This document shows, piece after piece, positions 1 to 64,000 of a stretch of 64,000 nt of DNA. The translations under genes and the position numbers were made by a program. Source of the stretch: a virus; the IMG/VR virus record IMGVR_UViG_3300032285_001177, one strand, 5' to 3'. Under the pieces are notes generated by a model. The model was not told the origin of the DNA and did no database searches. It worked only from the letters and a program-made list of their open reading frames with translations. Every line of letters begins with the position of its first letter. The first letter of the stretch is position 1.

Positions 1-278
1 GTTTCAAAGATAAACTTCCAATCAAGATCTGATTTGTCTCGATTGGCTTTACGCATCGCTTTATAATGAGGAAATACTGACTTACGCCAATAGTTAGGAC
101 CATCACATGCGATCACTACTTCACCATACTCCTTATACTTCTTCTTATAAGATTTAATGGTGGATAGCGTCGTATGACGGATCAGGTTCTTAATCTCCTC
201 AGGAGTTTGACGTTTGATGTCATTCTGAAAAGGTAAGATGTTACTCAGCGCGATTTGGCTGTAGTCGAGGATAATCAT
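1..278 (-). CDS. rnh: T4-like RNase H / 5'-3' exonuclease (N-terminal part; runs off the window)
   Basis: Manual translation from ATG at 278: MIILDYSQIALSNIL...VVIACDGPNYWRKSVFPHYKAMRK, typical of T4 RNase H. The start overlaps the upstream stop (TAATG). Confidence 0.9.
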   Translation of the reverse strand, partial: MIILDYSQIALSNILPFQNDIKRQTPEEIKNLIRHTTLSTIKSYKKKYKEYGEVVIACDGPNYWRKSVFPHYKAMRKANRDKSDLDWKFIFE

Positions 279-1375
279 TAAAATGCACCTAACAAAATTG
301 TTTCTTCATTGATACGGCCGTTTGGAGCCGTGGGTTTTGTAGTTAAAGCTTTTGCTGCTGTATTAAGGTTACGTTTACTTATAGACAAAGTCTTAAAGAA
401 CTTCTCAGGATCTCGTAGAGTCCATGACCATGATTTAGCTACACTATAGTTTACGATAGTTGTACCCTTAACAGTCAACGCATCCGAGTCATCTGCCACA
501 TACGCTACAAGCTTACGATATTTAATATTGTATGCCCATAGTTCCTTAGCACCAACGATGTCTGCTGGATTACATGACTTAAGGTTCAATAGATCATGCT
601 TAAACATATACTTAAGCTTCTTAACGATGACCGCTGGAGGTTTAGCCTTCATAACACGTGGCTTCTTAACTGTAACCTGATGCTGAGCACAATCATCTAC
701 GATAGATTGCAGTGCAGCTCGGAACTTCTTAAGTTCAGCTTTAGTTAAGAACGAATAGCCTTCAGCAAGTTGTTCGTCTTCGCCTTTAAGAGCTTCATCG
801 ACCTCGTCAATATTATTCTTATAGTACTCACCGATCTTGCGTGCTACCATACCAGAGATATTATTGGCTAAGAGATGTGCCTTAGTTGAGAATTCCCATT
901 GCTTAGAATGGATGAACTTATCGATAGCATAGTCGATCTCTTCAGATGCAGATCTTGCAGCTTCAATCACCCGCTTATCGATAGGGATCACAGGAGCTTT
1001 TGGCTTTTGTGGTTCATCGTCTTCTGGTTTGGCATCATACTTAATATAAAGTTCAATGATCTTGTCTTGTACCTTTTGTTTGTCTTGATCCGACATGTAC
1101 TCGCCCTTATTAAGGATAGTAACAAGAGATCCTAATGATAGGAACTCATAGTCAGGTGCCTTAGATAAGACATCATAGTACTTCTTATTAAGCTTTCTAA
1201 TATAAGCAAGAGCGACCTTAGCACGTTCGCTGTTATCCATATTAAGGTTATAATATCCTAAAGCAGTCATAAGAGTCGTACGATAGTTGTCTTGTGTTAC
1301 CACAGGAGCACCATCGCCTCGACCTTTAGCGATAGCTTTATCTTTCCATTCTTGAGTAGGTTTTTTAGTTTTCAT
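278..1375 (-). CDS. Hypothetical phage protein
   Basis: 365-aa ORF with its own promoter motif at 1382-1410, coupled to rnh. Confidence 0.7.
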   Translation of the reverse strand: MKTKKPTQEWKDKAIAKGRGDGAPVVTQDNYRTTLMTALGYYNLNMDNSERAKVALAYIRKLNKKYYDVLSKAPDYEFLSLGSLVTILNKGEYMSDQDKQKVQDKIIELYIKYDAKPEDDEPQKPKAPVIPIDKRVIEAARSASEEIDYAIDKFIHSKQWEFSTKAHLLANNISGMVARKIGEYYKNNIDEVDEALKGEDEQLAEGYSFLTKAELKKFRAALQSIVDDCAQHQVTVKKPRVMKAKPPAVIVKKLKYMFKHDLLNLKSCNPADIVGAKELWAYNIKYRKLVAYVADDSDALTVKGTTIVNYSVAKSWSWTLRDPEKFFKTLSISKRNLNTAAKALTTKPTAPNGRINEETILLGAF

Positions 1376-1381
1376 AATAAG

Positions 1382-1410
1382 ATCATACTATAATTAATAA
1401 TTAATGTACA
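1382..1410 (-). promoter_or_regulatory. Early-type promoter
   Basis: TGTACA-N17-TATGAT; copy of the motif recurring across the window. Confidence 0.7.
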
Positions 1411-1411
1411 A

Positions 1412-1669
1412 TTATTCAGCTTCTTGGTTGGTAACATTTTGATAGATGGTCTCAAACTCATCGTTTAAAGCCACTTCTTCGTTGAAGTTTTGGCGATGGT
1501 ATGTATTAGCCAACTTAGCTAATGTCTTTTTAGGGATCTTAAACTCATCGTATAGGTTCTTAAGAACTTCTTTGACAAAGTCTTTCTCAGCTTCTACACG
1601 TGTCATAGAGTCAGAGATCTCACCTAAGCAGCCTTTAATTTTCTTACGGTCTTCTTCAAGCAATTGCAT
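1412..1669 (-). CDS. dsbA: T4 DsbA-like dsDNA-binding protein
   Basis: 85 aa helical protein (EISDSMTRVEAEKDFVKE...LANTYHRQNF) near rnh, as in T4. Confidence 0.75.
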   Translation of the reverse strand: MQLLEEDRKKIKGCLGEISDSMTRVEAEKDFVKEVLKNLYDEFKIPKKTLAKLANTYHRQNFNEEVALNDEFETIYQNVTNQEAE

Positions 1670-1698
1670 ATATTACCTTTCACTGTTAAAATGTTTTA

Positions 1699-1775
1699 TG
1701 GTGGGCCCACTTGGGTTTGAACCAAGGACCAAAGGATTATGAGTCCTCTGCTCTGACCAACTGAGCTATAGGCCA
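1699..1775 (-). tRNA. tRNA with CAU anticodon, most likely tRNA-Ile2 (lysidine type)
   Basis: Cloverleaf TGGCCTATAGCTCAGTTGGTCAGAGCAGAGGACTCATAATCCTTTGGTCCTTGGTTCAAACCCAAGTGGGCCCACCA with encoded CCA. C4:G69/C5:G68 as in Ile2; lacks the three G:C anticodon-stem pairs of fMet. Confidence 0.85.
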
Positions 1776-1777
1776 GA

Positions 1778-1854
1778 TGGTATGCCTAATTGGATTCGAA
1801 CCAATGACCCCGAGCTTAGAAGGCTCGTGCTCTATCCAACTGAGCTATAGACAT
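1778..1854 (-). tRNA. tRNA-Arg(UCU)
   Basis: ATGTCTATAGCTCAGTTGGATAGAGCACGAGCCTTCTAAGCTCGGGGTCATTGGTTCGAATCCAATTAGGCATACCA; anticodon TCT, encoded CCA. Confidence 0.95.
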
Positions 1855-1960
1855 ATTAGTGTAGGACTCTGCCCGGTTGTACGACCGGTAACCCGCGGAA
1901 GCATGTAACCTAGGATATGTCCGCATATATGTATTAAGTGGCACAAAGCCCTACACTAAT
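1855..1960 (-). ncRNA. Putative structured non-coding RNA abutting tRNA-Arg
   Basis: 17-bp closing stem (1855-1871 with 1944-1960; two G:U pairs on the minus strand) enclosing two internal hairpins. Confidence 0.55.
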
Positions 1961-1961
1961 A

Positions 1962-2132
1962 TTACTCGTCGTAACCAGGACCCCAGAAGTGTGGATCCAT
2001 ACCACCCATTTGATTGAGCATCTCACGTTCGTCTTCAGACAAAGCATCCTCATCGATCGGATCTGGGACCGCATACATGCGGCCTTCTTTTTTGTCTTTA
2101 ACGTTATACTTGATGTTAGTTTTATTTTCCAT
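1962..2132 (-). CDS. Small hypothetical protein (56 aa)
   Basis: Manual translation MENKTNIKYNVKDKKEGRMYAVPDPIDEDALSEDEREMLNQMGGMDPHFWGPGYDE, directly downstream of the promoter at 2140-2168. Confidence 0.6.
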   Translation of the reverse strand: MENKTNIKYNVKDKKEGRMYAVPDPIDEDALSEDEREMLNQMGGMDPHFWGPGYDE

Positions 2133-2139
2133 AATGGTC

Positions 2140-2168
2140 ATTATACCCTAATAATGAATTAATGTACA
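2140..2168 (-). promoter_or_regulatory. Early-type promoter, probably also driving the ncRNA/tRNA cluster
   Basis: TGTACA-N17-TATAAT. Confidence 0.8.
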
Positions 2169-2171
2169 TGC

Positions 2172-2579
2172 CTACCACCAACTATTGTAGTAAACACTGT
2201 CGCCTCGTTTAAAGGCTTCACGAGCTAACCTGATGAACTCAACGTCTTTGTCATAGTCATCGTTATCGAAGCGTGAATCATGACCAAAGAAGAACCCTGA
2301 AGTTTCAGGTAGTGCCTGATCCATAACTAGCTTCTCGATCATGTCAACATCTTCGACGGTTAACTCGAGCTCAATGCAGTTGAAGTCAATGTCCTTAATA
2401 GAACGACCTTCGCGAAGCTCAAAGCCTTCTGGCACTGGGCGGCCTTTAGATTCCCAGATCTGATTCATCAGACCATGCATAGCGTTATGCTTGCGCCAGT
2501 ACATAAGCTCATGATCTTGCTCGTGCGTATCTAGCGTTGTGTTCTTAGCTCTTGAATAAGCTGTCATATCTAAACCCAT
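2172..2579 (-). CDS. Hypothetical phage protein (MGLDM...YWRK.N...YYNSWW type)
   Basis: 135-aa ORF; motif pattern common in phage early proteins. Confidence 0.7.
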   Translation of the reverse strand: MGLDMTAYSRAKNTTLDTHEQDHELMYWRKHNAMHGLMNQIWESKGRPVPEGFELREGRSIKDIDFNCIELELTVEDVDMIEKLVMDQALPETSGFFFGHDSRFDNDDYDKDVEFIRLAREAFKRGDSVYYNSWW

Positions 2580-2581
2580 AA

Positions 2582-2854
2582 TTAAGCTGCCTTTCTTTCT
2601 TCGTTCATAAGACCAAACATGATTGCTTTGGCACAGTTGATGTATTGACGAGCTTGATTAGCTGTCTTAGGACTTACCCATCCTTGATCATTAAATTCAG
2701 GATCCATGATAGTTTGAGCATCGCTTAACATACCAGCTGCAAACATCATCTCTGTACCTGGAAAAGCTTGTTGCTTAACCATCGCCATAAGTTGAGCTTT
2801 GCTCATACCGTATGCTTGTAATTCCCAATCTAACTGCTCTTTATTTGTTTTCAT
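2582..2854 (-). CDS. Hypothetical early protein
   Basis: Start placed at MKTNK (2854), after a GGAGAG RBS and the promoter at 2886-2914. Confidence 0.65.
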   Translation of the reverse strand: MKTNKEQLDWELQAYGMSKAQLMAMVKQQAFPGTEMMFAAGMLSDAQTIMDPEFNDQGWVSPKTANQARQYINCAKAIMFGLMNEERKAA

Positions 2855-2885
2855 AATTCTCTCCGTTGTTTGATTTAATATAACC

Positions 2886-2998
2886 ATTATACCCGAAAGT
2901 GCATTTAATGTACATAGGGCCCCCTAAAATAAATACAAAATAAAAAAGCTATATAAATCATAGACTTATATAGCTTAGGGTATTGCAAGTTATTGATT
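2886..2998 (-). promoter_or_regulatory. Early promoter with paired IHF-like sites
   Basis: TGTACA-N17-TATAAT at 2886-2914; WATCAANNNNTTR matches at 2986-2998 (exact) and 2956-2968 (one mismatch, opposite orientation). Confidence 0.7.
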
Positions 2999-3006
2999 AT
3001 ATTAGA

Positions 3007-5019
3007 CTATTTGGAGGTAGCCCTATATACGCCGTCCCATTCAGGGGGTAGGCCCTCCCGGATGCGCTCCAGCATCTTTTCATAGTAGTCACTAATGGTT
3101 ACATCGTCCCCCAGTGCCAAGAGCTCCTGGAGCCACCCCTCAGCTCTGGACCAGTTTCCTCTATAATACTCTTTGAGGAACTCATCATGCATATAACCCT
3201 GAGTCTTGCCAATCGTATACACCTTCACACCCTGAGTCTTTCCTTTAACCGCTATAGTATCCATCTCAACTACTGGGTATGTGTCTTTGACGAGCTCTGC
3301 TGTGCGTTGACCAAGGACGATTCGAACTCCATAATTCTTTGATTGGCCTTCAAGACGGCTTGCGAGGTTGACTGAGTCACCGAGGCAGGTATAGTCAAAA
3401 CGCTGCTCACTGCCCATATTACCCACAACGACGACCCCGGTATTAACACCCAGGCCCATACCAAAAGGAGGAATACCTTCTTTAGTAATCTCTTCATTGA
3501 ATCTATCCAAGTCATCTAACATCTCCAATCCTGTTTTAACTGCATTGATAGCATGATCTTTGTCATCCAATGGTGCATTCCAAAAAGCCATCTGCGCATC
3601 ACCGATGTACTTATCAAGTGTACCGTTGTTGTCTATGATCTTACGAGTCATAGCTGTCATGTAACGGTTCATAATCTTAGTTAGACCTTGTACATCTGCT
3701 CCATAGTGTTCAGAGATGGTAGTAAAGCCACGAACGTCTGTAAACATTATGCTTAGCTCGCGACTATCACCACCAAGTTGTAGCAGATCTGGGTTCTTTT
3801 GTAACTTCTCAACCATTGCTGGTGATAGGTATGTCCCAAATTGTTTCTTTATCCTAAGCTTTGCGTTAAGCTCGGTGATAAATTTGACAGTATAGGCATG
3901 AGCGTATACCACAGAAAGGATAATAATAGGGAAGAGAACATCAATAAGATAGCCGTAGTGAGTGAATATCGCGCTACCCACACTATAAAGACCGCCCAAA
4001 ATACCAAGAATAAGAATAATTCCATACTTCCACCTTGTTAATAAGATTAATACGATTGATAAGATGATGGTCGCAAGTACTTCTGCACCATCTGCCCAAT
4101 CAGGTCGCGATATGACTGTGCCTGATGTGAGTGTGTCTAGAACGTTCGCTTGAACGTAATGAGGAAAGAGTCCACCTCGAGGGGTTGCAACTGGGTTGTT
4201 GAGCCCACGGGCTGTGAGGCCAACGATGACGATACCTCCATCAAACGATTTGGGGAGGTCCACAAGAGAGTGTTGAATTGGACTCGCGCTCCAGTCAATC
4301 CAGATACGACCGATACTGTCGGTTTGGATCTTGGCGAATTTAGGGATGCGAACAGCTTCGATTCCTCTATCGGAAGATTTAACTTGGAAACTTGGGTCTC
4401 CGACTGCGACACGCAAAGTTTCGAGAGTAATACTTGGGTAGAGCAAGCCTCCGCTTGATACGACCATAGGGATACGGCGAGTAACACCATCAATTTCGGG
4501 TAAGACATTTACGACTCCTATTCCAGCAGCGCTGTTGTTAAATAATGATATATTAGGTTGGATACCAGGATAATCTACAGTGAAGTCATGTGCTGGTGAT
4601 CCGATCTCACTGACTCCAGGTCTAAATGCAAGTGCTTTTTGTTTCTGATCTGTTGCTACCTGAGGTAAGACGACAGGGTGTCTAGCAAGACTATCAGCCA
4701 AGTTGGCATCGCGTCCAAAGCGATCAGTGTCAGGCATAAAAAGATTAAAAACAACAAGACCAGCATTGCGTTGGTAAAGGTCCTCGATAATGTTTGCATA
4801 TTGGCTCCTTGGAAATGGAAATTGACCAAGTCTTTCAATTGATGCATCATCGATGTTTACGACATGGACTTGTTTAGATTGTACTACGGGTTTACTTGTA
4901 ATCAGTGTATCAAAGTATCTTAACCTAACTGACTGTACAAATGATGGATCAGTTGCTCTAACTCCTATTAATAAGGCTAAAGTTAATAGAGCAAACCATG
5001 GTGATAATAGTCTTTTCAT
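3007..5019 (-). CDS. CHASE2-domain membrane class III adenylate cyclase
   Basis: N-terminal TM; CHASE2 motifs (VNIDDASI..GQFPFPR, DGVTRR); three TMs; catalytic domain FTDVRGFT, DKYIGDA (Lys, ATP-type), FDYTCLGDSVNLASRLEG. Confidence 0.93.
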   Translation of the reverse strand: MKRLLSPWFALLTLALLIGVRATDPSFVQSVRLRYFDTLITSKPVVQSKQVHVVNIDDASIERLGQFPFPRSQYANIIEDLYQRNAGLVVFNLFMPDTDRFGRDANLADSLARHPVVLPQVATDQKQKALAFRPGVSEIGSPAHDFTVDYPGIQPNISLFNNSAAGIGVVNVLPEIDGVTRRIPMVVSSGGLLYPSITLETLRVAVGDPSFQVKSSDRGIEAVRIPKFAKIQTDSIGRIWIDWSASPIQHSLVDLPKSFDGGIVIVGLTARGLNNPVATPRGGLFPHYVQANVLDTLTSGTVISRPDWADGAEVLATIILSIVLILLTRWKYGIILILGILGGLYSVGSAIFTHYGYLIDVLFPIIILSVVYAHAYTVKFITELNAKLRIKKQFGTYLSPAMVEKLQKNPDLLQLGGDSRELSIMFTDVRGFTTISEHYGADVQGLTKIMNRYMTAMTRKIIDNNGTLDKYIGDAQMAFWNAPLDDKDHAINAVKTGLEMLDDLDRFNEEITKEGIPPFGMGLGVNTGVVVVGNMGSEQRFDYTCLGDSVNLASRLEGQSKNYGVRIVLGQRTAELVKDTYPVVEMDTIAVKGKTQGVKVYTIGKTQGYMHDEFLKEYYRGNWSRAEGWLQELLALGDDVTISDYYEKMLERIREGLPPEWDGVYRATSK

Positions 5020-5147
5020 TGGATAACTTGTGTCTTCTTATGTTGTAAACTTTTCTTTAGTGATTTAAGCCAAAGCTTCTTTTGTTTCTTTTTTTGATGT
5101 CTAACGCATGCTAGATACATCTTACGAATTAATTTTTTAACTTTCAT
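5016..5147 (-). CDS. Small highly basic peptide (43 aa)
   Basis: MKVKKLIRKMYLACVRHQKKKQKKLWLKSLKKSLQHKKTQVIQ; ATGA overlaps with both neighbours. Confidence 0.6.
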   Translation of the reverse strand: MKVKKLIRKMYLACVRHQKKKQKKLWLKSLKKSLQHKKTQVIQ

Positions 5148-5890
5148 TTTATCTTGTTCCAGTAAATTATCTTCCACTCACCCTCGTGAGTCTCGACCAA
5201 TGCTGAGCATGATTCTACCCAGTCCCCGTCATTCATATAGATAATATCACGTATTACTTTGATCTCAGGAGTATGTATATGACCACATATAACTCCATCA
5301 TAACCTTTCTTTTCACAGTAATCGGTTATGGTCTCTTCAAACTTAAACACAAAGCCTACAGCTTTCTTAACGTTTCGTTTAAGGAAACGGCTTAGTGACC
5401 AATAACTAAATCCTAATCTATGTCTTATATAGTTAAACTTAGTGTTTACCCATAATACAAAGTCATAGGCATGATCACCTAATACAGAGATCCACTTTGC
5501 CATACGAGTGATACCATCAAACATATCACCATGTGTTATAAGGAACCTACGACCATTCAAGTCTGTATACTCAGCTTGGTTACATAAGACTATGTTCTTA
5601 CCAAGCGAGAAGTAATTTACGAATGGTCTAAGGAACTCATCATGGTTTCCAGTAACATAAACAACCCTAGTCCCGCGTTTACTAAACCCTAAGATCTTAC
5701 GTATAACATTGGTATGGCTTTGCTTCCATCTCCATTTGTTTAGATGGATCTTCCAACCATCAATGATGTCACCTATAAGGAATAGGTTCTCACAATCGTT
5801 ATGCTTAAGGAAATTATTAAGCAGATCAGCCTTAGCTTCACCAGCCCCCAAGTGTGTATCTGATATACAAATGGTCTTATACTTTTTCAT
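5144..5890 (-). CDS. Calcineurin-like metallophosphoesterase, LpxH2/PlcP-like
   Basis: SDTHLG, GDIIDGW, GNHDE, HGD, CGHIH and NDGDWVES motifs. Confidence 0.85.
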   Translation of the reverse strand: MKKYKTICISDTHLGAGEAKADLLNNFLKHNDCENLFLIGDIIDGWKIHLNKWRWKQSHTNVIRKILGFSKRGTRVVYVTGNHDEFLRPFVNYFSLGKNIVLCNQAEYTDLNGRRFLITHGDMFDGITRMAKWISVLGDHAYDFVLWVNTKFNYIRHRLGFSYWSLSRFLKRNVKKAVGFVFKFEETITDYCEKKGYDGVICGHIHTPEIKVIRDIIYMNDGDWVESCSALVETHEGEWKIIYWNKIK

Positions 5891-5918
5891 TATATCCCAA
5901 TATTCAATTAAAGTAAAA

Positions 5919-6575
5919 TTAATTAATCTCTATAGCTGGGAATTCGCTCTTGTCAAATGCATGCGTTTCAATATATGCAGCTTCAGCTTCTTTACCTATC
6001 CATGGAGTTCCTGGTGGCAGATCTAATACTGTACGAGATACATCAATGATGAATATTAAACGCTTCTCATTTGTATTATTCCATGCGCTATGTAGCTTTT
6101 GGTTGTCAAAAGCAAATATATCATCCCATGTTACCTCTTCACTATCTACTTCAAACCCAATATCTCCTTCAGGTACTAATAGTGGAATGTGTATACGAAC
6201 CATCTTAGCTTCACGGTTTTCTATACCTGAATGTCTACGTATAACAGAGTTAGCATCAAACACGGCATAAGATGCACAGTTACAATCATCTCCATACTTT
6301 TCTACCAAAGCTGCAGCTGTTGGGAATTTAATCTTGGCTGCTTGACCTGCTAGTACAGCTGCAGCTTTAATCTCGTCAGATGATCCATCAAACTCATACT
6401 TAACACAATAGTTTACCCAACTGTCAGGTCTTGGATATTGGTTTCCGATATAGGTGTATCCACCTTCACCTTCATAGTTTGGATGCGCTGCAAAGAACTC
6501 ATCCTTTAATGCTTGTTGTATAGACTTAAGCTCATCGTATATCTTAAGTTCTCTTCCACGCCAAATGTTTTGCAT
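5919..6575 (-). CDS. Aspartyl/asparaginyl beta-hydroxylase-family 2OG-Fe(II) oxygenase
   Basis: IRRHSG...RIHIPL...FDNQKLHSAWN..RLIFIID. Confidence 0.8.
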   Translation of the reverse strand: MQNIWRGRELKIYDELKSIQQALKDEFFAAHPNYEGEGGYTYIGNQYPRPDSWVNYCVKYEFDGSSDEIKAAAVLAGQAAKIKFPTAAALVEKYGDDCNCASYAVFDANSVIRRHSGIENREAKMVRIHIPLLVPEGDIGFEVDSEEVTWDDIFAFDNQKLHSAWNNTNEKRLIFIIDVSRTVLDLPPGTPWIGKEAEAAYIETHAFDKSEFPAIEIN

Positions 6576-6576
6576 A

Positions 6577-7644
6577 TTAATTGCCCCTCTGATTAATCGT
6601 TATAGTATTCGTAGTGCTATCCTTTGACTGCACCGTTGTAGATGATCCGCCTTGATTAATATTTATTAGATATCCAGTGTCTTTATTTATTAATATCGTG
6701 GCATTTTGATTGTTCTTTGGCCTATTAACTACATAGTGAGATGTCTTATCGAATATGTAAGTTCCAGTCAATGCATTGTATCCGGTTTGGAATGCTGTTA
6801 GTAGTTGGTTATCAAACGCATTAGTTAGGTTCTCTCCATCGAGAAAGTTGATGTCTAGTTCTGCAAAGTCTTTGTACGGATCTTTATATACTTTAGCATC
6901 TAATAGGTTTGTATCCAGCCCATTAAAATCCAATGAAGATCCAGACTTATCTTTGATCTCTTCTGTAATCTGCTTAAGCACTTCTTTTGGAGGCTTAACG
7001 ATAAGCATGTTATCGATAGCTGACTCTGATAATAACAATGTTACTGGTTTGGATGGTTTAACTTCTGAGGATGAAGTAGTTGTAGCTTGGAATGCTTGGT
7101 TGAGTGTTACTGTACCGACTGCGGTGATGACATCGATCATGCCAACTGATCCGTCTTTGTTGGGAAGTAAGATGATGAGTGACTTTCCCACCTCGTCAAC
7201 CGTCATAGTAAAAGCAGTACCACGTACAGCCACAGTTGCGGTAGGTGTATTGATAGCCACATTTTTATTGTTCTCATGAGCGATATTACCTGATGCATAT
7301 CGTACTGTGCCCATAGCTACCTTAAGAGCTAGCTTACCAGCACCCTTATTTTTTGGATCATAGACGAAGTCATCTATGAGTAGTTTTGAATTCTCGGTTA
7401 CACGAACCTGTGTGTTGTCTTCAAAAGTAATACCGACCACACCTGCACCGGTCTGTACTAAATCATTTGAATCTATAGGGGATTTGGGTTTGGCATCCAC
7501 CGACGCCTTATTGTGCGTGATGGATGCATTCCCTTTTTGCTCAGTTACTGAACCAATTGCTGCTTGACTAGTGTTGTGTAACAGTAATAGCAGAGTTAGA
7601 ACCAGTAAGGTTGATAACCGCGCTATTTGCAATTGTGTTGCCAT
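6577..7644 (-). CDS. Exported FecR-domain protein
   Basis: Signal peptide, then IG.V...ITFEDNTQVRVTENSKLLIDDF...INTPTATVAVRGTAF (FecR domain). The signal peptide overlaps the curlin-like gene. Confidence 0.85.
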   Translation of the reverse strand: MATQLQIARLSTLLVLTLLLLLHNTSQAAIGSVTEQKGNASITHNKASVDAKPKSPIDSNDLVQTGAGVVGITFEDNTQVRVTENSKLLIDDFVYDPKNKGAGKLALKVAMGTVRYASGNIAHENNKNVAINTPTATVAVRGTAFTMTVDEVGKSLIILLPNKDGSVGMIDVITAVGTVTLNQAFQATTTSSSEVKPSKPVTLLLSESAIDNMLIVKPPKEVLKQITEEIKDKSGSSLDFNGLDTNLLDAKVYKDPYKDFAELDINFLDGENLTNAFDNQLLTAFQTGYNALTGTYIFDKTSHYVVNRPKNNQNATILINKDTGYLININQGGSSTTVQSKDSTTNTITINQRGN

Positions 7645-8263
7645 CTTGACTCACAGTGATATTATTATTATCGCCAATTACATTAGTATTGATATTATGA
7701 CCACCACCAGCTAGTGTACCAAAACCAGTTTGTGTAGTAATCACTTTATTTAGATCACCGGCTAAACTAAAGTTATTAGTGGTATAAGCACTGTTAACTG
7801 TGCTTGTAACAGTATTAGTGTCACCAGTTATGTCTAAGTTATAAATGTAATTACTTGAGTTACGTAATGTACCGATGTTTAAGATAGAACTGTTGTTCGA
7901 ACCATTGAATGTGATACCCAATGAACCAGAACTTGTACCAAAGTTACCATAGTTTAATAATGTAGAGTTGCTGTTACCAATTTGACTAATAGTAGCTGTT
8001 GAGTTACCACCAATAAAATTACCTAAGATGCTGTTGTTCATACCATCTTGTGTAATAGTCAAGAACATACTGTTACCATCAATTACAAATGGATCACCTG
8101 TTGTAGTGTTTGCACTTCCAACGTTGTTGTTAGAACCAGTTTGCGTAATAGTTACAGCTGATTGATCAGCATTTGTCTGATCTATATAGACTGAGTTGCC
8201 TCCGTCTGCCAATGCACTGCCTGCCAATAATAAACCCATCACGAGAGTGGTGGATCTTTTCAT
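7568..8263 (-). CDS. Curlin-like (CsgA/CsgB-like) secreted repeat protein
   Basis: Signal peptide; Asn/Gly/Thr/Ser-rich with repeats ITQTGSNN, ITQDGMNN, ISQIGNSN, VSQDG; next to csgG and csgF. Confidence 0.75.
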   Translation of the reverse strand: MKRSTTLVMGLLLAGSALADGGNSVYIDQTNADQSAVTITQTGSNNNVGSANTTTGDPFVIDGNSMFLTITQDGMNNSILGNFIGGNSTATISQIGNSNSTLLNYGNFGTSSGSLGITFNGSNNSSILNIGTLRNSSNYIYNLDITGDTNTVTSTVNSAYTTNNFSLAGDLNKVITTQTGFGTLAGGGHNINTNVIGDNNNITVSQDGNTIANSAVINLTGSNSAITVTQH

Positions 8264-8265
8264 TG

Positions 8266-9033
8266 TTATTTCTCCTGTTTAAACTGCCACATTCCTTGTT
8301 TTTCACCTTGAATAATTAACTCTTCCACTGCCCTATCTGTAGCAGACTTGATAGCGTGGATACTTGCTTCAGTTTGTGATATACCAATCTCAGACTCAAA
8401 GTTTTTAGTGCCATTATCAAAGAACTTAAATACTGCAACACCTATCGTATAGCTTAATATAGTTTTCTGAGTATTCACTGTTAATAATACTTCACCCGTT
8501 TGTGTACTAATAGCACGAATGCTGATAGTCACTACGTCTTCCTGATACTGTTGATCAGGACCGATCCCGAGATATCGAACTCCAATACCACCTGTTCGTA
8601 TATTGGTGTCATAAGAAACTATGCCACCTTCAATCATCATGCCCGCATAGAGTATAGGACCAAGACCTTTATGATCATTTGCCTCTTCTCTTGCAGATCG
8701 AATTAGTTGTCTTTCTTTAAGTAGGTTATCAAGACCTACACGTTCTACGATCCTAAACCACTTACCATCACCAGCTTCTTGTAATGATTTGATTAATACT
8801 GTCTCGCCGCCTTGGGTTACAGCAGTTGAGAACTTAGCTATATTACCTGAATCTTTTCTTTGTCCAGTCTTATCACCAAACCCATATAGTGCAACTACGA
8901 TCTTACCATCCTTTGGTGGCGGGATGTGTTTCTTAACCTTAACTTCAGGTATAAGTTCTGCATCCTTCTTGATAGGGATCGGTCCGCATCCTGTCAAGAA
9001 AACACATAACAAAACTAACAGTAACTTTTTCAT
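8266..9033 (-). CDS. csgG: Curli secretion channel CsgG-like lipoprotein
   Basis: Lipobox FLTGC; YGFGDKTGQRK, FSTAVTQG, WFRIVERVGLDNLLKERQLIR, EGGIVSYD. Confidence 0.93.
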   Translation of the reverse strand: MKKLLLVLLCVFLTGCGPIPIKKDAELIPEVKVKKHIPPPKDGKIVVALYGFGDKTGQRKDSGNIAKFSTAVTQGGETVLIKSLQEAGDGKWFRIVERVGLDNLLKERQLIRSAREEANDHKGLGPILYAGMMIEGGIVSYDTNIRTGGIGVRYLGIGPDQQYQEDVVTISIRAISTQTGEVLLTVNTQKTILSYTIGVAVFKFFDNGTKNFESEIGISQTEASIHAIKSATDRAVEELIIQGEKQGMWQFKQEK

Positions 9034-9473
9034 TAGAATTTTAATGTTCCGATTGGTATATCTACTTGAGTTACAGTGCCATCTGCAGCCGTAACCGTTA
9101 ATGATATAGAGTCAGCATTCTTAACATATACTATGGTGTTACCTTCAATGGTAACGGTACCACTGTTCTGTGGATTCTCACCAAAAAGGTTATTGATTAA
9201 TTGTGTAGATAGTTGAGCATAGACTCTGCTCTCAAAGTTGTTAAGGAACTTAGCTAGGTTTGTATTTTTAGCTGCGGCGGCCGCGTCCTTTGCTGCTTGT
9301 AGCTTCGCGTCTTCTATTGCTTTCTTACGCGTGCTCTCTGTGTTCTCGATCGTTTGTACGTGAGAACTATATCCTATCCCGTTGAAGGATGGAGACTTAA
9401 ACTGATACGTAAGCTCCGCATGGGCGCTACTTGTCGTTATCAGTAAAAATATTAGGCTTCTTGTGAACTTCAT
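9033..9473 (-). CDS. csgF: Curli assembly factor CsgF-like
   Basis: Signal peptide then ELTYQFKSPSFNG (CsgF N-terminal F.NPSFGG-like motif); adjacent to csgG. Confidence 0.85.
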   Translation of the reverse strand: MKFTRSLIFLLITTSSAHAELTYQFKSPSFNGIGYSSHVQTIENTESTRKKAIEDAKLQAAKDAAAAAKNTNLAKFLNNFESRVYAQLSTQLINNLFGENPQNSGTVTIEGNTIVYVKNADSISLTVTAADGTVTQVDIPIGTLKF

Positions 9474-9711
9474 CTTGTTCCTTGTCTCTTAGAGATAAAA
9501 TGACGTTCACTTTTTGATTAAGTCTAATAAGATCGTTATCTAACATCCTAACACGATCGATCAGTTCAATCAATACCTTATTTGATTCACCTATTACAGG
9601 GTCGATTTCCTCAGTTACCCACTTCCAAATATAGTAGACGAAGTACCCTAATCCGCCTGCTGCTATAATGGGAAACCCATACTTATTAACTAAATCTGCA
9701 AACTCTTCCAT
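9427..9711 (-). CDS. Small membrane protein (one TM plus coiled coil), paralogue of 9860..10138
   Basis: MEEFADLVNKYGFPIIAAGGLGYFVYY...LDNDLIRL; shares GFPI.AAG..GYFV and D.IR with its paralogue. Confidence 0.75.
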   Translation of the reverse strand: MEEFADLVNKYGFPIIAAGGLGYFVYYIWKWVTEEIDPVIGESNKVLIELIDRVRMLDNDLIRLNQKVNVILSLRDKEQDEVHKKPNIFTDNDK

Positions 9712-9860
9712 TATTCTTCCGTTGGTAGTGGATCTATAACCCAACATCTTAGTTGTCCACCAATAATCATACAGTTTGGTGGTACATGTATTCTCTTCTT
9801 ACGTGGTTGTTCAGCGTATGCTATGCCACTAATCAATAATAGTATGATTAATAGTCTCAT
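9711..9860 (-). CDS. Small secreted peptide (49 aa) with two cysteines
   Basis: MRLLIILLLISGIAYA|EQPRKKRIHVPPNCMIIGGQLRCWVIDPLPTEE; TAATG coupling at both ends; absent from the ORF track. Confidence 0.65.
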   Translation of the reverse strand: MRLLIILLLISGIAYAEQPRKKRIHVPPNCMIIGGQLRCWVIDPLPTEE

Positions 9861-10138
9861 TAATCTCTTCTTGCATCTGATTGCTCAGCTCTTGCAATCC
9901 TATCTAGATCAGGTGGGATGCCTAATGCATGACTTACTTTTGTATCAATACGGATAACATCATGGTTCATGGCTGCTACACGTCTATCCAAAGCTTTGAT
10001 AATATTTGACATGCCCTTTACAGATCCAGTAACACCATCGAGGATGAACTTAACTGTAAGGAACACAAAGTAACCTGCCGCACCAGCTGCAGCAATTGGA
10101 AACCCTAAATCGGCAACTAGTTTTAGTATATCTCCCAT
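9860..10138 (-). CDS. Small membrane protein, first gene of the curli-like operon
   Basis: GFPIAAAGAAGYFVF TM segment followed by a coiled coil. Confidence 0.75.
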   Translation of the reverse strand: MGDILKLVADLGFPIAAAGAAGYFVFLTVKFILDGVTGSVKGMSNIIKALDRRVAAMNHDVIRIDTKVSHALGIPPDLDRIARAEQSDARRD

Positions 10139-10143
10139 ATACC

Positions 10144-10151
10144 TATTTATA
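10144..10151 (-). promoter_or_regulatory. T4-type late promoter heading the curli-like operon
   Basis: Exact TATAAATA 5 nt upstream of the ATG at 10138. Confidence 0.7.
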
Positions 10152-10174
10152 TGGATTGATCTTAGGTAGGAGAA

Positions 10175-11473
10175 CTACTTATCTTTTTTTACAAACCCAA
10201 CACCTCTATTTGTTATAGATTCTTGGGCTCTTAGTTCTCTTGTTTTTAACATATCAACTTTACGTACAACAGGGTCAGCATCATACTTTTCATTTAATCT
10301 ATCTATTGAATTCAAAGGCTTATGATTAAGTTCTTCAACCTCATCTTCAATAGTTTTAGATGGACTATTGTATTCATTGATGTTTATACCTAAAGATGGT
10401 TCTTCAGGTGGAGGGGGTGGCGGTGTTGGTATTACTTCTTCATAATGGTCACCGTCATTACCATTCTGTCCGATTATATCAGTTCTTATATCATCCTTAG
10501 GCCATTCAACCTGAGCGGGTTCTTCGGGTCTTGGATCAAAGTCTTCTGTAGCTAAAAGAGTATCATCCCAATTTGCCCACGGATTCTCACTCTTTGGTTG
10601 CCATACTTGTTCCCATCCGTCTGGTGTCCTTCCAGCTAAAGCATCTGCATAACCTTTAACTACTTCTGGATCATTTTCTTTTTCTACTATTGGTTCAATA
10701 GGCTTTCTTTTTTTTAGAGACCAGTTAACTGCGACTAACATAAGAACTGCAAGAGGATCAAATACTGCTACGATCATGAGGATAACAATCCTGACCGCCT
10801 TCTCTAAAAGAGTTTGGTCAAGACTGTCACCATATATCAATGCTGCAATATATTTTATTGGCCCGACTTCGGCTTCGACTTTCCTGAGTTGACTTGCCAC
10901 TGGTTGCCTTTCTTCATTGAGCTTCGCGATCTTTGTCTGCGAGGCTTCGATTGTGGCGTAGAGGGATTTGCGTTCTTTGGATTGGCCTTTTCTGATCGAT
11001 ATTGATCTAGAGACACCACTGTCGTCGGTGGCTCCGGCTGTACGTGACAAGGTTTGGTCAACTTGCGAATCCAGTTGAGAAAGAGATTTACGAGCTTCAT
11101 TAATTGTTTCCTTTTCTGTCTTGAGTTTCTCATCTATTAGTGATAGTTTTGATGAGACATCTCCAGTTGGGACTGCTTGATCTAAGTGTGCCTTAGATAA
11201 GAATCCAAATATGCCCATCGATGTGAGCGTCATAAGAATGATTAGTGCTGAGGTAAAATATATCTTGAATAGTCTTGGAACCTCCTTCCAGTTTCTATAT
11301 AGCCATGATGCTACCACTAACTTAGACACTTCTAAGATAGATCCCATCACCATGATAGGGATTGCTGCCGCAGCAAAGATTGCTACCAAACCTGCGATAG
11401 AATAGAACGCAGCGATGCAACTCAGCGAGATAGCTGAGACAAACATTACACTGGTCATTACTTTATCGTTCAT
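10175..11473 (-). CDS. Multi-pass membrane protein with coiled coil and acidic Pro-rich tail
   Basis: Three N-terminal TMs, long coiled coil, VFDPLAV TM segment. Confidence 0.7.
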   Translation of the reverse strand: MNDKVMTSVMFVSAISLSCIAAFYSIAGLVAIFAAAAIPIMVMGSILEVSKLVVASWLYRNWKEVPRLFKIYFTSALIILMTLTSMGIFGFLSKAHLDQAVPTGDVSSKLSLIDEKLKTEKETINEARKSLSQLDSQVDQTLSRTAGATDDSGVSRSISIRKGQSKERKSLYATIEASQTKIAKLNEERQPVASQLRKVEAEVGPIKYIAALIYGDSLDQTLLEKAVRIVILMIVAVFDPLAVLMLVAVNWSLKKRKPIEPIVEKENDPEVVKGYADALAGRTPDGWEQVWQPKSENPWANWDDTLLATEDFDPRPEEPAQVEWPKDDIRTDIIGQNGNDGDHYEEVIPTPPPPPPEEPSLGININEYNSPSKTIEDEVEELNHKPLNSIDRLNEKYDADPVVRKVDMLKTRELRAQESITNRGVGFVKKDK

Positions 11474-11751
11474 CTTTTCTTATTCCTTATTCGCGCTTCT
11501 GCAATGAGAGCGTCTTGTATACGGATCTTATCGTCTTGATCTTTAATCTTTTTATTCTGTTGATCTATGCGCCTGTTAGCTATCTGCAACTCTTCGTATA
11601 CTCCTTGAGTTACTTGTGCTTGTTGGTTTAATAGAACGTTTAATGATACTATCTTACTATCATATTCATTTAACTTGCATACACCCACTATAACGCCGTA
11701 TACACATAACAATGATAGTACTACTAACACATAACCTATAATCTTACTCAT
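11470..11751 (-). CDS. Hypothetical membrane-anchored coiled-coil protein
   Basis: 93-aa ORF with N-terminal TM. Confidence 0.6.
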   Translation of the reverse strand: MSKIIGYVLVVLSLLCVYGVIVGVCKLNEYDSKIVSLNVLLNQQAQVTQGVYEELQIANRRIDQQNKKIKDQDDKIRIQDALIAEARIRNKKR

Positions 11752-12172
11752 ATTTAATATGACTCCTATGTACCCGACAGTTTACGATACCGTTGTACCA
11801 CATGTCAGGATGTTCAAGCACTTCATTAATCATCTGGAACTTGGCCTCAAAGTATGAGGCTGTCCCCTTAGATAGACAAAACATCAGGATTTCCCGTTTG
11901 AACTTATCTTCTCCGAGTGTTTTGACATCATCGATAACTTCCTTTGATGAAGACCAGTAGGTCTTCCAGTCCGATTCGATCTTACTTCGGATCTTCTTTT
12001 TCTTCTTGACACCGCTCTTAAGAGTAACCGTTCTTGTAGCAGTCTTAGAAAATTTAGTGAGTTTTTTACCAATATACTTTTTATTGGTAACGCAGTTAGT
12101 AATGATATATACAAACCCAACATATTTATCGTCAATAGTCTCAACGGGCACATTGTTGTAGGTCCATGTCAT
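11744..12172 (-). CDS. GIY-YIG endonuclease
   Basis: GFVYIITN...KKYIGKK motif. Confidence 0.8.
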   Translation of the reverse strand: MTWTYNNVPVETIDDKYVGFVYIITNCVTNKKYIGKKLTKFSKTATRTVTLKSGVKKKKKIRSKIESDWKTYWSSSKEVIDDVKTLGEDKFKREILMFCLSKGTASYFEAKFQMINEVLEHPDMWYNGIVNCRVHRSHIKYE

Positions 12173-12312
12173 TCGTCTTCATCTTCTTCATAGATATCGG
12201 CTCCACATACTGGACAGTATACGATGTCTTCTGCGGTAACATCGTTAGTCTTTATGGTGACTTTACCTATGCTCTCACAGTTTTCACATTCGAAATACTT
12301 TACTGATGCCAT
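12169..12312 (-). CDS. Small zinc-ribbon protein with acidic tail (47 aa)
   Basis: MASVKYFECENCESIGK...YCPVCGADIYEEDEDE; two CxxC; coupled to nrdB. Confidence 0.7.
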   Translation of the reverse strand: MASVKYFECENCESIGKVTIKTNDVTAEDIVYCPVCGADIYEEDEDE

Positions 12313-13292
12313 TACTTGGCTCCTCCCCAGACATCTTCCCAAGAACCTTTAAGTGCACCCTTAGCATAGTCGGTTACACGGTTCTCAAAGAAGTTACCAT
12401 GAACTGGAGCGTTGATCATCTCTTCAACCCATGGTAGTGGATTCTTTTTGCGTTTAAAAATACCCTTTAATCCTAACGAGATCAAACGTCTATCAGCGAT
12501 ATATCTAATATATTCTTTCACGTCTTCAGGTGTTAGGTCTCTCATATGGGTTCCAGCAAAAGATAGGTCGATGAACTTGTCTTCAAGCTCTACCATCTTT
12601 TCTGCTATAGTATATATGCGACCCTTTAAGTCATCATTCCAGATCTCGTTGTTCTCTTTGATGAATGTCTTAAACAACTTAATCATGTTCTCAGCGTGCA
12701 TGGTTTCATCTACGATTGACCATGTAACGATCTGACCCATGCCTTTCATTAACCCATGACGTGGGAAATTAAGGAGCATAATGAAGCTACTGAATAGCTG
12801 CATGCCCTCAGTGAAAGCACTAAAGACAGCAATATGAGTAGCAGTACTAGATAAGTTGCCGTTTTTGCTAGAAAGTTCCGTAACATAATCGTGTTTGTCC
12901 TTCATCTCTTGGTATTCAAGGAATTCATTATAAGTTGATTCAGGCATGCCAAGCGTCTCGATAAGATGCGAGTATGCTGCAATGTGTAATGCTTCACGAG
13001 CTGCAAAGCCCATCAACATCATTCTTACTTCAGGTTGTGGGAAGTATGGTAGATAGTTCTTAACATATCCACCTGCCACATCGATATCACCTTGTGTAAA
13101 GAACCTAAAGATGTTTGTAAGGAACTTCTTTTCCTCATCAGTTAGTTTCTTTTTCCAATCTTTAACATCTTCCGCCATCGGTACTTCAGTATGCAACCAA
13201 TGTGCTTGTTCATGTTTCAACCATGCATCGTATGCCCATGGATAGTTGAAAGGTTTGAAGTATTCCCGGGTATCTGTTAATTGATATGACAT
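12312..13292 (-). CDS. nrdB: Ribonucleotide reductase class Ia beta subunit
   Basis: FFTQGDIDV, EALHIAAYS, FTEGMQLFSSF, DETMH diiron motifs. Confidence 0.96.
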   Translation of the reverse strand: MSYQLTDTREYFKPFNYPWAYDAWLKHEQAHWLHTEVPMAEDVKDWKKKLTDEEKKFLTNIFRFFTQGDIDVAGGYVKNYLPYFPQPEVRMMLMGFAAREALHIAAYSHLIETLGMPESTYNEFLEYQEMKDKHDYVTELSSKNGNLSSTATHIAVFSAFTEGMQLFSSFIMLLNFPRHGLMKGMGQIVTWSIVDETMHAENMIKLFKTFIKENNEIWNDDLKGRIYTIAEKMVELEDKFIDLSFAGTHMRDLTPEDVKEYIRYIADRRLISLGLKGIFKRKKNPLPWVEEMINAPVHGNFFENRVTDYAKGALKGSWEDVWGGAK

Positions 13293-13834
13293 TAGATGTT
13301 CAGCTCTTTCTTAAGTTCGTTAAATAGGTCGATACAATAGTCAAAGCCTGTTAGTGCTTCTTCGGCTAGATCTACTGATATCTTAGAGTTAATTCCAGCA
13401 ATACACTGTCTGCTGTCTTCAAATTTATATGCATTCCCAGAACCAGGAATTAGTTTAGCTATCATCTTACCACCATATAGATCTCCCATGTGTCTAACAT
13501 ATACATGAGCCATGATCTTTTGCGGATCAGTGATGCTTAACTCTTTAAGGTGATCAATATATCGTTGAGTACTTTGGAATGGTGTACCTACTCCAACTCC
13601 AAACTCTTCAAGATCTTGCTTGATCTTATCTGTACGTCTAAGATCTGGTATGCCATCAAATAAGTAGATACGTTCAGCAGCTGATTCAATGGTATAGTAT
13701 ATATGATACATCTGCTGAAGGTAAACGATATAGTGTTCCTTAGTTATAGTACCAGTGAACATATACTTAACAAAGTCTGATGACTCTGCTTCTTTATGCT
13801 TTTCTCTGGTATATTCAGTAAGGACTGTTGCCAT
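13292..13834 (-). CDS. Heme oxygenase (Ho1-like)
   Basis: TREKHKEAE proximal His; AHVYVRHMGDLYGG distal helix. Confidence 0.88.
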   Translation of the reverse strand: MATVLTEYTREKHKEAESSDFVKYMFTGTITKEHYIVYLQQMYHIYYTIESAAERIYLFDGIPDLRRTDKIKQDLEEFGVGVGTPFQSTQRYIDHLKELSITDPQKIMAHVYVRHMGDLYGGKMIAKLIPGSGNAYKFEDSRQCIAGINSKISVDLAEEALTGFDYCIDLFNELKKELNI

Positions 13835-14550
13835 TATTTTGCTAGTGATAAGTTAAACTTAATACCAGTTGCTTGCTCGATTGCTGGCACTGTTACTTGA
13901 TACTTAGGTAAGTCTGCTACAGGTAATGCAGCGTTAGGCATTAAGTATGCTGTAGCTTTTTGGCTTTTCTTTTCATACACGATCTTGTATAAACGGGTAG
14001 GGATACCTAAACCATTACCGGTTTTAGGATGACCTGCATCAAAGATACCGCCTGAGATAATATAGAAGTCTGTGTTAGGTGTTAATGCCCATTGACGTTC
14101 ATATGTCTCTGCTTGTTTCCAAATACCACGGTTATTATTAGCAACTTGTGCTACCATGTTTGATAAGAAAAATGACTCTGACATGATATCAGCATTTTGT
14201 GTGTTGTTACCCGCTGGTGCCATATGACCACGATCATGGGTCTTACCAACTGTTGCGTAGTCAGCTAAAGATGCTGAGCAGTTTGGTGTTACTAATGGAT
14301 CTGGGCGGAAATCATCTTTACGTTTTGAACCACCATTGATTGCTGCTGGTGTTAAGTGTTCAAACACTGCAACTGGTGCCTTAGCTGCACAGCTATGGAT
14401 AACTGCATAGTTCTTGTGACATAGTTCTTGATCACCAGCTTTTGCTGTATATGTTGGTAATGCTGCTTCAAACTGACTACAATCTTTTAAACCTGCAAAT
14501 GCTGCTGTTGTTGCTGATGCAAAAAATAATGCTGCAATAATTTTCTTCAT
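13834..14550 (-). CDS. Secreted DNA/RNA non-specific endonuclease
   Basis: Signal peptide; DRGHMAPA, SFFLSNMVAQ..NNRGIW motifs. Confidence 0.92.
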   Translation of the reverse strand: MKKIIAALFFASATTAAFAGLKDCSQFEAALPTYTAKAGDQELCHKNYAVIHSCAAKAPVAVFEHLTPAAINGGSKRKDDFRPDPLVTPNCSASLADYATVGKTHDRGHMAPAGNNTQNADIMSESFFLSNMVAQVANNNRGIWKQAETYERQWALTPNTDFYIISGGIFDAGHPKTGNGLGIPTRLYKIVYEKKSQKATAYLMPNAALPVADLPKYQVTVPAIEQATGIKFNLSLAK

Positions 14551-14566
14551 ATTTTTCCTTTGTTAA

Positions 14567-16351
14567 TTAACCTTCACATGCCAAACATGTTTCGCCTTCA
14601 GTCATCGCTTTAAGATCTATCTCGGCGATCACTTCACGCTCAATACGTTTTGACACCTTATCTGCCTTAGCAATCTTATCACTTCGACAGTAGTACATAG
14701 TTTTAAGTTTTTGTTTCCATGCTTGAAAATGCACAGCATGAACATACTTAATATTACTATCTGGTCTAAAGAATACGTTCAAGCTTTGTGCCTGATCTAT
14801 ATATTCTTGTCTGTCTGCCGCATGTTGGACAACCCATCTTTGATCGATCTCCATAGAAGTCTTAAACACATCTTTGGCCCAATCGTCCAATATATCCAAA
14901 TGTTGTACTGAACCATCATTCGCAATGATTGAAGACCAAACCTCATCATACTTATCACCGGCTTTCTCCTTTATAATCTTGTCGAGGTACTGGTTCTTGT
15001 GTAGATGGGATCCTGATAAGGTGTCTTGTCTATAAGCATTGGCTCGAAACGGCTCGATTGAGGGGCTTGTATTTCCCATGAGGATAGAACTACTAGCGTT
15101 AGGAGCAATAGCCATAAGATGACTAAACCTATTACCCGTGCCTTCTGCGTCAGGGGCTTCTCCTCGTTCTTTACCCAACTGTTGATTGGCTTTATCAAGA
15201 TTGGATCGAATATGCTGGAAAATTTGCTTATTAAGACCTGTGGCCATCGCAGACTCCCACGGGATATTCTTTCGCTGCAGTAAAGCATGCCAACCAAGAG
15301 CACCAATACCAATGCTCCGTTCGCGAGTAGCAGAATAACGAGCACGCTTAATATAACTAGGAGCAGTGTCAATAAAATATTGAAGCACATTGTCCAGCAT
15401 CTCTGCAACATCTTTGAGGAAAAGTTTATCATTTTTCCAATCATCATAATACTCCAAGTTTAAACTAGATAAGCAGCAAACCGCTGTTCTCTTTTCATTA
15501 GTAGGTAAGATAATCTCAGAGCATAGGTTTGATTGATGTACTTTTAAACCTTTGTCCTTTAACCATTGTGGTAGTTTTCTATTAGACTCATCGATAAAAT
15601 GCAGGTATGGTTCACCCGTAGTGATACGTAGTTCTAATAGTTTTTGCCATAATTCTTTTGCTGATACAGTCTCTGTTACAACACCTGAATGTGGATCTTT
15701 TAATTCCCAATCATCGTTTGCTTCTGGATCCAACATACAGTTCTCAATGATCTCCATGAATGCATCAGGAATATTAACACCATGATGTAAGTTCAAGCAA
15801 CGCATGTTTTGGTCGCCTGTTGGCTTACGCATCTCAAGGAACATCAAGATGTCTGGATGAGAGATGTCTAAGTAAGCAGCATAAGAACCACGTCGTGTAC
15901 GACCTTGGCGATATGCCAAACTACTTGCGTCGTACATTTTAAGATGAGGCATAACACCTGTTGACTTGTCGTCAGCAGACCGTATCCCAAATCCGATCCC
16001 AACACCGCCACCAAGCATACTAAGCCAATTAGTCTCAGAAAGGTTTTCAACTAAGCCCTCCGCTGTATCTTCAATAAAGTTTAAAAAACAAGAGATCGGT
16101 AATCCTCTCTTGGATCTACCGAACGAGAGGATAGGTGTAGCATAGGATAACCAATGTTTACTGCTATACTCATATAATCTTTGTGCGTGAAATTTGTCTG
16201 ATGCGAATTGATTTGATACGAACGCGAACCTTTCTTGTGGGCTCTTCTCATCATCCTTCATATACGACTCTTTTAACCTAATCATTCCTAATTCATCGAA
16301 CAATGAATCTCGTGAATAGTCAATCTTTACTCCATGAACTTCTTCAGTCAT
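14567..16351 (-). CDS. nrdA: Ribonucleotide reductase class Ia alpha subunit (no ATP cone seen)
   Basis: PISCF, SNLCSEI, VCCLSS, APNASSS, TMYYCRS, C-terminal CLACEG. Confidence 0.96.
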   Translation of the reverse strand: MTEEVHGVKIDYSRDSLFDELGMIRLKESYMKDDEKSPQERFAFVSNQFASDKFHAQRLYEYSSKHWLSYATPILSFGRSKRGLPISCFLNFIEDTAEGLVENLSETNWLSMLGGGVGIGFGIRSADDKSTGVMPHLKMYDASSLAYRQGRTRRGSYAAYLDISHPDILMFLEMRKPTGDQNMRCLNLHHGVNIPDAFMEIIENCMLDPEANDDWELKDPHSGVVTETVSAKELWQKLLELRITTGEPYLHFIDESNRKLPQWLKDKGLKVHQSNLCSEIILPTNEKRTAVCCLSSLNLEYYDDWKNDKLFLKDVAEMLDNVLQYFIDTAPSYIKRARYSATRERSIGIGALGWHALLQRKNIPWESAMATGLNKQIFQHIRSNLDKANQQLGKERGEAPDAEGTGNRFSHLMAIAPNASSSILMGNTSPSIEPFRANAYRQDTLSGSHLHKNQYLDKIIKEKAGDKYDEVWSSIIANDGSVQHLDILDDWAKDVFKTSMEIDQRWVVQHAADRQEYIDQAQSLNVFFRPDSNIKYVHAVHFQAWKQKLKTMYYCRSDKIAKADKVSKRIEREVIAEIDLKAMTEGETCLACEG

Positions 16352-16361
16352 CGTAACTCCG

Positions 16362-16781
16362 TTATTTTTTAAGTTGTTTTTCTACTACTTGCTGTCTTAA
16401 TGCTGATGTTGAAAAGCGATGGTCTCTCTTATTGAAGTAGAGTTGGATGCCACGCTTCTTACAAATATCTTTCCCAGTAAAGTCTTGATCTCTGTATTCG
16501 TCACCTAGTATTCTTATATCTATATGATACATCTCAAGTATATCTTCAAGGTCTTTCTCAGTTCTATATACTACAATCTCATCTACGTACTTAACTGCTG
16601 ATAGTTGGACTTGTCTTTCAACTATGGTTTGGATTGGTGAGTTCTTAGTTTCTCGGTCAACTGACGGATCCACTTGTAATCCACATATCAAGTAGTCACA
16701 GTGTTCCTTTGCTTCCCTTAGCATGGTTATATGGCCAGCATGTAAGAGGTCAAACGTTGAAGCAGTAAAGCCTATTTTCAT
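16362..16781 (-). CDS. Glycerol-3-phosphate cytidylyltransferase-like (TagD family)
   Basis: FDLLHAGH motif; C-terminal HRFSTS. Confidence 0.85.
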   Translation of the reverse strand: MKIGFTASTFDLLHAGHITMLREAKEHCDYLICGLQVDPSVDRETKNSPIQTIVERQVQLSAVKYVDEIVVYRTEKDLEDILEMYHIDIRILGDEYRDQDFTGKDICKKRGIQLYFNKRDHRFSTSALRQQVVEKQLKK

Positions 16782-16788
16782 TTTGTAT

Positions 16789-17670
16789 TTATACTCGAGT
16801 TTTCTCAGCCGTGTATGCAGACAGACACATATCTTTTAGTTGATATTGTGGATGCAACAGATTGAATTGGTTATCAATTGACAAAGATGCTGGATCCCCA
16901 GGTCTGCGGCCAGCCTTCCTAACCTTAAAGTTTACGCCTGTTACTTCGTGCATTGTTTCGACGACTTCTTTGACTGAATAGCCTTTGCCCGACCCAATAC
17001 ACTCATATGGCGTGTTAAACGGACCATGCTTAATCGTATCGCGAATAGCATTAACAAGATCCACAACGTGAATATAATCTCTAACACAAGTACCATCAGG
17101 TGTATCATAATCATCTCCATAAATTGCCATAAAATCTCTTGTCCCAACTGCCGCTTCAGCTGCAATACGTATTAGATGGGATGATCTACCTACTTGTCTA
17201 TGCATACCATCAGATCCTGCCACATTAAAGAACCTAAATATGGTGTACTTCTTTGATTGTTCTTTGATCACATCTTCTGCAGCTAGCTTAGATCTTGCAT
17301 ACGGTGACTGCGCATCAAATGCTCCAGCTGTAGATGCAAATATAAAATGTGGTTCACCATTAAAACCTTGTCGTAGCATATTAACCGTACCACCAAGGTT
17401 TGTTGCATAGTATTTAGTAGGGCGCACGACGCTTTCTTCTACTTGGATTAATCCTGCAAGGTGAACGATGACATCATAGTCTTCGTCGATGACATGTCGT
17501 GTTACGTCTTTGATAAGGATACGATGACAATATCTCTTGACATCATTATGCTTCTTCCACTCAAGATCAAGACCTGTGATGTTATGACCAGCTTCGAACA
17601 ATACCTTTGCTAGGTGAGAGCCAATATAACCAGTAACCCCGGTAATCAATACTTTCAACATTTTCTCCAT
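16789..17670 (-). CDS. galE: UDP-glucose 4-epimerase-like NAD-dependent epimerase
   Basis: ITGVTGYIGSH, YARSK, FRFFNVAG, DGTCVRDYIHVVDL. Confidence 0.88.
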   Translation of the reverse strand: MEKMLKVLITGVTGYIGSHLAKVLFEAGHNITGLDLEWKKHNDVKRYCHRILIKDVTRHVIDEDYDVIVHLAGLIQVEESVVRPTKYYATNLGGTVNMLRQGFNGEPHFIFASTAGAFDAQSPYARSKLAAEDVIKEQSKKYTIFRFFNVAGSDGMHRQVGRSSHLIRIAAEAAVGTRDFMAIYGDDYDTPDGTCVRDYIHVVDLVNAIRDTIKHGPFNTPYECIGSGKGYSVKEVVETMHEVTGVNFKVRKAGRRPGDPASLSIDNQFNLLHPQYQLKDMCLSAYTAEKTRV

Positions 17671-18662
17671 TGAGTAAACTTAAGCTTTGCTTCCATACCT
17701 TGGAAGGTATTTGTATTTATAGTATCCATGATTGATTCTATAGATTTACCGTGTAATACCATCTCATTGATATCCTTCTGTTGGATGGTATCTGGCCACA
17801 AACATACAGCATAGTCTTCATCGATTAACTTCTCAATAAACTTACAGATCTCTTTGGATCTTGGTTCATTATCCATGATAAGCGTTGCATTATCTTTGAT
17901 AGCTTGTACAAACTTAGTATCAAACCCTGCACCAGCAACAGCGATAGCATTAGGTATAAACATAGAATCGATTGGACCTTCTGTTACATAGATCCGTTTA
18001 GTATGATCCATACGATCAATACCATAGATCTTTTCTTGGGTCTCATCTAACTTGATAGTGATATACTTTGGTTGTTCATTACCAAACGCTCTACCTTGCA
18101 ATGCGATACACTTACCATCTTCGTCATAGAACGGGATGATTAACCGTGGTGCATCATACTTGGTATCGGGAAACGTGTACTTAAGGTTATTAACAAAGTC
18201 TTTAAACTTAGGTGCATAATACAGATCTTCCCATCTTTCTTGTGGGATCTTACGAGATATGACGTATTGTAAAGCTTCTTGGTTTAATTGTAAAGGTTGT
18301 GCACCAGCTTTGACAAGATCTACACTGACCGGGTTTGTAATCAATGGTACAGCTTGTTCGATCTTAGCATGAGGCATATGCTTAGAAGTATTCTCTTTGT
18401 ATCGTTCTAATACATACTCGCTATAAACTGTAGGATCAAGATGCTTTAATAGACCACCGATAGACTTTGATACACCACAGTTATGGCACTTATACACCAA
18501 CCTGTCTTGGTTCTTATAAACAAAGCCTCGAGCCTTTAACTCGTTCTTTTTGGAATCACCACATATGGGACAACTGAAGTTCCAATAGTAGTCGTTCTTC
18601 TTTTTAAAGTTACGGAGTTTGTAGGAGATTTGACCTACGAATTTAGCATCAATATACAACAT
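17655..18662 (-). CDS. gp61: DNA primase (T4 gp61)
   Basis: CPICGDS...CHNC zinc finger; TOPRIM EGPIDSMF, DNEPR, KDINEM. Confidence 0.95.
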   Translation of the reverse strand: MLYIDAKFVGQISYKLRNFKKKNDYYWNFSCPICGDSKKNELKARGFVYKNQDRLVYKCHNCGVSKSIGGLLKHLDPTVYSEYVLERYKENTSKHMPHAKIEQAVPLITNPVSVDLVKAGAQPLQLNQEALQYVISRKIPQERWEDLYYAPKFKDFVNNLKYTFPDTKYDAPRLIIPFYDEDGKCIALQGRAFGNEQPKYITIKLDETQEKIYGIDRMDHTKRIYVTEGPIDSMFIPNAIAVAGAGFDTKFVQAIKDNATLIMDNEPRSKEICKFIEKLIDEDYAVCLWPDTIQQKDINEMVLHGKSIESIMDTINTNTFQGMEAKLKFTQWRKC

Positions 18663-18668
18663 AATATA

Positions 18669-18697
18669 ATTATACCCTGGTTAGCTATTAAAGTACA
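18669..18697 (-). promoter_or_regulatory. Early-type promoter of primase
   Basis: TGTACT-N17-TATAAT. Confidence 0.7.
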
Positions 18698-18698
18698 T

Positions 18699-19262
18699 TT
18701 ATTCTTTGATATAATCCTTAAATATCTCATGTACTTGATCCATTTGGATATTTTTACCATTCCTATGTACTATAACATGGCTTAGACACCAGCGCCCTTC
18801 ATCTGATTGGTTATCAACAGAATGTGGTATTCCAGCATTGATAAAGGTTGATTTTTTTACTTGAAACCTAAACTCTTCAGTTACCATTTGTTCCGTGTAT
18901 AATAAGTACTTTGTGCCTATGGGTGTAGTAAACTTGTTCTTTTGTTCAGGATTCTTAGGCTTCCACCAAACCATATCTCCTGTCCCACCCCAAATCCAGT
19001 TTAGTTTTGCCATGTTACTAAAAACTTCGTTATCAACATGGATAGGCAACTTCTGATGAGCTGGAGTATAGAACATCTCTTGATGGGATATCAAACATCC
19101 ATGGCTCTCAATGAGCTGGATTAAGTTCTTATCAAGATCATGCCTACTATAAGGAAAGATATAGTATTGCTTAGGATGTTTCCATCCTTCAGCGATCTTA
19201 TATGCTGGAGCTAGGTTTATCTCAAACGGTAACTCAAGTTCTGTGACAAAATTATTCTTCAT
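18699..19262 (-). CDS. Hypothetical protein, possible cupin/2OG-oxygenase fold
   Basis: IHVD...PHSV..R motif. Confidence 0.55.
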   Translation of the reverse strand: MKNNFVTELELPFEINLAPAYKIAEGWKHPKQYYIFPYSRHDLDKNLIQLIESHGCLISHQEMFYTPAHQKLPIHVDNEVFSNMAKLNWIWGGTGDMVWWKPKNPEQKNKFTTPIGTKYLLYTEQMVTEEFRFQVKKSTFINAGIPHSVDNQSDEGRWCLSHVIVHRNGKNIQMDQVHEIFKDYIKE

Positions 19263-19527
19263 TCTCTAACACAGCAACGATGAACTCTTCTAATAGGACA
19301 ACACGTTGGTTGCCATCCACTGTTGCAACTTGTGCCTTAGACCAATCTAATAATACTTTGTCGCCAACCTGTACAGATGTTACTTCAGGACCAATAGCCA
19401 ATACTGTACCAGTCTTTGATTCACCATGACGATCAGATCCTTCGATCACGATACCTGATGCTGTAGTGTTCTCACGTTTGTTTTCTGCTACTAATACCTT
19501 CTTACCTAATACTCGTACTGTTGACAT
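19252..19527 (-). CDS. groES: Co-chaperonin GroES-like
   Basis: TTASGIVI...GTVLAIGPEV..VQVGDKVL. Confidence 0.9.
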   Translation of the reverse strand: MSTVRVLGKKVLVAENKRENTTASGIVIEGSDRHGESKTGTVLAIGPEVTSVQVGDKVLLDWSKAQVATVDGNQRVVLLEEFIVAVLENEE

Positions 19528-19529
19528 AA

Positions 19530-19763
19530 CTATCCTTTAAATAACCAGATATAACTGGCAAAAATGTTTAAGAAAAAGAAGTATACATTTTGAATTAACA
19601 ATGGTTTATTCGGGTGTACCTTATAGAAGTGGTGGATCAATACCCCATGGGATATGACAAATCCTGGGAATGCATAAGCCATCCATGGCATCTTGAGTGC
19701 TACTGAGGTACCGGAGACGATGAAAAGAGTAGTGGATAACCACTTAATATCAAATGACTTCAT
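19530..19763 (-). CDS. Small membrane protein
   Basis: 77 aa, hydrophobic; promoter TTTACA-N17-TATAAT at 19769-19797. Confidence 0.6.
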   Translation of the reverse strand: MKSFDIKWLSTTLFIVSGTSVALKMPWMAYAFPGFVISHGVLIHHFYKVHPNKPLLIQNVYFFFLNIFASYIWLFKG

Positions 19764-19798
19764 AATGTATTATACCTTAAAGGCGGATTAATGTAAAA

Positions 19799-20515
19799 TT
19801 ATAAACTTAGCGATTGGTCTTGTGCAGATTTGGTATACTCAGACATCTTGTCTAGGTAACCTTGATTACGTAGTTCTTTGAATACGAGGTTTTCGAAAGA
19901 GAACTCACCGCCTTTTTTAATGGCAGCACCTCTCATCTCTCTAAACTTCTCTTTGAGGTTCTTGAATGCCTCTGTGTCAGACTTATTCTTGATCATATCA
20001 TCGATTAGATGCATATAGAACTTAACCTTCTTTTTAAGGTATGGGTTCTTAAGCATATCATCACCAACAAACTCAGGTTTGGCTACCCACTCATTCTTAG
20101 TTAATGAGTATACACCTTGATCTTTAGGATACTCGACAGACTCATCTTGTGCATAAGGTTCAAGACCATAACCTAAGATGTTTATCTTGTGGGCCATAGT
20201 CCACATGACTTTCTTATCTTGTAGGTAGTCGTCTAGTAACGGATTATTTGGAGCAATCTTGGACTTATCAACAACCAAATGAACATCAATATCAGATAGA
20301 TCAGTATAGTTGTAGTTAGCGTTACCTCCGAGCATGATAACTTCTTTAACTGCACTTTTAGGGATCTTAGCAAAATCTCTCCATGCTTCCGCAAACTGTA
20401 ATAGCTTTGCTCTTACTTCTGGTTTCAATACGAAGTCATCCCATAATTTAGGATTGAGCTCCTTATGATATTGAAGTTGAAGCTTTAGTTCTGTAATGTA
20501 TTGCGCATATTTCAT
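19799..20515 (-). CDS. Pol-beta-superfamily nucleotidyltransferase-like protein with capsid-targeting-like N-terminus
   Basis: GGNANYNYTDLSDIDVH (G[GS]..DxD); starts MKYAQYITE. Confidence 0.7.
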   Translation of the reverse strand: MKYAQYITELKLQLQYHKELNPKLWDDFVLKPEVRAKLLQFAEAWRDFAKIPKSAVKEVIMLGGNANYNYTDLSDIDVHLVVDKSKIAPNNPLLDDYLQDKKVMWTMAHKINILGYGLEPYAQDESVEYPKDQGVYSLTKNEWVAKPEFVGDDMLKNPYLKKKVKFYMHLIDDMIKNKSDTEAFKNLKEKFREMRGAAIKKGGEFSFENLVFKELRNQGYLDKMSEYTKSAQDQSLSL

Positions 20516-20901
20516 TTTAGGAACTTATTCACGAACCACATTGCAGCAATACCACCACCGATGATTACCCATCTCCACATCTCTAGCACTTTAAGACGGT
20601 CATCATAGACTTGAAGTTTTTCGTCTATTGCTTTTTGGATCTTGTCATGACCAATTGAAGAGTTCTTCATTGACTCATCGATCTTGTCGCTAAGAGTCTT
20701 AGTTGCAGAATCTAGTTTACCATATAGATGACGAATGTCATCTTGGTTCCTATCTGTATCCTTCTCTATAGTGTTCATGCGTTGTTCCTGTACTGCAAGT
20801 AGCTTACTAATGTTAGCTGATACCTCGGTTAACTTATCGATCGAGTCATCTAACTTAAGGACTATGCGCTCTAATTGTTCTACTTCGTTACTAGTTGCCA
20901 T
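20512..20901 (-). CDS. Coiled-coil protein with C-terminal TM (possible holin-like)
   Basis: Heptad repeats then WRWVIIGGGIAAMWF; adjacent to the spanin-like gene. Confidence 0.55.
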   Translation of the reverse strand: MATSNEVEQLERIVLKLDDSIDKLTEVSANISKLLAVQEQRMNTIEKDTDRNQDDIRHLYGKLDSATKTLSDKIDESMKNSSIGHDKIQKAIDEKLQVYDDRLKVLEMWRWVIIGGGIAAMWFVNKFLK

Positions 20902-21496
20902 TATAGATCTTTTCCTGTTGTGCAACCCAGTCTTGTAGAGCTTTCAACCTCTCACTTAACTGGTGGTAGTTGTTGTAGTTGATCGTTACTGTTTCTCCAA
21001 CGGCAGAGAGTTTAATGGAACTGGCGGTTCCATCAATTCCGGCGGTGGAGTCGGGAACTTCATTTTTTGCGGCAGAATCGTGGAGCACGACAAAAGATTT
21101 AGGGATAACGCAGTTAGCGTCAGCATCCTTATTGACATACTCAGTAACTTTCTTAATGATAACATCGCCCTTCTCCTTAACTACCTTTGTTTGTGTAATA
21201 TATTTTGTAACAATTTGTTTTGAATGTTTTTCAGATAATGCAACCTTACGGTCCATATCTTCTTTGAGTTTAGCTGCTTCAGCTCTCCACTTCATTTCAG
21301 TACCGTATCCGCCATATAGGTAAACACTACCTATGAGTAGCAAACTACCAAGTGTTCTGGCTATCATACCCCAACCTTTAACGAAAGGAAGGAACACCGT
21401 GAATGTACCAAAAACGAATAATGCTGCACCAATACCCATTACAGATAGGATAAAACCATATAGCACACTGTCTGGGATAATACTCAATAACCACAT
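20891..21496 (-). CDS. Rz/i-spanin-like membrane protein
   Basis: N-terminal TMs, helical region, CVIPKSFVVLHDSAA and LKALQDW motifs. Confidence 0.6.
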   Translation of the reverse strand: MWLLSIIPDSVLYGFILSVMGIGAALFVFGTFTVFLPFVKGWGMIARTLGSLLLIGSVYLYGGYGTEMKWRAEAAKLKEDMDRKVALSEKHSKQIVTKYITQTKVVKEKGDVIIKKVTEYVNKDADANCVIPKSFVVLHDSAAKNEVPDSTAGIDGTASSIKLSAVGETVTINYNNYHQLSERLKALQDWVAQQEKIYNGN

Positions 21497-21497
21497 A

Positions 21498-22055
21498 TTA
21501 AAATACCTTGTTGTTACGGCGAGCCATACTTACTGCGCCTGTGTTTGTCTTCTTATACTTATCTATGTCTTTCTTCTTTAATACTGGTGTTGTTGCTGCA
21601 TCTGTAGATGTCATGACTCCAGTTGAATTTGCTGGAGCGCTACCTGCGCCCTCACCATCTTCTTCTAGACTCTTGATATACTTCTCAACCAATATAGTTT
21701 CTTCTGCTAAGATAGCATCATTTTCCATTAGCTTATGGAACTTCTGCTCCATCATAGAGACGGAGCGTTCGTTCTTTTCGTAATACTCACGGATTAGGAA
21801 ATACGCAGACACTAGACTCTTCAACTTACTTTCCCCTCCAGGCAGTTTGTTGATTATCTTCTTCATGTTAAAGACTAATCGATGTAGGAACGTGTAAGCA
21901 CTCTTCTGTTCAACAGTCGTGAACATAGAAGGCTTTATGAGGTTTTTTCCCTTTTTATCGATAATACCAAGTTTAAAGGCATCAGTCTCGCTGAATGGTT
22001 TAACCAACATAGAGAGGACTCTAAGTGCTATTAAGTTGTCTATTACTTGCGCCAT
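21498..22055 (-). CDS. Conserved hypothetical T4-like protein
   Basis: AFKLGIIDKKGK...YTFLHRLVFNMKK. Confidence 0.7.
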   Translation of the reverse strand: MAQVIDNLIALRVLSMLVKPFSETDAFKLGIIDKKGKNLIKPSMFTTVEQKSAYTFLHRLVFNMKKIINKLPGGESKLKSLVSAYFLIREYYEKNERSVSMMEQKFHKLMENDAILAEETILVEKYIKSLEEDGEGAGSAPANSTGVMTSTDAATTPVLKKKDIDKYKKTNTGAVSMARRNNKVF

Positions 22056-22432
22056 CAGATCTTCCTAAGTGTTTGTATTATATAATCGTCTAACTCAACT
22101 TCAGATAGCTTTAGGTTATACTGAGTTAACTCTTCTGGCATCCTGTTAAGGAATACCAAGAATGTAATGAGTGTATCCCAATACTCTTCCTCTATCTTAA
22201 AGAATAACATATTCGTGGCATGATCGCCAAATAAGTTATATAGTACTATCAAGTGGTTTAAGATGAGGTTCTCTTTCAGATCGCACTCGCTCTTATACCT
22301 ATTAAATAGTTTCTTTAAATATAGAAACCTTTTGAGGTCATCATTAAACTCCTCCAACGAATAGCATTGGGTATTGTCGTAATGATGCATCGCATAGGTT
22401 ATAAAATTATCTTCGGTCAACATTTGATTCAT
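22055..22432 (-). CDS. Conserved hypothetical T4-like protein
   Basis: EEFNDDLKRFLYLKKL...LILNHLIVLYNLFG. Confidence 0.7.
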   Translation of the reverse strand: MNQMLTEDNFITYAMHHYDNTQCYSLEEFNDDLKRFLYLKKLFNRYKSECDLKENLILNHLIVLYNLFGDHATNMLFFKIEEEYWDTLITFLVFLNRMPEELTQYNLKLSEVELDDYIIQTLRKI

Positions 22433-22435
22433 ATT

Positions 22436-22460
22436 AAAAGGAGGGGAGTTACCTCCCCCA
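22436..22460 (-). terminator. Probable intrinsic terminator
   Basis: GGGGAG/CTCCCC stem followed by a short T-run on the minus strand, just after the structural gene. Confidence 0.55.
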
Positions 22461-22466
22461 CTTAGA

Positions 22467-23369
22467 TTAAGTTACTGTTAATGTTACTGCGTTAGATGTA
22501 GCGTTTGTATTAGCTGTATCAGTACCACAGATTACACGGTATTTCTTACCATTTAATCCTGTTGAGTTGCTAACTATTAATGTATCAGTAGAAACTCCTG
22601 AGTATACACCAGCATTACTGAGGTTAGACCATGTAGATCCACCGTTTGAACTGATTTGCCATTGGTATGTCAATGAACCGTATGCACCAGTAGCAACTGA
22701 AGTAACTGGGAAGTTTGTACCACCAGGAGCAACTGTAGTTCTGTTTGGTGGTTGAACTGTAATAGTTGTAGTAGCATCAACAACGTTTGTATCATCGTAT
22801 GTGTTATCACCAGTTTGAGCTTGGTATGTACCAGAACCAGTTGCGCCAGCGTATGCACCCATAGCGATTAAGATCTCTGATTTATGTCTAACATTACCAT
22901 TAGCATCAGTGTATGAACGATAACTTGTCCAACCTGGTGTTTTAATACCGCGAGCAATGTTTTCGCCTTGTTGAGCTTCATCAGCATCAACGAAGTATAA
23001 ATCACGGCCGTTGTAATTATGATCATAGCCTTCGTTACCTTCAACGTTACGTTGTAAGTAGCCATAAGCACCAGATGCGCCAGCTGTTAGATTGATACCT
23101 GTAGCGCCAGCTTTTGCACCAGCTTCTGTAGTAGCAAGCTTGATCGTGTTGTCTGTTTGTCTCATCGCATAGTATGTTGAACCTTGTGTTAAACCAATGC
23201 CACTAGCACCAGTATAAACAACGCCATCACCTGTCGCGAAGTTTGTATTTGCATTCGTTAGATCGATAGTATCTGCACTTGAACTTACTTTATCAAGCGT
23301 AAATGCTGCCTTTCTAGTAATATACTTTGGAGCCGAAGCTAAAGTATCTGTTTTTCCCCATAAAGCCAT
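22467..23369 (-). CDS. Virion structural protein with C-terminal Ig-like domain
   Basis: MALWGKTD start; LTYQWQ...YRVIC..SNAVTLTV Ig-like domain; strong AAGGAG RBS. Confidence 0.7.
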   Translation of the reverse strand: MALWGKTDTLASAPKYITRKAAFTLDKVSSSADTIDLTNANTNFATGDGVVYTGASGIGLTQGSTYYAMRQTDNTIKLATTEAGAKAGATGINLTAGASGAYGYLQRNVEGNEGYDHNYNGRDLYFVDADEAQQGENIARGIKTPGWTSYRSYTDANGNVRHKSEILIAMGAYAGATGSGTYQAQTGDNTYDDTNVVDATTTITVQPPNRTTVAPGGTNFPVTSVATGAYGSLTYQWQISSNGGSTWSNLSNAGVYSGVSTDTLIVSNSTGLNGKKYRVICGTDTANTNATSNAVTLTVT

Positions 23370-23397
23370 TTTAATTACTCCTTAAATTTATATTTAT

Positions 23398-24390
23398 TTA
23401 TTTTGGCAAGTGAAGTTGATATTCTCTGTCATCAACATCTTTGTCAACTGACTTAGAACCTCTAGCTTTGTACTTACCTACTTTACCAGCCGGTCTGCCA
23501 CGGCCTCGTTTTTCTTGAGTCTCATTATCTGGTTTCTTCTCATCACCTTCATCATCTTTTTGATTCGCACCACCATATGAAGTACCTTTATTTACTGTAA
23601 TATGTGGATGGCTTGTATCAGGTTTATAGCTCTTAGAGTAAGCAGATGTGTTATCTTTTCTTAATCTTTGAGCATCTCTTAAGTCATCGATCTTACCTTC
23701 ATCCATAACTTTAAGCGTTCCTTTAAGGTATGGTGACATCTCAGCTGAAACTTCTTCACCTATAGATCCTGCAGGTTTGCCTTTAGCTTTCTCTTTATCT
23801 TTAGGCATATATGTTGTACCTTTTGGAGCTGAATCGCCAGTTTTCACACCAGATGCTGGGAATGATTTTTCAACTTCGTGTTTATAAGTACCTTCGCCTA
23901 ATTGTGCTAACTTTTCTTCGATACGTTCTACTTCTTCTTTAGATAATGATTGCATACCGCGTTGAGCTAAAGATTTTGCGCGATCCATTTCATGGCCAGG
24001 TTGTACTGGTTTCTTGAAGTTTGTAGGATCATAGTGCGACTTAGGGTTACCATATTTTTTATGGAACTCATCATGTGCCATGTCTTTAATGTCCATTGAA
24101 AGCTCTTTCATCTTACCTTCATCGAGCTCTTCAACTTCTTCTTTACGAAGCATCTTAAAGTCTTGCGCATCAAGTTTACCGTTATGGTTCTTGTCTAGTT
24201 TCTTTTGGTTACCGATGAGTTCTTCCTTCTTCATCTTACCATAATCGCACTCGTCAACCGGTTTCTTACCAGCTCTTAGCGCAGCTAGATCAGCAGCATC
24301 GATCTTATCTTTGTCGCCAGCAATAGCAGCGATCTTCTTTTGCTTTGCTGATAATGCTTGTTCTTTTAAGTAATCATTAAACTTTAACAT
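23398..24390 (-). CDS. Putative internal head protein
   Basis: MLKFNDYLKE N-terminus; highly charged; LDKNHNGKLDAQDF and RGRGRP motifs. Confidence 0.6.
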   Translation of the reverse strand: MLKFNDYLKEQALSAKQKKIAAIAGDKDKIDAADLAALRAGKKPVDECDYGKMKKEELIGNQKKLDKNHNGKLDAQDFKMLRKEEVEELDEGKMKELSMDIKDMAHDEFHKKYGNPKSHYDPTNFKKPVQPGHEMDRAKSLAQRGMQSLSKEEVERIEEKLAQLGEGTYKHEVEKSFPASGVKTGDSAPKGTTYMPKDKEKAKGKPAGSIGEEVSAEMSPYLKGTLKVMDEGKIDDLRDAQRLRKDNTSAYSKSYKPDTSHPHITVNKGTSYGGANQKDDEGDEKKPDNETQEKRGRGRPAGKVGKYKARGSKSVDKDVDDREYQLHLPK

Positions 24391-24402
24391 ATTAGGTTCC
24401 TT

Positions 24403-26835
24403 TTATTTTAAGTTCGTCCATTTTTCATCTTTAGGCATATCAGCAGTTGTTTGTGCTGGCTTTGCATCCATCTTTGAAGCTTTAAAGTTAACACGATGAG
24501 GTCTAACTTTACGTTGTTTATTTTCACCTGTAACCGGATCTACATACTGTTTAATTTTATATTCTGATGTGTATTGATCTTCAGTTATTTTCTTTTTCTC
24601 TTCAGGCTCTTTCTTAGGCTCTTGATTTTCAGGTGTTTTATTAAAAGCTTTCTGAGCGATCTCTCTGTTCTTAAGGAACGTTGCGATGACCTTATGACCT
24701 CTAGATTCTTTAACTGTAGTATGCAATGGTTTAGCTTTTACTGGATCTCCTGGAACTTCTTCTGCCATTGGAGTATTCTTCTTTGCTACTTGCTTATCAT
24801 ACCAAGCTTGACTCATCTTCTTACCAGATTTTTCGGCTTGTTTTAATCTGTGTGAAGCCATAGTCTTTACGAATGCTGCATGTTCTTTATCACCTTGAGA
24901 TGCTTCATTAACCGTCTTAGCACCGAACTTACCTTGTTCAAGACCACCTGGAGTATCATATCCAGGATGTTCTTTATTTAATTTATTCATAGCATTAACA
25001 GCTTTTTTATATGTATCATGTGTACTATGAACTTTATGGGTCTTAGTATCATATACTTGATGTGTTGCTTCGTCTACTTGTACTTCTTCTTTTTGTGTAG
25101 CAAGTTTCTTAGTAGCTTTATCGATACCAGCGATACGTTTGTTTGCTTTCTTAAAGTCTGCATAAGACTTCTTAGAATGTTTTTCCGCTGCAGCCCAATC
25201 ACCAGCTCTTGTGTAATGGTTTGCCCATTCACCAGATTCTTTACCTGAATATGTATGAGAACCAACATCTCTTGCGGCAGATGGGATATATCTTGCTAAT
25301 GTAGACTTAGAGATCTCATCGATTTGCTCTTCATGTAACTCTTTAAACTTAGCTCTTGCTTCTTTTTCATTGTCATATGAATGTAATAGTTTTGAACTAT
25401 GTAGATCTTTAACAGCAGGTGAGCTCTTCTTATTATGTAATACATGCCATTTATCAGATGACTTAGTTAAGATAACATGACCGCTTGTCTTATGAGGAGC
25501 ATCAGCTTTAACTTCATGCTTAGCGATTAATTCTAGATCTTCTTTTAACTTATCAACAGCTTTGTCATGACCTTTCTCACGCTTCCATGCTTGAGATTGA
25601 TACTTCTTAGCGATGCTACCCCATGTTTCTTTCTTTCTTGGGTTTCTAGCATGAGCTTCTTTACTCTTAAAGTCTGCTGCTACGTGTTGTTTGATACGTG
25701 CATCGTGTGATGCTTTCTTAGCGTATGAAGCTAATGTATCTTTTGACAACTCGTCGATCTGTTCTACTTCTTCGTGTAACTTATCATAAAGCTTCTTATG
25801 AATTTCATATGCAAGGTTTGAATGATGACGACCTAATATATCACCACCATAACCATTGTGTTTATCTCTATAAGCTTTAGCCTTAGCTACTTGGTTTTGA
25901 TCGCGTTTTGAACCAAAGTGTTTAGCAAGTAACTCTGCGTTTTCTGTATGACGATTATCAGATTCGTTTTTCTTATATTGTTTTCTGATTGCTTCTTTGT
26001 CAACGTCTTCAGCAATAGTTTCTTCTTTAGCTAATTTTTTAATTGCAGTAGCAATGCCTTTATTGCGGTTATTGTCTTTGCGTTCGTATTCTGAGGCAAA
26101 ATCATGAGCATCTTTGTCTCCACGACCTTGTTTAAATGCTCTATTTGAAGCATGTTGCACTGTTTGGTTATGTGCTTTAGTTGCATATGAACCTAATGTA
26201 CTCTTTGATAACTCATCGATCTGTTCTACTTCTTCTTTGTTTAATCTTTTCTTTTCAAGCTCAGCTTGTTCTTTACGTTTGTAAGCAGGCTCATCAGTAT
26301 TGAAACCAGTCCAGCTAGACTTCTTAGTCGGTTCTTTTGGATTATTTCGTAAGTACGTTGGCTTATCATAGTCTACACTTTCTGTCATGTGTGCATCACA
26401 TGATCTATGTGGGCACTTGTTAACATGACTAATAAAATTATGAGCATCTGAATGGTTCTTAAACTTAAATAGTACACCTTTGTCTGTAAGACCAGCATTT
26501 TCACCACCATGCTTCTTAACGCCGTGCATAACATGCTCAACGTCTTTCTCGTGTGGCTGTTCATCATACTTTGAACCGTCATTGACATGTACTAGATGAT
26601 CTTCGTTCATTTGAGTTTCAGCTGTGCTGTTTTGTGAAGCGGCAGCAGACTCATTAGCTTGTTCTTTTTGTTTAGAATAGTATGCAGCTAGAGCCATCTG
26701 TTTACGTTTAGCTGGAGATTTACCAGCAAACTTAGGATTATCTGAATCCACAAAATCTTTAATCCAAGTACCAGCAGGTGTGGACTTAGTTAACACTTCG
26801 TCTAGTTGTTGTACTATATCTTTATATGATTTCAT
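24403..26835 (-). CDS. Large repetitive putative internal head protein
   Basis: 810 aa, K/E/H-rich, with repeated EE(VE)QIDE[LI]SKxTLxxY units. Confidence 0.65.
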   Translation of the reverse strand: MKSYKDIVQQLDEVLTKSTPAGTWIKDFVDSDNPKFAGKSPAKRKQMALAAYYSKQKEQANESAAASQNSTAETQMNEDHLVHVNDGSKYDEQPHEKDVEHVMHGVKKHGGENAGLTDKGVLFKFKNHSDAHNFISHVNKCPHRSCDAHMTESVDYDKPTYLRNNPKEPTKKSSWTGFNTDEPAYKRKEQAELEKKRLNKEEVEQIDELSKSTLGSYATKAHNQTVQHASNRAFKQGRGDKDAHDFASEYERKDNNRNKGIATAIKKLAKEETIAEDVDKEAIRKQYKKNESDNRHTENAELLAKHFGSKRDQNQVAKAKAYRDKHNGYGGDILGRHHSNLAYEIHKKLYDKLHEEVEQIDELSKDTLASYAKKASHDARIKQHVAADFKSKEAHARNPRKKETWGSIAKKYQSQAWKREKGHDKAVDKLKEDLELIAKHEVKADAPHKTSGHVILTKSSDKWHVLHNKKSSPAVKDLHSSKLLHSYDNEKEARAKFKELHEEQIDEISKSTLARYIPSAARDVGSHTYSGKESGEWANHYTRAGDWAAAEKHSKKSYADFKKANKRIAGIDKATKKLATQKEEVQVDEATHQVYDTKTHKVHSTHDTYKKAVNAMNKLNKEHPGYDTPGGLEQGKFGAKTVNEASQGDKEHAAFVKTMASHRLKQAEKSGKKMSQAWYDKQVAKKNTPMAEEVPGDPVKAKPLHTTVKESRGHKVIATFLKNREIAQKAFNKTPENQEPKKEPEEKKKITEDQYTSEYKIKQYVDPVTGENKQRKVRPHRVNFKASKMDAKPAQTTADMPKDEKWTNLK

Positions 26836-26836
26836 C

Positions 26837-27289
26837 TTAGTTAAGTCCTGTGTTTTTTATTGTTGCTCTTAGTTGCCATTCAAACTTCTTGTGTTTGTCC
26901 ATACGGTCTGCAATAAAGTTTGCAAGACCTTGTTGTTTTTGTGCTGTTGCTTCATCAAATAGTGGTATTAAACATTGTAATACCTCAGTGTTTGCTACTA
27001 ATAGGTTAGCTACCATATCACCCGCAGTAATAGGTTTAGTATCATCTTCTGCGATAGTCTTATAGCTATGTATCTCTTCTACACTGATAGGTGCATAAGC
27101 ATCAAGCTTACGTAGCTCTTCAGCAAGAGGATCTACAGCACCATACACGTCTTCATAGATCTCACCAAAGAAGTCATGGAACTGGGTAAAGAACATGCCT
27201 TCAACATTCCAATGATATGAGTGTGCCTTAAAATACATGATGAATGTATTACCTAATGCTACCTTCAAAGATGCGATTAACTTTTCCAT
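26837..27289 (-). CDS. dps: Dps/ferritin-like protein
   Basis: KAHSYHWNVEG..F.QFHDFF...D.LAEE.R ferroxidase motifs. Confidence 0.9.
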   Translation of the reverse strand: MEKLIASLKVALGNTFIMYFKAHSYHWNVEGMFFTQFHDFFGEIYEDVYGAVDPLAEELRKLDAYAPISVEEIHSYKTIAEDDTKPITAGDMVANLLVANTEVLQCLIPLFDEATAQKQQGLANFIADRMDKHKKFEWQLRATIKNTGLN

Positions 27290-29070
27290 TATCCCTTAGC
27301 CTTCGGTGACTGTTGTCTTAACCATGAATCTAAGTCTAGATAATCAAGGTTTTCTGTCTTAACTTTCTTCTCTTTCTTCTCAAAGAAAGCACTACTAGAT
27401 TTATCTTTTTGTTTACCTGGTTCATCAGCTGTAGGTGATAGTTCAGGCGGTAATGGTTTAATCTTAGCTACTGTTTGGCCTTCTACTTCCCCATCAGAAA
27501 CTGATGCAGCCTCATGTACGTATCTAACCTTTTGTCTACGTAGATGATGACGTGTAGCAAGTGTATGTCCAGCTGTTGTATGAGGTTCACCTACATACTT
27601 CTCAGAGTTTTCTGGTTCTGGCATCTTACCAGCTTTCATGTAGTCTTGATAAGATAATACGGTACGAGCTAGTTCATTGTTATGTGGGTCATCAAGCTTA
27701 CGGATAACATCTTCAGCAGCTTTAAACTTTTCTGCATGTGCATCAAATACACCTATCTTTTGTAGAGCTTCTTTAGTCTTGATATGTGCATATTTCCAGT
27801 TCTTAACTTGATCTATAGATGGATTATCACCTATGTTAAGATGTAAGTCCATGTATGCATCAGTTGTCTTAATAGCATTAAGCATAGCTACAGGATCTGT
27901 AGCATCTACTGCTGCAAGCTTAAATGATTTAACCATGTTAAGGTCATGGTGCAAGTTCTTAGAAGTATAACCTTTATAGCTTACTTCCTTCTCGTCTTCA
28001 CCCATAAACTCTGAGTGTGGTACATGGATAGTCATGTTACCATGGATACCTGTATCATCAGGATGTCTTTGGAAGTGGAGATTATCTCCTACTCTATGCA
28101 CGCCGTACTTAATACCGTCCATGCATTCAAACATATGTTGTTCATTGTGGTTAAGACCTTTGATCTTTTCATGATGATCCTTATGGATCTTAAATGAAAA
28201 GTCTGGACCATGTGTAATCACTTTATGATCAGCATTATGTGCTATGTCTGTATACTGTTCGCTTACTTGTTCTGGTACACAGTTAGGAACTGTCTTACCG
28301 TTCTTCTTCTTAAGGCCAATAGCTTTATAGCCTTTCCAGCATGCTTTATTAAGGCTCTTAGACTCAACCATCTTTACGTCTTTGATCCACTTACGTGATA
28401 GGTCACCAGTGTTATTAACCACCACAAGGTAGTTTGCACCGCGGTCCATGATCTCGTACTCTTGACCAGCAGACTCAACGATATCGCCTACATGATAGAT
28501 CTCGCCTTTGAAATACTTCTCTCTTAGTTGGTCTACTGAGAACTTAACTTCTTCTTTAAGCAACTCAAGGCCACTCACATGTCTCATCTCGTTCATCAGC
28601 CTACGAGCATCCAGCTCTCTTAGTGTAGAAGGCATTTGTTTCTTAAATGAGGCAAAGTCTCCCTTTGATACGTATGACTTGATCTTAGAATGATCAAGAT
28701 CTTTATCTGTTGTGATGACTTGTAATGATTCGTATAGTTTAGCTTTATCTTCTGGGGCTACCACAATAACATCTTTGTACTTACTCTTTAGTCTGATTAG
28801 TTCAGATGTAAGGTTTGACTCGTTCAATGCTTTGAAGTTCATAGCACCAAACATGAGCTCAAGGAAATGCATCTTACGATCTATTGGTAAGTTATCTTTG
28901 TCTTCTGTTATATAGATGATGTGGTCGGCATGATGGGTTTCAACTAGCTTGTCTACTAGTTTCAATGCCATCTCGTTGACCGAGGTAGGAGGATTAAAGC
29001 TGCCAACCGTCATGATAACGGTTTTTGGAGGCAAGCCCTTTACGAGCTGTCTATAGTTCTTCATTGTCAT
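27289..29070 (-). CDS. Multidomain protein with degenerate cytidylyltransferase-like N-terminus
   Basis: GSFNPPT without the catalytic His; CWKGY...VPNCVP module; late promoter at 29096. Confidence 0.6.
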   Translation of the reverse strand: MTMKNYRQLVKGLPPKTVIMTVGSFNPPTSVNEMALKLVDKLVETHHADHIIYITEDKDNLPIDRKMHFLELMFGAMNFKALNESNLTSELIRLKSKYKDVIVVAPEDKAKLYESLQVITTDKDLDHSKIKSYVSKGDFASFKKQMPSTLRELDARRLMNEMRHVSGLELLKEEVKFSVDQLREKYFKGEIYHVGDIVESAGQEYEIMDRGANYLVVVNNTGDLSRKWIKDVKMVESKSLNKACWKGYKAIGLKKKNGKTVPNCVPEQVSEQYTDIAHNADHKVITHGPDFSFKIHKDHHEKIKGLNHNEQHMFECMDGIKYGVHRVGDNLHFQRHPDDTGIHGNMTIHVPHSEFMGEDEKEVSYKGYTSKNLHHDLNMVKSFKLAAVDATDPVAMLNAIKTTDAYMDLHLNIGDNPSIDQVKNWKYAHIKTKEALQKIGVFDAHAEKFKAAEDVIRKLDDPHNNELARTVLSYQDYMKAGKMPEPENSEKYVGEPHTTAGHTLATRHHLRRQKVRYVHEAASVSDGEVEGQTVAKIKPLPPELSPTADEPGKQKDKSSSAFFEKKEKKVKTENLDYLDLDSWLRQQSPKAKG

Positions 29071-29095
29071 CCATCTATATAAAAGGTATTACTAT

Positions 29096-29103
29096 TATTT
29101 ATA
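29096..29103 (-). promoter_or_regulatory. T4-type late promoter
   Basis: Exact TATAAATA upstream of 27289..29070. Confidence 0.65.
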
Positions 29104-29335
29104 CTGCAGAGAGTATCACTTTTGTAATATTTACGACCCATCTTGAAGTTACTTCATCATTTGCAAGATCATCGTTAGCTTGGACGTCGCCAATTTGGGC
29201 TACCAAGTCTTTGAACTCTACATCTGTAAGGATGCCATCGTTGAACTGTTCTGTGATGTCATGTAGTTGTGTAGCTAGTTGACCTTTAATACCAGGTTCA
29301 TCCATTGCTGCTTGTAATTCTGCTAAGATTGACAT
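29099..29335 (-). CDS. Hypothetical protein
   Basis: 78-aa ORF coupled to the lipoprotein gene. Confidence 0.6.
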   Translation of the reverse strand: MSILAELQAAMDEPGIKGQLATQLHDITEQFNDGILTDVEFKDLVAQIGDVQANDDLANDEVTSRWVVNITKVILSAV

Positions 29336-29679
29336 TATCTACCTTTCCATGCTTTCTCAAGTACTTGGACTCGAGTCTTGTTAAGTTTAAGTGTAGCCTC
29401 ACAGTATGCTGTGGAGCCTTCGTGTGCTTTCTGCACTGCTACATATAACTCACTGATAGTTTTGTTTTGTGGATCTTCTTTCCATGCGGTATGAACATCC
29501 AACCATCTTACATCATCAATTAACTTTTGCCATTCGTTCTTATCTTTATCGATACAGCTTACCTTATCAATTTGTACTGCGATATCTGTTAATGCTGCAC
29601 CAGCTGAAGGATCATATGGTACTGGCATGATCATACTGCAACCTGATAATAGAGCTGCTACTAATACTAATCTTTTCAT
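29335..29679 (-). CDS. Predicted lipoprotein
   Basis: Lipobox LLSGC. Confidence 0.7.
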   Translation of the reverse strand: MKRLVLVAALLSGCSMIMPVPYDPSAGAALTDIAVQIDKVSCIDKDKNEWQKLIDDVRWLDVHTAWKEDPQNKTISELYVAVQKAHEGSTAYCEATLKLNKTRVQVLEKAWKGR

Positions 29680-30293
29680 TTATGACTCCCGTGTTGTACG
29701 TCGTGCATTAATTCTTTAGCATGAGCATGTGATACATGTTCTGGTACACCCTTACGGAACGCTGCATAGTTACCTGTGCGAGCATGTTCCCTTTGCTTTG
29801 TACCTGATACTCCACTTGTACCTTCTGCATCTGGATCTCTTTGACCAGCAGAGTGTACAGTTATCTTCTTAAAGTTATAGTGGCCGTGACCAGCTTCTTT
29901 ACCATTGTATTTATGTAGTAAAGTATGCATCTCTTTCTTACGATCAGATCCAACGACCACATGTAGGTGTGTTACACCTTTCTTATGTAGCTCTGCAGCA
30001 TGATGTAAGATTGTAGGATGAGTCTCAGATGCAGCCTTAAACTTAGTCTCTGGTGAGAACCGTTTGAGGTGTTTAAGCTTTTGTTGTGGTGTCAATGGGT
30101 TTTTCTTAGGGTCATGGCTATGAGAAGTCACCACAGTATGCTCTGCGTTATGCTTCTTAGCCACATCATGGACCTTATGGATAACTTGCATATGACCTGT
30201 AGTTGGAGGGTTCATACGACCAAAAGCCAAAGCATGATGCTTCTGCGGCTCTTTATCCTCTGTAATAAATTCTTTAAAGTTTAGCAATTCCAT
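29676..30293 (-). CDS. Cytidylyltransferase-like (HIGH-fold) nucleotidyltransferase
   Basis: FGRMNPPTTGH, VVGSDR, SGTKQR motifs; N-terminus LNFKEFITE. Confidence 0.85.
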   Translation of the reverse strand: MELLNFKEFITEDKEPQKHHALAFGRMNPPTTGHMQVIHKVHDVAKKHNAEHTVVTSHSHDPKKNPLTPQQKLKHLKRFSPETKFKAASETHPTILHHAAELHKKGVTHLHVVVGSDRKKEMHTLLHKYNGKEAGHGHYNFKKITVHSAGQRDPDAEGTSGVSGTKQREHARTGNYAAFRKGVPEHVSHAHAKELMHDVQHGSHK

Positions 30294-30556
30294 TTCCTTA
30301 ACGCCAATGCTTTTCGTGTTGGTTTACCGTGTTCATCCTTCATAGGACCTTTATTACCACTCATACGAGCACAGAAAGACTTACGTCTACCTGCAGCTTT
30401 ACCTTTAGGGTCAAGCTTGGATGGTGGAGTAGTCACAGCCATCTTTAGGTGATGACCAGGATTTTCTCTATTATACTTATCTACACCAGCTTTTGTCAAC
30501 CCACCGGTCTCAGACTTATATTTATTTTCTAGTAAGTACTCTTTAAACGTTAGCAT
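30281..30556 (-). CDS. Small basic protein with capsid-targeting-like N-terminus
   Basis: MLTFKEYLLE; RRKSFCARM...LALRKWNC. Confidence 0.7.
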   Translation of the reverse strand: MLTFKEYLLENKYKSETGGLTKAGVDKYNRENPGHHLKMAVTTPPSKLDPKGKAAGRRKSFCARMSGNKGPMKDEHGKPTRKALALRKWNC

Positions 30557-31733
30557 TTGGCTTCCTCACTTTCATTAAGTTAGCTCTACTGAACTCTGCT
30601 CTATTTACTAACTTTGTAGGCTCGTTCTTGTGAGTAACAACGTAACCCTCTGGATGTGTTTCCTTGCCTTCGATATGATGGCTAAGGGTGCCAGGGTGTT
30701 GGTTAAGAGTCCTAACTAATACGTCTTTGGCCTTTTGGATATGCTGATGCATCTTCAATAGGTTCTCATATGACTCTCTGTGTTTTTGGATATGTGCTAC
30801 TTCAGCGTTAGCTTCTTGTTGTTTCTTATGTGCTGCAGCAGCTGTCTTTAGTCTTGATTGGACGATTTGTGCTTTGTCCATGACATGTTGTTGTAGACCT
30901 TGTACTGTAGGTTTTGCTACGTTACGAACTGTCTGGTTGATGTATGTAGCCAAATGGCCTGCACCACCTTGATGTTGTTCTGTATCCTTATACATCGTTT
31001 TACCTGCTGCAGTATGGATCTTTTGTGCAGCTTCCATATGCTTATGGAACTCCATCTCGTCCTTAGGACCATAGTTGGTGATCGATGTATCATGTGTTGC
31101 TGGTTTATTCCATACATCTGGATGTGCCTTAAACTTATGAGTGATCTCAGGCGAGGCTGTCATGTTATGTAGGTTAGGACCATTGTACTGAGTATGGATG
31201 ACCACACCAAGTTTTGCCTTCTTAACCTTTTGTGACTCTGTGCCATGCGCAGAGTATGTGATCGTATTAGGTGTGAATGAAGCGGATCCGTTTGGGTTAT
31301 GTACCACATCCTTACCGCTAAACATTAGGTCGCCTTGGAATACGCCATGTTTTGGCGCAACCTTTGGTAACTCTTTAAGAGCATCCTTAAGTTTCTCGAC
31401 CAAACCTGGTGCATGACCATGGTTTCGTTCTATATCCTCTGGAGTATAGTTGATCTTAGGTGTCTTATTGAATGCAGACTTGGAAGCTACGAAGAACTTA
31501 CCAGTCTTTGGATCATGACCGAACACGATAGCTGGAGAGCCATCATACTTCATAGTCATGGTAGAATCGTGCTTGCCTTTTTTAATATGCTCAGAAGCTT
31601 GATGAAGTACACCCATAGTATGCTCAAACCCCTTCTTGCCATGGATAATAGGTCTATCCTCTGGATGATGGATGTGCTTTACTTTGCCGTCATCGGCATT
31701 AGCTTCTGTTAGGAATTCGTTGAATCTTATCAT
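30543..31733 (-). CDS. ATP-dependent ligase-fold (RNA ligase-like) protein
   Basis: KYDG (motif I), ASKS (Ia), FQGDL (III), EGYVV (IV), KLV (V); N-terminus MIRFNEFLTE. Confidence 0.65.
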   Translation of the reverse strand: MIRFNEFLTEANADDGKVKHIHHPEDRPIIHGKKGFEHTMGVLHQASEHIKKGKHDSTMTMKYDGSPAIVFGHDPKTGKFFVASKSAFNKTPKINYTPEDIERNHGHAPGLVEKLKDALKELPKVAPKHGVFQGDLMFSGKDVVHNPNGSASFTPNTITYSAHGTESQKVKKAKLGVVIHTQYNGPNLHNMTASPEITHKFKAHPDVWNKPATHDTSITNYGPKDEMEFHKHMEAAQKIHTAAGKTMYKDTEQHQGGAGHLATYINQTVRNVAKPTVQGLQQHVMDKAQIVQSRLKTAAAAHKKQQEANAEVAHIQKHRESYENLLKMHQHIQKAKDVLVRTLNQHPGTLSHHIEGKETHPEGYVVTHKNEPTKLVNRAEFSRANLMKVRKPNANV

Positions 31734-32344
31734 TTTATTTCGTTAACCGTTCCATCAATATGTGCGTGCCATGCTTTAAATTTTACAGCAGGGAATAGCT
31801 TCTCAAGTTTAAGAAACTCTGTTAGGTTATTTATACTATCATCAAAGAGGCGAACCTTATTGAACTGTTTTGTATTCAAATAGTTATTAATAATGATAGC
31901 TTTTGCTTGACCTGGGGTTGCTGCATTGAGCTTACCAGCGCGTTCTACACGTACATTGTCAATATCAAAGCCATACTTCCTAAAGGTATCTAAGAACTTA
32001 TCCTTATCATCAAAGTCTGGTCTTGCTGTGACTATGATGACCTTATTGTTTGGGTGGTTCTTGGTATCAGCTAGGATAGCTTTGGCTTTCTCAAACATAG
32101 CCTTGATAGGTCTTGATTCATTGTAGAATAGGTTTGAATCTGCGAACTCTGAGAAGTCTGCAGTCTCACCAGGCTGAATCTTGTAGGTATTATATTCGGC
32201 TGAAGTAAGCCTTTTTGGTGCTGCACCAGGGCTGCGGATTATGATCTCAGCAGTAGTGTGGAATAACGTATCATCTATATCGAATATCGTTAGGTAACCG
32301 TCTTTGTATTCATTGTAGTCTTTAAAATTTAACATCTTTTCCAT
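31730..32344 (-). CDS. HAD-superfamily phosphatase (PNKP-phosphatase-like)
   Basis: FDIDDTL, VTAR, K and FDDS motifs. Confidence 0.8.
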   Translation of the reverse strand: MEKMLNFKDYNEYKDGYLTIFDIDDTLFHTTAEIIIRSPGAAPKRLTSAEYNTYKIQPGETADFSEFADSNLFYNESRPIKAMFEKAKAILADTKNHPNNKVIIVTARPDFDDKDKFLDTFRKYGFDIDNVRVERAGKLNAATPGQAKAIIINNYLNTKQFNKVRLFDDSINNLTEFLKLEKLFPAVKFKAWHAHIDGTVNEIK

Positions 32345-32354
32345 TTATAGATAC

Positions 32355-32383
32355 ATTATACCAAATTTTTGAATTAAAGTACA
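32355..32383 (-). promoter_or_regulatory. Early-type promoter
   Basis: TGTACT-N17-TATAAT. Confidence 0.65.
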
Positions 32384-32420
32384 TTACCTAATTGTAATAG
32401 ATTGTAACAAATTGTAACAA

Positions 32421-33479
32421 TTAATCGCTGTATTTTACAAATATGCTTGAACCAGCGGTGTTCGAGGATCCATACCCATATATGTTCCGGGTGACTAGAT
32501 CTGCTTTACCGGACTTCACAATGGCATACGCGTAGTTTACGCTTAGGTATTTGGACATCCACCAAGTCTTATCCTTCTTATGCTGGGTCTGAGCCTGACC
32601 TATCAACTTCTCTAGAGGGGCAGCTGACTTGGATAAGAACTTAAACATCATGGCAAACTTCTTAAACACCTCAGGTGTTGGCTTATCGATATACGGTTTA
32701 AAGTCTCTTGGTAAACCTAACATTGATGCTGATACACCAGATGCTCGAGCTATCTCAATTAGTACACCTCCGCCGATCTTACCACCAGCAGCTGACTTAC
32801 CTTTGATCTCTCCTTGCCATGATGATGGCTCAGGTCGAGATGAGAAGTTACGTAGTTGGATTTGGCCTGAACCTGACTCACTCATGAATTCTATATAGCA
32901 ATCCTTTGATGACGTCATATCTTGAGTGATTAATATCTTAGTAAACTTTGCTTGTGGTGGTCTACCATCATTGTATACAGTTTTATGTGGATGATTCTTT
33001 GGTCCTATCTTCTTAAGAGATACACCAATAAGATCTTTCTTTTTAAATGCAGAAAATAGGTATGCGTTTAGTTCATTAAGACCTTTAAAATCTTTCTGGA
33101 TCTTATAACCCTTTTTAACTATCCATATATCGGCTGGATTCCACTTGTCTTCTCCAGAAAATGGGCTCTCAGCTTTAAACTTTTTAAATGCACCATAAAC
33201 AGTTGCTTCAACATCGCCGCCTCTATGGAACGTACAGTTAGATACACGATAGTCTTTAAATATTTGATTAGCAGTCTCAATGCAGCTACGCTTCCAAATA
33301 TCATCAAGACCTTTTAAACATTTGTCTAATGATCTATCGCATTTAGCATCTTTAGTATTTGAAGAAGTAATCTCAGTTATTGTAGTTAAGTCTCTGCCTC
33401 GTGATTGTCGAGCAGCGCATGCATAAGCCTGAAGGCTCTCTGCTAAAGCGGTAACTTCTGATCCAGCACCTGATGGCAT
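32421..33479 (-). CDS. Putative PD-(D/E)xK restriction-like endonuclease
   Basis: ALAES...WNPADIW...GVSLKK motif; TATAAATA upstream at 33504-33511. Confidence 0.55.
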   Translation of the reverse strand: MPSGAGSEVTALAESLQAYACAARQSRGRDLTTITEITSSNTKDAKCDRSLDKCLKGLDDIWKRSCIETANQIFKDYRVSNCTFHRGGDVEATVYGAFKKFKAESPFSGEDKWNPADIWIVKKGYKIQKDFKGLNELNAYLFSAFKKKDLIGVSLKKIGPKNHPHKTVYNDGRPPQAKFTKILITQDMTSSKDCYIEFMSESGSGQIQLRNFSSRPEPSSWQGEIKGKSAAGGKIGGGVLIEIARASGVSASMLGLPRDFKPYIDKPTPEVFKKFAMMFKFLSKSAAPLEKLIGQAQTQHKKDKTWWMSKYLSVNYAYAIVKSGKADLVTRNIYGYGSSNTAGSSIFVKYSD

Positions 33480-33510
33480 AATCTAATCCTAATAGTAATT
33501 TACTATTTAT

Positions 33511-33533
33511 AAAAAAAGGGGCCGAAGCCCCTT
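33511..33533 (-). terminator. Intrinsic terminator with UUCG tetraloop after gp41
   Basis: AAGGGGC-TTCG-GCCCC-TTTTTTT on the minus strand; abuts the late promoter at 33504-33511. Confidence 0.9.
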
Positions 33534-33535
33534 AG

Positions 33536-34924
33536 TTAAAACTTGAATCCCGAGAATTCCTCGGTCGAGACTCGCTTGCCAAAGTCCGACTTATCGAATA
33601 ATGGTTTGTCATCTTGACCAGAGCCTGAGATGTTTGTTTGTGCAGATGTTTCTACATCATACAGCTTCATCTTAGACCTATCAACACCGATCACAAACTT
33701 CTTATAATAAGATGGATCATTATAACGATTCTTAAGTTGCTTAACCATGATTTGATTAAGACCTTCCATCTCTTCAGTAGAGATCAAAGCCAACATAAGA
33801 TCAACAGTTGCTGGCAAACCAAAGGATTCGGATGTGTCCTCAAGACCTGGATCGGAATTCGTAAAACCGGATCGAGTAGTCTGTGTGGCACTCACGATGG
33901 GAACTGAATACTCTACTGCCAAACCCCTTAGTTCTTCAGCAATCGTCTTGACATAAGTGTAACTGTTTACGTTAGCACCATATCGAAGTCGTTGTGAACT
34001 ACAAATATTTAGATAGTCAATGTAGATAATGTCAGGAGAAAACTCTTGTTTAAGTTTTAACTCTTCAAGCAGTGCTCTAAAATGGCCGGCATGGGCACCA
34101 GCAGTTGGGTACTCCTTGATGGTCAACTTACCTTGAGATTTTTTCCTGACTTTATCTAACCGACTATCAAAGATGGGCTTATCGACCACCTTTAACTCGT
34201 CCATAGAAAGGTTAAGAAGGTTTGCATCGATACGTTCTGCGATACGTTCTTCTGCCATTTCCATGGTAATATACAACACGTTCTTATTATCAAGTAGATT
34301 TGCTGCAGCACAGTGACACATGAATAATGATTTACCCACACCTGTACCTGCAAGGATAACATTAAGTGTTTTCTTGCTTAGGCCGCCTTTTGTAATCTTG
34401 TTCAACATATCAAGGTCGAACGGGATCTTCTCTTCTACTTTATGATAAAACTGATACCGCTGATCAGAATCGTCAAGATAATTGTGCCCAACATGGCTAT
34501 CGAAACTAACGCCAAGAGCATCAGAAAGTAACGATGGAATTGCATCATCTTGTCTATCTTTGTCTTTTCCCTCGATGATACCGATCGAGTCGAGGATAGC
34601 GTTGTAGACCGCACGCTTCTTGCAAAAGGTTTCTGTTTCATTTAATAACCACTCCTGATTTGTGTCTTGTTTTGCGAGCGATACAATAAAATCACCAAGC
34701 TCTTTATCTTCTGTAGCAGATAAGTCTTTACGCTTGTGCATCTCGATCGCAAGGATCTCAGATGTTAAAGGTTTATTGTATGTCTCGAAGAACTTATTGA
34801 TCTCCTCAAACGCCATTGCTTCTTTACGTTCAGAGAAGTATCTCTTGTTTAAGAAAGGTAAAACTTTACGACAATACTCTTCGTTATGTACTAAGTTACT
34901 TAAGATTGTATTTTCAATTCTCAT
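33536..34924 (-). CDS. gp41: Replicative DNA helicase (T4 gp41)
   Basis: AGTGVGKS, YIDYLNI, SATQTTR, SESFGLPATVD, KQLKNRY. Confidence 0.96.
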   Translation of the reverse strand: MRIENTILSNLVHNEEYCRKVLPFLNKRYFSERKEAMAFEEINKFFETYNKPLTSEILAIEMHKRKDLSATEDKELGDFIVSLAKQDTNQEWLLNETETFCKKRAVYNAILDSIGIIEGKDKDRQDDAIPSLLSDALGVSFDSHVGHNYLDDSDQRYQFYHKVEEKIPFDLDMLNKITKGGLSKKTLNVILAGTGVGKSLFMCHCAAANLLDNKNVLYITMEMAEERIAERIDANLLNLSMDELKVVDKPIFDSRLDKVRKKSQGKLTIKEYPTAGAHAGHFRALLEELKLKQEFSPDIIYIDYLNICSSQRLRYGANVNSYTYVKTIAEELRGLAVEYSVPIVSATQTTRSGFTNSDPGLEDTSESFGLPATVDLMLALISTEEMEGLNQIMVKQLKNRYNDPSYYKKFVIGVDRSKMKLYDVETSAQTNISGSGQDDKPLFDKSDFGKRVSTEEFSGFKF

Positions 34925-35216
34925 CCACACCGCCTGCATAAACTAGATCGTTATTGACAATGCCTTCTTCGAGGATCTGCATGATCAGATCACCGACTAC
35001 AATTTCAAATTGTTTTTGATCATAGTTGAGGCATTTATTCTCTATTATATCATAGTTATACTTTAATGTACCTTTATCTTCATCAAAAGCCACACGATCG
35101 ATCTTGAATTTAATACCGCTGAACGTGTGCTCTTCTAACTCGATAGAGTATTGTGATTGACCGTATGGAACTTTAGTGTACTTAAGCTTATGCATCGACA
35201 TCGATATCATCCTCAA
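34914..35216 (-). CDS. Hypothetical protein (gp40 position)
   Basis: Between uvsX and gp41; true start may be slightly downstream. Confidence 0.55.
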   Translation of the reverse strand: MRMISMSMHKLKYTKVPYGQSQYSIELEEHTFSGIKFKIDRVAFDEDKGTLKYNYDIIENKCLNYDQKQFEIVVGDLIMQILEEGIVNNDLVYAGGVDEN

Positions 35217-36267
35217 TAGAAGCTAACTCATCATCAATGTCCTCATCTTTGATGATAGCTCCATGAGCAACTTGATACTTGTCTTTAACTGCATCTTGGA
35301 ATGTCTTATCCATAAGGATCGGCATCCAAAACTCTTTAGTGTCCGTATCCTTAATGCGATACTTATCACCAATCTCACCAGTCTCTTTGTTTACGCGAGC
35401 AAACCAACCAACAGATGGCTTAACCACATGACCAGTTTCCAAAGCAATATCAAGCAACCCACTCCACTTGCTAATACCACCGTCAAAACTAACAGTAATA
35501 GGTATTTTAGATTTTTCTCTGACATATCTTGACTTCTCCACGTTAATGATAAAGTTCCAACCAGTCAGCTCTGTACCATCTTTATCTTGTTGACGACCTA
35601 AGATGTAGATGTTATCTGCTGAATAGTATGAGCCTGTACCACCACCAACTACTGGCTTAGAGTACATCTCCATAGTCATGTAAGTATGGTTAACAACAAC
35701 CATCGGGATATCTTTCAATGTAAGGTGTGGTGTTACCATTCTAAACAATGACTTGATTTGTTTTGCTCTTGACATGTCTGCAACAGACTTACCGTCAAGA
35801 GTATCCTCAACTTCCTTCTTAGAAGCAAGGTTACCGATTGAGTCGATGATGATCATGATCTTGTCATCACGCTCGATACCTTGGATCTGCTTCATGATAT
35901 CGAACTTAAGCTGCTCAACATCAGTAACTGGAGTATGCAGCACTCTTGTTTGGTCGATACCAAATGATTCAAAGTACGACTGAGGTGTACCAAACTCTGA
36001 GTCATAGAATAATAACACTGAGTCTTGATACTTATCCATGTAAGACTTAGCCATCAGTAAGCTGAATGCTGTCTTAAAGTGTTTTGATGGACCTGCCCAC
36101 ATCGTTAGACCTGGTGTTAAACCACCATCAAGTCTACCACTCAAGGCGATGTTAATCGCCGGAATGGATGTAGGTATCATGTCCTTCTTGGTAAAAAATT
36201 TGGACTTGGATAATACTTCCGAGTCCTTAATAGTTGAGTTACTTCTGATCTTATCTAATAATCCCAT
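35188..36267 (-). CDS. uvsX: RecA-like recombinase UvsX
   Basis: AGPSKHFKT, FYDSEFG, IDSIGNLAS, EKSRYVREK. Confidence 0.96.
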   Translation of the reverse strand: MGLLDKIRSNSTIKDSEVLSKSKFFTKKDMIPTSIPAINIALSGRLDGGLTPGLTMWAGPSKHFKTAFSLLMAKSYMDKYQDSVLLFYDSEFGTPQSYFESFGIDQTRVLHTPVTDVEQLKFDIMKQIQGIERDDKIMIIIDSIGNLASKKEVEDTLDGKSVADMSRAKQIKSLFRMVTPHLTLKDIPMVVVNHTYMTMEMYSKPVVGGGTGSYYSADNIYILGRQQDKDGTELTGWNFIINVEKSRYVREKSKIPITVSFDGGISKWSGLLDIALETGHVVKPSVGWFARVNKETGEIGDKYRIKDTDTKEFWMPILMDKTFQDAVKDKYQVAHGAIIKDEDIDDELASIEDDIDVDA

Positions 36268-36276
36268 GATTTTCCT

Positions 36277-36465
36277 TTATTTTGTTCTTCTTGCGATCTC
36301 ACGTTCAATCTTACACTTTTCTTTCTTTACTTGCGTCTTATCTAACAACGCTGTTAACTGCTTTACATTTAATGGACGAAGACGTGGCTTACCACTCTTG
36401 TATTGCATTGGGTTGTTATGCCGTTTTGACGGATGAACTCTTGCTTTATTTCCTGGTTGTGCCAT
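36277..36465 (-). CDS. Small basic hypothetical protein
   Basis: 62-aa ORF with GAGGAG RBS. Confidence 0.6.
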   Translation of the reverse strand: MAQPGNKARVHPSKRHNNPMQYKSGKPRLRPLNVKQLTALLDKTQVKKEKCKIEREIARRTK

Positions 36466-36467
36466 GA

Positions 36468-36923
36468 TTACTCCTCGTTGATTACATAAACTGCAACACC
36501 AGCCTCAGCGAACATTGCGATGGACTTTTTCCATGAGTCGTTCCAATGTGGTCTGGCTTCGATGCATTCTTTTGATACTACTACTTTCTTGATACCCACT
36601 TGAATGATACCTTTTGCACACTCTGAGCATGCTGGTAAACCATAGATGTATATCGTTGAACCATCTAATGATACACCTGAGTAGGTAGCATTATATATGG
36701 CGTTCATCTCAGCATGGACAATAAAGGATAGCTTGATATCCCTATTCTTTAATCGTGTAGGTGAGTCTGCGATACCACGCGGGAACCCATTATAACCTTG
36801 TGATAAGATCTGGCCTTTGGATCCAACTACAACAGCACCAACTTTGGTGTTAGGATCCTTCGACCATTCTGATACTTCCTTTGCGAGATTAAGGTATCTC
36901 TTATTCCATTTATTAATCGCCAT
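36468..36923 (-). CDS. cd: dCMP deaminase
   Basis: SKDPNTKVGA, GYNG, HAEMNA, PACSEC. Confidence 0.93.
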   Translation of the reverse strand: MAINKWNKRYLNLAKEVSEWSKDPNTKVGAVVVGSKGQILSQGYNGFPRGIADSPTRLKNRDIKLSFIVHAEMNAIYNATYSGVSLDGSTIYIYGLPACSECAKGIIQVGIKKVVVSKECIEARPHWNDSWKKSIAMFAEAGVAVYVINEE

Positions 36924-37584
36924 TTACTAATCCAAAGTGTCTCTCATATACGTGCATAGATGCTACGTTCCAATAGATATCACCTAACTCAAGTGTATTC
37001 CAATTATTGTTTACATCTTTGAGTAGCTGTTCTTGTACATGTCTTTGCCATGCATAGTCATTCTTATAACCAAATACTGCATCGTTTGATCTCATATAAA
37101 CAAGAGCATGCAGCTTGTTATCACGAACTAAGTATTGTACTGCATTAGTACACATGAAATCGGACATGCCATCTTTGTCATAGTCATCATGCATAGATGG
37201 ACGGTTATAGATCATGGTTGCTCTACGAGAACCAGGATTTGCAACCAGTTCTGCTAACACGTTCATGTATTGGTTACCGTTCTCTTCTGAGTAGATACAC
37301 CAACCATAGTTTGAGTTGATCATGCCTTCTGGACTTGCAACCATTTTCCAGATCTCGGGTGTACCACCTGGGATATCATTAACATTACGAGACATTGAAT
37401 TATACCATTCAAGCTCGCGCTTAACGTAGTCTTCGTTGACTGTACCAAAGATGGTAGGGAAGTTTGCAAGGAACGATGCGTTAACGATCTCGATGGTCTT
37501 AACACCAGATTTATCTTTAACGAACTTCTCTTCTCTTAATAAGTTTTGGAATATACGTTTAACGTTGTTTACTGTGTAGTTCAT
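36913..37584 (-). CDS. gp42: dCMP hydroxymethylase (T4 gp42-like thymidylate synthase homologue)
   Basis: DFMCTNAVQYLVR...MRSNDAVFGYKNDYAWQ...MHVYERHF closely follows T4 gp42. Asp at the position equivalent to E. coli ThyA Asn177 indicates cytosine specificity. Confidence 0.88.
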   Translation of the reverse strand: MNYTVNNVKRIFQNLLREEKFVKDKSGVKTIEIVNASFLANFPTIFGTVNEDYVKRELEWYNSMSRNVNDIPGGTPEIWKMVASPEGMINSNYGWCIYSEENGNQYMNVLAELVANPGSRRATMIYNRPSMHDDYDKDGMSDFMCTNAVQYLVRDNKLHALVYMRSNDAVFGYKNDYAWQRHVQEQLLKDVNNNWNTLELGDIYWNVASMHVYERHFGLVNGD

Positions 37585-38156
37585 TGTGCCTCCATGATTG
37601 GTTCTGCGTTGTCAACATAATGTAGATAGCTGCCAACGATATATTTAGGTTCTTTCTTAGGCATAGTTCCAGCATGTGGGTATGTCCATAATGGTGGGAA
37701 CATCAATAGGCCACCTTCTATTCTTGGTACTGTTACGTTTAAGTATGGAAAATCAGTTTCTCCATCTTCTCCACCATTGAGGTATAAGAAGAATGCTAAG
37801 AACCTTTTTGAAGATGCCATATCGTTTACATCTGTGTGTAGATCGAACTTACCTTCGTTTGGTTCATAGCGTTTCATACGGAACTGTTCGAATGCATATG
37901 TAGTTGGCCATTGGATACCAGTCTCGATCTTACACTCTTCACGATACTTCTGAATACCTGTAGTGAATAATAACTTTAAGATCTCGTTGTACTTTTTCCA
38001 TGTTTCATTATGAACGATAAGGTTAATCTGCTTGAAGTCCATGATTGAAGTTACATACTTCTCATGCTGCTGAGGGTTTGCTTCAAATAGATCGATCATC
38101 TCTTTACAGATGACAGGATCTAACACGTTGTTGTATAGTTTAACGTACCGTTGCAT
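37581..38156 (-). CDS. 2OG-Fe(II) oxygenase
   Basis: FDLHTD...LYLN...FPPLWTYPHAG...KY; start placed at MQRYV. Confidence 0.85.
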   Translation of the reverse strand: MQRYVKLYNNVLDPVICKEMIDLFEANPQQHEKYVTSIMDFKQINLIVHNETWKKYNEILKLLFTTGIQKYREECKIETGIQWPTTYAFEQFRMKRYEPNEGKFDLHTDVNDMASSKRFLAFFLYLNGGEDGETDFPYLNVTVPRIEGGLLMFPPLWTYPHAGTMPKKEPKYIVGSYLHYVDNAEPIMEAQ

Positions 38157-38499
38157 CTTTGTCCTTTGGCTTATTAAAGATATCACGGTTAGGATCTTGA
38201 CCAGGGATTTGACCACGCATGTATGCAACCACGAAGGATGCATAATTAATCATGTCGAGAGCAGAGTCTTCGACAGATTCATAGTTTGGTGTACCACCCG
38301 CTTCTTGTGCTTCTAAGACGGATACCATTCGAAGGTATTTTGCTTTGATGATGTCAAGGATTGTCCATACGCCATGCTCATAGTAGTCTGCTTGTTGCAC
38401 ACGACTTACAGCATTGTTATAGTCTTGACCTTTCTTTTCTTGGATATCAGCGGCTTCTAATAAGATAAGCGCTGACGGTCTTGAATATTGCTTTTCCAT
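38140..38499 (-). CDS. Nucleotide-modification-associated small helical protein (Nmad1/DUF1599-like)
   Basis: KKGQDY...K..R...ESVEDSALDMINY motif; promoter at 38525-38553. Confidence 0.65.
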   Translation of the reverse strand: MEKQYSRPSALILLEAADIQEKKGQDYNNAVSRVQQADYYEHGVWTILDIIKAKYLRMVSVLEAQEAGGTPNYESVEDSALDMINYASFVVAYMRGQIPGQDPNRDIFNKPKDKDATVR

Positions 38500-38554
38500 A
38501 ATATAACTCCCATGTTATAATAGTATAATACCACGTATTGCATATAATGTAAAA

Positions 38555-38992
38555 TTATTTTTCGCTTCGCCACGATTTGTTCAGTTTATCCCAAAAAAAC
38601 ATTTCGTCTACAGTATATGTACCTGCTGATTCATCTCGTTTAAAAAAGATTACATGTTCTGATATATCTTTTTTCCACTTAACTTTTCTTTCCCACAGTG
38701 TAGCTAAAGTATCTCTTTTATATTCATATGAATCTCTATGAGTTCCAAAAGATTTAACTTCTACTGACTCATTATCAGGGTTAAATACATCTTTGTATGG
38801 TCGAGCATCATTTGTATAGTTACATAGTTCAATCAACATACGTTCAGCTGCTAGACCATTTTTAGTATTTTCCCATGAAGAGTACTCGCCAGGTTTATAT
38901 TCTTCATTAGTTAATTCAACTAATAGATCTTGGTCAATATCAGTTATATTGAATACTTGACCAAGCTTAACATTCCAATTGAAATTAGTCAT
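38555..38992 (-). CDS. Hypothetical protein, possible PD-(D/E)xK nuclease
   Basis: G.AAE...KD...VEVKS. Confidence 0.45.
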   Translation of the reverse strand: MTNFNWNVKLGQVFNITDIDQDLLVELTNEEYKPGEYSSWENTKNGLAAERMLIELCNYTNDARPYKDVFNPDNESVEVKSFGTHRDSYEYKRDTLATLWERKVKWKKDISEHVIFFKRDESAGTYTVDEMFFWDKLNKSWRSEK

Positions 38993-39386
38993 AGATCTTT
39001 TCGAATGCTCCTACATTATCAATGTGTGTTGGTGCTGTCCAGCCTTCTGGTTTAACCAGATCAGGTAAACCTAATGGATTTGGTCGTGCTTCTTTAATAC
39101 CAACTTCTTTAGAGATGTTAGCTTTATATACACGATCCCATGCCATATGTGCATCGATACCAAATAGATCCAATGTACCGATAGCAAACACTGATAGATC
39201 GATCAATGCATCAACTGCATCATCACCATTCCTTGCTGCTTTAAGTTCATCAAGTTCTTCTTGCAAACAATTGATACGGAACTGAAGGAAGTCTGCTAAC
39301 TTATTAGCATCCATCTTTGCAACGACTTCACGCACACCAAACTTGGCATGCATCTCGTTCATATCTTTTACCCAATTTTGACTCAT
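38985..39386 (-). CDS. MazG-like NTP pyrophosphohydrolase
   Basis: LQEELDEL...DALIDL...V.KAN.SK...DLVKPEGW. Confidence 0.85.
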   Translation of the reverse strand: MSQNWVKDMNEMHAKFGVREVVAKMDANKLADFLQFRINCLQEELDELKAARNGDDAVDALIDLSVFAIGTLDLFGIDAHMAWDRVYKANISKEVGIKEARPNPLGLPDLVKPEGWTAPTHIDNVGAFEKIYD

Positions 39387-39478
39387 TTACTTCTCCTAAA
39401 AAATTTCATAAGCTGGCAAGGTTTCCACTTGCAGCCGGGGTTTAATTCTTTTTTACAAATTTCACATTTCATAATACC

Positions 39479-39507
39479 ATTATACCTTAAAGATGAATTA
39501 ATGTACA
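39479..39507 (-). promoter_or_regulatory. Early-type promoter
   Basis: TGTACA-N17-TATAAT. Confidence 0.75.
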
Positions 39508-39725
39508 TGCTGTGGTTCAGTTATCAGCAGCTTTTGTACCTTATCCCTGCTGTCCAAAACGTGGTTCAAGAGGCCTTCAAAGTCCTCCTCGTTTAATACT
39601 GTTTTGTAGATTGATAGGGCTTGAGCTAACATAACACCAGCAATCTCAAGAGGGTTGTTTTCCTCGTTAAGAAGTTTATTTGTCTGTGTCATGTATGAAT
39701 TATAGATCTCTTCTGTTGTAGTCAT
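39498..39725 (-). CDS. Hypothetical protein
   Basis: 75-aa ORF after gp43. Confidence 0.6.
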   Translation of the reverse strand: MTTTEEIYNSYMTQTNKLLNEENNPLEIAGVMLAQALSIYKTVLNEEDFEGLLNHVLDSRDKVQKLLITEPQHVH

Positions 39726-39728
39726 ATG

Positions 39729-42233
39729 TTATCCAAAAAATGATTCGAGCGATGCCTTCTCTTCAGCATGCCAACCTAGAGGTTCAATGACAATTTGTAA
39801 GGCATCTAGGAATACCTTCTCAAACTGTAGATCATAATCGATGTAGTCATCAAGCTCAAACTCTTTAGGCAATACACTGTTGAATGAGATGATGTTTTCG
39901 TTTATTGGGTTTGGTGTACGTAGATACACAAACTTAATCTTGTTACCGTTGGTGATAGGTTCATACTTACGTGTAAGACCTTTCATCTTAAGATAGTGAT
40001 TGAAGAGTAATGCGCCACGAACTTGGATCGGTGTACCTTTCTTGTAGATAGGTGTACCACTATATTCTTTTAAGGAAGATACCGATCTAGGAAATGCGAC
40101 ATCAGCAACAGAGAGCGCCGTGAAATCCCTCTTGAATTCTTTGACGAATGTCTGAAGTGCCCTTTGGTCTTGATGGAGGATGACCTCCAACGCATCTTTG
40201 AGTTTCTTGCGGACAACAGCAGGTGTCGACGATTTAACCATTTCAAGGCCCATAACTTTAATCTTAGGTTTCGCATACTGCACTCCTTCGGAATTGTGTA
40301 CGTTTAATACGTATCGTTTCTTGGCAACCCATATTGCCTTATCAGCTAACACTTCTCGTTTCATCTGCATCTTTTGTGCATAAGCATTCATGTATGTTGC
40401 AAGTTCTTGGTATCCACCATCAATGAATGGTTGGATGACTTGTTCACATGTTTTATCCATGAATTTAATCTTATCTTCAGTAGATTTACCAGCACATACC
40501 TTCTCAACTAGATTCTCAAGTGATAGGTAGATTGAATCGGTATCGATAGCGATCACATAGTCCTTATCTTCTGTCTTCATCGTTTTGTTCATGAAGCCAT
40601 TAAGTTTATTGGCCATCCAACGGATAGACAGTTGACCCGATATGGTGATACCTTCGGCAATACGTAGATCATAATATCTAAAGTGCTTATTACCAATAGC
40701 GCCGTAAGCCGAATTCAGTGCGATCTTCATAGCCATCTGTAGGTTCTTGAGACGAGAGATGTCTTTGACCAACTGTGGATCTTTGTTATGTTCGTACTCT
40801 TGTTCTGCCTTTAGCATCTGCTTCTTAAACTTAGAACGATTATTGTACACCTCTTCCATCAATGCTGGTAAGAAACCTTTGTTTTCTTTTGTATAGCACC
40901 AGCCATTTGCTGCCATAGCCAATCCAACAGGAACATTAATAGGTGTGTTATCCAATAATTCAGATACATTCGTCTTAATCTGTGTATTAGTTAGAGTCTC
41001 AGAACTCATGTTATATTGCATGATAAGATGTGGATATAGCGAGTTTAAGTCAAACGATGCAACCCACTTATGAGGACCTGTTATAGGATCTTTAACATAT
41101 GCGCCTTCAAACTCAGATGTTTTAAAGTTTTTAGACTTAACTGGTATAGCTATATTCCTATCATTTAGATAATTATAGATGATCATATCCCACATTCTAA
41201 CAGGAGAATATACATCTGAATAATTAATCTTAGCTGAATATGCCAGAGTAAAACACAATTCCATCAACTTCATCTTATCTTCAAGTTCATCTACGAGTTC
41301 TACATCATGGATATTATAGTCAACAAACTTATTCCACTCTTTAGTATAGAATTCTTTAAAGTTGTCATATGGATTCTCTAACTTCTTTTTGCCCAACTCG
41401 ATGTGTGCAATATAATCTAACTTGTACGATTCTTGATTTGTATATGTAAACTTCTTATATAGATCTAAGTAATCGATGATATCAAGACCGCGTATGTCAT
41501 ATTCGATATATGTTGCGCCATTCTTTTGTACAGCACTCTTACGTATCATCTTTTCAAAGCCATATCGTTCACCCCATGGAGATAAGAATGATGCAGCTTT
41601 CTCACCCAAGACTCGACATATTCTATTCACTAAATATGGCATATCAAAGAAGTTGATGTTCCAACCAGTAACAGCATCAGGATAGTTCTTATTCCACCAT
41701 TGGAGGAATGTACCTAGCATCTGACGTTCGTCTGCACACTGAATATAGCGAACATCGCTACGTGTAGTGGCATAAGGTTTGCAACCAAAAGTTACAATCT
41801 GTTTATGATTGTTATCTTTAACAGTGATAAGTAAGATCTCTTCATTTGCTGTGGAGATATCTGGGAAACCTTCTTCAGTTGAAGTCTCGATATCTAATGA
41901 GAATAGTTTAATTTTATCAATATCCCATTTAACTTCTTTAGGATAATTGTCTGTTATATATTGATAGCGAAACTGTACATTACCCCAATATGACATGCCA
42001 TGTACTCCATCTCGTTCTTTTATAAACGTATATGCAGCATTTATATCTTCAAACACTCTAGGTTTAACCTTAATACCTTCGAGTGTATTCCAAGAATCAT
42101 CAGATGGATTTTGATCTTGTTCATATAGAGTAGGACTAAAATCAATCCTTTCCATTATACGGCGGCCATTTTGGATATGACGAACGAGCAAGAAGTTGCC
42201 CTGTTGGATAACATTTGTATAGAAGTTTGTCAT
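39729..42233 (-). CDS. gp43: Family B DNA polymerase (T4 gp43)
   Basis: DIET exonuclease motif, FDLNSLYP, KIALNSAYG, DTDS; promoter TTTACA-N17-TATAAT at 42240-42268. Confidence 0.97.
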   Translation of the reverse strand: MTNFYTNVIQQGNFLLVRHIQNGRRIMERIDFSPTLYEQDQNPSDDSWNTLEGIKVKPRVFEDINAAYTFIKERDGVHGMSYWGNVQFRYQYITDNYPKEVKWDIDKIKLFSLDIETSTEEGFPDISTANEEILLITVKDNNHKQIVTFGCKPYATTRSDVRYIQCADERQMLGTFLQWWNKNYPDAVTGWNINFFDMPYLVNRICRVLGEKAASFLSPWGERYGFEKMIRKSAVQKNGATYIEYDIRGLDIIDYLDLYKKFTYTNQESYKLDYIAHIELGKKKLENPYDNFKEFYTKEWNKFVDYNIHDVELVDELEDKMKLMELCFTLAYSAKINYSDVYSPVRMWDMIIYNYLNDRNIAIPVKSKNFKTSEFEGAYVKDPITGPHKWVASFDLNSLYPHLIMQYNMSSETLTNTQIKTNVSELLDNTPINVPVGLAMAANGWCYTKENKGFLPALMEEVYNNRSKFKKQMLKAEQEYEHNKDPQLVKDISRLKNLQMAMKIALNSAYGAIGNKHFRYYDLRIAEGITISGQLSIRWMANKLNGFMNKTMKTEDKDYVIAIDTDSIYLSLENLVEKVCAGKSTEDKIKFMDKTCEQVIQPFIDGGYQELATYMNAYAQKMQMKREVLADKAIWVAKKRYVLNVHNSEGVQYAKPKIKVMGLEMVKSSTPAVVRKKLKDALEVILHQDQRALQTFVKEFKRDFTALSVADVAFPRSVSSLKEYSGTPIYKKGTPIQVRGALLFNHYLKMKGLTRKYEPITNGNKIKFVYLRTPNPINENIISFNSVLPKEFELDDYIDYDLQFEKVFLDALQIVIEPLGWHAEEKASLESFFG

Positions 42234-42269
42234 ATTGTTATTATACCACGTAGATTAATTAATGTAAAA

Positions 42270-42476
42270 TTACCAATGATGAAGGATGCCCATAATAATG
42301 AATATGCATGTGATGAAGTTTACTGCTGCAATGATAGTTCTAAATAAGGCTATCGTATCAGCTTCCTGATCTGTGCTGCCAGCTTTTTCGCCTAATGCTT
42401 TAGCCCATAATCTCCAAAGCGTTTTATGTTTTGGAGGAGCATCAAGGAAATCATGTTCCAGATTGATCACTCTCAC
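42270..42476 (-). CDS. Small membrane protein
   Basis: WRLWAKALGEK..EAD plus C-terminal TM. Confidence 0.6.
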   Translation of the reverse strand: MRVINLEHDFLDAPPKHKTLWRLWAKALGEKAGSTDQEADTIALFRTIIAAVNFITCIFIIMGILHHW

Positions 42477-42795
42477 GCTCCTGTTTTGCCATCTCTTTAA
42501 CTACATCTGCAAACTTTGGTTGGCCTTCAAGATTAATATGATGTGGATTAACTGGTGGAGGATTATCGATTAGATCTTGTACAAGGTTAATAACATCTTG
42601 TAAGTTCTTAATCTCAAAGTCTCTCATGTCTGGAAACTTGATTTGCATAATGCCTTCAGCTTCAAACACAATATCTAATAGATCTAAAGAGTCAATATCA
42701 AGCGCCTCAAGTGTTGCGCTTGGTATAAATTCTGCTTCTGATTTAATAATCTTCTTTTTTAAGAGGATGTCTTTAATTATTTGTTCCGCATTCAT
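42451..42795 (-). CDS. Acyl carrier protein-like
   Basis: LDIDSLDLLDIV phosphopantetheine-attachment motif; four-helix ACP pattern. Confidence 0.75.
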   Translation of the reverse strand: MNAEQIIKDILLKKKIIKSEAEFIPSATLEALDIDSLDLLDIVFEAEGIMQIKFPDMRDFEIKNLQDVINLVQDLIDNPPPVNPHHINLEGQPKFADVVKEMAKQERESDQSGT

Positions 42796-42974
42796 TTTAA
42801 TTCCTTATAGTATTTTATTACTTTATCAAGTGCTGGTACAATATCAGCATCAGTTAAGATAGGATGTTCATAGTCTTCTATACCATTTATAACTGACAAC
42901 CTATATTTTATGATCTCGCCCTTTTGGCATTCGAGATCATCTATTACAATTTGATTTATGGTTGGTCTTGTCAC
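42792..42974 (-). CDS. Hypothetical protein
   Basis: 60-aa coupled ORF. Confidence 0.5.
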   Translation of the reverse strand: MTRPTINQIVIDDLECQKGEIIKYRLSVINGIEDYEHPILTDADIVPALDKVIKYYKELK

Positions 42975-44254
42975 TTTATACTCCCAGACGAATCTGCTTT
43001 ATCTTTGTCTTCACGGATCTCCACAAAGATTGGGAGGAATAAACTCTCACCTTCGTGTTTGCTCCTAATACGAGCGTTGTACTTGACAGCCACCACCTTA
43101 CCGAGGACATCTTGCTTTTTAATCTTCTTGCGATCTTCATCGTTAAACCCACTCCCTACTTTAACTTTAATAATACCATCCTCTGATTCACAGACGAGGG
43201 CTCCCAACATGCCTTCATATTTACCGGTGCCGTCTTCAACGTCGACGATCTTCAAATCACATTCTAACTCACCTTTAAACTTAATCAGTGCCTTAGATCT
43301 TTTATTTTCCCAAGGAGCGTTCATATCTTTAAGTATGATGCCTTCCTCACCTTGGTCATAGTACTCTTTAAACTTAGCTTGTGCTTCATCGATATTCTCT
43401 ACGATAACGCTTGGAACTAATTCGATCTTTTTAGGGAAATCAATTCCCCATTGAAACTTTTTAAATCGTTCTTTATATGATGTAGGACAATGTCCATCAA
43501 TAAAATACATATAAGGTATCACATCCCATATTGTAGCGTAAACCATGCTTGCTTCAGCATCTGATATGGTGCCTTTGCTTGCTTTATTTAGAATACCATT
43601 GCCAGTTTGTCTGTTCAGTGTAAGACCCGCATCTTTAACGATAAGCTCGCCATCAAATACTGTATCAATACCGTTAGACATATGTATAAATTCTTTTTCA
43701 AGGTGACCTAACAAGTCGATCGTCTTACCATTGCGAGACTTGAATTCACATTGACCATCGCGAACTATAGCGTTGAACCGCATTCCATCCATCTTTAATT
43801 GTACCATTGCTGGCCATTGGATCTTGTCAATAAGCTTCTGATCGAACTGAGATGCTAACATACATGGATAGTCAACGACTAATCCAAGCCATACATCATT
43901 TGCTGTAGCAGTTGATACACCACATTTCAGGTCCTTGGCTATGATGCGTTCAAGCACCTTAGCATTTTTCGGAGAGAGTGATTCAAGGACCTGAGTGAGG
44001 TGTTCTATCGCAGCATTACCAGTTACAGCACGGCTGCTTAACTCAAACAGTTGATCCATGGCATGAAGTAGACAACCACTCCCAGTTGCTTCATACTTCG
44101 GGATCTTTCTAATGTAGAACTGCGTAAACGGATCCAATGCTAATCGAACAACTTCACGCAGTGCTTTGTTATTCTCATGCTCTTGCAGCTTGGCTATCTT
44201 ATAGTTCCTCGAAGGGTTAGCCGCAAGATCTTCTAAAATATCATATACTTCCAT
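42971..44254 (-). CDS. gp30: ATP-dependent DNA ligase (T4 gp30)
   Basis: KMDGMR, FDGEL, EGIILK, VGSGF, LFLPIF. Confidence 0.96.
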   Translation of the reverse strand: MEVYDILEDLAANPSRNYKIAKLQEHENNKALREVVRLALDPFTQFYIRKIPKYEATGSGCLLHAMDQLFELSSRAVTGNAAIEHLTQVLESLSPKNAKVLERIIAKDLKCGVSTATANDVWLGLVVDYPCMLASQFDQKLIDKIQWPAMVQLKMDGMRFNAIVRDGQCEFKSRNGKTIDLLGHLEKEFIHMSNGIDTVFDGELIVKDAGLTLNRQTGNGILNKASKGTISDAEASMVYATIWDVIPYMYFIDGHCPTSYKERFKKFQWGIDFPKKIELVPSVIVENIDEAQAKFKEYYDQGEEGIILKDMNAPWENKRSKALIKFKGELECDLKIVDVEDGTGKYEGMLGALVCESEDGIIKVKVGSGFNDEDRKKIKKQDVLGKVVAVKYNARIRSKHEGESLFLPIFVEIREDKDKADSSGSIK

Positions 44255-44512
44255 CTACACCCATTCTTCTGGATTAATTTGTAAATTTTTGCCGATGCTC
44301 TTCATCATCTCGTCAACTATCTCAGTCATAAGATCATAGTCATCAAAGCCTTCGTCGTTGAATACTTCTGTTAGACGTTCATTAATCATATCTATAACAT
44401 CATCAGTAAAGTTACCTGAATGACTGTCAACGAAGTCCTTAACTAGATGTGATCGGTCTTCTTCAAACATTTCAAGTTGCTTAGCCATATTATCTCCTAT
44501 AGATATAAACAT
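44255..44512 (-). CDS. Acidic hypothetical protein
   Basis: ORF track; probable start at MAKQ. Confidence 0.55.
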   Translation of the reverse strand: MFISIGDNMAKQLEMFEEDRSHLVKDFVDSHSGNFTDDVIDMINERLTEVFNDEGFDDYDLMTEIVDEMMKSIGKNLQINPEEWV

Positions 44513-44771
44513 CTAACATTGAAGCGTTCTTGATACCACCTACGATATTACCGGCCCAATCGTATGACACTGGATTGAACGAGCCACGATGAAAGTATCC
44601 ACCTGGAACTGGCATCTTTTTGATTGGTTTACGACCGCGAAGTACAACACGCTTTTTGTTTGTACGATTTTCGTTTGTGATAGCCACAGCTTGCTTGATG
44701 ATGTTTAACTTTTCCATGTCGGCTGCTGAGTTAACGTCAACTGTCATTACATAGCTTTTAGAGGTTCTCAT
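44490..44771 (-). CDS. Hypothetical protein
   Basis: 93-aa ORF in an early gene string. Confidence 0.6.
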   Translation of the reverse strand: MRTSKSYVMTVDVNSAADMEKLNIIKQAVAITNENRTNKKRVVLRGRKPIKKMPVPGGYFHRGSFNPVSYDWAGNIVGGIKNASMLDVYIYRR

Positions 44772-44974
44772 TATGCAGCCTCCTTACCATAAAACATCTC
44801 TTGAAAGCCACTGAAGGCGATATAGAAACTACGAACTAGGTAAACGTCAGGTTCATCTAGTAAGTTTTCTTTAAGGTAAATCATAGCTTCGAGGAAGCCA
44901 CCATTATGAAAACGGTTGGCATACTTTTGGATATAATCCAAAGCTTCTGTGGTTGTGATATTTATTGTAGTCAT
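44771..44974 (-). CDS. Hypothetical early protein
   Basis: AAGGAG RBS; promoter at 45003-45031. Confidence 0.65.
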   Translation of the reverse strand: MTTINITTTEALDYIQKYANRFHNGGFLEAMIYLKENLLDEPDVYLVRSFYIAFSGFQEMFYGKEAA

Positions 44975-45002
44975 TAATCTCTCTCCTTATTAATATAGAA
45001 CC

Positions 45003-45274
45003 ATTATATCAAATAATGCATTTAATGTACATGCTTATTTGTGATAATTATCACTTTTTAATGTCACGGTTTTGCGGCCAACTGAGGCTACATAGCCACG
45101 CTTGGAGAAGGTTTTTTGATGATATTTAGGTTCAATGTAAGGTAAAATTGTGATTTTCATAATATAGTGCCTTTCTTAAGTATATAAGATCATTATACCA
45201 GAAAGTCTATTTAATGTACATCTTTATTTTATCTATATGGATCAATAACTTGCATAATATATAAGTCTTTGATT
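45003..45274 (-). promoter_or_regulatory. Two early promoters and paired IHF-like sites
   Basis: TGTACA-N17-TATAAT at 45003-45031 and 45192-45220; IHF-like sites at 45240-45252 (near match) and 45262-45274 (exact); a 41-aa ORF (45035..45160) lies between the promoters. Confidence 0.7.
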
Positions 45275-45660
45275 TATATAGACAATCTCTGGGAGCAGTC
45301 CGGGTGCGCCCAGGATCATCTTTTAATATGGATATATGGTAATACTAAACGCAGTCAGAATACGCTGCCATCATGCGTCTATTGGCTAAAATCTTTTCTT
45401 CAGGGGTTAACTCAGGCTTTACTTGCTTTGCTTCAAATACCGTGGTTACTTTTTCGTCGACGACAACCACATCGTCTTGTAATTTAAACTCCATTGCTTT
45501 TTCCTTTTGGGACATTATTCTTGCGGCTTTTGGCCGTTATTATTTATGTACTTGTATAGTTTACACTGCCACGCAAACCTTTTGGGTTCGGTGTCAGGAT
45601 TTGCTAGGCGTTCACCAAAGAAGTTGACCATCCCGTTCCAAATGTTTTCCCACTCGTCCA

Positions 45661-46230
45661 TTAATCCCACAAGTTCCTATAGTATTTTCCAAATAGCATC
45701 AACCCGTGTTGGATCCTAGCTTCTTCTTTTTGCCATTCTTCTTTTAACCATGTGCGATCACGATAAAATGGTTCTTCCCAATCATCTTTATTTAGCTGCT
45801 CAAAGGCGTAGATCATCTCATCCATCACCCAATCCCAACGTTTGAAATGGTTACCATCGGTATCCCAATCATTTTCCTTTGCAGCTTGTGCTTCAGGCGT
45901 GGTGCTTCGTAGATGTTCAGGTACATCTACATCATCACAATATGGAGCTCCGTGTTTTTCAATCCTCAACTGCTTAAGCATAGGTAAGATGATAGGTGAT
46001 AGTGTGCTATCCATGTTCCATGTATCGTACCTATCGATCTTAATGTAGTTGATACGAGGATGTACAAAGTCCCATATCTTTTGCACTACTTGCATGACAG
46101 GTTCTAATACTGTATTTGTGCGTTTAACCCATGGTTCATCATAGTCGATCTCACGCCAAAAGCAAATCTTTTCACAGATGGTGTAAGGACTGATCCAATG
46201 GTCTCTGTACTTGCTGATGTATACTTTCAT
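45661..46230 (-). CDS. Hypothetical phage protein
   Basis: IDRYDTWNMD.TL..II...WDWVMDEMI.AFE...FGKYY..LWD; start placed at MKVYIS. Confidence 0.7.
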   Translation of the reverse strand: MKVYISKYRDHWISPYTICEKICFWREIDYDEPWVKRTNTVLEPVMQVVQKIWDFVHPRINYIKIDRYDTWNMDSTLSPIILPMLKQLRIEKHGAPYCDDVDVPEHLRSTTPEAQAAKENDWDTDGNHFKRWDWVMDEMIYAFEQLNKDDWEEPFYRDRTWLKEEWQKEEARIQHGLMLFGKYYRNLWD

Positions 46231-46394
46231 TAGTGTATGCTTGGTATTAAAAGTTCTGCTGTTAAGTTCCACTCTTCAACCTTAGCACCACGCGGTACAT
46301 CGATGCCTTCGATGATAGCTTTTGAAACAAAGGCCATCAGTAGTTGGTTATAGAGTTCGTCTGGTATTTCATTGATATCTAATTTAATCTTCAC

Positions 46395-47165
46395 TTATAT
46401 CTCCATAAATTTTAATTTAAAAGATCCGTGTTGAGATTCTTTTGGATATCCACGTGGATTACACACTATGTTAGTGATACCTATCGTGTAATCAAATTCA
46501 TCGTGCATATGACCATGGACCCACAACTTTATCTTATCAGCAAGCTCCATCATGAAGTCGAGCTCAGAGTGGAATGCACCGTTCATAAGCTTATCATGTT
46601 TATATCTAGGATGGATGCTCTTATTAGATGGAGCATGATGAGATACTACGATCACATCTTTATCTTTACTATTTTCTATAACGTGCTGGATGTACTTAAC
46701 AGCTTTATCGTGTTCTCTAGTAGATTGAAGCGGAGTTAACTTATAGTAATTAACGCTATCGTTATACTTAACGATCCTAAAATCAGGCATAAATTGCTCG
46801 GCTTGAGCCATCGTTTCATAGCAGCCTTTGTTCATGTCCGTCCATAGAGTAGAGCCCACAAAAACTTTATCATTAAGCTCAAAAGTTTCATTATCAAGTA
46901 CATGGATATTCTCCCATACAGCTAATGCTTCTTTAAGATCCTTGACAGTATTATTAAACGTATAGTTGTAGTGCTCGTGGTTACCTACCACATACACCAC
47001 ATGTTTAAACTGTTCTGCACACCCTTTAAAAAAATCTAAATAATTAGTGATGTGTTTAACCACACAGATATCACCTGCGAGAATAAGCACATCAGCGTTC
47101 TCGGTATTAGTTAGTTTAAGCGGGACAAATTCAAGATGCAGATCAGACGCGATCGCTATCTTCAT
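46395..47165 (-). CDS. Metallophosphoesterase
   Basis: SDLHLE, LAGDI, GNHEHY, HHAP, HGHMH, NPRGY. Confidence 0.9.
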   Translation of the reverse strand: MKIAIASDLHLEFVPLKLTNTENADVLILAGDICVVKHITNYLDFFKGCAEQFKHVVYVVGNHEHYNYTFNNTVKDLKEALAVWENIHVLDNETFELNDKVFVGSTLWTDMNKGCYETMAQAEQFMPDFRIVKYNDSVNYYKLTPLQSTREHDKAVKYIQHVIENSKDKDVIVVSHHAPSNKSIHPRYKHDKLMNGAFHSELDFMMELADKIKLWVHGHMHDEFDYTIGITNIVCNPRGYPKESQHGSFKLKFMEI

Positions 47166-47485
47166 TTTATCTGACCTTCATGAACCATCTCTTCGAATAG
47201 ATTCCATAGTGCATCAAACCTATCGTTATAGTAATCTATTAAATGATCGATCTGTCTGTTGTTGATACCATTAATGCCACGATTTATTGACTTAAGATCA
47301 TCGATGATATTAGCAAACTTAATTAGTTCTTGCTCAAAGTCAAAGCGATCTTGTTTTGGAGGAGGGAAGTTAGTGTTGATTAAGTTCTCTGCCTCTTCTA
47401 GCTCAATAGCTAGTTGTTTCATTTTGCCCATGATACTAACCCCACTACTAATATAATTAAACCAATTGCTATACATATACCGCAA
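47162..47485 (-). CDS. Hypothetical protein
   Basis: ORF track; probable start at MGKMKQ. Confidence 0.5.
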   Translation of the reverse strand: MRYMYSNWFNYISSGVSIMGKMKQLAIELEEAENLINTNFPPPKQDRFDFEQELIKFANIIDDLKSINRGINGINNRQIDHLIDYYNDRFDALWNLFEEMVHEGQIK

Positions 47486-47628
47486 AAGTTTATATCTTCT
47501 TTATGCATAGGTCGATAGTCACCGATACCTGCTTCGCGTGCTGTGCGTGGAAATCTCCAATTATTTGGATCTCGATTTACGTCTCGATGTCCACCCCAAT
47601 TATCTGTTCTATCGTCTCTCCAACCCAT
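47419..47628 (-). CDS. Small protein with C-terminal TM
   Basis: RFPRTAREA motif; AGGAG RBS. Confidence 0.55.
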   Translation of the reverse strand: MGWRDDRTDNWGGHRDVNRDPNNWRFPRTAREAGIGDYRPMHKEDINFCGICIAIGLIILVVGLVSWAK

Positions 47629-47789
47629 TACTTTCTCCTATTTTTTTAAACAAGACCACTTAGCTTCGTGCTTAGTAAATTCCCATATCCTTGTACCAGC
47701 GATCTGACAGTTCTCTCTTGTCTCGAACTGTTCTATAGTTAGCTGTTGTCCAGGTGTATAGTAGATACTAAATACAATTAAAACCCACA

Positions 47790-48158
47790 TTACCCGCGCC
47801 TCATCTTACTGATATCGACAGCGTCCTCAGGTGAAAAGATCGGCACAGCATTAGATTTATGTAGTTGACCAATACCGATCATAGCGTCACCAGTATACTG
47901 CATTACGGGCTTTTTACCAGTCCCGCCTGCTCCAGTATCCAAACTAGGTATATGCTTAGTGCTACGGCTAGGGTCCACGATAACACGAGGATGATCCAAG
48001 CTGATAACACGGGATGGTTTTTGTACCACCGTTTTAATAGGTTTAATATCATATTTGTCCAATAATGCTTGCCATGAAGCCTTTTGTGCCCGTTGCTTGG
48101 CATTTGGCTTTTTAGGCTTGCGCTTAGGTATATAAGGATGAATTATCATAAGAACCAT
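47790..48158 (-). CDS. Conserved hypothetical T4-like protein
   Basis: YTGD..IGIGQLHKSNAVP motif; promoter TGTACA-N17-TATAAT at 48157-48185. Confidence 0.7.
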   Translation of the reverse strand: MVLMIIHPYIPKRKPKKPNAKQRAQKASWQALLDKYDIKPIKTVVQKPSRVISLDHPRVIVDPSRSTKHIPSLDTGAGGTGKKPVMQYTGDAMIGIGQLHKSNAVPIFSPEDAVDISKMRRG

Positions 48159-48191
48159 TATACCCTAACTGCTATTTAATGTACATAGGCC

Positions 48192-49244
48192 CTATGCGAA
48201 AAAATCGGCCAGGCCCCCGGGGGCGGCCTTTGGGGTGTTCCAGTCCAGGCCCTGCCAATGGGGGTAGGAGGCCCTGGACAGGTGGACCGACTTTGGCTTC
48301 TCCATGTACTCGAAATCAAGCTCGCCAGCAGCATTGATCATATGGTCCACCCACTCATATACCGGGGCCCCCAGGCGGATAAGTTCTTCTTTAAAGATCT
48401 TACGAAGGTTATCACGTTCTTTTTGTGTACCAGTATATGCTACACCTTTGTAGTATCCAGTCTTTGGTAGTACACGAGACTCGTTCTCAATAGGTAACTG
48501 TTCCCATATTGTGACCTTAGCTCCGTACAGTTCTTCTATGCGTTTACATTCTTTAACATAACTAGCTGCAAGATCCTTTGTAGATTGTACAGGATCAGGC
48601 ATACGCATGAGGTGATGGCGTATATCGATGTTACCAAAGTAAACTTCTATCTCAGAGTACTTTCCTTCTGGAATAAACTTATCAAAACCCATCTTAATTG
48701 CGCCGTGTAATGTCTTAAACGGCGTGGAGACGTTCATCCAGCCTGGACGATACATGCAGATGGCATGAGAATCACCTATCGCAATCTTATCATAACGCTT
48801 GGCAAGATTTGGATCAAGCGTCTTTGCTTTTTGTTGTATGGCTTCAAGGTTACCCCAATCGATCTGTAACCAATCTTTATTTAGTTTCTTACCTTCCTTA
48901 CGGGCTTTGTCTACACGCGGATATAACATGCTATGATAATCTGGCATGTCGATAGCAAGAGACCATACTTCACCGTTAAAGTTAGATAGAGCTATGATGT
49001 AGTCTATGTTAGCATAGTTCTCCAACCCACCGAATAAGTTTAATGATCCACCCCAGTCATTACCATGATAGAGAGCAACTATATCAAACTCGTTATAGTC
49101 GTATAGCTGGTTACCAGTCATGTGTACAGTTACATCATAACCTGCATTTCGTAACTGATCCGCATAGATGATACCTTGTGCAGCTTTATGAGATGCGATC
49201 TTATTGGAAACTGGCGAGAGTGGCTGTGTGAGTAATACTTTCAT
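48192..49244 (-). CDS. Uncharacterised enzyme in the DNA-modification cluster
   Basis: IGDSHA, FGNIDIRHH and SVHL motifs resemble SGNH/GDSL blocks; last gene of a coupled operon. Confidence 0.55.
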   Translation of the reverse strand: MKVLLTQPLSPVSNKIASHKAAQGIIYADQLRNAGYDVTVHMTGNQLYDYNEFDIVALYHGNDWGGSLNLFGGLENYANIDYIIALSNFNGEVWSLAIDMPDYHSMLYPRVDKARKEGKKLNKDWLQIDWGNLEAIQQKAKTLDPNLAKRYDKIAIGDSHAICMYRPGWMNVSTPFKTLHGAIKMGFDKFIPEGKYSEIEVYFGNIDIRHHLMRMPDPVQSTKDLAASYVKECKRIEELYGAKVTIWEQLPIENESRVLPKTGYYKGVAYTGTQKERDNLRKIFKEELIRLGAPVYEWVDHMINAAGELDFEYMEKPKSVHLSRASYPHWQGLDWNTPKAAPGGLADFFA

Positions 49245-50103
49245 CTTTTTTCCATTTTCTATATGAGTCTGTGTTGTCAATGATACTATAATCGTTTAGT
49301 ACCGGATCTGTTCCTACGTTCCACATTAAGATGTTCCTTCCTGTGTTCTTAGGTATATATTTCCAAACCTTAGCATCGTATGTACGTACTGTTGGGAATG
49401 GTGGTAAGTTCTCAAGTTTTTCTGGTGTTGCAAACTCAAGTGGTTCTGATATAAACTCTGCTCGACCTAACTCACCTTCCTGTAAGTTACGAGCTACTGC
49501 AACTGAATGGAACTTAGCATTTGGCCATGCAATCTGTAATGCTCGTGATAGTACACCAGTACTTATAGCTACATAAACTTCATCCGGTTCAGGGATACGA
49601 GATGCTGCATACACGATACCAGCAGTCGCTAGTTCATGCTTCAAACCAAGTGGGATGAAGGCATAACCGTTTTCTTCAGCGTATTTTTTAGCAGCGAGGT
49701 TTAGGTTAGGCATCGCTGCTATCCGTTCAAAGTGTACCTCTGCTCCACGTTCAATACAACACGCCTGATGGTGTGATATCTGCTTGGATGATGGCATAAA
49801 CAACACGATCTTTTTACCATGTATCTTTGCTACATCACACAGAGATACGCCAGCAAGCCCAACTCTTGGTTGTACATAAACTAATGTATCGTTTGGGATC
49901 TTGGCTGCAAGCAGATCACCAGCTCTTGTCTTTGTACCAACGATGAGGTCATCACGTACTACACGAACACCTTCATGCTCAATAACAACTGGATCTGGGT
50001 TATAGGGCGTCCATCCTTCACATAGAGATAGGTAATACTCTTTGGCCTCGGGCCATGTCATCATGCCTACTTCTTTGTTTATACCTTCAACGTATGTTCT
50101 CAT
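49201..50103 (-). CDS. PLP-dependent enzyme (fold type II)
   Basis: VVRDDLIVGTKTR (PLP Lys), VAISTGVL phosphate loop, YDAK.W. Confidence 0.8.
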   Translation of the reverse strand: MRTYVEGINKEVGMMTWPEAKEYYLSLCEGWTPYNPDPVVIEHEGVRVVRDDLIVGTKTRAGDLLAAKIPNDTLVYVQPRVGLAGVSLCDVAKIHGKKIVLFMPSSKQISHHQACCIERGAEVHFERIAAMPNLNLAAKKYAEENGYAFIPLGLKHELATAGIVYAASRIPEPDEVYVAISTGVLSRALQIAWPNAKFHSVAVARNLQEGELGRAEFISEPLEFATPEKLENLPPFPTVRTYDAKVWKYIPKNTGRNILMWNVGTDPVLNDYSIIDNTDSYRKWKKDESITHTATLASFQ

Positions 50104-50294
50104 GCTCTTCTCTTAAAATACCTTCTCCATAATGCAGATCTAATTATACTTACTGCAGTGAATATCAACGTGATACCCATACTATCCCAAATTGTAGGAT
50201 GTAATCCAAACCATGGGAATATGGTGATCTGTATTAGTAATGATAATATGAACCCGCTACCAACATCAATAAAGCTTTCTATAAAGTGGTTCAT
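50100..50294 (-). CDS. Small two-TM membrane protein
   Basis: ES..DVGSGF...IFTAVSIIRS..WRRYF. Confidence 0.65.
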   Translation of the reverse strand: MNHFIESFIDVGSGFILSLLIQITIFPWFGLHPTIWDSMGITLIFTAVSIIRSALWRRYFKRRA

Positions 50295-51280
50295 TCTTTT
50301 CTCAAGCTAAATGTTTCAGGGAATATCCAATTATATGGTATACGTTTTGTTGGTGACTTAACACCATGACTAATAGCAATATGTTTATAGAAGAAGCAAG
50401 TCTTGTCTTCTATGTTCAACATCTTTTGTGATGTCATTGGGTTGCGTGGATCATCTCTTAGCTGATGCATCTGTGCTAACCATAACTCACCGTTCTTGTT
50501 CTTAGGTATGAACTGACCATCTGGATCAATCTCATATTGTACCTTACCATTGAGGTTTACACCAAAGATCTGATGCATACCATCAAAGTGTCCTGTACCA
50601 CCAAACAATACTGACTCAGGATCTACGATGTCTGGATATGCCATGGCCATGTATCGTGCAGTGTTCTTGCATGGATACAATGGACTACGGAAGTTTTGCT
50701 TCTCTTTGAAATACTTCTCAAGCAGTTTGGCATACTCCATCATCGTGAATGGTCGTTCAAGCCTATTACGATGTGTTTCAAGGAACTTCCACATATCCTC
50801 TGCGGCAGCTTTAGGACCATCGATCAACCAATCTTTAACTAATGTGTTCTTAGGATAGTAGATTTGGAATAGATCGTTACGTGCATGCCTGTGTTCTTTA
50901 AAATGTTCTCTAAGATTCTCTGGACCTTGATACATCAACCGTGTTAGTGTACCCCAATGTTCGTTACTAAATGAAAACGTTAGTGTGTACCATAACCTAA
51001 GCTTAGGATCTGTTACCTTCTGCATGATCTCACAGAACGGATGCTCGTGCCAATGAAGTCTATGTGAAAAGATCTGGTAATCTTCTGCTAATAGTTGGTC
51101 TCGTCTAAGATCAAACTCTTGACAAAACTCAAAGAACTTATCAAGCCTTTGGTCTAGTGTCCAATCCTTCATCCACGACTCTGTCGGTTTACCATCTTTT
51201 AATACAACTGGAGATGTACCTTTGTATGTAATGTTTTTATATTCAATGCCACTGATGAATTGTGCTAAAGTGTTTTGCAT
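50291..51280 (-). CDS. aGPT-Pplase-like (HhH-derived) DNA base-modification protein, tentative
   Basis: ARYMAMAYPD.VDPES..FGGT.H...NIEDKTCFFYK; similar to the neighbouring paralogue. Confidence 0.5.
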   Translation of the reverse strand: MQNTLAQFISGIEYKNITYKGTSPVVLKDGKPTESWMKDWTLDQRLDKFFEFCQEFDLRRDQLLAEDYQIFSHRLHWHEHPFCEIMQKVTDPKLRLWYTLTFSFSNEHWGTLTRLMYQGPENLREHFKEHRHARNDLFQIYYPKNTLVKDWLIDGPKAAAEDMWKFLETHRNRLERPFTMMEYAKLLEKYFKEKQNFRSPLYPCKNTARYMAMAYPDIVDPESVLFGGTGHFDGMHQIFGVNLNGKVQYEIDPDGQFIPKNKNGELWLAQMHQLRDDPRNPMTSQKMLNIEDKTCFFYKHIAISHGVKSPTKRIPYNWIFPETFSLRKE

Positions 51281-52431
51281 AGTTCCTTATATTGATCTAC
51301 TGTCATATTATGTATCTTCAAGACATAATCGTCTGAAGGATGAGCTGTTAATCTATTGAATGAATCTATTAGTTTAAGATCAAGCATTGCTTTCTGTCTA
51401 CCGAATGGATGATCTAAGATCTTACATGATGAGAATATAACATCACGATCTATATGGTTGTAGTCTGCTCCAGGTCGAACATAGTTTTCTACCCAACGAA
51501 TGAAGTCACAACACACATCTTCTGCATTGTATGGATATGCACCAGTCTCTACATAGATCCGTTCCATAACTTGATCAAGGAATTCTTCTTGCTTCATCTT
51601 ACTTAATGGTTTAGCAAGATACGAGATACACTCTACTGCATTCGTACCGTAGTAGAACGGTGACGTCTTATCAACATATCGCGGATACCAATCTGCAATA
51701 TCTGCAACAACTGCTGCATACTGGAAGTGGTACTGTCTAAGATCATTCTTAACATTCCAATCCAACATGAATGAACCGATCTCTCTTAATGATCGTTGTC
51801 CACCTTGTTCAAGGAACTCTGCAAGATCTCGAGCTAGGCGTGGAGCAAACTCTGATAGGTAGTAGTCTCCTCCTTTTTTATATCTTGATCCAGCTGGTGG
51901 TTTAGGGAATGCAGGGAACTGGTAACCAACAGAAGTATAGAATGAAGATGGATAGTTGTTCACCATCTCGACCATGTCTTCGATGCTATTACATGCATGT
52001 AAACCAAACAGTATGGTATTGTGGTACCCACTAGGTTTTGTACTGTAATTAATCGCAGATCCACATACACGATGTAGGATGAAGATGTACAACCATTCAG
52101 GTAAACCAAAATCTTTTTGTTTTCCTGTCCAGTTCTTGGCTACAGTCTCACGTTGATGTGTAACCTTACCAGCTTTCATCTTTTCCCAATACGGATGATC
52201 TGATGTCCATCCATAAAAGCAGTCGTTAACGATCTGCGAGAATCCTGCGTACTTACGTTCGACTACATCATAAAGCTCAATGTGGTGCATAAGATCATCA
52301 CCAACATTTGAATCTAAATGAGGTACCATCCCGTAAGGAGGGTTGAGAGACACGTTACATTTTTCTTGCTGATCCTTTGCAAGTTTAAAGTATCGAATGT
52401 ACTCATCATAATACTTGGTTGTTTCAATCAT
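51265..52431 (-). CDS. aGPT-Pplase-like (amino acid:DNA transferase family) protein, tentative
   Basis: FQYAAVVADIA...YYGTNA..CI...NAEDVCCDFIRW resembles the F...D...G.GA...E..LCE..KY pattern of this family. Confidence 0.55.
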   Translation of the reverse strand: MIETTKYYDEYIRYFKLAKDQQEKCNVSLNPPYGMVPHLDSNVGDDLMHHIELYDVVERKYAGFSQIVNDCFYGWTSDHPYWEKMKAGKVTHQRETVAKNWTGKQKDFGLPEWLYIFILHRVCGSAINYSTKPSGYHNTILFGLHACNSIEDMVEMVNNYPSSFYTSVGYQFPAFPKPPAGSRYKKGGDYYLSEFAPRLARDLAEFLEQGGQRSLREIGSFMLDWNVKNDLRQYHFQYAAVVADIADWYPRYVDKTSPFYYGTNAVECISYLAKPLSKMKQEEFLDQVMERIYVETGAYPYNAEDVCCDFIRWVENYVRPGADYNHIDRDVIFSSCKILDHPFGRQKAMLDLKLIDSFNRLTAHPSDDYVLKIHNMTVDQYKELCKTL

Positions 52432-52828
52432 TTAAGTAATCTCTTAATCTCTGTAGCATAGCTGCTTCATATTTAGGGTCATTTAAGTTACGGTTACGTG
52501 GAGACGGATGATCGATCTTAAAATATGGGATCTTATACTTCTTACATACACGTTCTACAAACCCACCTAATGCTATGATCTTCTTTCTTCCATGTGTTAC
52601 AGCATACAACTTCCTATACTGTACATCTTTAATGTCATAACTATTAATCTTATCTGGTATCACGTTATGAAATGCAAAGGCATGTACGTCGACAGACTCT
52701 AACCATTTGCTCAGACGTGAGTAAGTACCATTCTTATTTGGTTTTGTATTTGATGATGGACATTGTCCTAAGATCAAGATATCACCAGAAGGCTTATGCC
52801 CTTCAATAAAGTCTGGTACTGATTTCAT
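52424..52828 (-). CDS. Uracil-DNA-glycosylase-superfamily protein
   Basis: ILGQCPS (motif A), IIALG, HPSPRN (motif B); promoter TTTACT-N17-TATAAT at 52835-52863. Confidence 0.7.
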   Translation of the reverse strand: MKSVPDFIEGHKPSGDILILGQCPSSNTKPNKNGTYSRLSKWLESVDVHAFAFHNVIPDKINSYDIKDVQYRKLYAVTHGRKKIIALGGFVERVCKKYKIPYFKIDHPSPRNRNLNDPKYEAAMLQRLRDYLND

Positions 52829-52864
52829 AATATAATTATACCCTATTGGGTATTTAAAGTAAAC

Positions 52865-53167
52865 TTATTTAGTTGGTACTGAGCCAGCTGGAGCAACAAC
52901 GATGCCTGAACCGTAGATACGATTGTATTCGTTTAATAGTTCTTGCTTAACATCTGTGATCGCTGCCATTGATGAATGATACACCGCAACTGTACCTTCA
53001 TGATAAGGCATGAACGGTGAGAAACCTACCGATACTGTACCTTCTTTTGTTTGGTGATAGACGAGTGTCACACCATCTTTGATAACTGTAGCACCTTCGC
53101 CTACAGATATGATTGACGCGATGATCTCTTCACCGCTAGTAAACTTGATTAGCTTAATGTCCGCCAT
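52865..53167 (-). CDS. Conserved hypothetical T4-like protein (Sm-like fold)
   Basis: IKLIKFTSGEEII...PFMPY...Y..IYGSGIV. Confidence 0.7.
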   Translation of the reverse strand: MADIKLIKFTSGEEIIASIISVGEGATVIKDGVTLVYHQTKEGTVSVGFSPFMPYHEGTVAVYHSSMAAITDVKQELLNEYNRIYGSGIVVAPAGSVPTK

Positions 53168-53378
53168 TTAATTCATCCTTTAAAATAATAAATTCAATAA
53201 AATCTGCTGCTTGTCCTAGATCTGCAAAATGCTTTACAAAGAACTTATCAACATCCATCATATGATTGCCTATCACCATAACAGACATATTTTTAAGTAC
53301 TGAAATCTTCAGTTGAAAGTTACCCTTCCGTAGGAACGGATAAGAAACTAAATCTTTGATCAACTTTTCTTTCATCAT
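53154..53378 (-). CDS. Hypothetical protein
   Basis: Start placed at MMKEK. Confidence 0.55.
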   Translation of the reverse strand: MMKEKLIKDLVSYPFLRKGNFQLKISVLKNMSVMVIGNHMMDVDKFFVKHFADLGQAADFIEFIILKDELNGGH

Positions 53379-53387
53379 ATATTTATG

Positions 53388-53409
53388 AGAGGGGAGATTG
53401 CTCTCCCCT
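53388..53409 (-). terminator. Hairpin after hsp20 (possible terminator or processing site)
   Basis: AGGGGAGA-GCAA-TCTCCCCT on the minus strand; no clear T-run. Confidence 0.5.
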
Positions 53410-53415
53410 ACCCTT

Positions 53416-54009
53416 TTAACTATCCATATCGTACTGTTGACCAAAGACGTGATTAGCATCTTTAGCGTGGTCAGTCATTATCTCAGAAGTTCCAGCTGAT
53501 ACTGAATACTTATTATTCAAGTTATCTCTTTCATTTAAGAGTTCTCTAACACGGTCGATACCAGTGGACGGCGTTAAGCTGTCTGTGATCTCGATCTGAC
53601 GAGGCTTCTTAGATTCTGGGATAACATTCTCAAGAGCGATACGTAAGATACCATCCTTAAATTCAGCTCCTTGTACCTCAACGGTTTCAGCAAGCTTGAT
53701 TGCTTTTACGAATGATCTTGTACCGATACCCTTATGGATGTATTGTACGTCGATGTCATCAGCATTCTTTTGGCCTTTGATCTCGAGTAATGCATCTTTG
53801 AGGGTGATAGTTACCTCTTGCTTATTAAACCCAGCGATAGCTAGTTCAACGATGTATTTGTAATCGTCTAGTTTAATAATGTTATGAGGTGGGAAGGATT
53901 GGTTCTGGTTCAACGGAGCCGCAAGTAGATCGTCGATCTCTCTTAGCATGTTTTCAAAACCAATAGTTTGCGGCCAGATAGGGCCAAATGATACGTTTGT
54001 AGTACGCAT
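53416..54009 (-). CDS. Small heat-shock protein (Hsp20/IbpA-like)
   Basis: FPPHNI...ELAIAGF...YIHKGIGTRSF...GAEFKDGILRI.LE..IPE.KKPRQI. Confidence 0.93.
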   Translation of the reverse strand: MRTTNVSFGPIWPQTIGFENMLREIDDLLAAPLNQNQSFPPHNIIKLDDYKYIVELAIAGFNKQEVTITLKDALLEIKGQKNADDIDVQYIHKGIGTRSFVKAIKLAETVEVQGAEFKDGILRIALENVIPESKKPRQIEITDSLTPSTGIDRVRELLNERDNLNNKYSVSAGTSEIMTDHAKDANHVFGQQYDMDS

Positions 54010-54015
54010 TGCTTT

Positions 54016-54065
54016 CTCCTTAAATTAAGCGAGTTTAATAAAATCCTACCCCCGAAGGCTGTAGG
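54016..54065 (-). promoter_or_regulatory. ROSE-like RNA thermometer in the hsp20 leader
   Basis: CUCGCUUA-AUU-UAAGGAG pairs the SD with a bulged G in UCGCU; upstream hairpin with a UUCG loop. Confidence 0.6.
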
Positions 54066-54215
54066 TTGGTAAAAACTTACCGTTATTATTTATCTACTTC
54101 GTCACTTACTTCAGCACTTTTTTCAGGTTCGTATTTACGATCCTGAGGGACTGTACCATAACCCACCATTTTATCCCATTCTTGCTCAGTCAACTTAGTG
54201 ACCTTATCAATGACC

Positions 54216-54446
54216 TCAGATAGCAACGTCATCGATGATATCCTTTAATGCTTGGTTAATTGGCTTATAACCATAATAGTTAAGCTTCTCTGCTTTGCGA
54301 TCTAAGAAGTCTCTACGCTTCTCAATATCTCTTGCTCGCCATGCAGCTTCTAAGATCATATGGTATGTGTTACCGCCATATGCTTCAACAGCCTTTGCTA
54401 CATCAATTCTTGGCAGTTCAGCTGCCCTCTTTTTGACTTGTTGCAC
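54216..54446 (-). CDS. RNA polymerase omega-subunit-like protein
   Basis: PRIDVAKAVEAYGGNTYHMILEAAWRARDI...KPINQALKDI parallels RpoZ (R..V..AV...NRF.L...AA.RAR...K....AL.EI); GTG start after AAGGAG. Confidence 0.65.
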   Translation of the reverse strand: MQQVKKRAAELPRIDVAKAVEAYGGNTYHMILEAAWRARDIEKRRDFLDRKAEKLNYYGYKPINQALKDIIDDVAI

Positions 54447-54624
54447 ACCATGCTCCTTCATAATAACGTTCAAGTTTACCTTCATGGTTAAGTCTTTGAT
54501 CGCCGTTTTGCGGCTTATCAGTAATCTTAACCGACCAATCAATAGCATCGAACCCTTTATCAAAAGCTTTTGAAGCTCCCTTAGAGATTATGCTATCTCC
54601 AGTAATATCATTCTTTGCTGCCAT
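54418..54624 (-). CDS. Hypothetical protein
   Basis: MAAKNDITGDSI.SK phage motif. Confidence 0.6.
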   Translation of the reverse strand: MAAKNDITGDSIISKGASKAFDKGFDAIDWSVKITDKPQNGDQRLNHEGKLERYYEGAWCATSQKEGS

Positions 54625-54793
54625 TTAAACCCCATTTAATCTTAAGCCATGCTCTTTCATGGATATAATACCAAATTAATAACACTAAATGTATTTCAAT
54701 CGATGCCGTTAATCCTATCCACAGAGCTGTTATTAGGATAGACACTACACGATAGATTATGGACTTAAGTAAAGTCCTTGCATGTGTATCCAT
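54608..54793 (-). CDS. DUF2061-like small membrane protein
   Basis: RTLLKSIIYR...YYIHERAW.KIKWG. Confidence 0.65.
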   Translation of the reverse strand: MDTHARTLLKSIIYRVVSILITALWIGLTASIEIHLVLLIWYYIHERAWLKIKWGLNGSKE

Positions 54794-54858
54794 TACTTAG
54801 GCAGTTTGTCTTTTTTTGGACGGCCTTTAGATTCTTTTTTCTTATCGCGGTTACCCAT
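54793..54858 (-). CDS. Basic micropeptide (21 aa)
   Basis: MGNRDKKKESKGRPKKDKLPK; AAGGAG RBS; TAATG coupling to the next gene. Confidence 0.55.
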   Translation of the reverse strand: MGNRDKKKESKGRPKKDKLPK

Positions 54859-54868
54859 TATCTTCTCC

Positions 54869-55126
54869 TTAATATAATTTTTTAGGCATCTGAGTAGATG
54901 CTAATTTTTTCAACCAACGCTTACGGGCTTGGCCCTTAGCTTTCTTACGACCTACACACGGCTTCTCATACTCCATGCGATCCTTTATTTCCTCTAGTAA
55001 ACCAGAGTCTTGAATTTTCTTTTTAAACTTCCTAAAAGCTTTCTCAAATTGACCATCAGGTACATCTACAGCCAGACCGAGTCTCTCTTCAACTTTTGGT
55101 TTGAATCTTTTCTTAAACTCAGCCAT
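54869..55126 (-). CDS. rpsU: Ribosomal protein bS21
   Basis: FEKAFRKFKKK...GLLEEIKDRMEYEKP...RKKAK..ARKR. Confidence 0.88.
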   Translation of the reverse strand: MAEFKKRFKPKVEERLGLAVDVPDGQFEKAFRKFKKKIQDSGLLEEIKDRMEYEKPCVGRKKAKGQARKRWLKKLASTQMPKKLY

Positions 55127-55461
55127 TAGTAACAGGTTCTCGTACGTGTCACATTACCATACTGATCGATCGTTTCAACCCATGCTGTACAGTTTTGTTG
55201 GTACTGAGGTTGTTGATAGATAACTTGTGGTTGTTGATAGATCACTGTTGGTGCAGGTTGTACATAACGAGGCTGAGCAATAGCATAACCTACGATACCA
55301 CCTAAAATAGCAGGACCTACAAAGTCATAATGACTATGATTGTAGTATCCACCACCGCCATGATGTCCACCGTAGTATCCACCATGACCGCCCCAATGAC
55401 CATCGGCAAATGCTGATGTTGCTGTCAATGATAATGCTAAAATTGCTATAAGTTTTTTCAT
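55126..55461 (-). CDS. Exported Gly/Tyr/Gln-rich protein
   Basis: Signal peptide MKKLIA...AFA; GGH-rich stretch; promoter TGTACA-N17-TACAAT at 55485-55513. Confidence 0.65.
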   Translation of the reverse strand: MKKLIAILALSLTATSAFADGHWGGHGGYYGGHHGGGGYYNHSHYDFVGPAILGGIVGYAIAQPRYVQPAPTVIYQQPQVIYQQPQYQQNCTAWVETIDQYGNVTRTRTCY

Positions 55462-55527
55462 AATACTTCTCCTATTCTGAGACCATTGTATCATATTTAT
55501 TATTTAATGTACATAGCCCCTGGAAAT

Positions 55528-55552
55528 AAAAAAGGGACCCTGGGGCCCCTTT
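55528..55552 (-). terminator. Intrinsic terminator after pqqA
   Basis: AAAGGGGCC-loop-GGTCCCTTTTT on the minus strand. Confidence 0.75.
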
Positions 55553-55568
55553 GTGTACCATGAAACAA

Positions 55569-55640
55569 TTACTTGTTCATTACGTACATTGTGACTTCGA
55601 AACCGAAACGCATTTCAGTAGCAGCTGGTTTTGTCCACAT
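55569..55640 (-). CDS. pqqA: PQQ precursor peptide PqqA (23 aa)
   Basis: [23 protein letters not shown] with the E-x-x-x-Y core; AAGGAG RBS; own terminator; too short for the ORF track. Confidence 0.93.
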
Positions 55641-55742
55641 GGTAGTTCTCCTTAAAAGGTGTAGATTATTCTACATAACTATCTATATGATACTTTTAAA
55701 ACGGGGCTAGTTAAAAGTATTAAAAACCAGTAGTCAATTCTA

Positions 55743-56174
55743 TTATTCTTTTGGCGCTCTCTTGATGCCACCAATATTATACTTAGGCACTAACTCCCAC
55801 TCAGCCTTCTCTTTGAAGGACACAACCTTAATTTGAGATAAGGAAGCTTTTGGTTCTGCCTTTGCTTTATCAAGGATCTTTAATAATCCCCAATCTTGAA
55901 GCAATTCAGCAATAACATTACGTCTCTCAATGTCAGACATGGAGATATCAGACTCTTTACCATCAAGGGCGAAGAGCTCTTTGAAATGTACAATGAAGTA
56001 CTTTCCTTGTTTATGTAGGATGTGGCATGATTGGAATAGCTTCTTGTCTTTACGAGATGCTATGCCGATACGGGTTAGTGTTTCGCGGACTTTCAAGAAG
56101 TTATCAGGTTCTATCAAGTCAACTTCCAACATCGCGTCGGGTGTCCAGTCATAATATACCATTGCAATCGTCAT
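55743..56174 (-). CDS. regA: Translational repressor RegA
   Basis: FLKVRETLTRIGIAS...LFQSCHILHKQGKYFIVHFKELF; TATAAATA upstream at 56204-56211. Confidence 0.96.
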   Translation of the reverse strand: MTIAMVYYDWTPDAMLEVDLIEPDNFLKVRETLTRIGIASRKDKKLFQSCHILHKQGKYFIVHFKELFALDGKESDISMSDIERRNVIAELLQDWGLLKILDKAKAEPKASLSQIKVVSFKEKAEWELVPKYNIGGIKRAPKE

Positions 56175-56217
56175 TTTAAACTCACTTAGTTAATTACATT
56201 ATATATTTATAAGACTT

Positions 56218-56598
56218 TTAATTTCGGCCTCCCGCCTCGTATGACAGGCGGAGCTCTTCTAGTTGCATAGGTGTAAACAGGTCTAGTACTTCATAAGCTT
56301 TCTTTTCAGAGTACTTATAATGCTTCATGACCAGCTTGAGTTGGTCTGTGGTAGCATCCTTCTTAAACCACTTGGAAAACCGTTTCTTTTTGGGGATTGA
56401 GTTCTTGAGGAAATCAAACTGCCACTTGGATGGGATCTGTACAGACTTGTTCATCTCGTTGGCATACAATACTGTATCAGGGAAGAATGATAACCCACGA
56501 TTGACCATAAAAGGAGGATAGTCCTTCTCAGCCTGCGGATCCAAGAATAGATCCTTCTTGTTATCATTGATGGCATTAAGAAAATCAAATGGTGTCAC
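56218..56598 (-). CDS. gp62: Clamp loader small subunit (T4 gp62)
   Basis: FDFLNAIN...YPPFMVNRGLS...NEMN...KKRFSKW; GTG start. Confidence 0.9.
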   Translation of the reverse strand: MTPFDFLNAINDNKKDLFLDPQAEKDYPPFMVNRGLSFFPDTVLYANEMNKSVQIPSKWQFDFLKNSIPKKKRFSKWFKKDATTDQLKLVMKHYKYSEKKAYEVLDLFTPMQLEELRLSYEAGGRN

Positions 56599-56754
56599 GT
56601 TGCACCCATCTTTCTGCAATTGCCTCAGCCTCATCTTCGGTAAGAGCTATCTCGTCCTTAATATATTCGCCGTGTTCATATAACATGGTAACCCATTGGC
56701 CTTGTTGACGACATACGTTTGCAGACCGATTACCTTCCATAAATTCACTTAATA

Positions 56755-57051
56755 TCATTTTAATCCTAACTCTTCAAGGTTTGCTGGACTGGCCATGAAT
56801 GCTTTGTCTGGCCATCTAGTGTGTAGTTGATCTATAAGATCTTGCTTAGTATCACCGTGTACTAAGAAAGAATGGTCTTCTCTTTTATACACGTAAAATC
56901 TTTCCTTCAACTTAATTATATCTATCTCAACTTTATTGGTTATAACTGGTGTTTCAGCAATACTTTTTAGTATACGTCGCATCTTAAATACTATCAGTGC
57001 TCTAATGATTATAAAACCTGCTAGTACACCTACTAAAAAAGATACGATCAT
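56755..57051 (-). CDS. Hypothetical membrane-anchored protein
   Basis: N-terminal TM. Confidence 0.55.
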   Translation of the reverse strand: MIVSFLVGVLAGFIIIRALIVFKMRRILKSIAETPVITNKVEIDIIKLKERFYVYKREDHSFLVHGDTKQDLIDQLHTRWPDKAFMASPANLEELGLK

Positions 57052-57260
57052 GTTTTCCCTTCGAATGGCGGCGTGCCACCGTTTTTGATGTACTCGTCAT
57101 AAGTACGCATCTTAACATTATGGATAGCTATTGCTGTTTCACGAATATTATCCATCTTGTCACCAGCTGGATTTGACTGTACAAAGCCACGTTCGATTAG
57201 GTATGTAGCTTTATCCCAATCATCAAAGTCATACTCACGATTCTTTACTTCATCTTGCAT
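57048..57260 (-). CDS. Hypothetical protein
   Basis: 70-aa ORF overlapping the end of gp44. Confidence 0.55.
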   Translation of the reverse strand: MQDEVKNREYDFDDWDKATYLIERGFVQSNPAGDKMDNIRETAIAIHNVKMRTYDEYIKNGGTPPFEGKT

Positions 57261-58180
57261 GCTGACATCACCTCCGTAAGTGCAGCCATGAGGTTAAGTT
57301 CATGATCTGCAACGAACGCAGCCTTATACTGATAGTCAGCCAATATCAATACCAATTGAGGGATACTAGCTGGCTCCATGTTTGCAGAAGCTGTGTCGTA
57401 TAGTTGTCTAAATATATTTATAGTCTCTGAGTCTCCATTCTTTGCAACCCACTTACGAACCTCTGTGAAGTTCTTATCTTTCATGTTCTTAAGTAGTTCT
57501 TTGAATGAGTCCTCAGTCATATTGACAAGGATACCAGAGTCGATCTTACCTGATACAGAATAACGTTGCAGCTCGTTTAGTACACGACGCCAATCTGGAA
57601 AGTGTTTAGTTACTAGTTCTGCGACCACCTTCGGATCGAACTCAATGTTCTCGCCTTTTAAAATACCAGTGGTGCGTTTAAAGAATGAACCTGCGATCTC
57701 AGCCTTCTCAGTGTTCTCGATCTTGAAATCAACCACAGCACATCGACTATGGAGAGGTTCAATGATACGGTTCTTAAAGTTACATGTGAAGATGAAACGG
57801 CAGTTGTTTGAAAACTCTTCGATGAATGCCCGAAGTGCAGGCTGTGTAGAGTTTGGGTTTAGATAGTCAGCCTCGTCGAGGATGATGACTTTCTTTGCAT
57901 CTGTCAGTGAAACGGTTGAAGCGAATGATTTAATCTTAGTACGAAGGACGTCGATACCTGACTCCTCAGAACCGTTAATTAATAGATACTCAGCTCCAAT
58001 CTCGTTGCACAAGGCCTTTGCGACAGTGGTCTTACCTACACCCGCTGTACCGCAAAAGAGAAAGTTAGGCAGCTCACCCGTTTGGATGAACTGCTTAAAT
58101 GTTTCCTTTAAGTTCTTTGGTAAAATACATTCGTCTATCGTAGACGGACGATACTTCTCAACCCACAAATATTGATCCAT
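57245..58180 (-). CDS. gp44: Clamp loader large subunit (T4 gp44)
   Basis: WVEKYRP, GTAGVGKT, DEAD, SRC. Confidence 0.96.
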   Translation of the reverse strand: MDQYLWVEKYRPSTIDECILPKNLKETFKQFIQTGELPNFLFCGTAGVGKTTVAKALCNEIGAEYLLINGSEESGIDVLRTKIKSFASTVSLTDAKKVIILDEADYLNPNSTQPALRAFIEEFSNNCRFIFTCNFKNRIIEPLHSRCAVVDFKIENTEKAEIAGSFFKRTTGILKGENIEFDPKVVAELVTKHFPDWRRVLNELQRYSVSGKIDSGILVNMTEDSFKELLKNMKDKNFTEVRKWVAKNGDSETINIFRQLYDTASANMEPASIPQLVLILADYQYKAAFVADHELNLMAALTEVMSACKMK

Positions 58181-58204
58181 GATAACTCCATAATATAATT
58201 AAGC

Positions 58205-58864
58205 TTACGCTTCAAATGTTGAATCTGCTTCAATCGCTACATAATACACTAGATCACCTGCGCCTTTAAAGCGTGAGATCTTTTTAGATGAGATGGATAC
58301 ATCATAATCACCTGGTACCATCTTAAGGTTCTCGATCTTGAGGTTGACCTTAAACACCGATGTTGTCGTACCTAAGGTATAAGTGTATGCATTAGATGTT
58401 GCATTCTTTTTATCACCAACCACGACCGTGATTGTAGAGCCATCACCTAACAATGCTACATCAGTAGACTTAAGGATAGGTGCAGTCTTGAGGATCATAG
58501 CTAAGACAGATGCTTCAAGCTTAAAGTTGATCTCTGCATCTGGGAATATGATCTCTTTCTTAGGCACAACGATAGAGTTAGGTGCTGCAGCAAAGTATTT
58601 AATGCTGCTGTTACCTTGTTTGATAGTCACTGTCTTCTCAGAGAATTCCAGATCTGGATCCTCGAACAATGATAGTACAGCAAGGAACTCGTTCACATCA
58701 TAGATACCGAACTCATTAGGGAATGTCTCAGCAACTGTACATGATGATGCGATACAATTACTTACCGCGATTGTTGATAGCACACTACCTGGTTTAAATA
58801 ACAGGTTATTATTAATTGAGGCATAATTCTTAATTAAGCCTAGGGTTTCTTTACTTAGTTTCAT
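58205..58864 (-). CDS. gp45: Sliding clamp (T4 gp45)
   Basis: MKLSKETL..IKNYASIN...FGIYDVNEFL...YYVAIEADS. Confidence 0.95.
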   Translation of the reverse strand: MKLSKETLGLIKNYASINNNLLFKPGSVLSTIAVSNCIASSCTVAETFPNEFGIYDVNEFLAVLSLFEDPDLEFSEKTVTIKQGNSSIKYFAAAPNSIVVPKKEIIFPDAEINFKLEASVLAMILKTAPILKSTDVALLGDGSTITVVVGDKKNATSNAYTYTLGTTTSVFKVNLKIENLKMVPGDYDVSISSKKISRFKGAGDLVYYVAIEADSTFEA

Positions 58865-59309
58865 TATATTTTCCTTCATCAAGATCTAACATAAACATTA
58901 AACAACAAATCGCATGAGCTATATGATTGACTCCTGTTTCAGGATCATATATCTCACCTTCCTTATAAGCCCATAGGTGTCGCTGAGCTGCATCAAAATA
59001 GCGACGAGGACCATCTGGTACTCTGCGCCAATTATCTGGTTCATACTTCTCTGCACCAAATGTCAAGACTTTAACTGTCTCACGTAAAGCTAAAGGTGGA
59101 ACCAACCCATATTGGAGTTTTCCGCCATCGAACTTACGACCACTGGTACATGTTATACTTTGAGAATTAGTTAACTCGTTTTGCTTAGACCAAATGTCTT
59201 GCAATTCTTCTATTGTAGATTTGGTTATTTTGTTTTCCACAATCTTAATAGGTTTACCGTTACCTTTATTTAGTGTTACCATCACGTCTCCTCTGTTTAA
59301 TACACTCAC
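58851..59309 (-). CDS. dNTP diphosphohydrolase domain protein (DUF5664-like)
   Basis: GRKFDGGK..Y.L.P...VLTFGAEKY..DNWR...AAQRHL...DPETG.NHIAHA.CC. Confidence 0.8.
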   Translation of the reverse strand: MSVLNRGDVMVTLNKGNGKPIKIVENKITKSTIEELQDIWSKQNELTNSQSITCTSGRKFDGGKLQYGLVPPLALRETVKVLTFGAEKYEPDNWRRVPDGPRRYFDAAQRHLWAYKEGEIYDPETGVNHIAHAICCLMFMLDLDEGKYNETK

Positions 59310-59372
59310 TTGAATATACTAAAGAGAGGAGGCATTGCGCCTCCTCGTGCTGACTTACTAGAGTTGATACTC

Positions 59373-59624
59373 TTAGAATGCTGAAGCACCTAATACTGCG
59401 TAAGCTGCAGCGATCATTTTACGTGAAGGTGTACCTAATGTGTAGCGAACTGTTGGTTCACCGTTCCACATTTTACCAGAGTTTGCATAAACTGCAAAAC
59501 CTTTCATACGTAATTGACGAACTGCTTCATGCGGGTTAGCAAGACCAAATCGTGCAGTGATTTGTTTAGCAGTTACTGTTTTACCTGATTTAAGGTATTT
59601 GATTAATGATGATGTTGCTGACAT
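59373..59624 (-). CDS. Small winged-helix DNA-binding protein
   Basis: LKSGKTVTAKQITARFGLANPHEAVRQLRMKG; AAGGAG RBS before MSATSS. Confidence 0.65.
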   Translation of the reverse strand: MSATSSLIKYLKSGKTVTAKQITARFGLANPHEAVRQLRMKGFAVYANSGKMWNGEPTVRYTLGTPSRKMIAAAYAVLGASAF

Positions 59625-59765
59625 ACTATTACTCCTTGAATATGCGACATTACGGGAAACACGGATAAGATCGTCGCTTGTCTTACCAGATACTGAACCA
59701 TTATACACCAAAGGTGAATTAAAGTTAAATAATTTTTTGATTGTTTTTGTTATTGTCATAATATA

Positions 59766-60101
59766 TTACGGTTTTAAGCCGTATTCCTTGATCACGTTTT
59801 GTAAAAGAGGGGAAAACTTTGTTAAGTCAACCACTCGCTCGGTTTTTCCACTGAAATAATCTTCCAGTTCCTCCTCAGTGGGGAGAGGAAATTGATAAAC
59901 TCCTTTTGCTACTTTGTTTTCGGCTACTATAAGCCAGTTAGGATAACCTAACTTAGGACAACCAGCGTCTCGCTTGCTGACCATAACCTTATGATAGTCC
60001 TGCATCTCGGCCAATTCTATCGCTTCTCTGTCGTGATCGAAGCGGTTCATCACCTCGACCACATACATCTTTTGAGTAGGCTTTAATTCGGTAAATTTCA
60101 T
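59766..60101 (-). CDS. Hypothetical protein
   Basis: 111 aa, coupled to the cobS-like gene. Confidence 0.6.
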   Translation of the reverse strand: MKFTELKPTQKMYVVEVMNRFDHDREAIELAEMQDYHKVMVSKRDAGCPKLGYPNWLIVAENKVAKGVYQFPLPTEEELEDYFSGKTERVVDLTKFSPLLQNVIKEYGLKP

Positions 60102-61303
60102 GGTGTTACCGTTTGACCTGCTGTTGCAATATTATAAGCATCAGTTATAGTTTCAGGAACCTCGATCGATGGTGTTGCTTCGTCAATAACCACAGCTTCT
60201 TCGGCTGCAGGGTTTGAGATCTTATCGAACACATCCATGAATGCAGCTTTGGTTTGTGGATCGAAACGATTGCAGCATAACTCGATTGCTTTCTCTTTCT
60301 TTTTGAAGATTGAGAATGCTCGTACGATGTGAGTCATACGACGTGTTGTGATTGTTTCGTCTACACCACCGTCTTCGAATGTACGACGGATTGCATCGGC
60401 CCATTTTACCAATGTGTCTGCAAATTCTTGATCTTCGCAACCATAGTGCTTCATAAGGTTCTCAATGATCTTAGCTTCTACGCGAGCATTAGGATATTCT
60501 TGTTCGAATGTCACTGCAAAACGCTCGAGGAAAGCTTCGTTAAGTACGTTTGTACCGATGTATCGACCATCGTCTGAACCTTTACCTTTCGTGTTAGCTG
60601 TAGCAATGATGTTAAAGCCAGCAGCTGGAACGATAACCTCGTTCTTAAGCTTGAAGTAATAAGGCTTGCCTTCGAGGATCGGCTGTAAACACAAGAGAGT
60701 GTTAGCGGATCCGGCATCGACTTCGTCAAGCAATAATGTGTAACCATTACGCATCGCGATCAGCACAGGGCCTTCCACGATCTCCACGTTACCATCGATA
60801 AGTGTCTTAGCACCGATCAGCTGCTCCTCGTCAGACATCATGTTAAGGTTAACACGAATGAGTGGCTTACTGAACTTAGCACAGATCTGCTCGATCATTG
60901 TAGATTTGCCGTTACCCGTAGGGCCGGAAATATAAGATGGATAGAATAATCCAGCTTTAATGATTTGCTCGAGATCCGAGTAATTGCCAAATGGTACATA
61001 GTTAGGATCCTTGGCTGGGATCAATGTTTCAGGCTTATCAAAGTTCACGATAGCTGCGCTTTCAGTTTTAGTCGGTGTTACCACAGACAAGATTGGTTTA
61101 GGGATAACTGTAGGCACCTTGACGTTATAAACACCGCGTGATACCTGACCTGCGATCATGAACCATGGCATGGTATCATAACCTAAAGAATTTACCACAG
61201 CCATGAGGTCGGTCTTGCTGATCTCAGGGTTGCTAGCCAGACTTGGATAAGTCTCAAATAGCTTAGCTTGTAGTTCTGTTTTTTGTTCACTTTTATATCT
61301 CAT
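60098..61303 (-). CDS. CobS/MoxR-like AAA+ ATPase
   Basis: GPTGNGKS, LLDEVD, TANTKGKG, LNEAFLERF. Confidence 0.9.
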   Translation of the reverse strand: MRYKSEQKTELQAKLFETYPSLASNPEISKTDLMAVVNSLGYDTMPWFMIAGQVSRGVYNVKVPTVIPKPILSVVTPTKTESAAIVNFDKPETLIPAKDPNYVPFGNYSDLEQIIKAGLFYPSYISGPTGNGKSTMIEQICAKFSKPLIRVNLNMMSDEEQLIGAKTLIDGNVEIVEGPVLIAMRNGYTLLLDEVDAGSANTLLCLQPILEGKPYYFKLKNEVIVPAAGFNIIATANTKGKGSDDGRYIGTNVLNEAFLERFAVTFEQEYPNARVEAKIIENLMKHYGCEDQEFADTLVKWADAIRRTFEDGGVDETITTRRMTHIVRAFSIFKKKEKAIELCCNRFDPQTKAAFMDVFDKISNPAAEEAVVIDEATPSIEVPETITDAYNIATAGQTVTP

Positions 61304-61333
61304 AATATACTCTCCGTCTCAATTAATATAACC

Positions 61334-61412
61334 ATTATATCCTGAATTGCATTTAATGTACATAGGCCCTAACTTATTGATTTGTATAGGCCTTTTATGT
61401 AAGTTATTGATT
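61334..61412 (-). promoter_or_regulatory. Early promoter with tandem IHF-consensus sites
   Basis: GGGCCTA-TGTACA-N17-TATAAT (core 61334-61362); WATCAANNNNTTR at 61370-61382 and 61400-61412. Confidence 0.75.
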
Positions 61413-61415
61413 TCA

Positions 61416-63545
61416 TTAGGCAATTAAACCTACAAAAGAATTCAATAATATGCGACTAGTCTTCTTATTTGAAAGCTTCTTGGTCAGCTCCCGGGCGATC
61501 CTGGATGCGCTTTCCCCCTTGGATATAGTAAGCTCTGACTCATCCTCAATCTTAGTCCTGGATTCAGCTATGACGAACAATTCGTCCCGGCCAGTATCAG
61601 ACATTGTAGCATAGCCGTTCTTACGCATCTCCTTCTTCATATTTTCAATCGCATACATAGACACATGTGAACCGTGGCCGTAGTGAGCTACGAATGCATT
61701 GTGTAGGTAACGATATGTAGGACGAGTGATGTAGAAGCCTACGGTTGTGATCTGATGTCTACCTTTAATCATCTGTAAGAGTGACTTAGTTTGCTCAGCA
61801 CTCTCAGACATCGGGTAGTTCTTACGTGTTACCGTATCAGATAAGAATGGCTTAACAGTGATATAAGCTTTATAATCAGCTGTCGATTGGCGGCGCATCC
61901 TAATTTGATCTACACCAGTTCTTAAGAATTCACCTTCACCATCAGATAGCGTGATGAGTGTCATCTTTTCTGCACCGTTCTTACTCTTAAATTCTGGGAT
62001 ATAGTTGTATAACCATGCTAATGCTGCATTAAGTGGTGTACCAGAGGTTTTAAGGTTACCTATATGATGGAACCAACGTGATAAGCTTAATGTCACCATC
62101 TTATTGAATTCTGATTGAGTCATCTTAGATGAGAATAACTCAAGCATAGCAAGACCATAGATATCAACTTCGCTATCACTAGCCACGATCTTACGAGTGC
62201 CGTCTTCGTTTCTGTAACGACGATCAGACCAACCATTTGAGAATGCAAATACTTGGAATGGGATCTGAGCACCTCGACAAAACATTGCTAATGAGATAAC
62301 TTGTTCGATCGTTGGTTTTAACACATGATCCATTGAAGCTGACCAGTCAAGTAAGAAGATCATGCCATGGTTTTTACCGTTAGGGATAGACATCACTTGT
62401 TTGAAGATGTCATCGTTTAACTTATAAGCATATAGCTTCTTACCGTCTAATGAACCAGTTTTGCCGATCTTAGCACGTTTATAGTTTTGTGCTGACTTAC
62501 GCATCTCGAATTCTTTAACTAAGTAGCTAACAACGTTCTTAGATGATGCTTTAAACTTATCAGCATCTTCGATGGCTGTGTCTGATAGCAGACCGTCACC
62601 CCCGTTATTCTTATAATTATCATCACATGTCGCGAACTCTTCAAATACTTCCTTGTATGTAACTAAAGGACTTACTGGAAACTGTTTAGGGATAGTGACG
62701 TACTTGTATTCGATTGAAGTATCAGCTAACTCTTCGATCTTGTTTTTTAGGTTCTTTTCTGTTTGTGACTCTAACTGATCTTCGAGGCTGTCTTCAAGGT
62801 CTTGTAAAGTATCTTGACTTGGTGAAGGCTGCTGGTTTTGTTCGGTGTCATCTGAGTCATCAGCTTCTTCTTCGTCACCAGATACTTCTTCAAAGTCTTG
62901 ATCTTGAGGTTGATTATCTGGTTCCTCTTCTTCGTCTTCTTCAAACTCGTGATCGTCTGACTGTGCTTTCATCTCTTCAAGCTTGTCTTCCATAGCTTTC
63001 TTAGAATAGTCATAGATCTCTTTAGCTAGTGTGATAACGTCGTCACATGTTTCAGTCTCTTCAGCACGACGAACAAATGCTTTCTCTTCAGGTGTAAACT
63101 CTACACCGCAAGCATAACCAGCTTTAAAATATAGGTTGATCTTGTCGATCAATAACATATCCTTAAAGTTACCGTTTGCGATACCAAAGAAGTCGCGCGT
63201 GTTTAATTCTTTATATCCTGCGTTGAATGACTTACGCAAACCAGGATAACGACGCTTCATTAGTTTTTCGATACGTACGTCTTCGAGCACGTTCATGTAA
63301 CCAGAGAAGTGCGCTAGGTCTTTATAAGGGTTTTTAGTTGAATACTCTTCAAGAGTAGTGTAAAGTGCGTGACCTACTTCATGACCAACTAACATATCTA
63401 AAAGATCGTCAGTCATGTCCTTCCATTGTGGAAGTCTTAGGACACGATTTTTGATGTCAAACGAGGCAGTTCTTACAGCCCCCTGGATAACAGTAAGGTT
63501 TTCGTTTGCTAATAATTTTGCTACTAAGTCTGTTTTGCTATTCAT
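61416..63545 (-). CDS. CobT-like protein (HExxH metallopeptidase-like domain, acidic linker, vWA)
   Basis: HEVGHAL, NVLEDVRIE, DWSAS MIDAS, GTPL, LSDG; typical partner of the AAA ATPase. Confidence 0.85.
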   Translation of the reverse strand: MNSKTDLVAKLLANENLTVIQGAVRTASFDIKNRVLRLPQWKDMTDDLLDMLVGHEVGHALYTTLEEYSTKNPYKDLAHFSGYMNVLEDVRIEKLMKRRYPGLRKSFNAGYKELNTRDFFGIANGNFKDMLLIDKINLYFKAGYACGVEFTPEEKAFVRRAEETETCDDVITLAKEIYDYSKKAMEDKLEEMKAQSDDHEFEEDEEEEPDNQPQDQDFEEVSGDEEEADDSDDTEQNQQPSPSQDTLQDLEDSLEDQLESQTEKNLKNKIEELADTSIEYKYVTIPKQFPVSPLVTYKEVFEEFATCDDNYKNNGGDGLLSDTAIEDADKFKASSKNVVSYLVKEFEMRKSAQNYKRAKIGKTGSLDGKKLYAYKLNDDIFKQVMSIPNGKNHGMIFLLDWSASMDHVLKPTIEQVISLAMFCRGAQIPFQVFAFSNGWSDRRYRNEDGTRKIVASDSEVDIYGLAMLELFSSKMTQSEFNKMVTLSLSRWFHHIGNLKTSGTPLNAALAWLYNYIPEFKSKNGAEKMTLITLSDGEGEFLRTGVDQIRMRRQSTADYKAYITVKPFLSDTVTRKNYPMSESAEQTKSLLQMIKGRHQITTVGFYITRPTYRYLHNAFVAHYGHGSHVSMYAIENMKKEMRKNGYATMSDTGRDELFVIAESRTKIEDESELTISKGESASRIARELTKKLSNKKTSRILLNSFVGLIA

Positions 63546-63568
63546 CAATCTCTCCAATTAATATAACC

Positions 63569-63647
63569 ATTATACCCTAATTTGTATTTAATGTACATAG
63601 GCCCTAAGTTATTGATTTGTATAGGATTATTATATAAGTTATTGATT
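63569..63647 (-). promoter_or_regulatory. Early promoter with tandem IHF-consensus sites
   Basis: TGTACA-N17-TATAAT at 63569-63597; AATCAATAACTTA at 63605-63617 and 63635-63647. Confidence 0.75.
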
Positions 63648-63798
63648 ATATTGGATTTACTTCATGTAAGGTTATTTGCTGTTTGGTGAGCTCTGGGTGA
63701 GCTTGGACGAATGAGTTTAATAGTTCTATTGAAGTAAATAATTCAATGAATTGGTGGTTAGTTTCTGTGATAGTTGCATGTAATATATAAATGTTCAT
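63646..63798 (-). CDS. Small hypothetical early protein (50 aa)
   Basis: MNIYILHATITETNHQFIELF...; GAGGAG RBS; promoter at 63818-63846. Confidence 0.55.
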   Translation of the reverse strand: MNIYILHATITETNHQFIELFTSIELLNSFVQAHPELTKQQITLHEVNPI

Positions 63799-63817
63799 TT
63801 TCTCTCCTCAAAGAATC

Positions 63818-63926
63818 ATTATACCCTGATTCCTATTTAATGTACATAGGTATAGGTGTCACGCAGGACCAGGGATCCGGGGTACCAGCATATAACCATT
63901 ATGCCACAAATAAGGATTAATGTACA
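63818..63926 (-). promoter_or_regulatory. Two tandem early promoters
   Basis: TGTACA-N17-TATAAT (63818-63846) and TGTACA-N17-CATAAT (63898-63926). Confidence 0.7.
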
Positions 63927-64000
63927 TAGGCCAGTTTAAAAATAAACCCACAAATCAACCAATGGTTGACCTATGAGTTGGTAATTAAACTGGAGAAGTC

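Follow-up and report, generated by a model that had tools for sequence, protein, structure and literature searches.

Curli secretion genes have already been described in phages. Wittmers et al. 2022 (PMC9599517) reported in pelagiphages a block of small proteins ('HK'), CsgF, CsgG, CsgA/B, FecR and AC, and termed FecR and AC 'putatively regulatory'. Its metatranscriptome expression and its alphaproteobacterial affinities were published in the same work, in which the module was present at all 65 GOV2.0 ocean stations and made up about 0.1% of the assembled viral proteins. The viral T8SS (curli) region of pelagiphages was also treated by Zaragoza-Solas et al. 2020 (PMC7029224). With identical gene order, the block is annotated in HTVC008M (KC465899, 7181-13807) and Melnitz (MZ577097, 50118-56876).

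Here, we analyzed a corresponding locus in a stretch of viral DNA of 64,000 nucleotides (IMG/VR record IMGVR_UViG_3300032285_001177), which is called the window below. The cluster consists of 11 genes, all on the minus strand (as are all features given below), running from 10138 to 3007; an exact TATAAATA precedes it and a hairpin terminator follows it. TATAAATA is the T4-type late-promoter consensus and lies at 10144..10151, 6 nt 5' of the first ATG. It occurs eight times in the window, which equals the chance expectation; all eight copies lie on the strand of the genes, the majority of them immediately 5' of ORF starts. The junctions between the cluster genes are overlaps or gaps of at most 28 nt, and a 14-bp hairpin with a T-run 3' of the cyclase stop (2946..2976) is the likely terminator of the unit. 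The eleven-gene block is probably transcribed late as a single unit. A preliminary description of this DNA had noted a co-oriented run behind a late promoter that encodes CsgF, CsgG, curlin repeats, FecR and a CHASE2 class III cyclase; the run was found as described, and Pfam confirmed all of these components.

The window block almost certainly belongs to the viral type VIII secretion (curli) module already published for T4-like phages of the HTVC008M/Melnitz type. These two are the nearest cultured relatives for the block, and they share with the window the order of two small membrane proteins, CsgF, CsgG, curlin-repeat protein, FecR and cyclase, at 38-56% identity. The genome background is T4-like in all three, and the T4-type DNA polymerase of our phage is 52% identical to cyanomyophage gp43. 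However, the window lineage lacks the second curlin-repeat gene that stands between FecR and cyclase in HTVC008M and Melnitz, and which in HTVC008M also has a PA14 domain. Its place in the window is taken by three genes, for a hydroxylase, for an LpxH-like phosphoesterase and for a 53-aa product; an additional 49-aa Cys peptide and a GC content of 39% are further differences. The window thus adds one further copy of a known block with lineage-specific cargo, and the novelty implied by the preliminary description does not hold, because the block was already published (PMC9599517). What is new here is the phage-only union of its parts in our samples, the RTX adhesin-like bacterial FecR neighbours and the match of the FecR fold to RIN.

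Small membrane protein A (9860..10138, 92 aa) has an N-terminal TM segment and a helical tail, and small membrane protein B (9427..9711) has 94 aa from a TAATG-coupled start. Both match phrog_18771 at about 1e-34 (E 9e-35 and 2e-34, respectively), and they are therefore paralogues, as had been proposed. The nearest atlas clusters of protein A are virus-only and unnamed. It is linked to csgF in nearly all of 80 related loci, and the small proteins accompany the block even when relocated to the opposite side and strand (L033, L035, L037 and L064-67). The small proteins upstream of csgF, one or two per module, are the 'HK' of Wittmers et al. (PMC9599517). We rejected a histidine-kinase identity, since proteins of only 92 and 94 aa gave no Pfam match even at E 10, HisKA and HATPase_c included. 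Between them lies a 49-aa protein with two Cys (9711..9860), for which a signal peptide was read from the translation. It was earlier listed as a secreted Cys peptide of the run, but a tblastn match was found in only 1 of the 80 related loci (L011). The peptide is a variable insert outside the conserved module.

The genes csgF, csgG and that of the curlin-repeat protein adjoin in this order. CsgF (9033..9473; PF10614, E 4.6e-17, profile positions 5-132 of 132) has a signal peptide and the mature N-terminus ELTYQFKSPSFNG. CsgG (8266..9033; PF03783, E 7e-54), the outer-membrane curli channel, is a lipoprotein with the lipobox LTGC and is 44-47% identical to the CsgG of HTVC008M and Melnitz. The curlin-repeat protein (7568..8263, 231 aa), a secreted candidate fibre subunit, matches PF07012 (Curlin_rpt) in six stretches (E 2.7e-6), and its signal peptide was read from the translation. 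Pfam scans of the cluster's eleven genes found no CsgE, CsgC or CsgD, an absence that fits alphaproteobacterial and viral modules (PMC9599517). Alphaproteobacterial curli operons share the csgF-csgG-curlin order and the lack of csgC/D/E with the phage block, and their CsgG is 41-47% identical. However, they are without FecR, cyclase or small membrane proteins, whereas the phage block has all three.

The exported FecR-domain protein (6577..7644) was recognized by Pfam (FecR, E 5.9e-9), its signal peptide and AF2 models. The signal peptide is followed by a FecR beta domain (residues 31-200), a disordered acidic linker of about 75 aa and a 70-aa C-terminal beta domain. The periplasmic FecR fold is common to this protein and the FecR/PupR anti-sigma regulators (PupR 6ovk, Z 15.8, 136 residues aligned). 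However, the phage protein has neither the cytoplasmic anti-sigma domain nor the TM anchor of PupR-type regulators, and only the signal peptide precedes its FecR domain. The cluster genes scanned with Pfam include neither an ECF sigma factor nor a TonB-dependent transducer. A second likeness was found to the retention module of RTX adhesins (MpIBP RIN, LapA-type), whose fold the phage FecR domain shares in its N-terminal half: residues 27-122 superpose on MpIBP RIN (5ix9) with Z 10.6 and rmsd 2.2 Å over 73/76 residues at 27% identity. A FecR-family profile gave no match among PDB sequences, so the likeness to RIN comes from the fold comparison alone. RIN is the periplasmic anchor domain of MpIBP and has been described as too big for the TolC pore, so that the adhesin stays attached to the cell (PMC5550230). 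In the RTX adhesin and the phage protein alike, an N-terminal folded domain is followed by a long extended region. However, the phage protein has a Sec signal peptide and no RTX repeats or T1SS signal, and its neighbouring channel is CsgG instead of TolC. HemolysinCabind was likewise without a match in it but is present in bacterial FecR neighbours of CHASE2 cyclases. That the phage FecR domain serves in plugging or retention is our inference only.

The C-terminal 76 aa of the FecR protein, folded alone, gave a compact 7-strand domain (pLDDT 92), for which neither Foldseek nor VIA-align found a PDB match (best Z 3.9) or a CsgA-like match. This 70-aa domain was found in phage proteins only, with no bacterial counterpart. 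The idea that the protein ends in a fibre-joining curlin repeat was unsupported: Pfam Curlin_rpt did not match, and hhalign against phage curlins was weak (P 0.008). The tail contains a conserved motif I-x-I-x-Q, which we do not count as evidence for such a repeat. The best 120 database matches of the whole protein were phage-like metagenome relatives only, and its bacterial context was therefore taken from genome scans.

The last gene encodes a membrane adenylate cyclase (3007..5019). According to Pfam and PDB alignments, it comprises a TM segment, a periplasmic CHASE2 domain, three TM segments, a class IIIb catalytic domain and a helical C-terminal extension. CHASE2 (PF05226, E 3e-40, residues 13-325) sits between the N-terminal TM segment and the TM bundle, as seen from the hydrophobic segments, and Guanylate_cyc matches with E 2e-21. 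The catalytic motifs are intact, in agreement with the earlier claim: D428 and D474 (metal binding), K470 and T544 (substrate specification) and N551 and R555 (transition state) are all present. The transition-state Asn is Ser in some lineages. The identity to the Melnitz and HTVC008M cyclases is 38%.

We investigated the linkage of these genes in 80 IMG/VR phage loci holding csgG, and the denominators are the loci with sufficient downstream DNA. The FecR gene was found in 60/60 and the cyclase gene in 40/40. The window has the same arrangement as these loci, with the FecR gene directly 3' of the curlin gene and the cyclase downstream. The linkage to csgFG on which the preliminary description depended is thus present in all of them and also in HTVC008M and Melnitz. 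In 12/44 loci, the FecR and cyclase genes overlap by 4 nt, stop with start, and the three intervening genes of the window are therefore an insertion, as had been stated. Often 0.3-3.5 kb of cargo lies at this junction, and 4/44 loci have the cyclase gene on the other strand, so that the two genes need not be co-translated.

The bacterial genomes gave a different distribution. csgG was found in none of the 80 closest bacterial CHASE2-cyclase loci and in 0/5 bacterial genomes, and FecR or cyclase in 0/7 alphaproteobacterial curli loci. In the samples examined, the union of curli genes with FecR and cyclase appears confined to phages. The closest bacterial cyclases are alphaproteobacterial, with 30-37% identity along the whole protein, C-terminal extension included. 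Of the 80, about 33 lie within 10 kb of a FecR-domain gene, and these neighbours are often giant cadherin/Big_9/VWA/RTX adhesin-like proteins with the FecR domain at their head. Pairs of FecR and CHASE2 have precedents in Burkholderia BiofilmReg and PA4035-36 (PMC5192318) and in S. meliloti, where smc02177 adjoins cyaD1 (PMC5498481). The pairing of FecR with a CHASE2 sensor recurs in bacteria. As in the phage, the gene of a periplasmic FecR-fold protein neighbours that of a CHASE2 membrane sensor; however, the bacterial pairs were never beside csgG in the samples examined, and the bacterial FecR domain is often fused to LysM or giant RTX adhesin-like repeats, whereas the phage protein has its own 70-aa C-terminal domain.

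The best explanation overall, to which we give somewhat less than an even chance, is a viral curli module of two coupled halves, an exporter and a sensor pair. The exporter would be a minimal one of alphaproteobacterial type, made of the lipoprotein channel CsgG, CsgF and one secreted curlin-repeat subunit. The sensor pair, of probable bacterial origin, would be the Sec-exported FecR-fold protein and the cAMP-making CHASE2 membrane cyclase. As to how the halves could be coupled, we tentatively suggest that the folded FecR domain is retained in the periplasm, like the homologous retention domain of RTX adhesins, and signals the state of the secretion channel, fibre or envelope to CHASE2. The cyclase would then increase cAMP, and host receptors would have to be the target, since five related phage genomes, two of them complete, gave no match to a cNMP-binding domain (PF00027). 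Points against the coupled reading are this absence of a cAMP receptor, the FecR C-terminal domain without PDB match or bacterial counterpart and with only a weak likeness to curlin repeats, the cargo and inversions at the FecR-cyclase junction, and the Ser in place of the transition-state Asn in some cyclases. By prediction, the components reach from the outer membrane through periplasm and inner membrane to the cytoplasm, as the preliminary description had assumed. Its trans-envelope sensor reading is plausible: the envelope span, the csgFG linkage and the recurrent bacterial FecR-CHASE2 pair speak for it, but the control of lysis timing that it attached to the sensor found no support.

The two halves might instead be independent functions that travel together. 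The curli fibres on the infected cell would serve aggregation or 'sibling capture', or as a superinfection barrier, as fibre roles proposed earlier suggest (PMC7029224, PMC9599517), and FecR-cyclase would be a distinct source of cAMP that manipulates the host and answers to a periplasmic cue of its own. In bacteria, curli loci do occur without FecR or cyclase (0/7) and CHASE2-cyclase loci without CsgG (0/80; 0/5 genomes), so each half is self-sufficient in cells, and the FecR-cyclase junction tolerates cargo and inversions. However, the linkage is perfect across phage lineages with protein identity down to 36-46%, the FecR gene is always directly 3' of the curlin gene and not of the cyclase, and Melnitz cultures showed no clumping (PMC9004378). 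We consider independence unlikely, although a serious competitor.

A CsgG or CsgGF pore that acts as a lysis-timing device (a gated secretin/pinholin analogue), with the cyclase and both small membrane proteins setting the timing, is highly improbable. This was proposed for Melnitz (PMC9004378), and it agrees with the late-promoter placement and with two single-pass membrane proteins of holin-like size. However, a 1-nm outer-membrane channel leaves the inner membrane polarised, the conserved CsgF and a complete substrate, the curlin-repeat protein, are needless for a pore-only role, and no data here tie the block to an endolysin. The FecR name and a suggestion in PMC9599517 favour an iron or cofactor import channel with an iron-citrate-type regulator; given a FecR protein that lacks the anti-sigma domain and the anchor, and cluster genes that lack sigma factor and transducer, the chance of this is very slight.

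To return to the coupled exporter and sensor pair, a more general and rather doubtful extension is that FecR/RIN-type domains act as periplasmic reporters where an outer-membrane export channel (TolC in the case of RTX adhesins, CsgG in that of the phage fibre) opens on its inner side. Through them CHASE2 would learn of the presence, loading or pulling of the surface fibre or adhesin, and contact, aggregation or damage to the envelope late in infection could thereby be sensed by the phage and turned into cAMP. To our knowledge, the ligand or signal of CHASE2, a widespread sensor domain, has never been identified; if true, this reading would supply it with a protein input. A fibre exporter cut to a few genes together with a FecR-CHASE2 pair, in cultured phages (Melnitz, HTVC008M), offers a compact test system for the sensor input.

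The inserted genes of the window differ in their distribution. The first (5919..6575; Pfam Asp_Arg_Hydrox) belongs to the 2OG/Fe Asp/Asn beta-hydroxylase family, is weakly LpxO/OlsC-like and was found at this site in the window only, among the related loci compared. The second is an LpxH-like metallophosphoesterase (5144..5890; Pfam Metallophos). We rejected it as a cAMP phosphodiesterase, since its full-length matches were to LpxH structures or models only and no CpdA or Rv0805-type match appeared even at E 10. The third is a very basic 53-aa ORF (5016..5177, read from the translation) that overlaps both neighbours. Phosphoesterase and 53-aa ORF recur beside the cyclase in other lineages, and in several of them the small ORF is conserved immediately 5' of the cyclase.

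The window comes from a T4-like phage, whose family-B DNA polymerase shares 52% identity with cyanomyophage gp43, and its minus strand holds nearly all of the long ORFs. On this strand, eleven co-oriented genes run from 10138 down to 3007, and neighbouring genes either overlap or lie no more than 28 nt apart. Our ORF map and Pfam searches confirmed this run and every domain that the preliminary description had named: CsgF (E 4.6e-17; signal peptide), CsgG (E 7e-54; lipobox), a curlin-repeat protein (E 2.7e-6; six repeat stretches, signal peptide), a FecR-domain protein (E 5.9e-9; signal peptide), an Asp/Asn hydroxylase-family protein, a metallophosphoesterase, and a protein with CHASE2 (E 3e-40) and class III cyclase (E 2e-21) domains. 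An exact TATAAATA is located 6 nt ahead of the first ATG of the block. The window contains 8 copies of this motif, a number equal to chance expectation, and 8/8 lie on the gene strand, in most cases immediately 5' of an ORF start. A 14-bp hairpin with a T-run was found 3' of the cyclase stop. Just 5' of the block, at 10175-11473 (-), lies the gene for a 432-aa protein that has TM segments at its N-terminus, a coiled coil and an acidic tail rich in proline. Some members of the lineage keep it at this position, with 55-78% identity.

Wittmers et al. (2022) have described a viral T8SS region with one or two 'HK' genes, CsgF, CsgG, CsgA/B, FecR, often a second CsgA/B, and AC, present in both podovirus and myovirus pelagiphages (PMC9599517). 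They reported that bacterial T8SS operons do not include FecR, AC and HK, that the four proteins placeable in trees were all nearest to alphaproteobacterial versions, and that metatranscriptomes show the viral genes to be expressed; FecR and AC were called putatively regulatory (PMC9599517). The gene block is therefore already known, and the window's copy is a further member of it that carries lineage-specific cargo. Two 'curli operon' papers mention neither FecR nor a cyclase (PMC7029224, PMC9004378).

The 'HK' genes correspond to two small membrane proteins (9860-10138 and 9427-9711), which are paralogues and each match phrog_18771 at ~1e-34. The label is unsupported, since these proteins of 92-94 aa have a single TM segment, belong to virus-only clusters and contain no kinase domain by Pfam. 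In seven phage loci (L033, L035, L037, L064-L067), both genes have moved beyond the cyclase and onto the other strand, still within the block.

The annotated copies in the cultured phages HTVC008M and Melnitz have the order two small proteins, CsgF, CsgG, curlin, FecR, second curlin-repeat protein, cyclase, and the window shares this order except for the second curlin-repeat gene, which it lacks. We mapped the window proteins onto each of 80 IMG/VR loci retrieved by CsgG. The FecR gene was present in 60/60 loci that extend 2.5 kb or more downstream of csgG, and the cyclase gene in 40/40 loci that extend 8 kb or more. The linkage to csgFG on which the preliminary description had made its reading depend does hold in relatives, and it persists where CsgG identity is as low as 46% and cyclase identity as low as 36%. 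The 49-aa Cys peptide, which had been listed as a component, is not a conserved part of the block; tblastn against the 80 loci found it in one other locus only.

Among 44 loci, 12 have a 4-nt overlap between the FecR stop and the cyclase start and 4 have an inverted cyclase gene; the remaining loci carry 0.3-3.5 kb of cargo between the two. This junction is variable, so the three intervening genes in the window are a true insertion at a hot spot, as had been proposed. No hydroxylase gene turned up at this site in any of the 80 loci (0/80), and the phosphoesterase and a 53-aa basic ORF recur beside the cyclase in several lineages. An LpxH-like phosphoesterase directly adjoins the cyclase in L006, L034, L060, L071 and L022 (compare window 5016-5890), lineages in which cyclase identity to the window is only 36%, often with the 53-aa ORF alongside. 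The two larger inserted genes, at 5144-6575 (-), both weakly resemble lipid A enzymes: the hydroxylase matches LpxO/OlsC (E 9e-8) and the phosphoesterase matches LpxH over its full length (NCBIfam E 4e-13, PDB E 3e-5), each under the curated cut-off. They may be envelope-remodelling cargo. In HTVC008M, a 'hypothetical' gene between FecR and cyclase (L002:7639-8964) encodes a PA14 carbohydrate-binding domain (E 2.7e-6) and four curlin repeats; such a product would place an adhesin head on a curlin anchor.

Of the 80 bacterial CHASE2 cyclases closest to the window's, most come from Alphaproteobacteria, and the set shows 30-37% identity to it along the full length. A FecR-domain gene lies within 10 kb of about 33 of the 80, and FecR adjoining CHASE2 is a pair that recurs in bacteria (PMC5192318, PMC5498481). 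CsgG, CsgF, curlin and the small proteins were found in 0/80 of these loci, and CsgG was found nowhere in five genomes from this set. Among 401 sampled alphaproteobacterial genomes, 7 encode a CsgG 41-47% identical to the phage protein. Their curli loci are like the phage block in having CsgF and curlins with CsgG; none of the seven has FecR, cyclase or small-protein genes within about 10 kb. Within the samples examined, the union of curli genes with the FecR-cyclase pair occurs in phages only.

In bacteria, the FecR neighbour is frequently a giant adhesin-like protein that has its FecR domain at the N-terminus and continues with cadherin-like, Big_9, VWA or NIDO domains and with RTX repeats. 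This architecture is that of type I-secreted adhesins. Examples beside CHASE2 adenylate cyclases are L083:5383-9933, L092:6027-9707, L113:5571-9803 and L106:18064-21009, from Bradyrhizobium, Methylobacterium, Roseobacter and a marine single-cell genome. Such pairs are candidate adhesin-coupled cAMP sensors.

In the model of the phage FecR protein, a signal peptide precedes the FecR beta domain (31-200), which an acidic linker of about 75 residues (pLDDT <50) joins to a second beta domain at the C-terminus. The cell-surface-signalling domain of PupR (6ovk, Z 15.8) is matched by residues 58-217, and residues 27-122 share the fold of the RIN of the RTX adhesin MpIBP (5ix9: Z 10.6, rmsd 2.2 Å, 73/76 residues, 27% identity). 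According to its authors, RIN is periplasmic and too large for the TolC pore, and this holds the adhesin on the cell (PMC5550230). The C-terminal 70 aa (6580-6807 (-); model m8d4b99b2f5f3) form a 7-strand beta domain (pLDDT 92) with invariant G, R and terminal Q. Structure comparison gave no relative among solved structures (best Z 3.9), and searches of the bacterial loci found no homologue. We rejected the idea that the tail is a curlin-like strand threading through CsgG, as it lies within this compact, confidently folded domain.

The curli channel consists of CsgG and CsgF, and FecR-fold domains mediate periplasmic protein contacts. Alongside the demonstrated domain content, intact cyclase motifs, tight and ancient linkage and predicted compartments, we tentatively propose a coupled sensor, at somewhat below even chances. 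The folded FecR domain would remain in the periplasm and link CHASE2 to the secretion channel, to the fibre or to some other cue from the envelope, and the cyclase would respond with cAMP. The sensor interpretation of the preliminary description is reasonable and partly backed by the comparative evidence; its block was already in the literature, and the coupling is inferred. Fibre export and the FecR-cyclase pair, found apart in the bacterial samples and together in the phage loci, could instead be independent functions inherited together, the main rival, which we rate as somewhat less likely than the coupled sensor. Lysis timing found little support and is improbable, and import, also with little support, is very improbable.

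The window cyclase retains the metal-binding Asp residues D428 and D474, the ATP-type Lys/Thr pair K470 and T544, and N551 and R555, which bears out the intact catalytic motifs described earlier. A search of 5 related phage genomes (2 complete) found no cNMP-binding domain; therefore, any cAMP would be read by the host. A second cyclase subtype exists within the same module (L016, L057, L064, L069 and L082 in the cyclase alignment A1), with a Lys/Asp substrate pair, not Lys/Thr, and Ser for the transition-state Asn (VSTAARIE). Its activity or product may differ.
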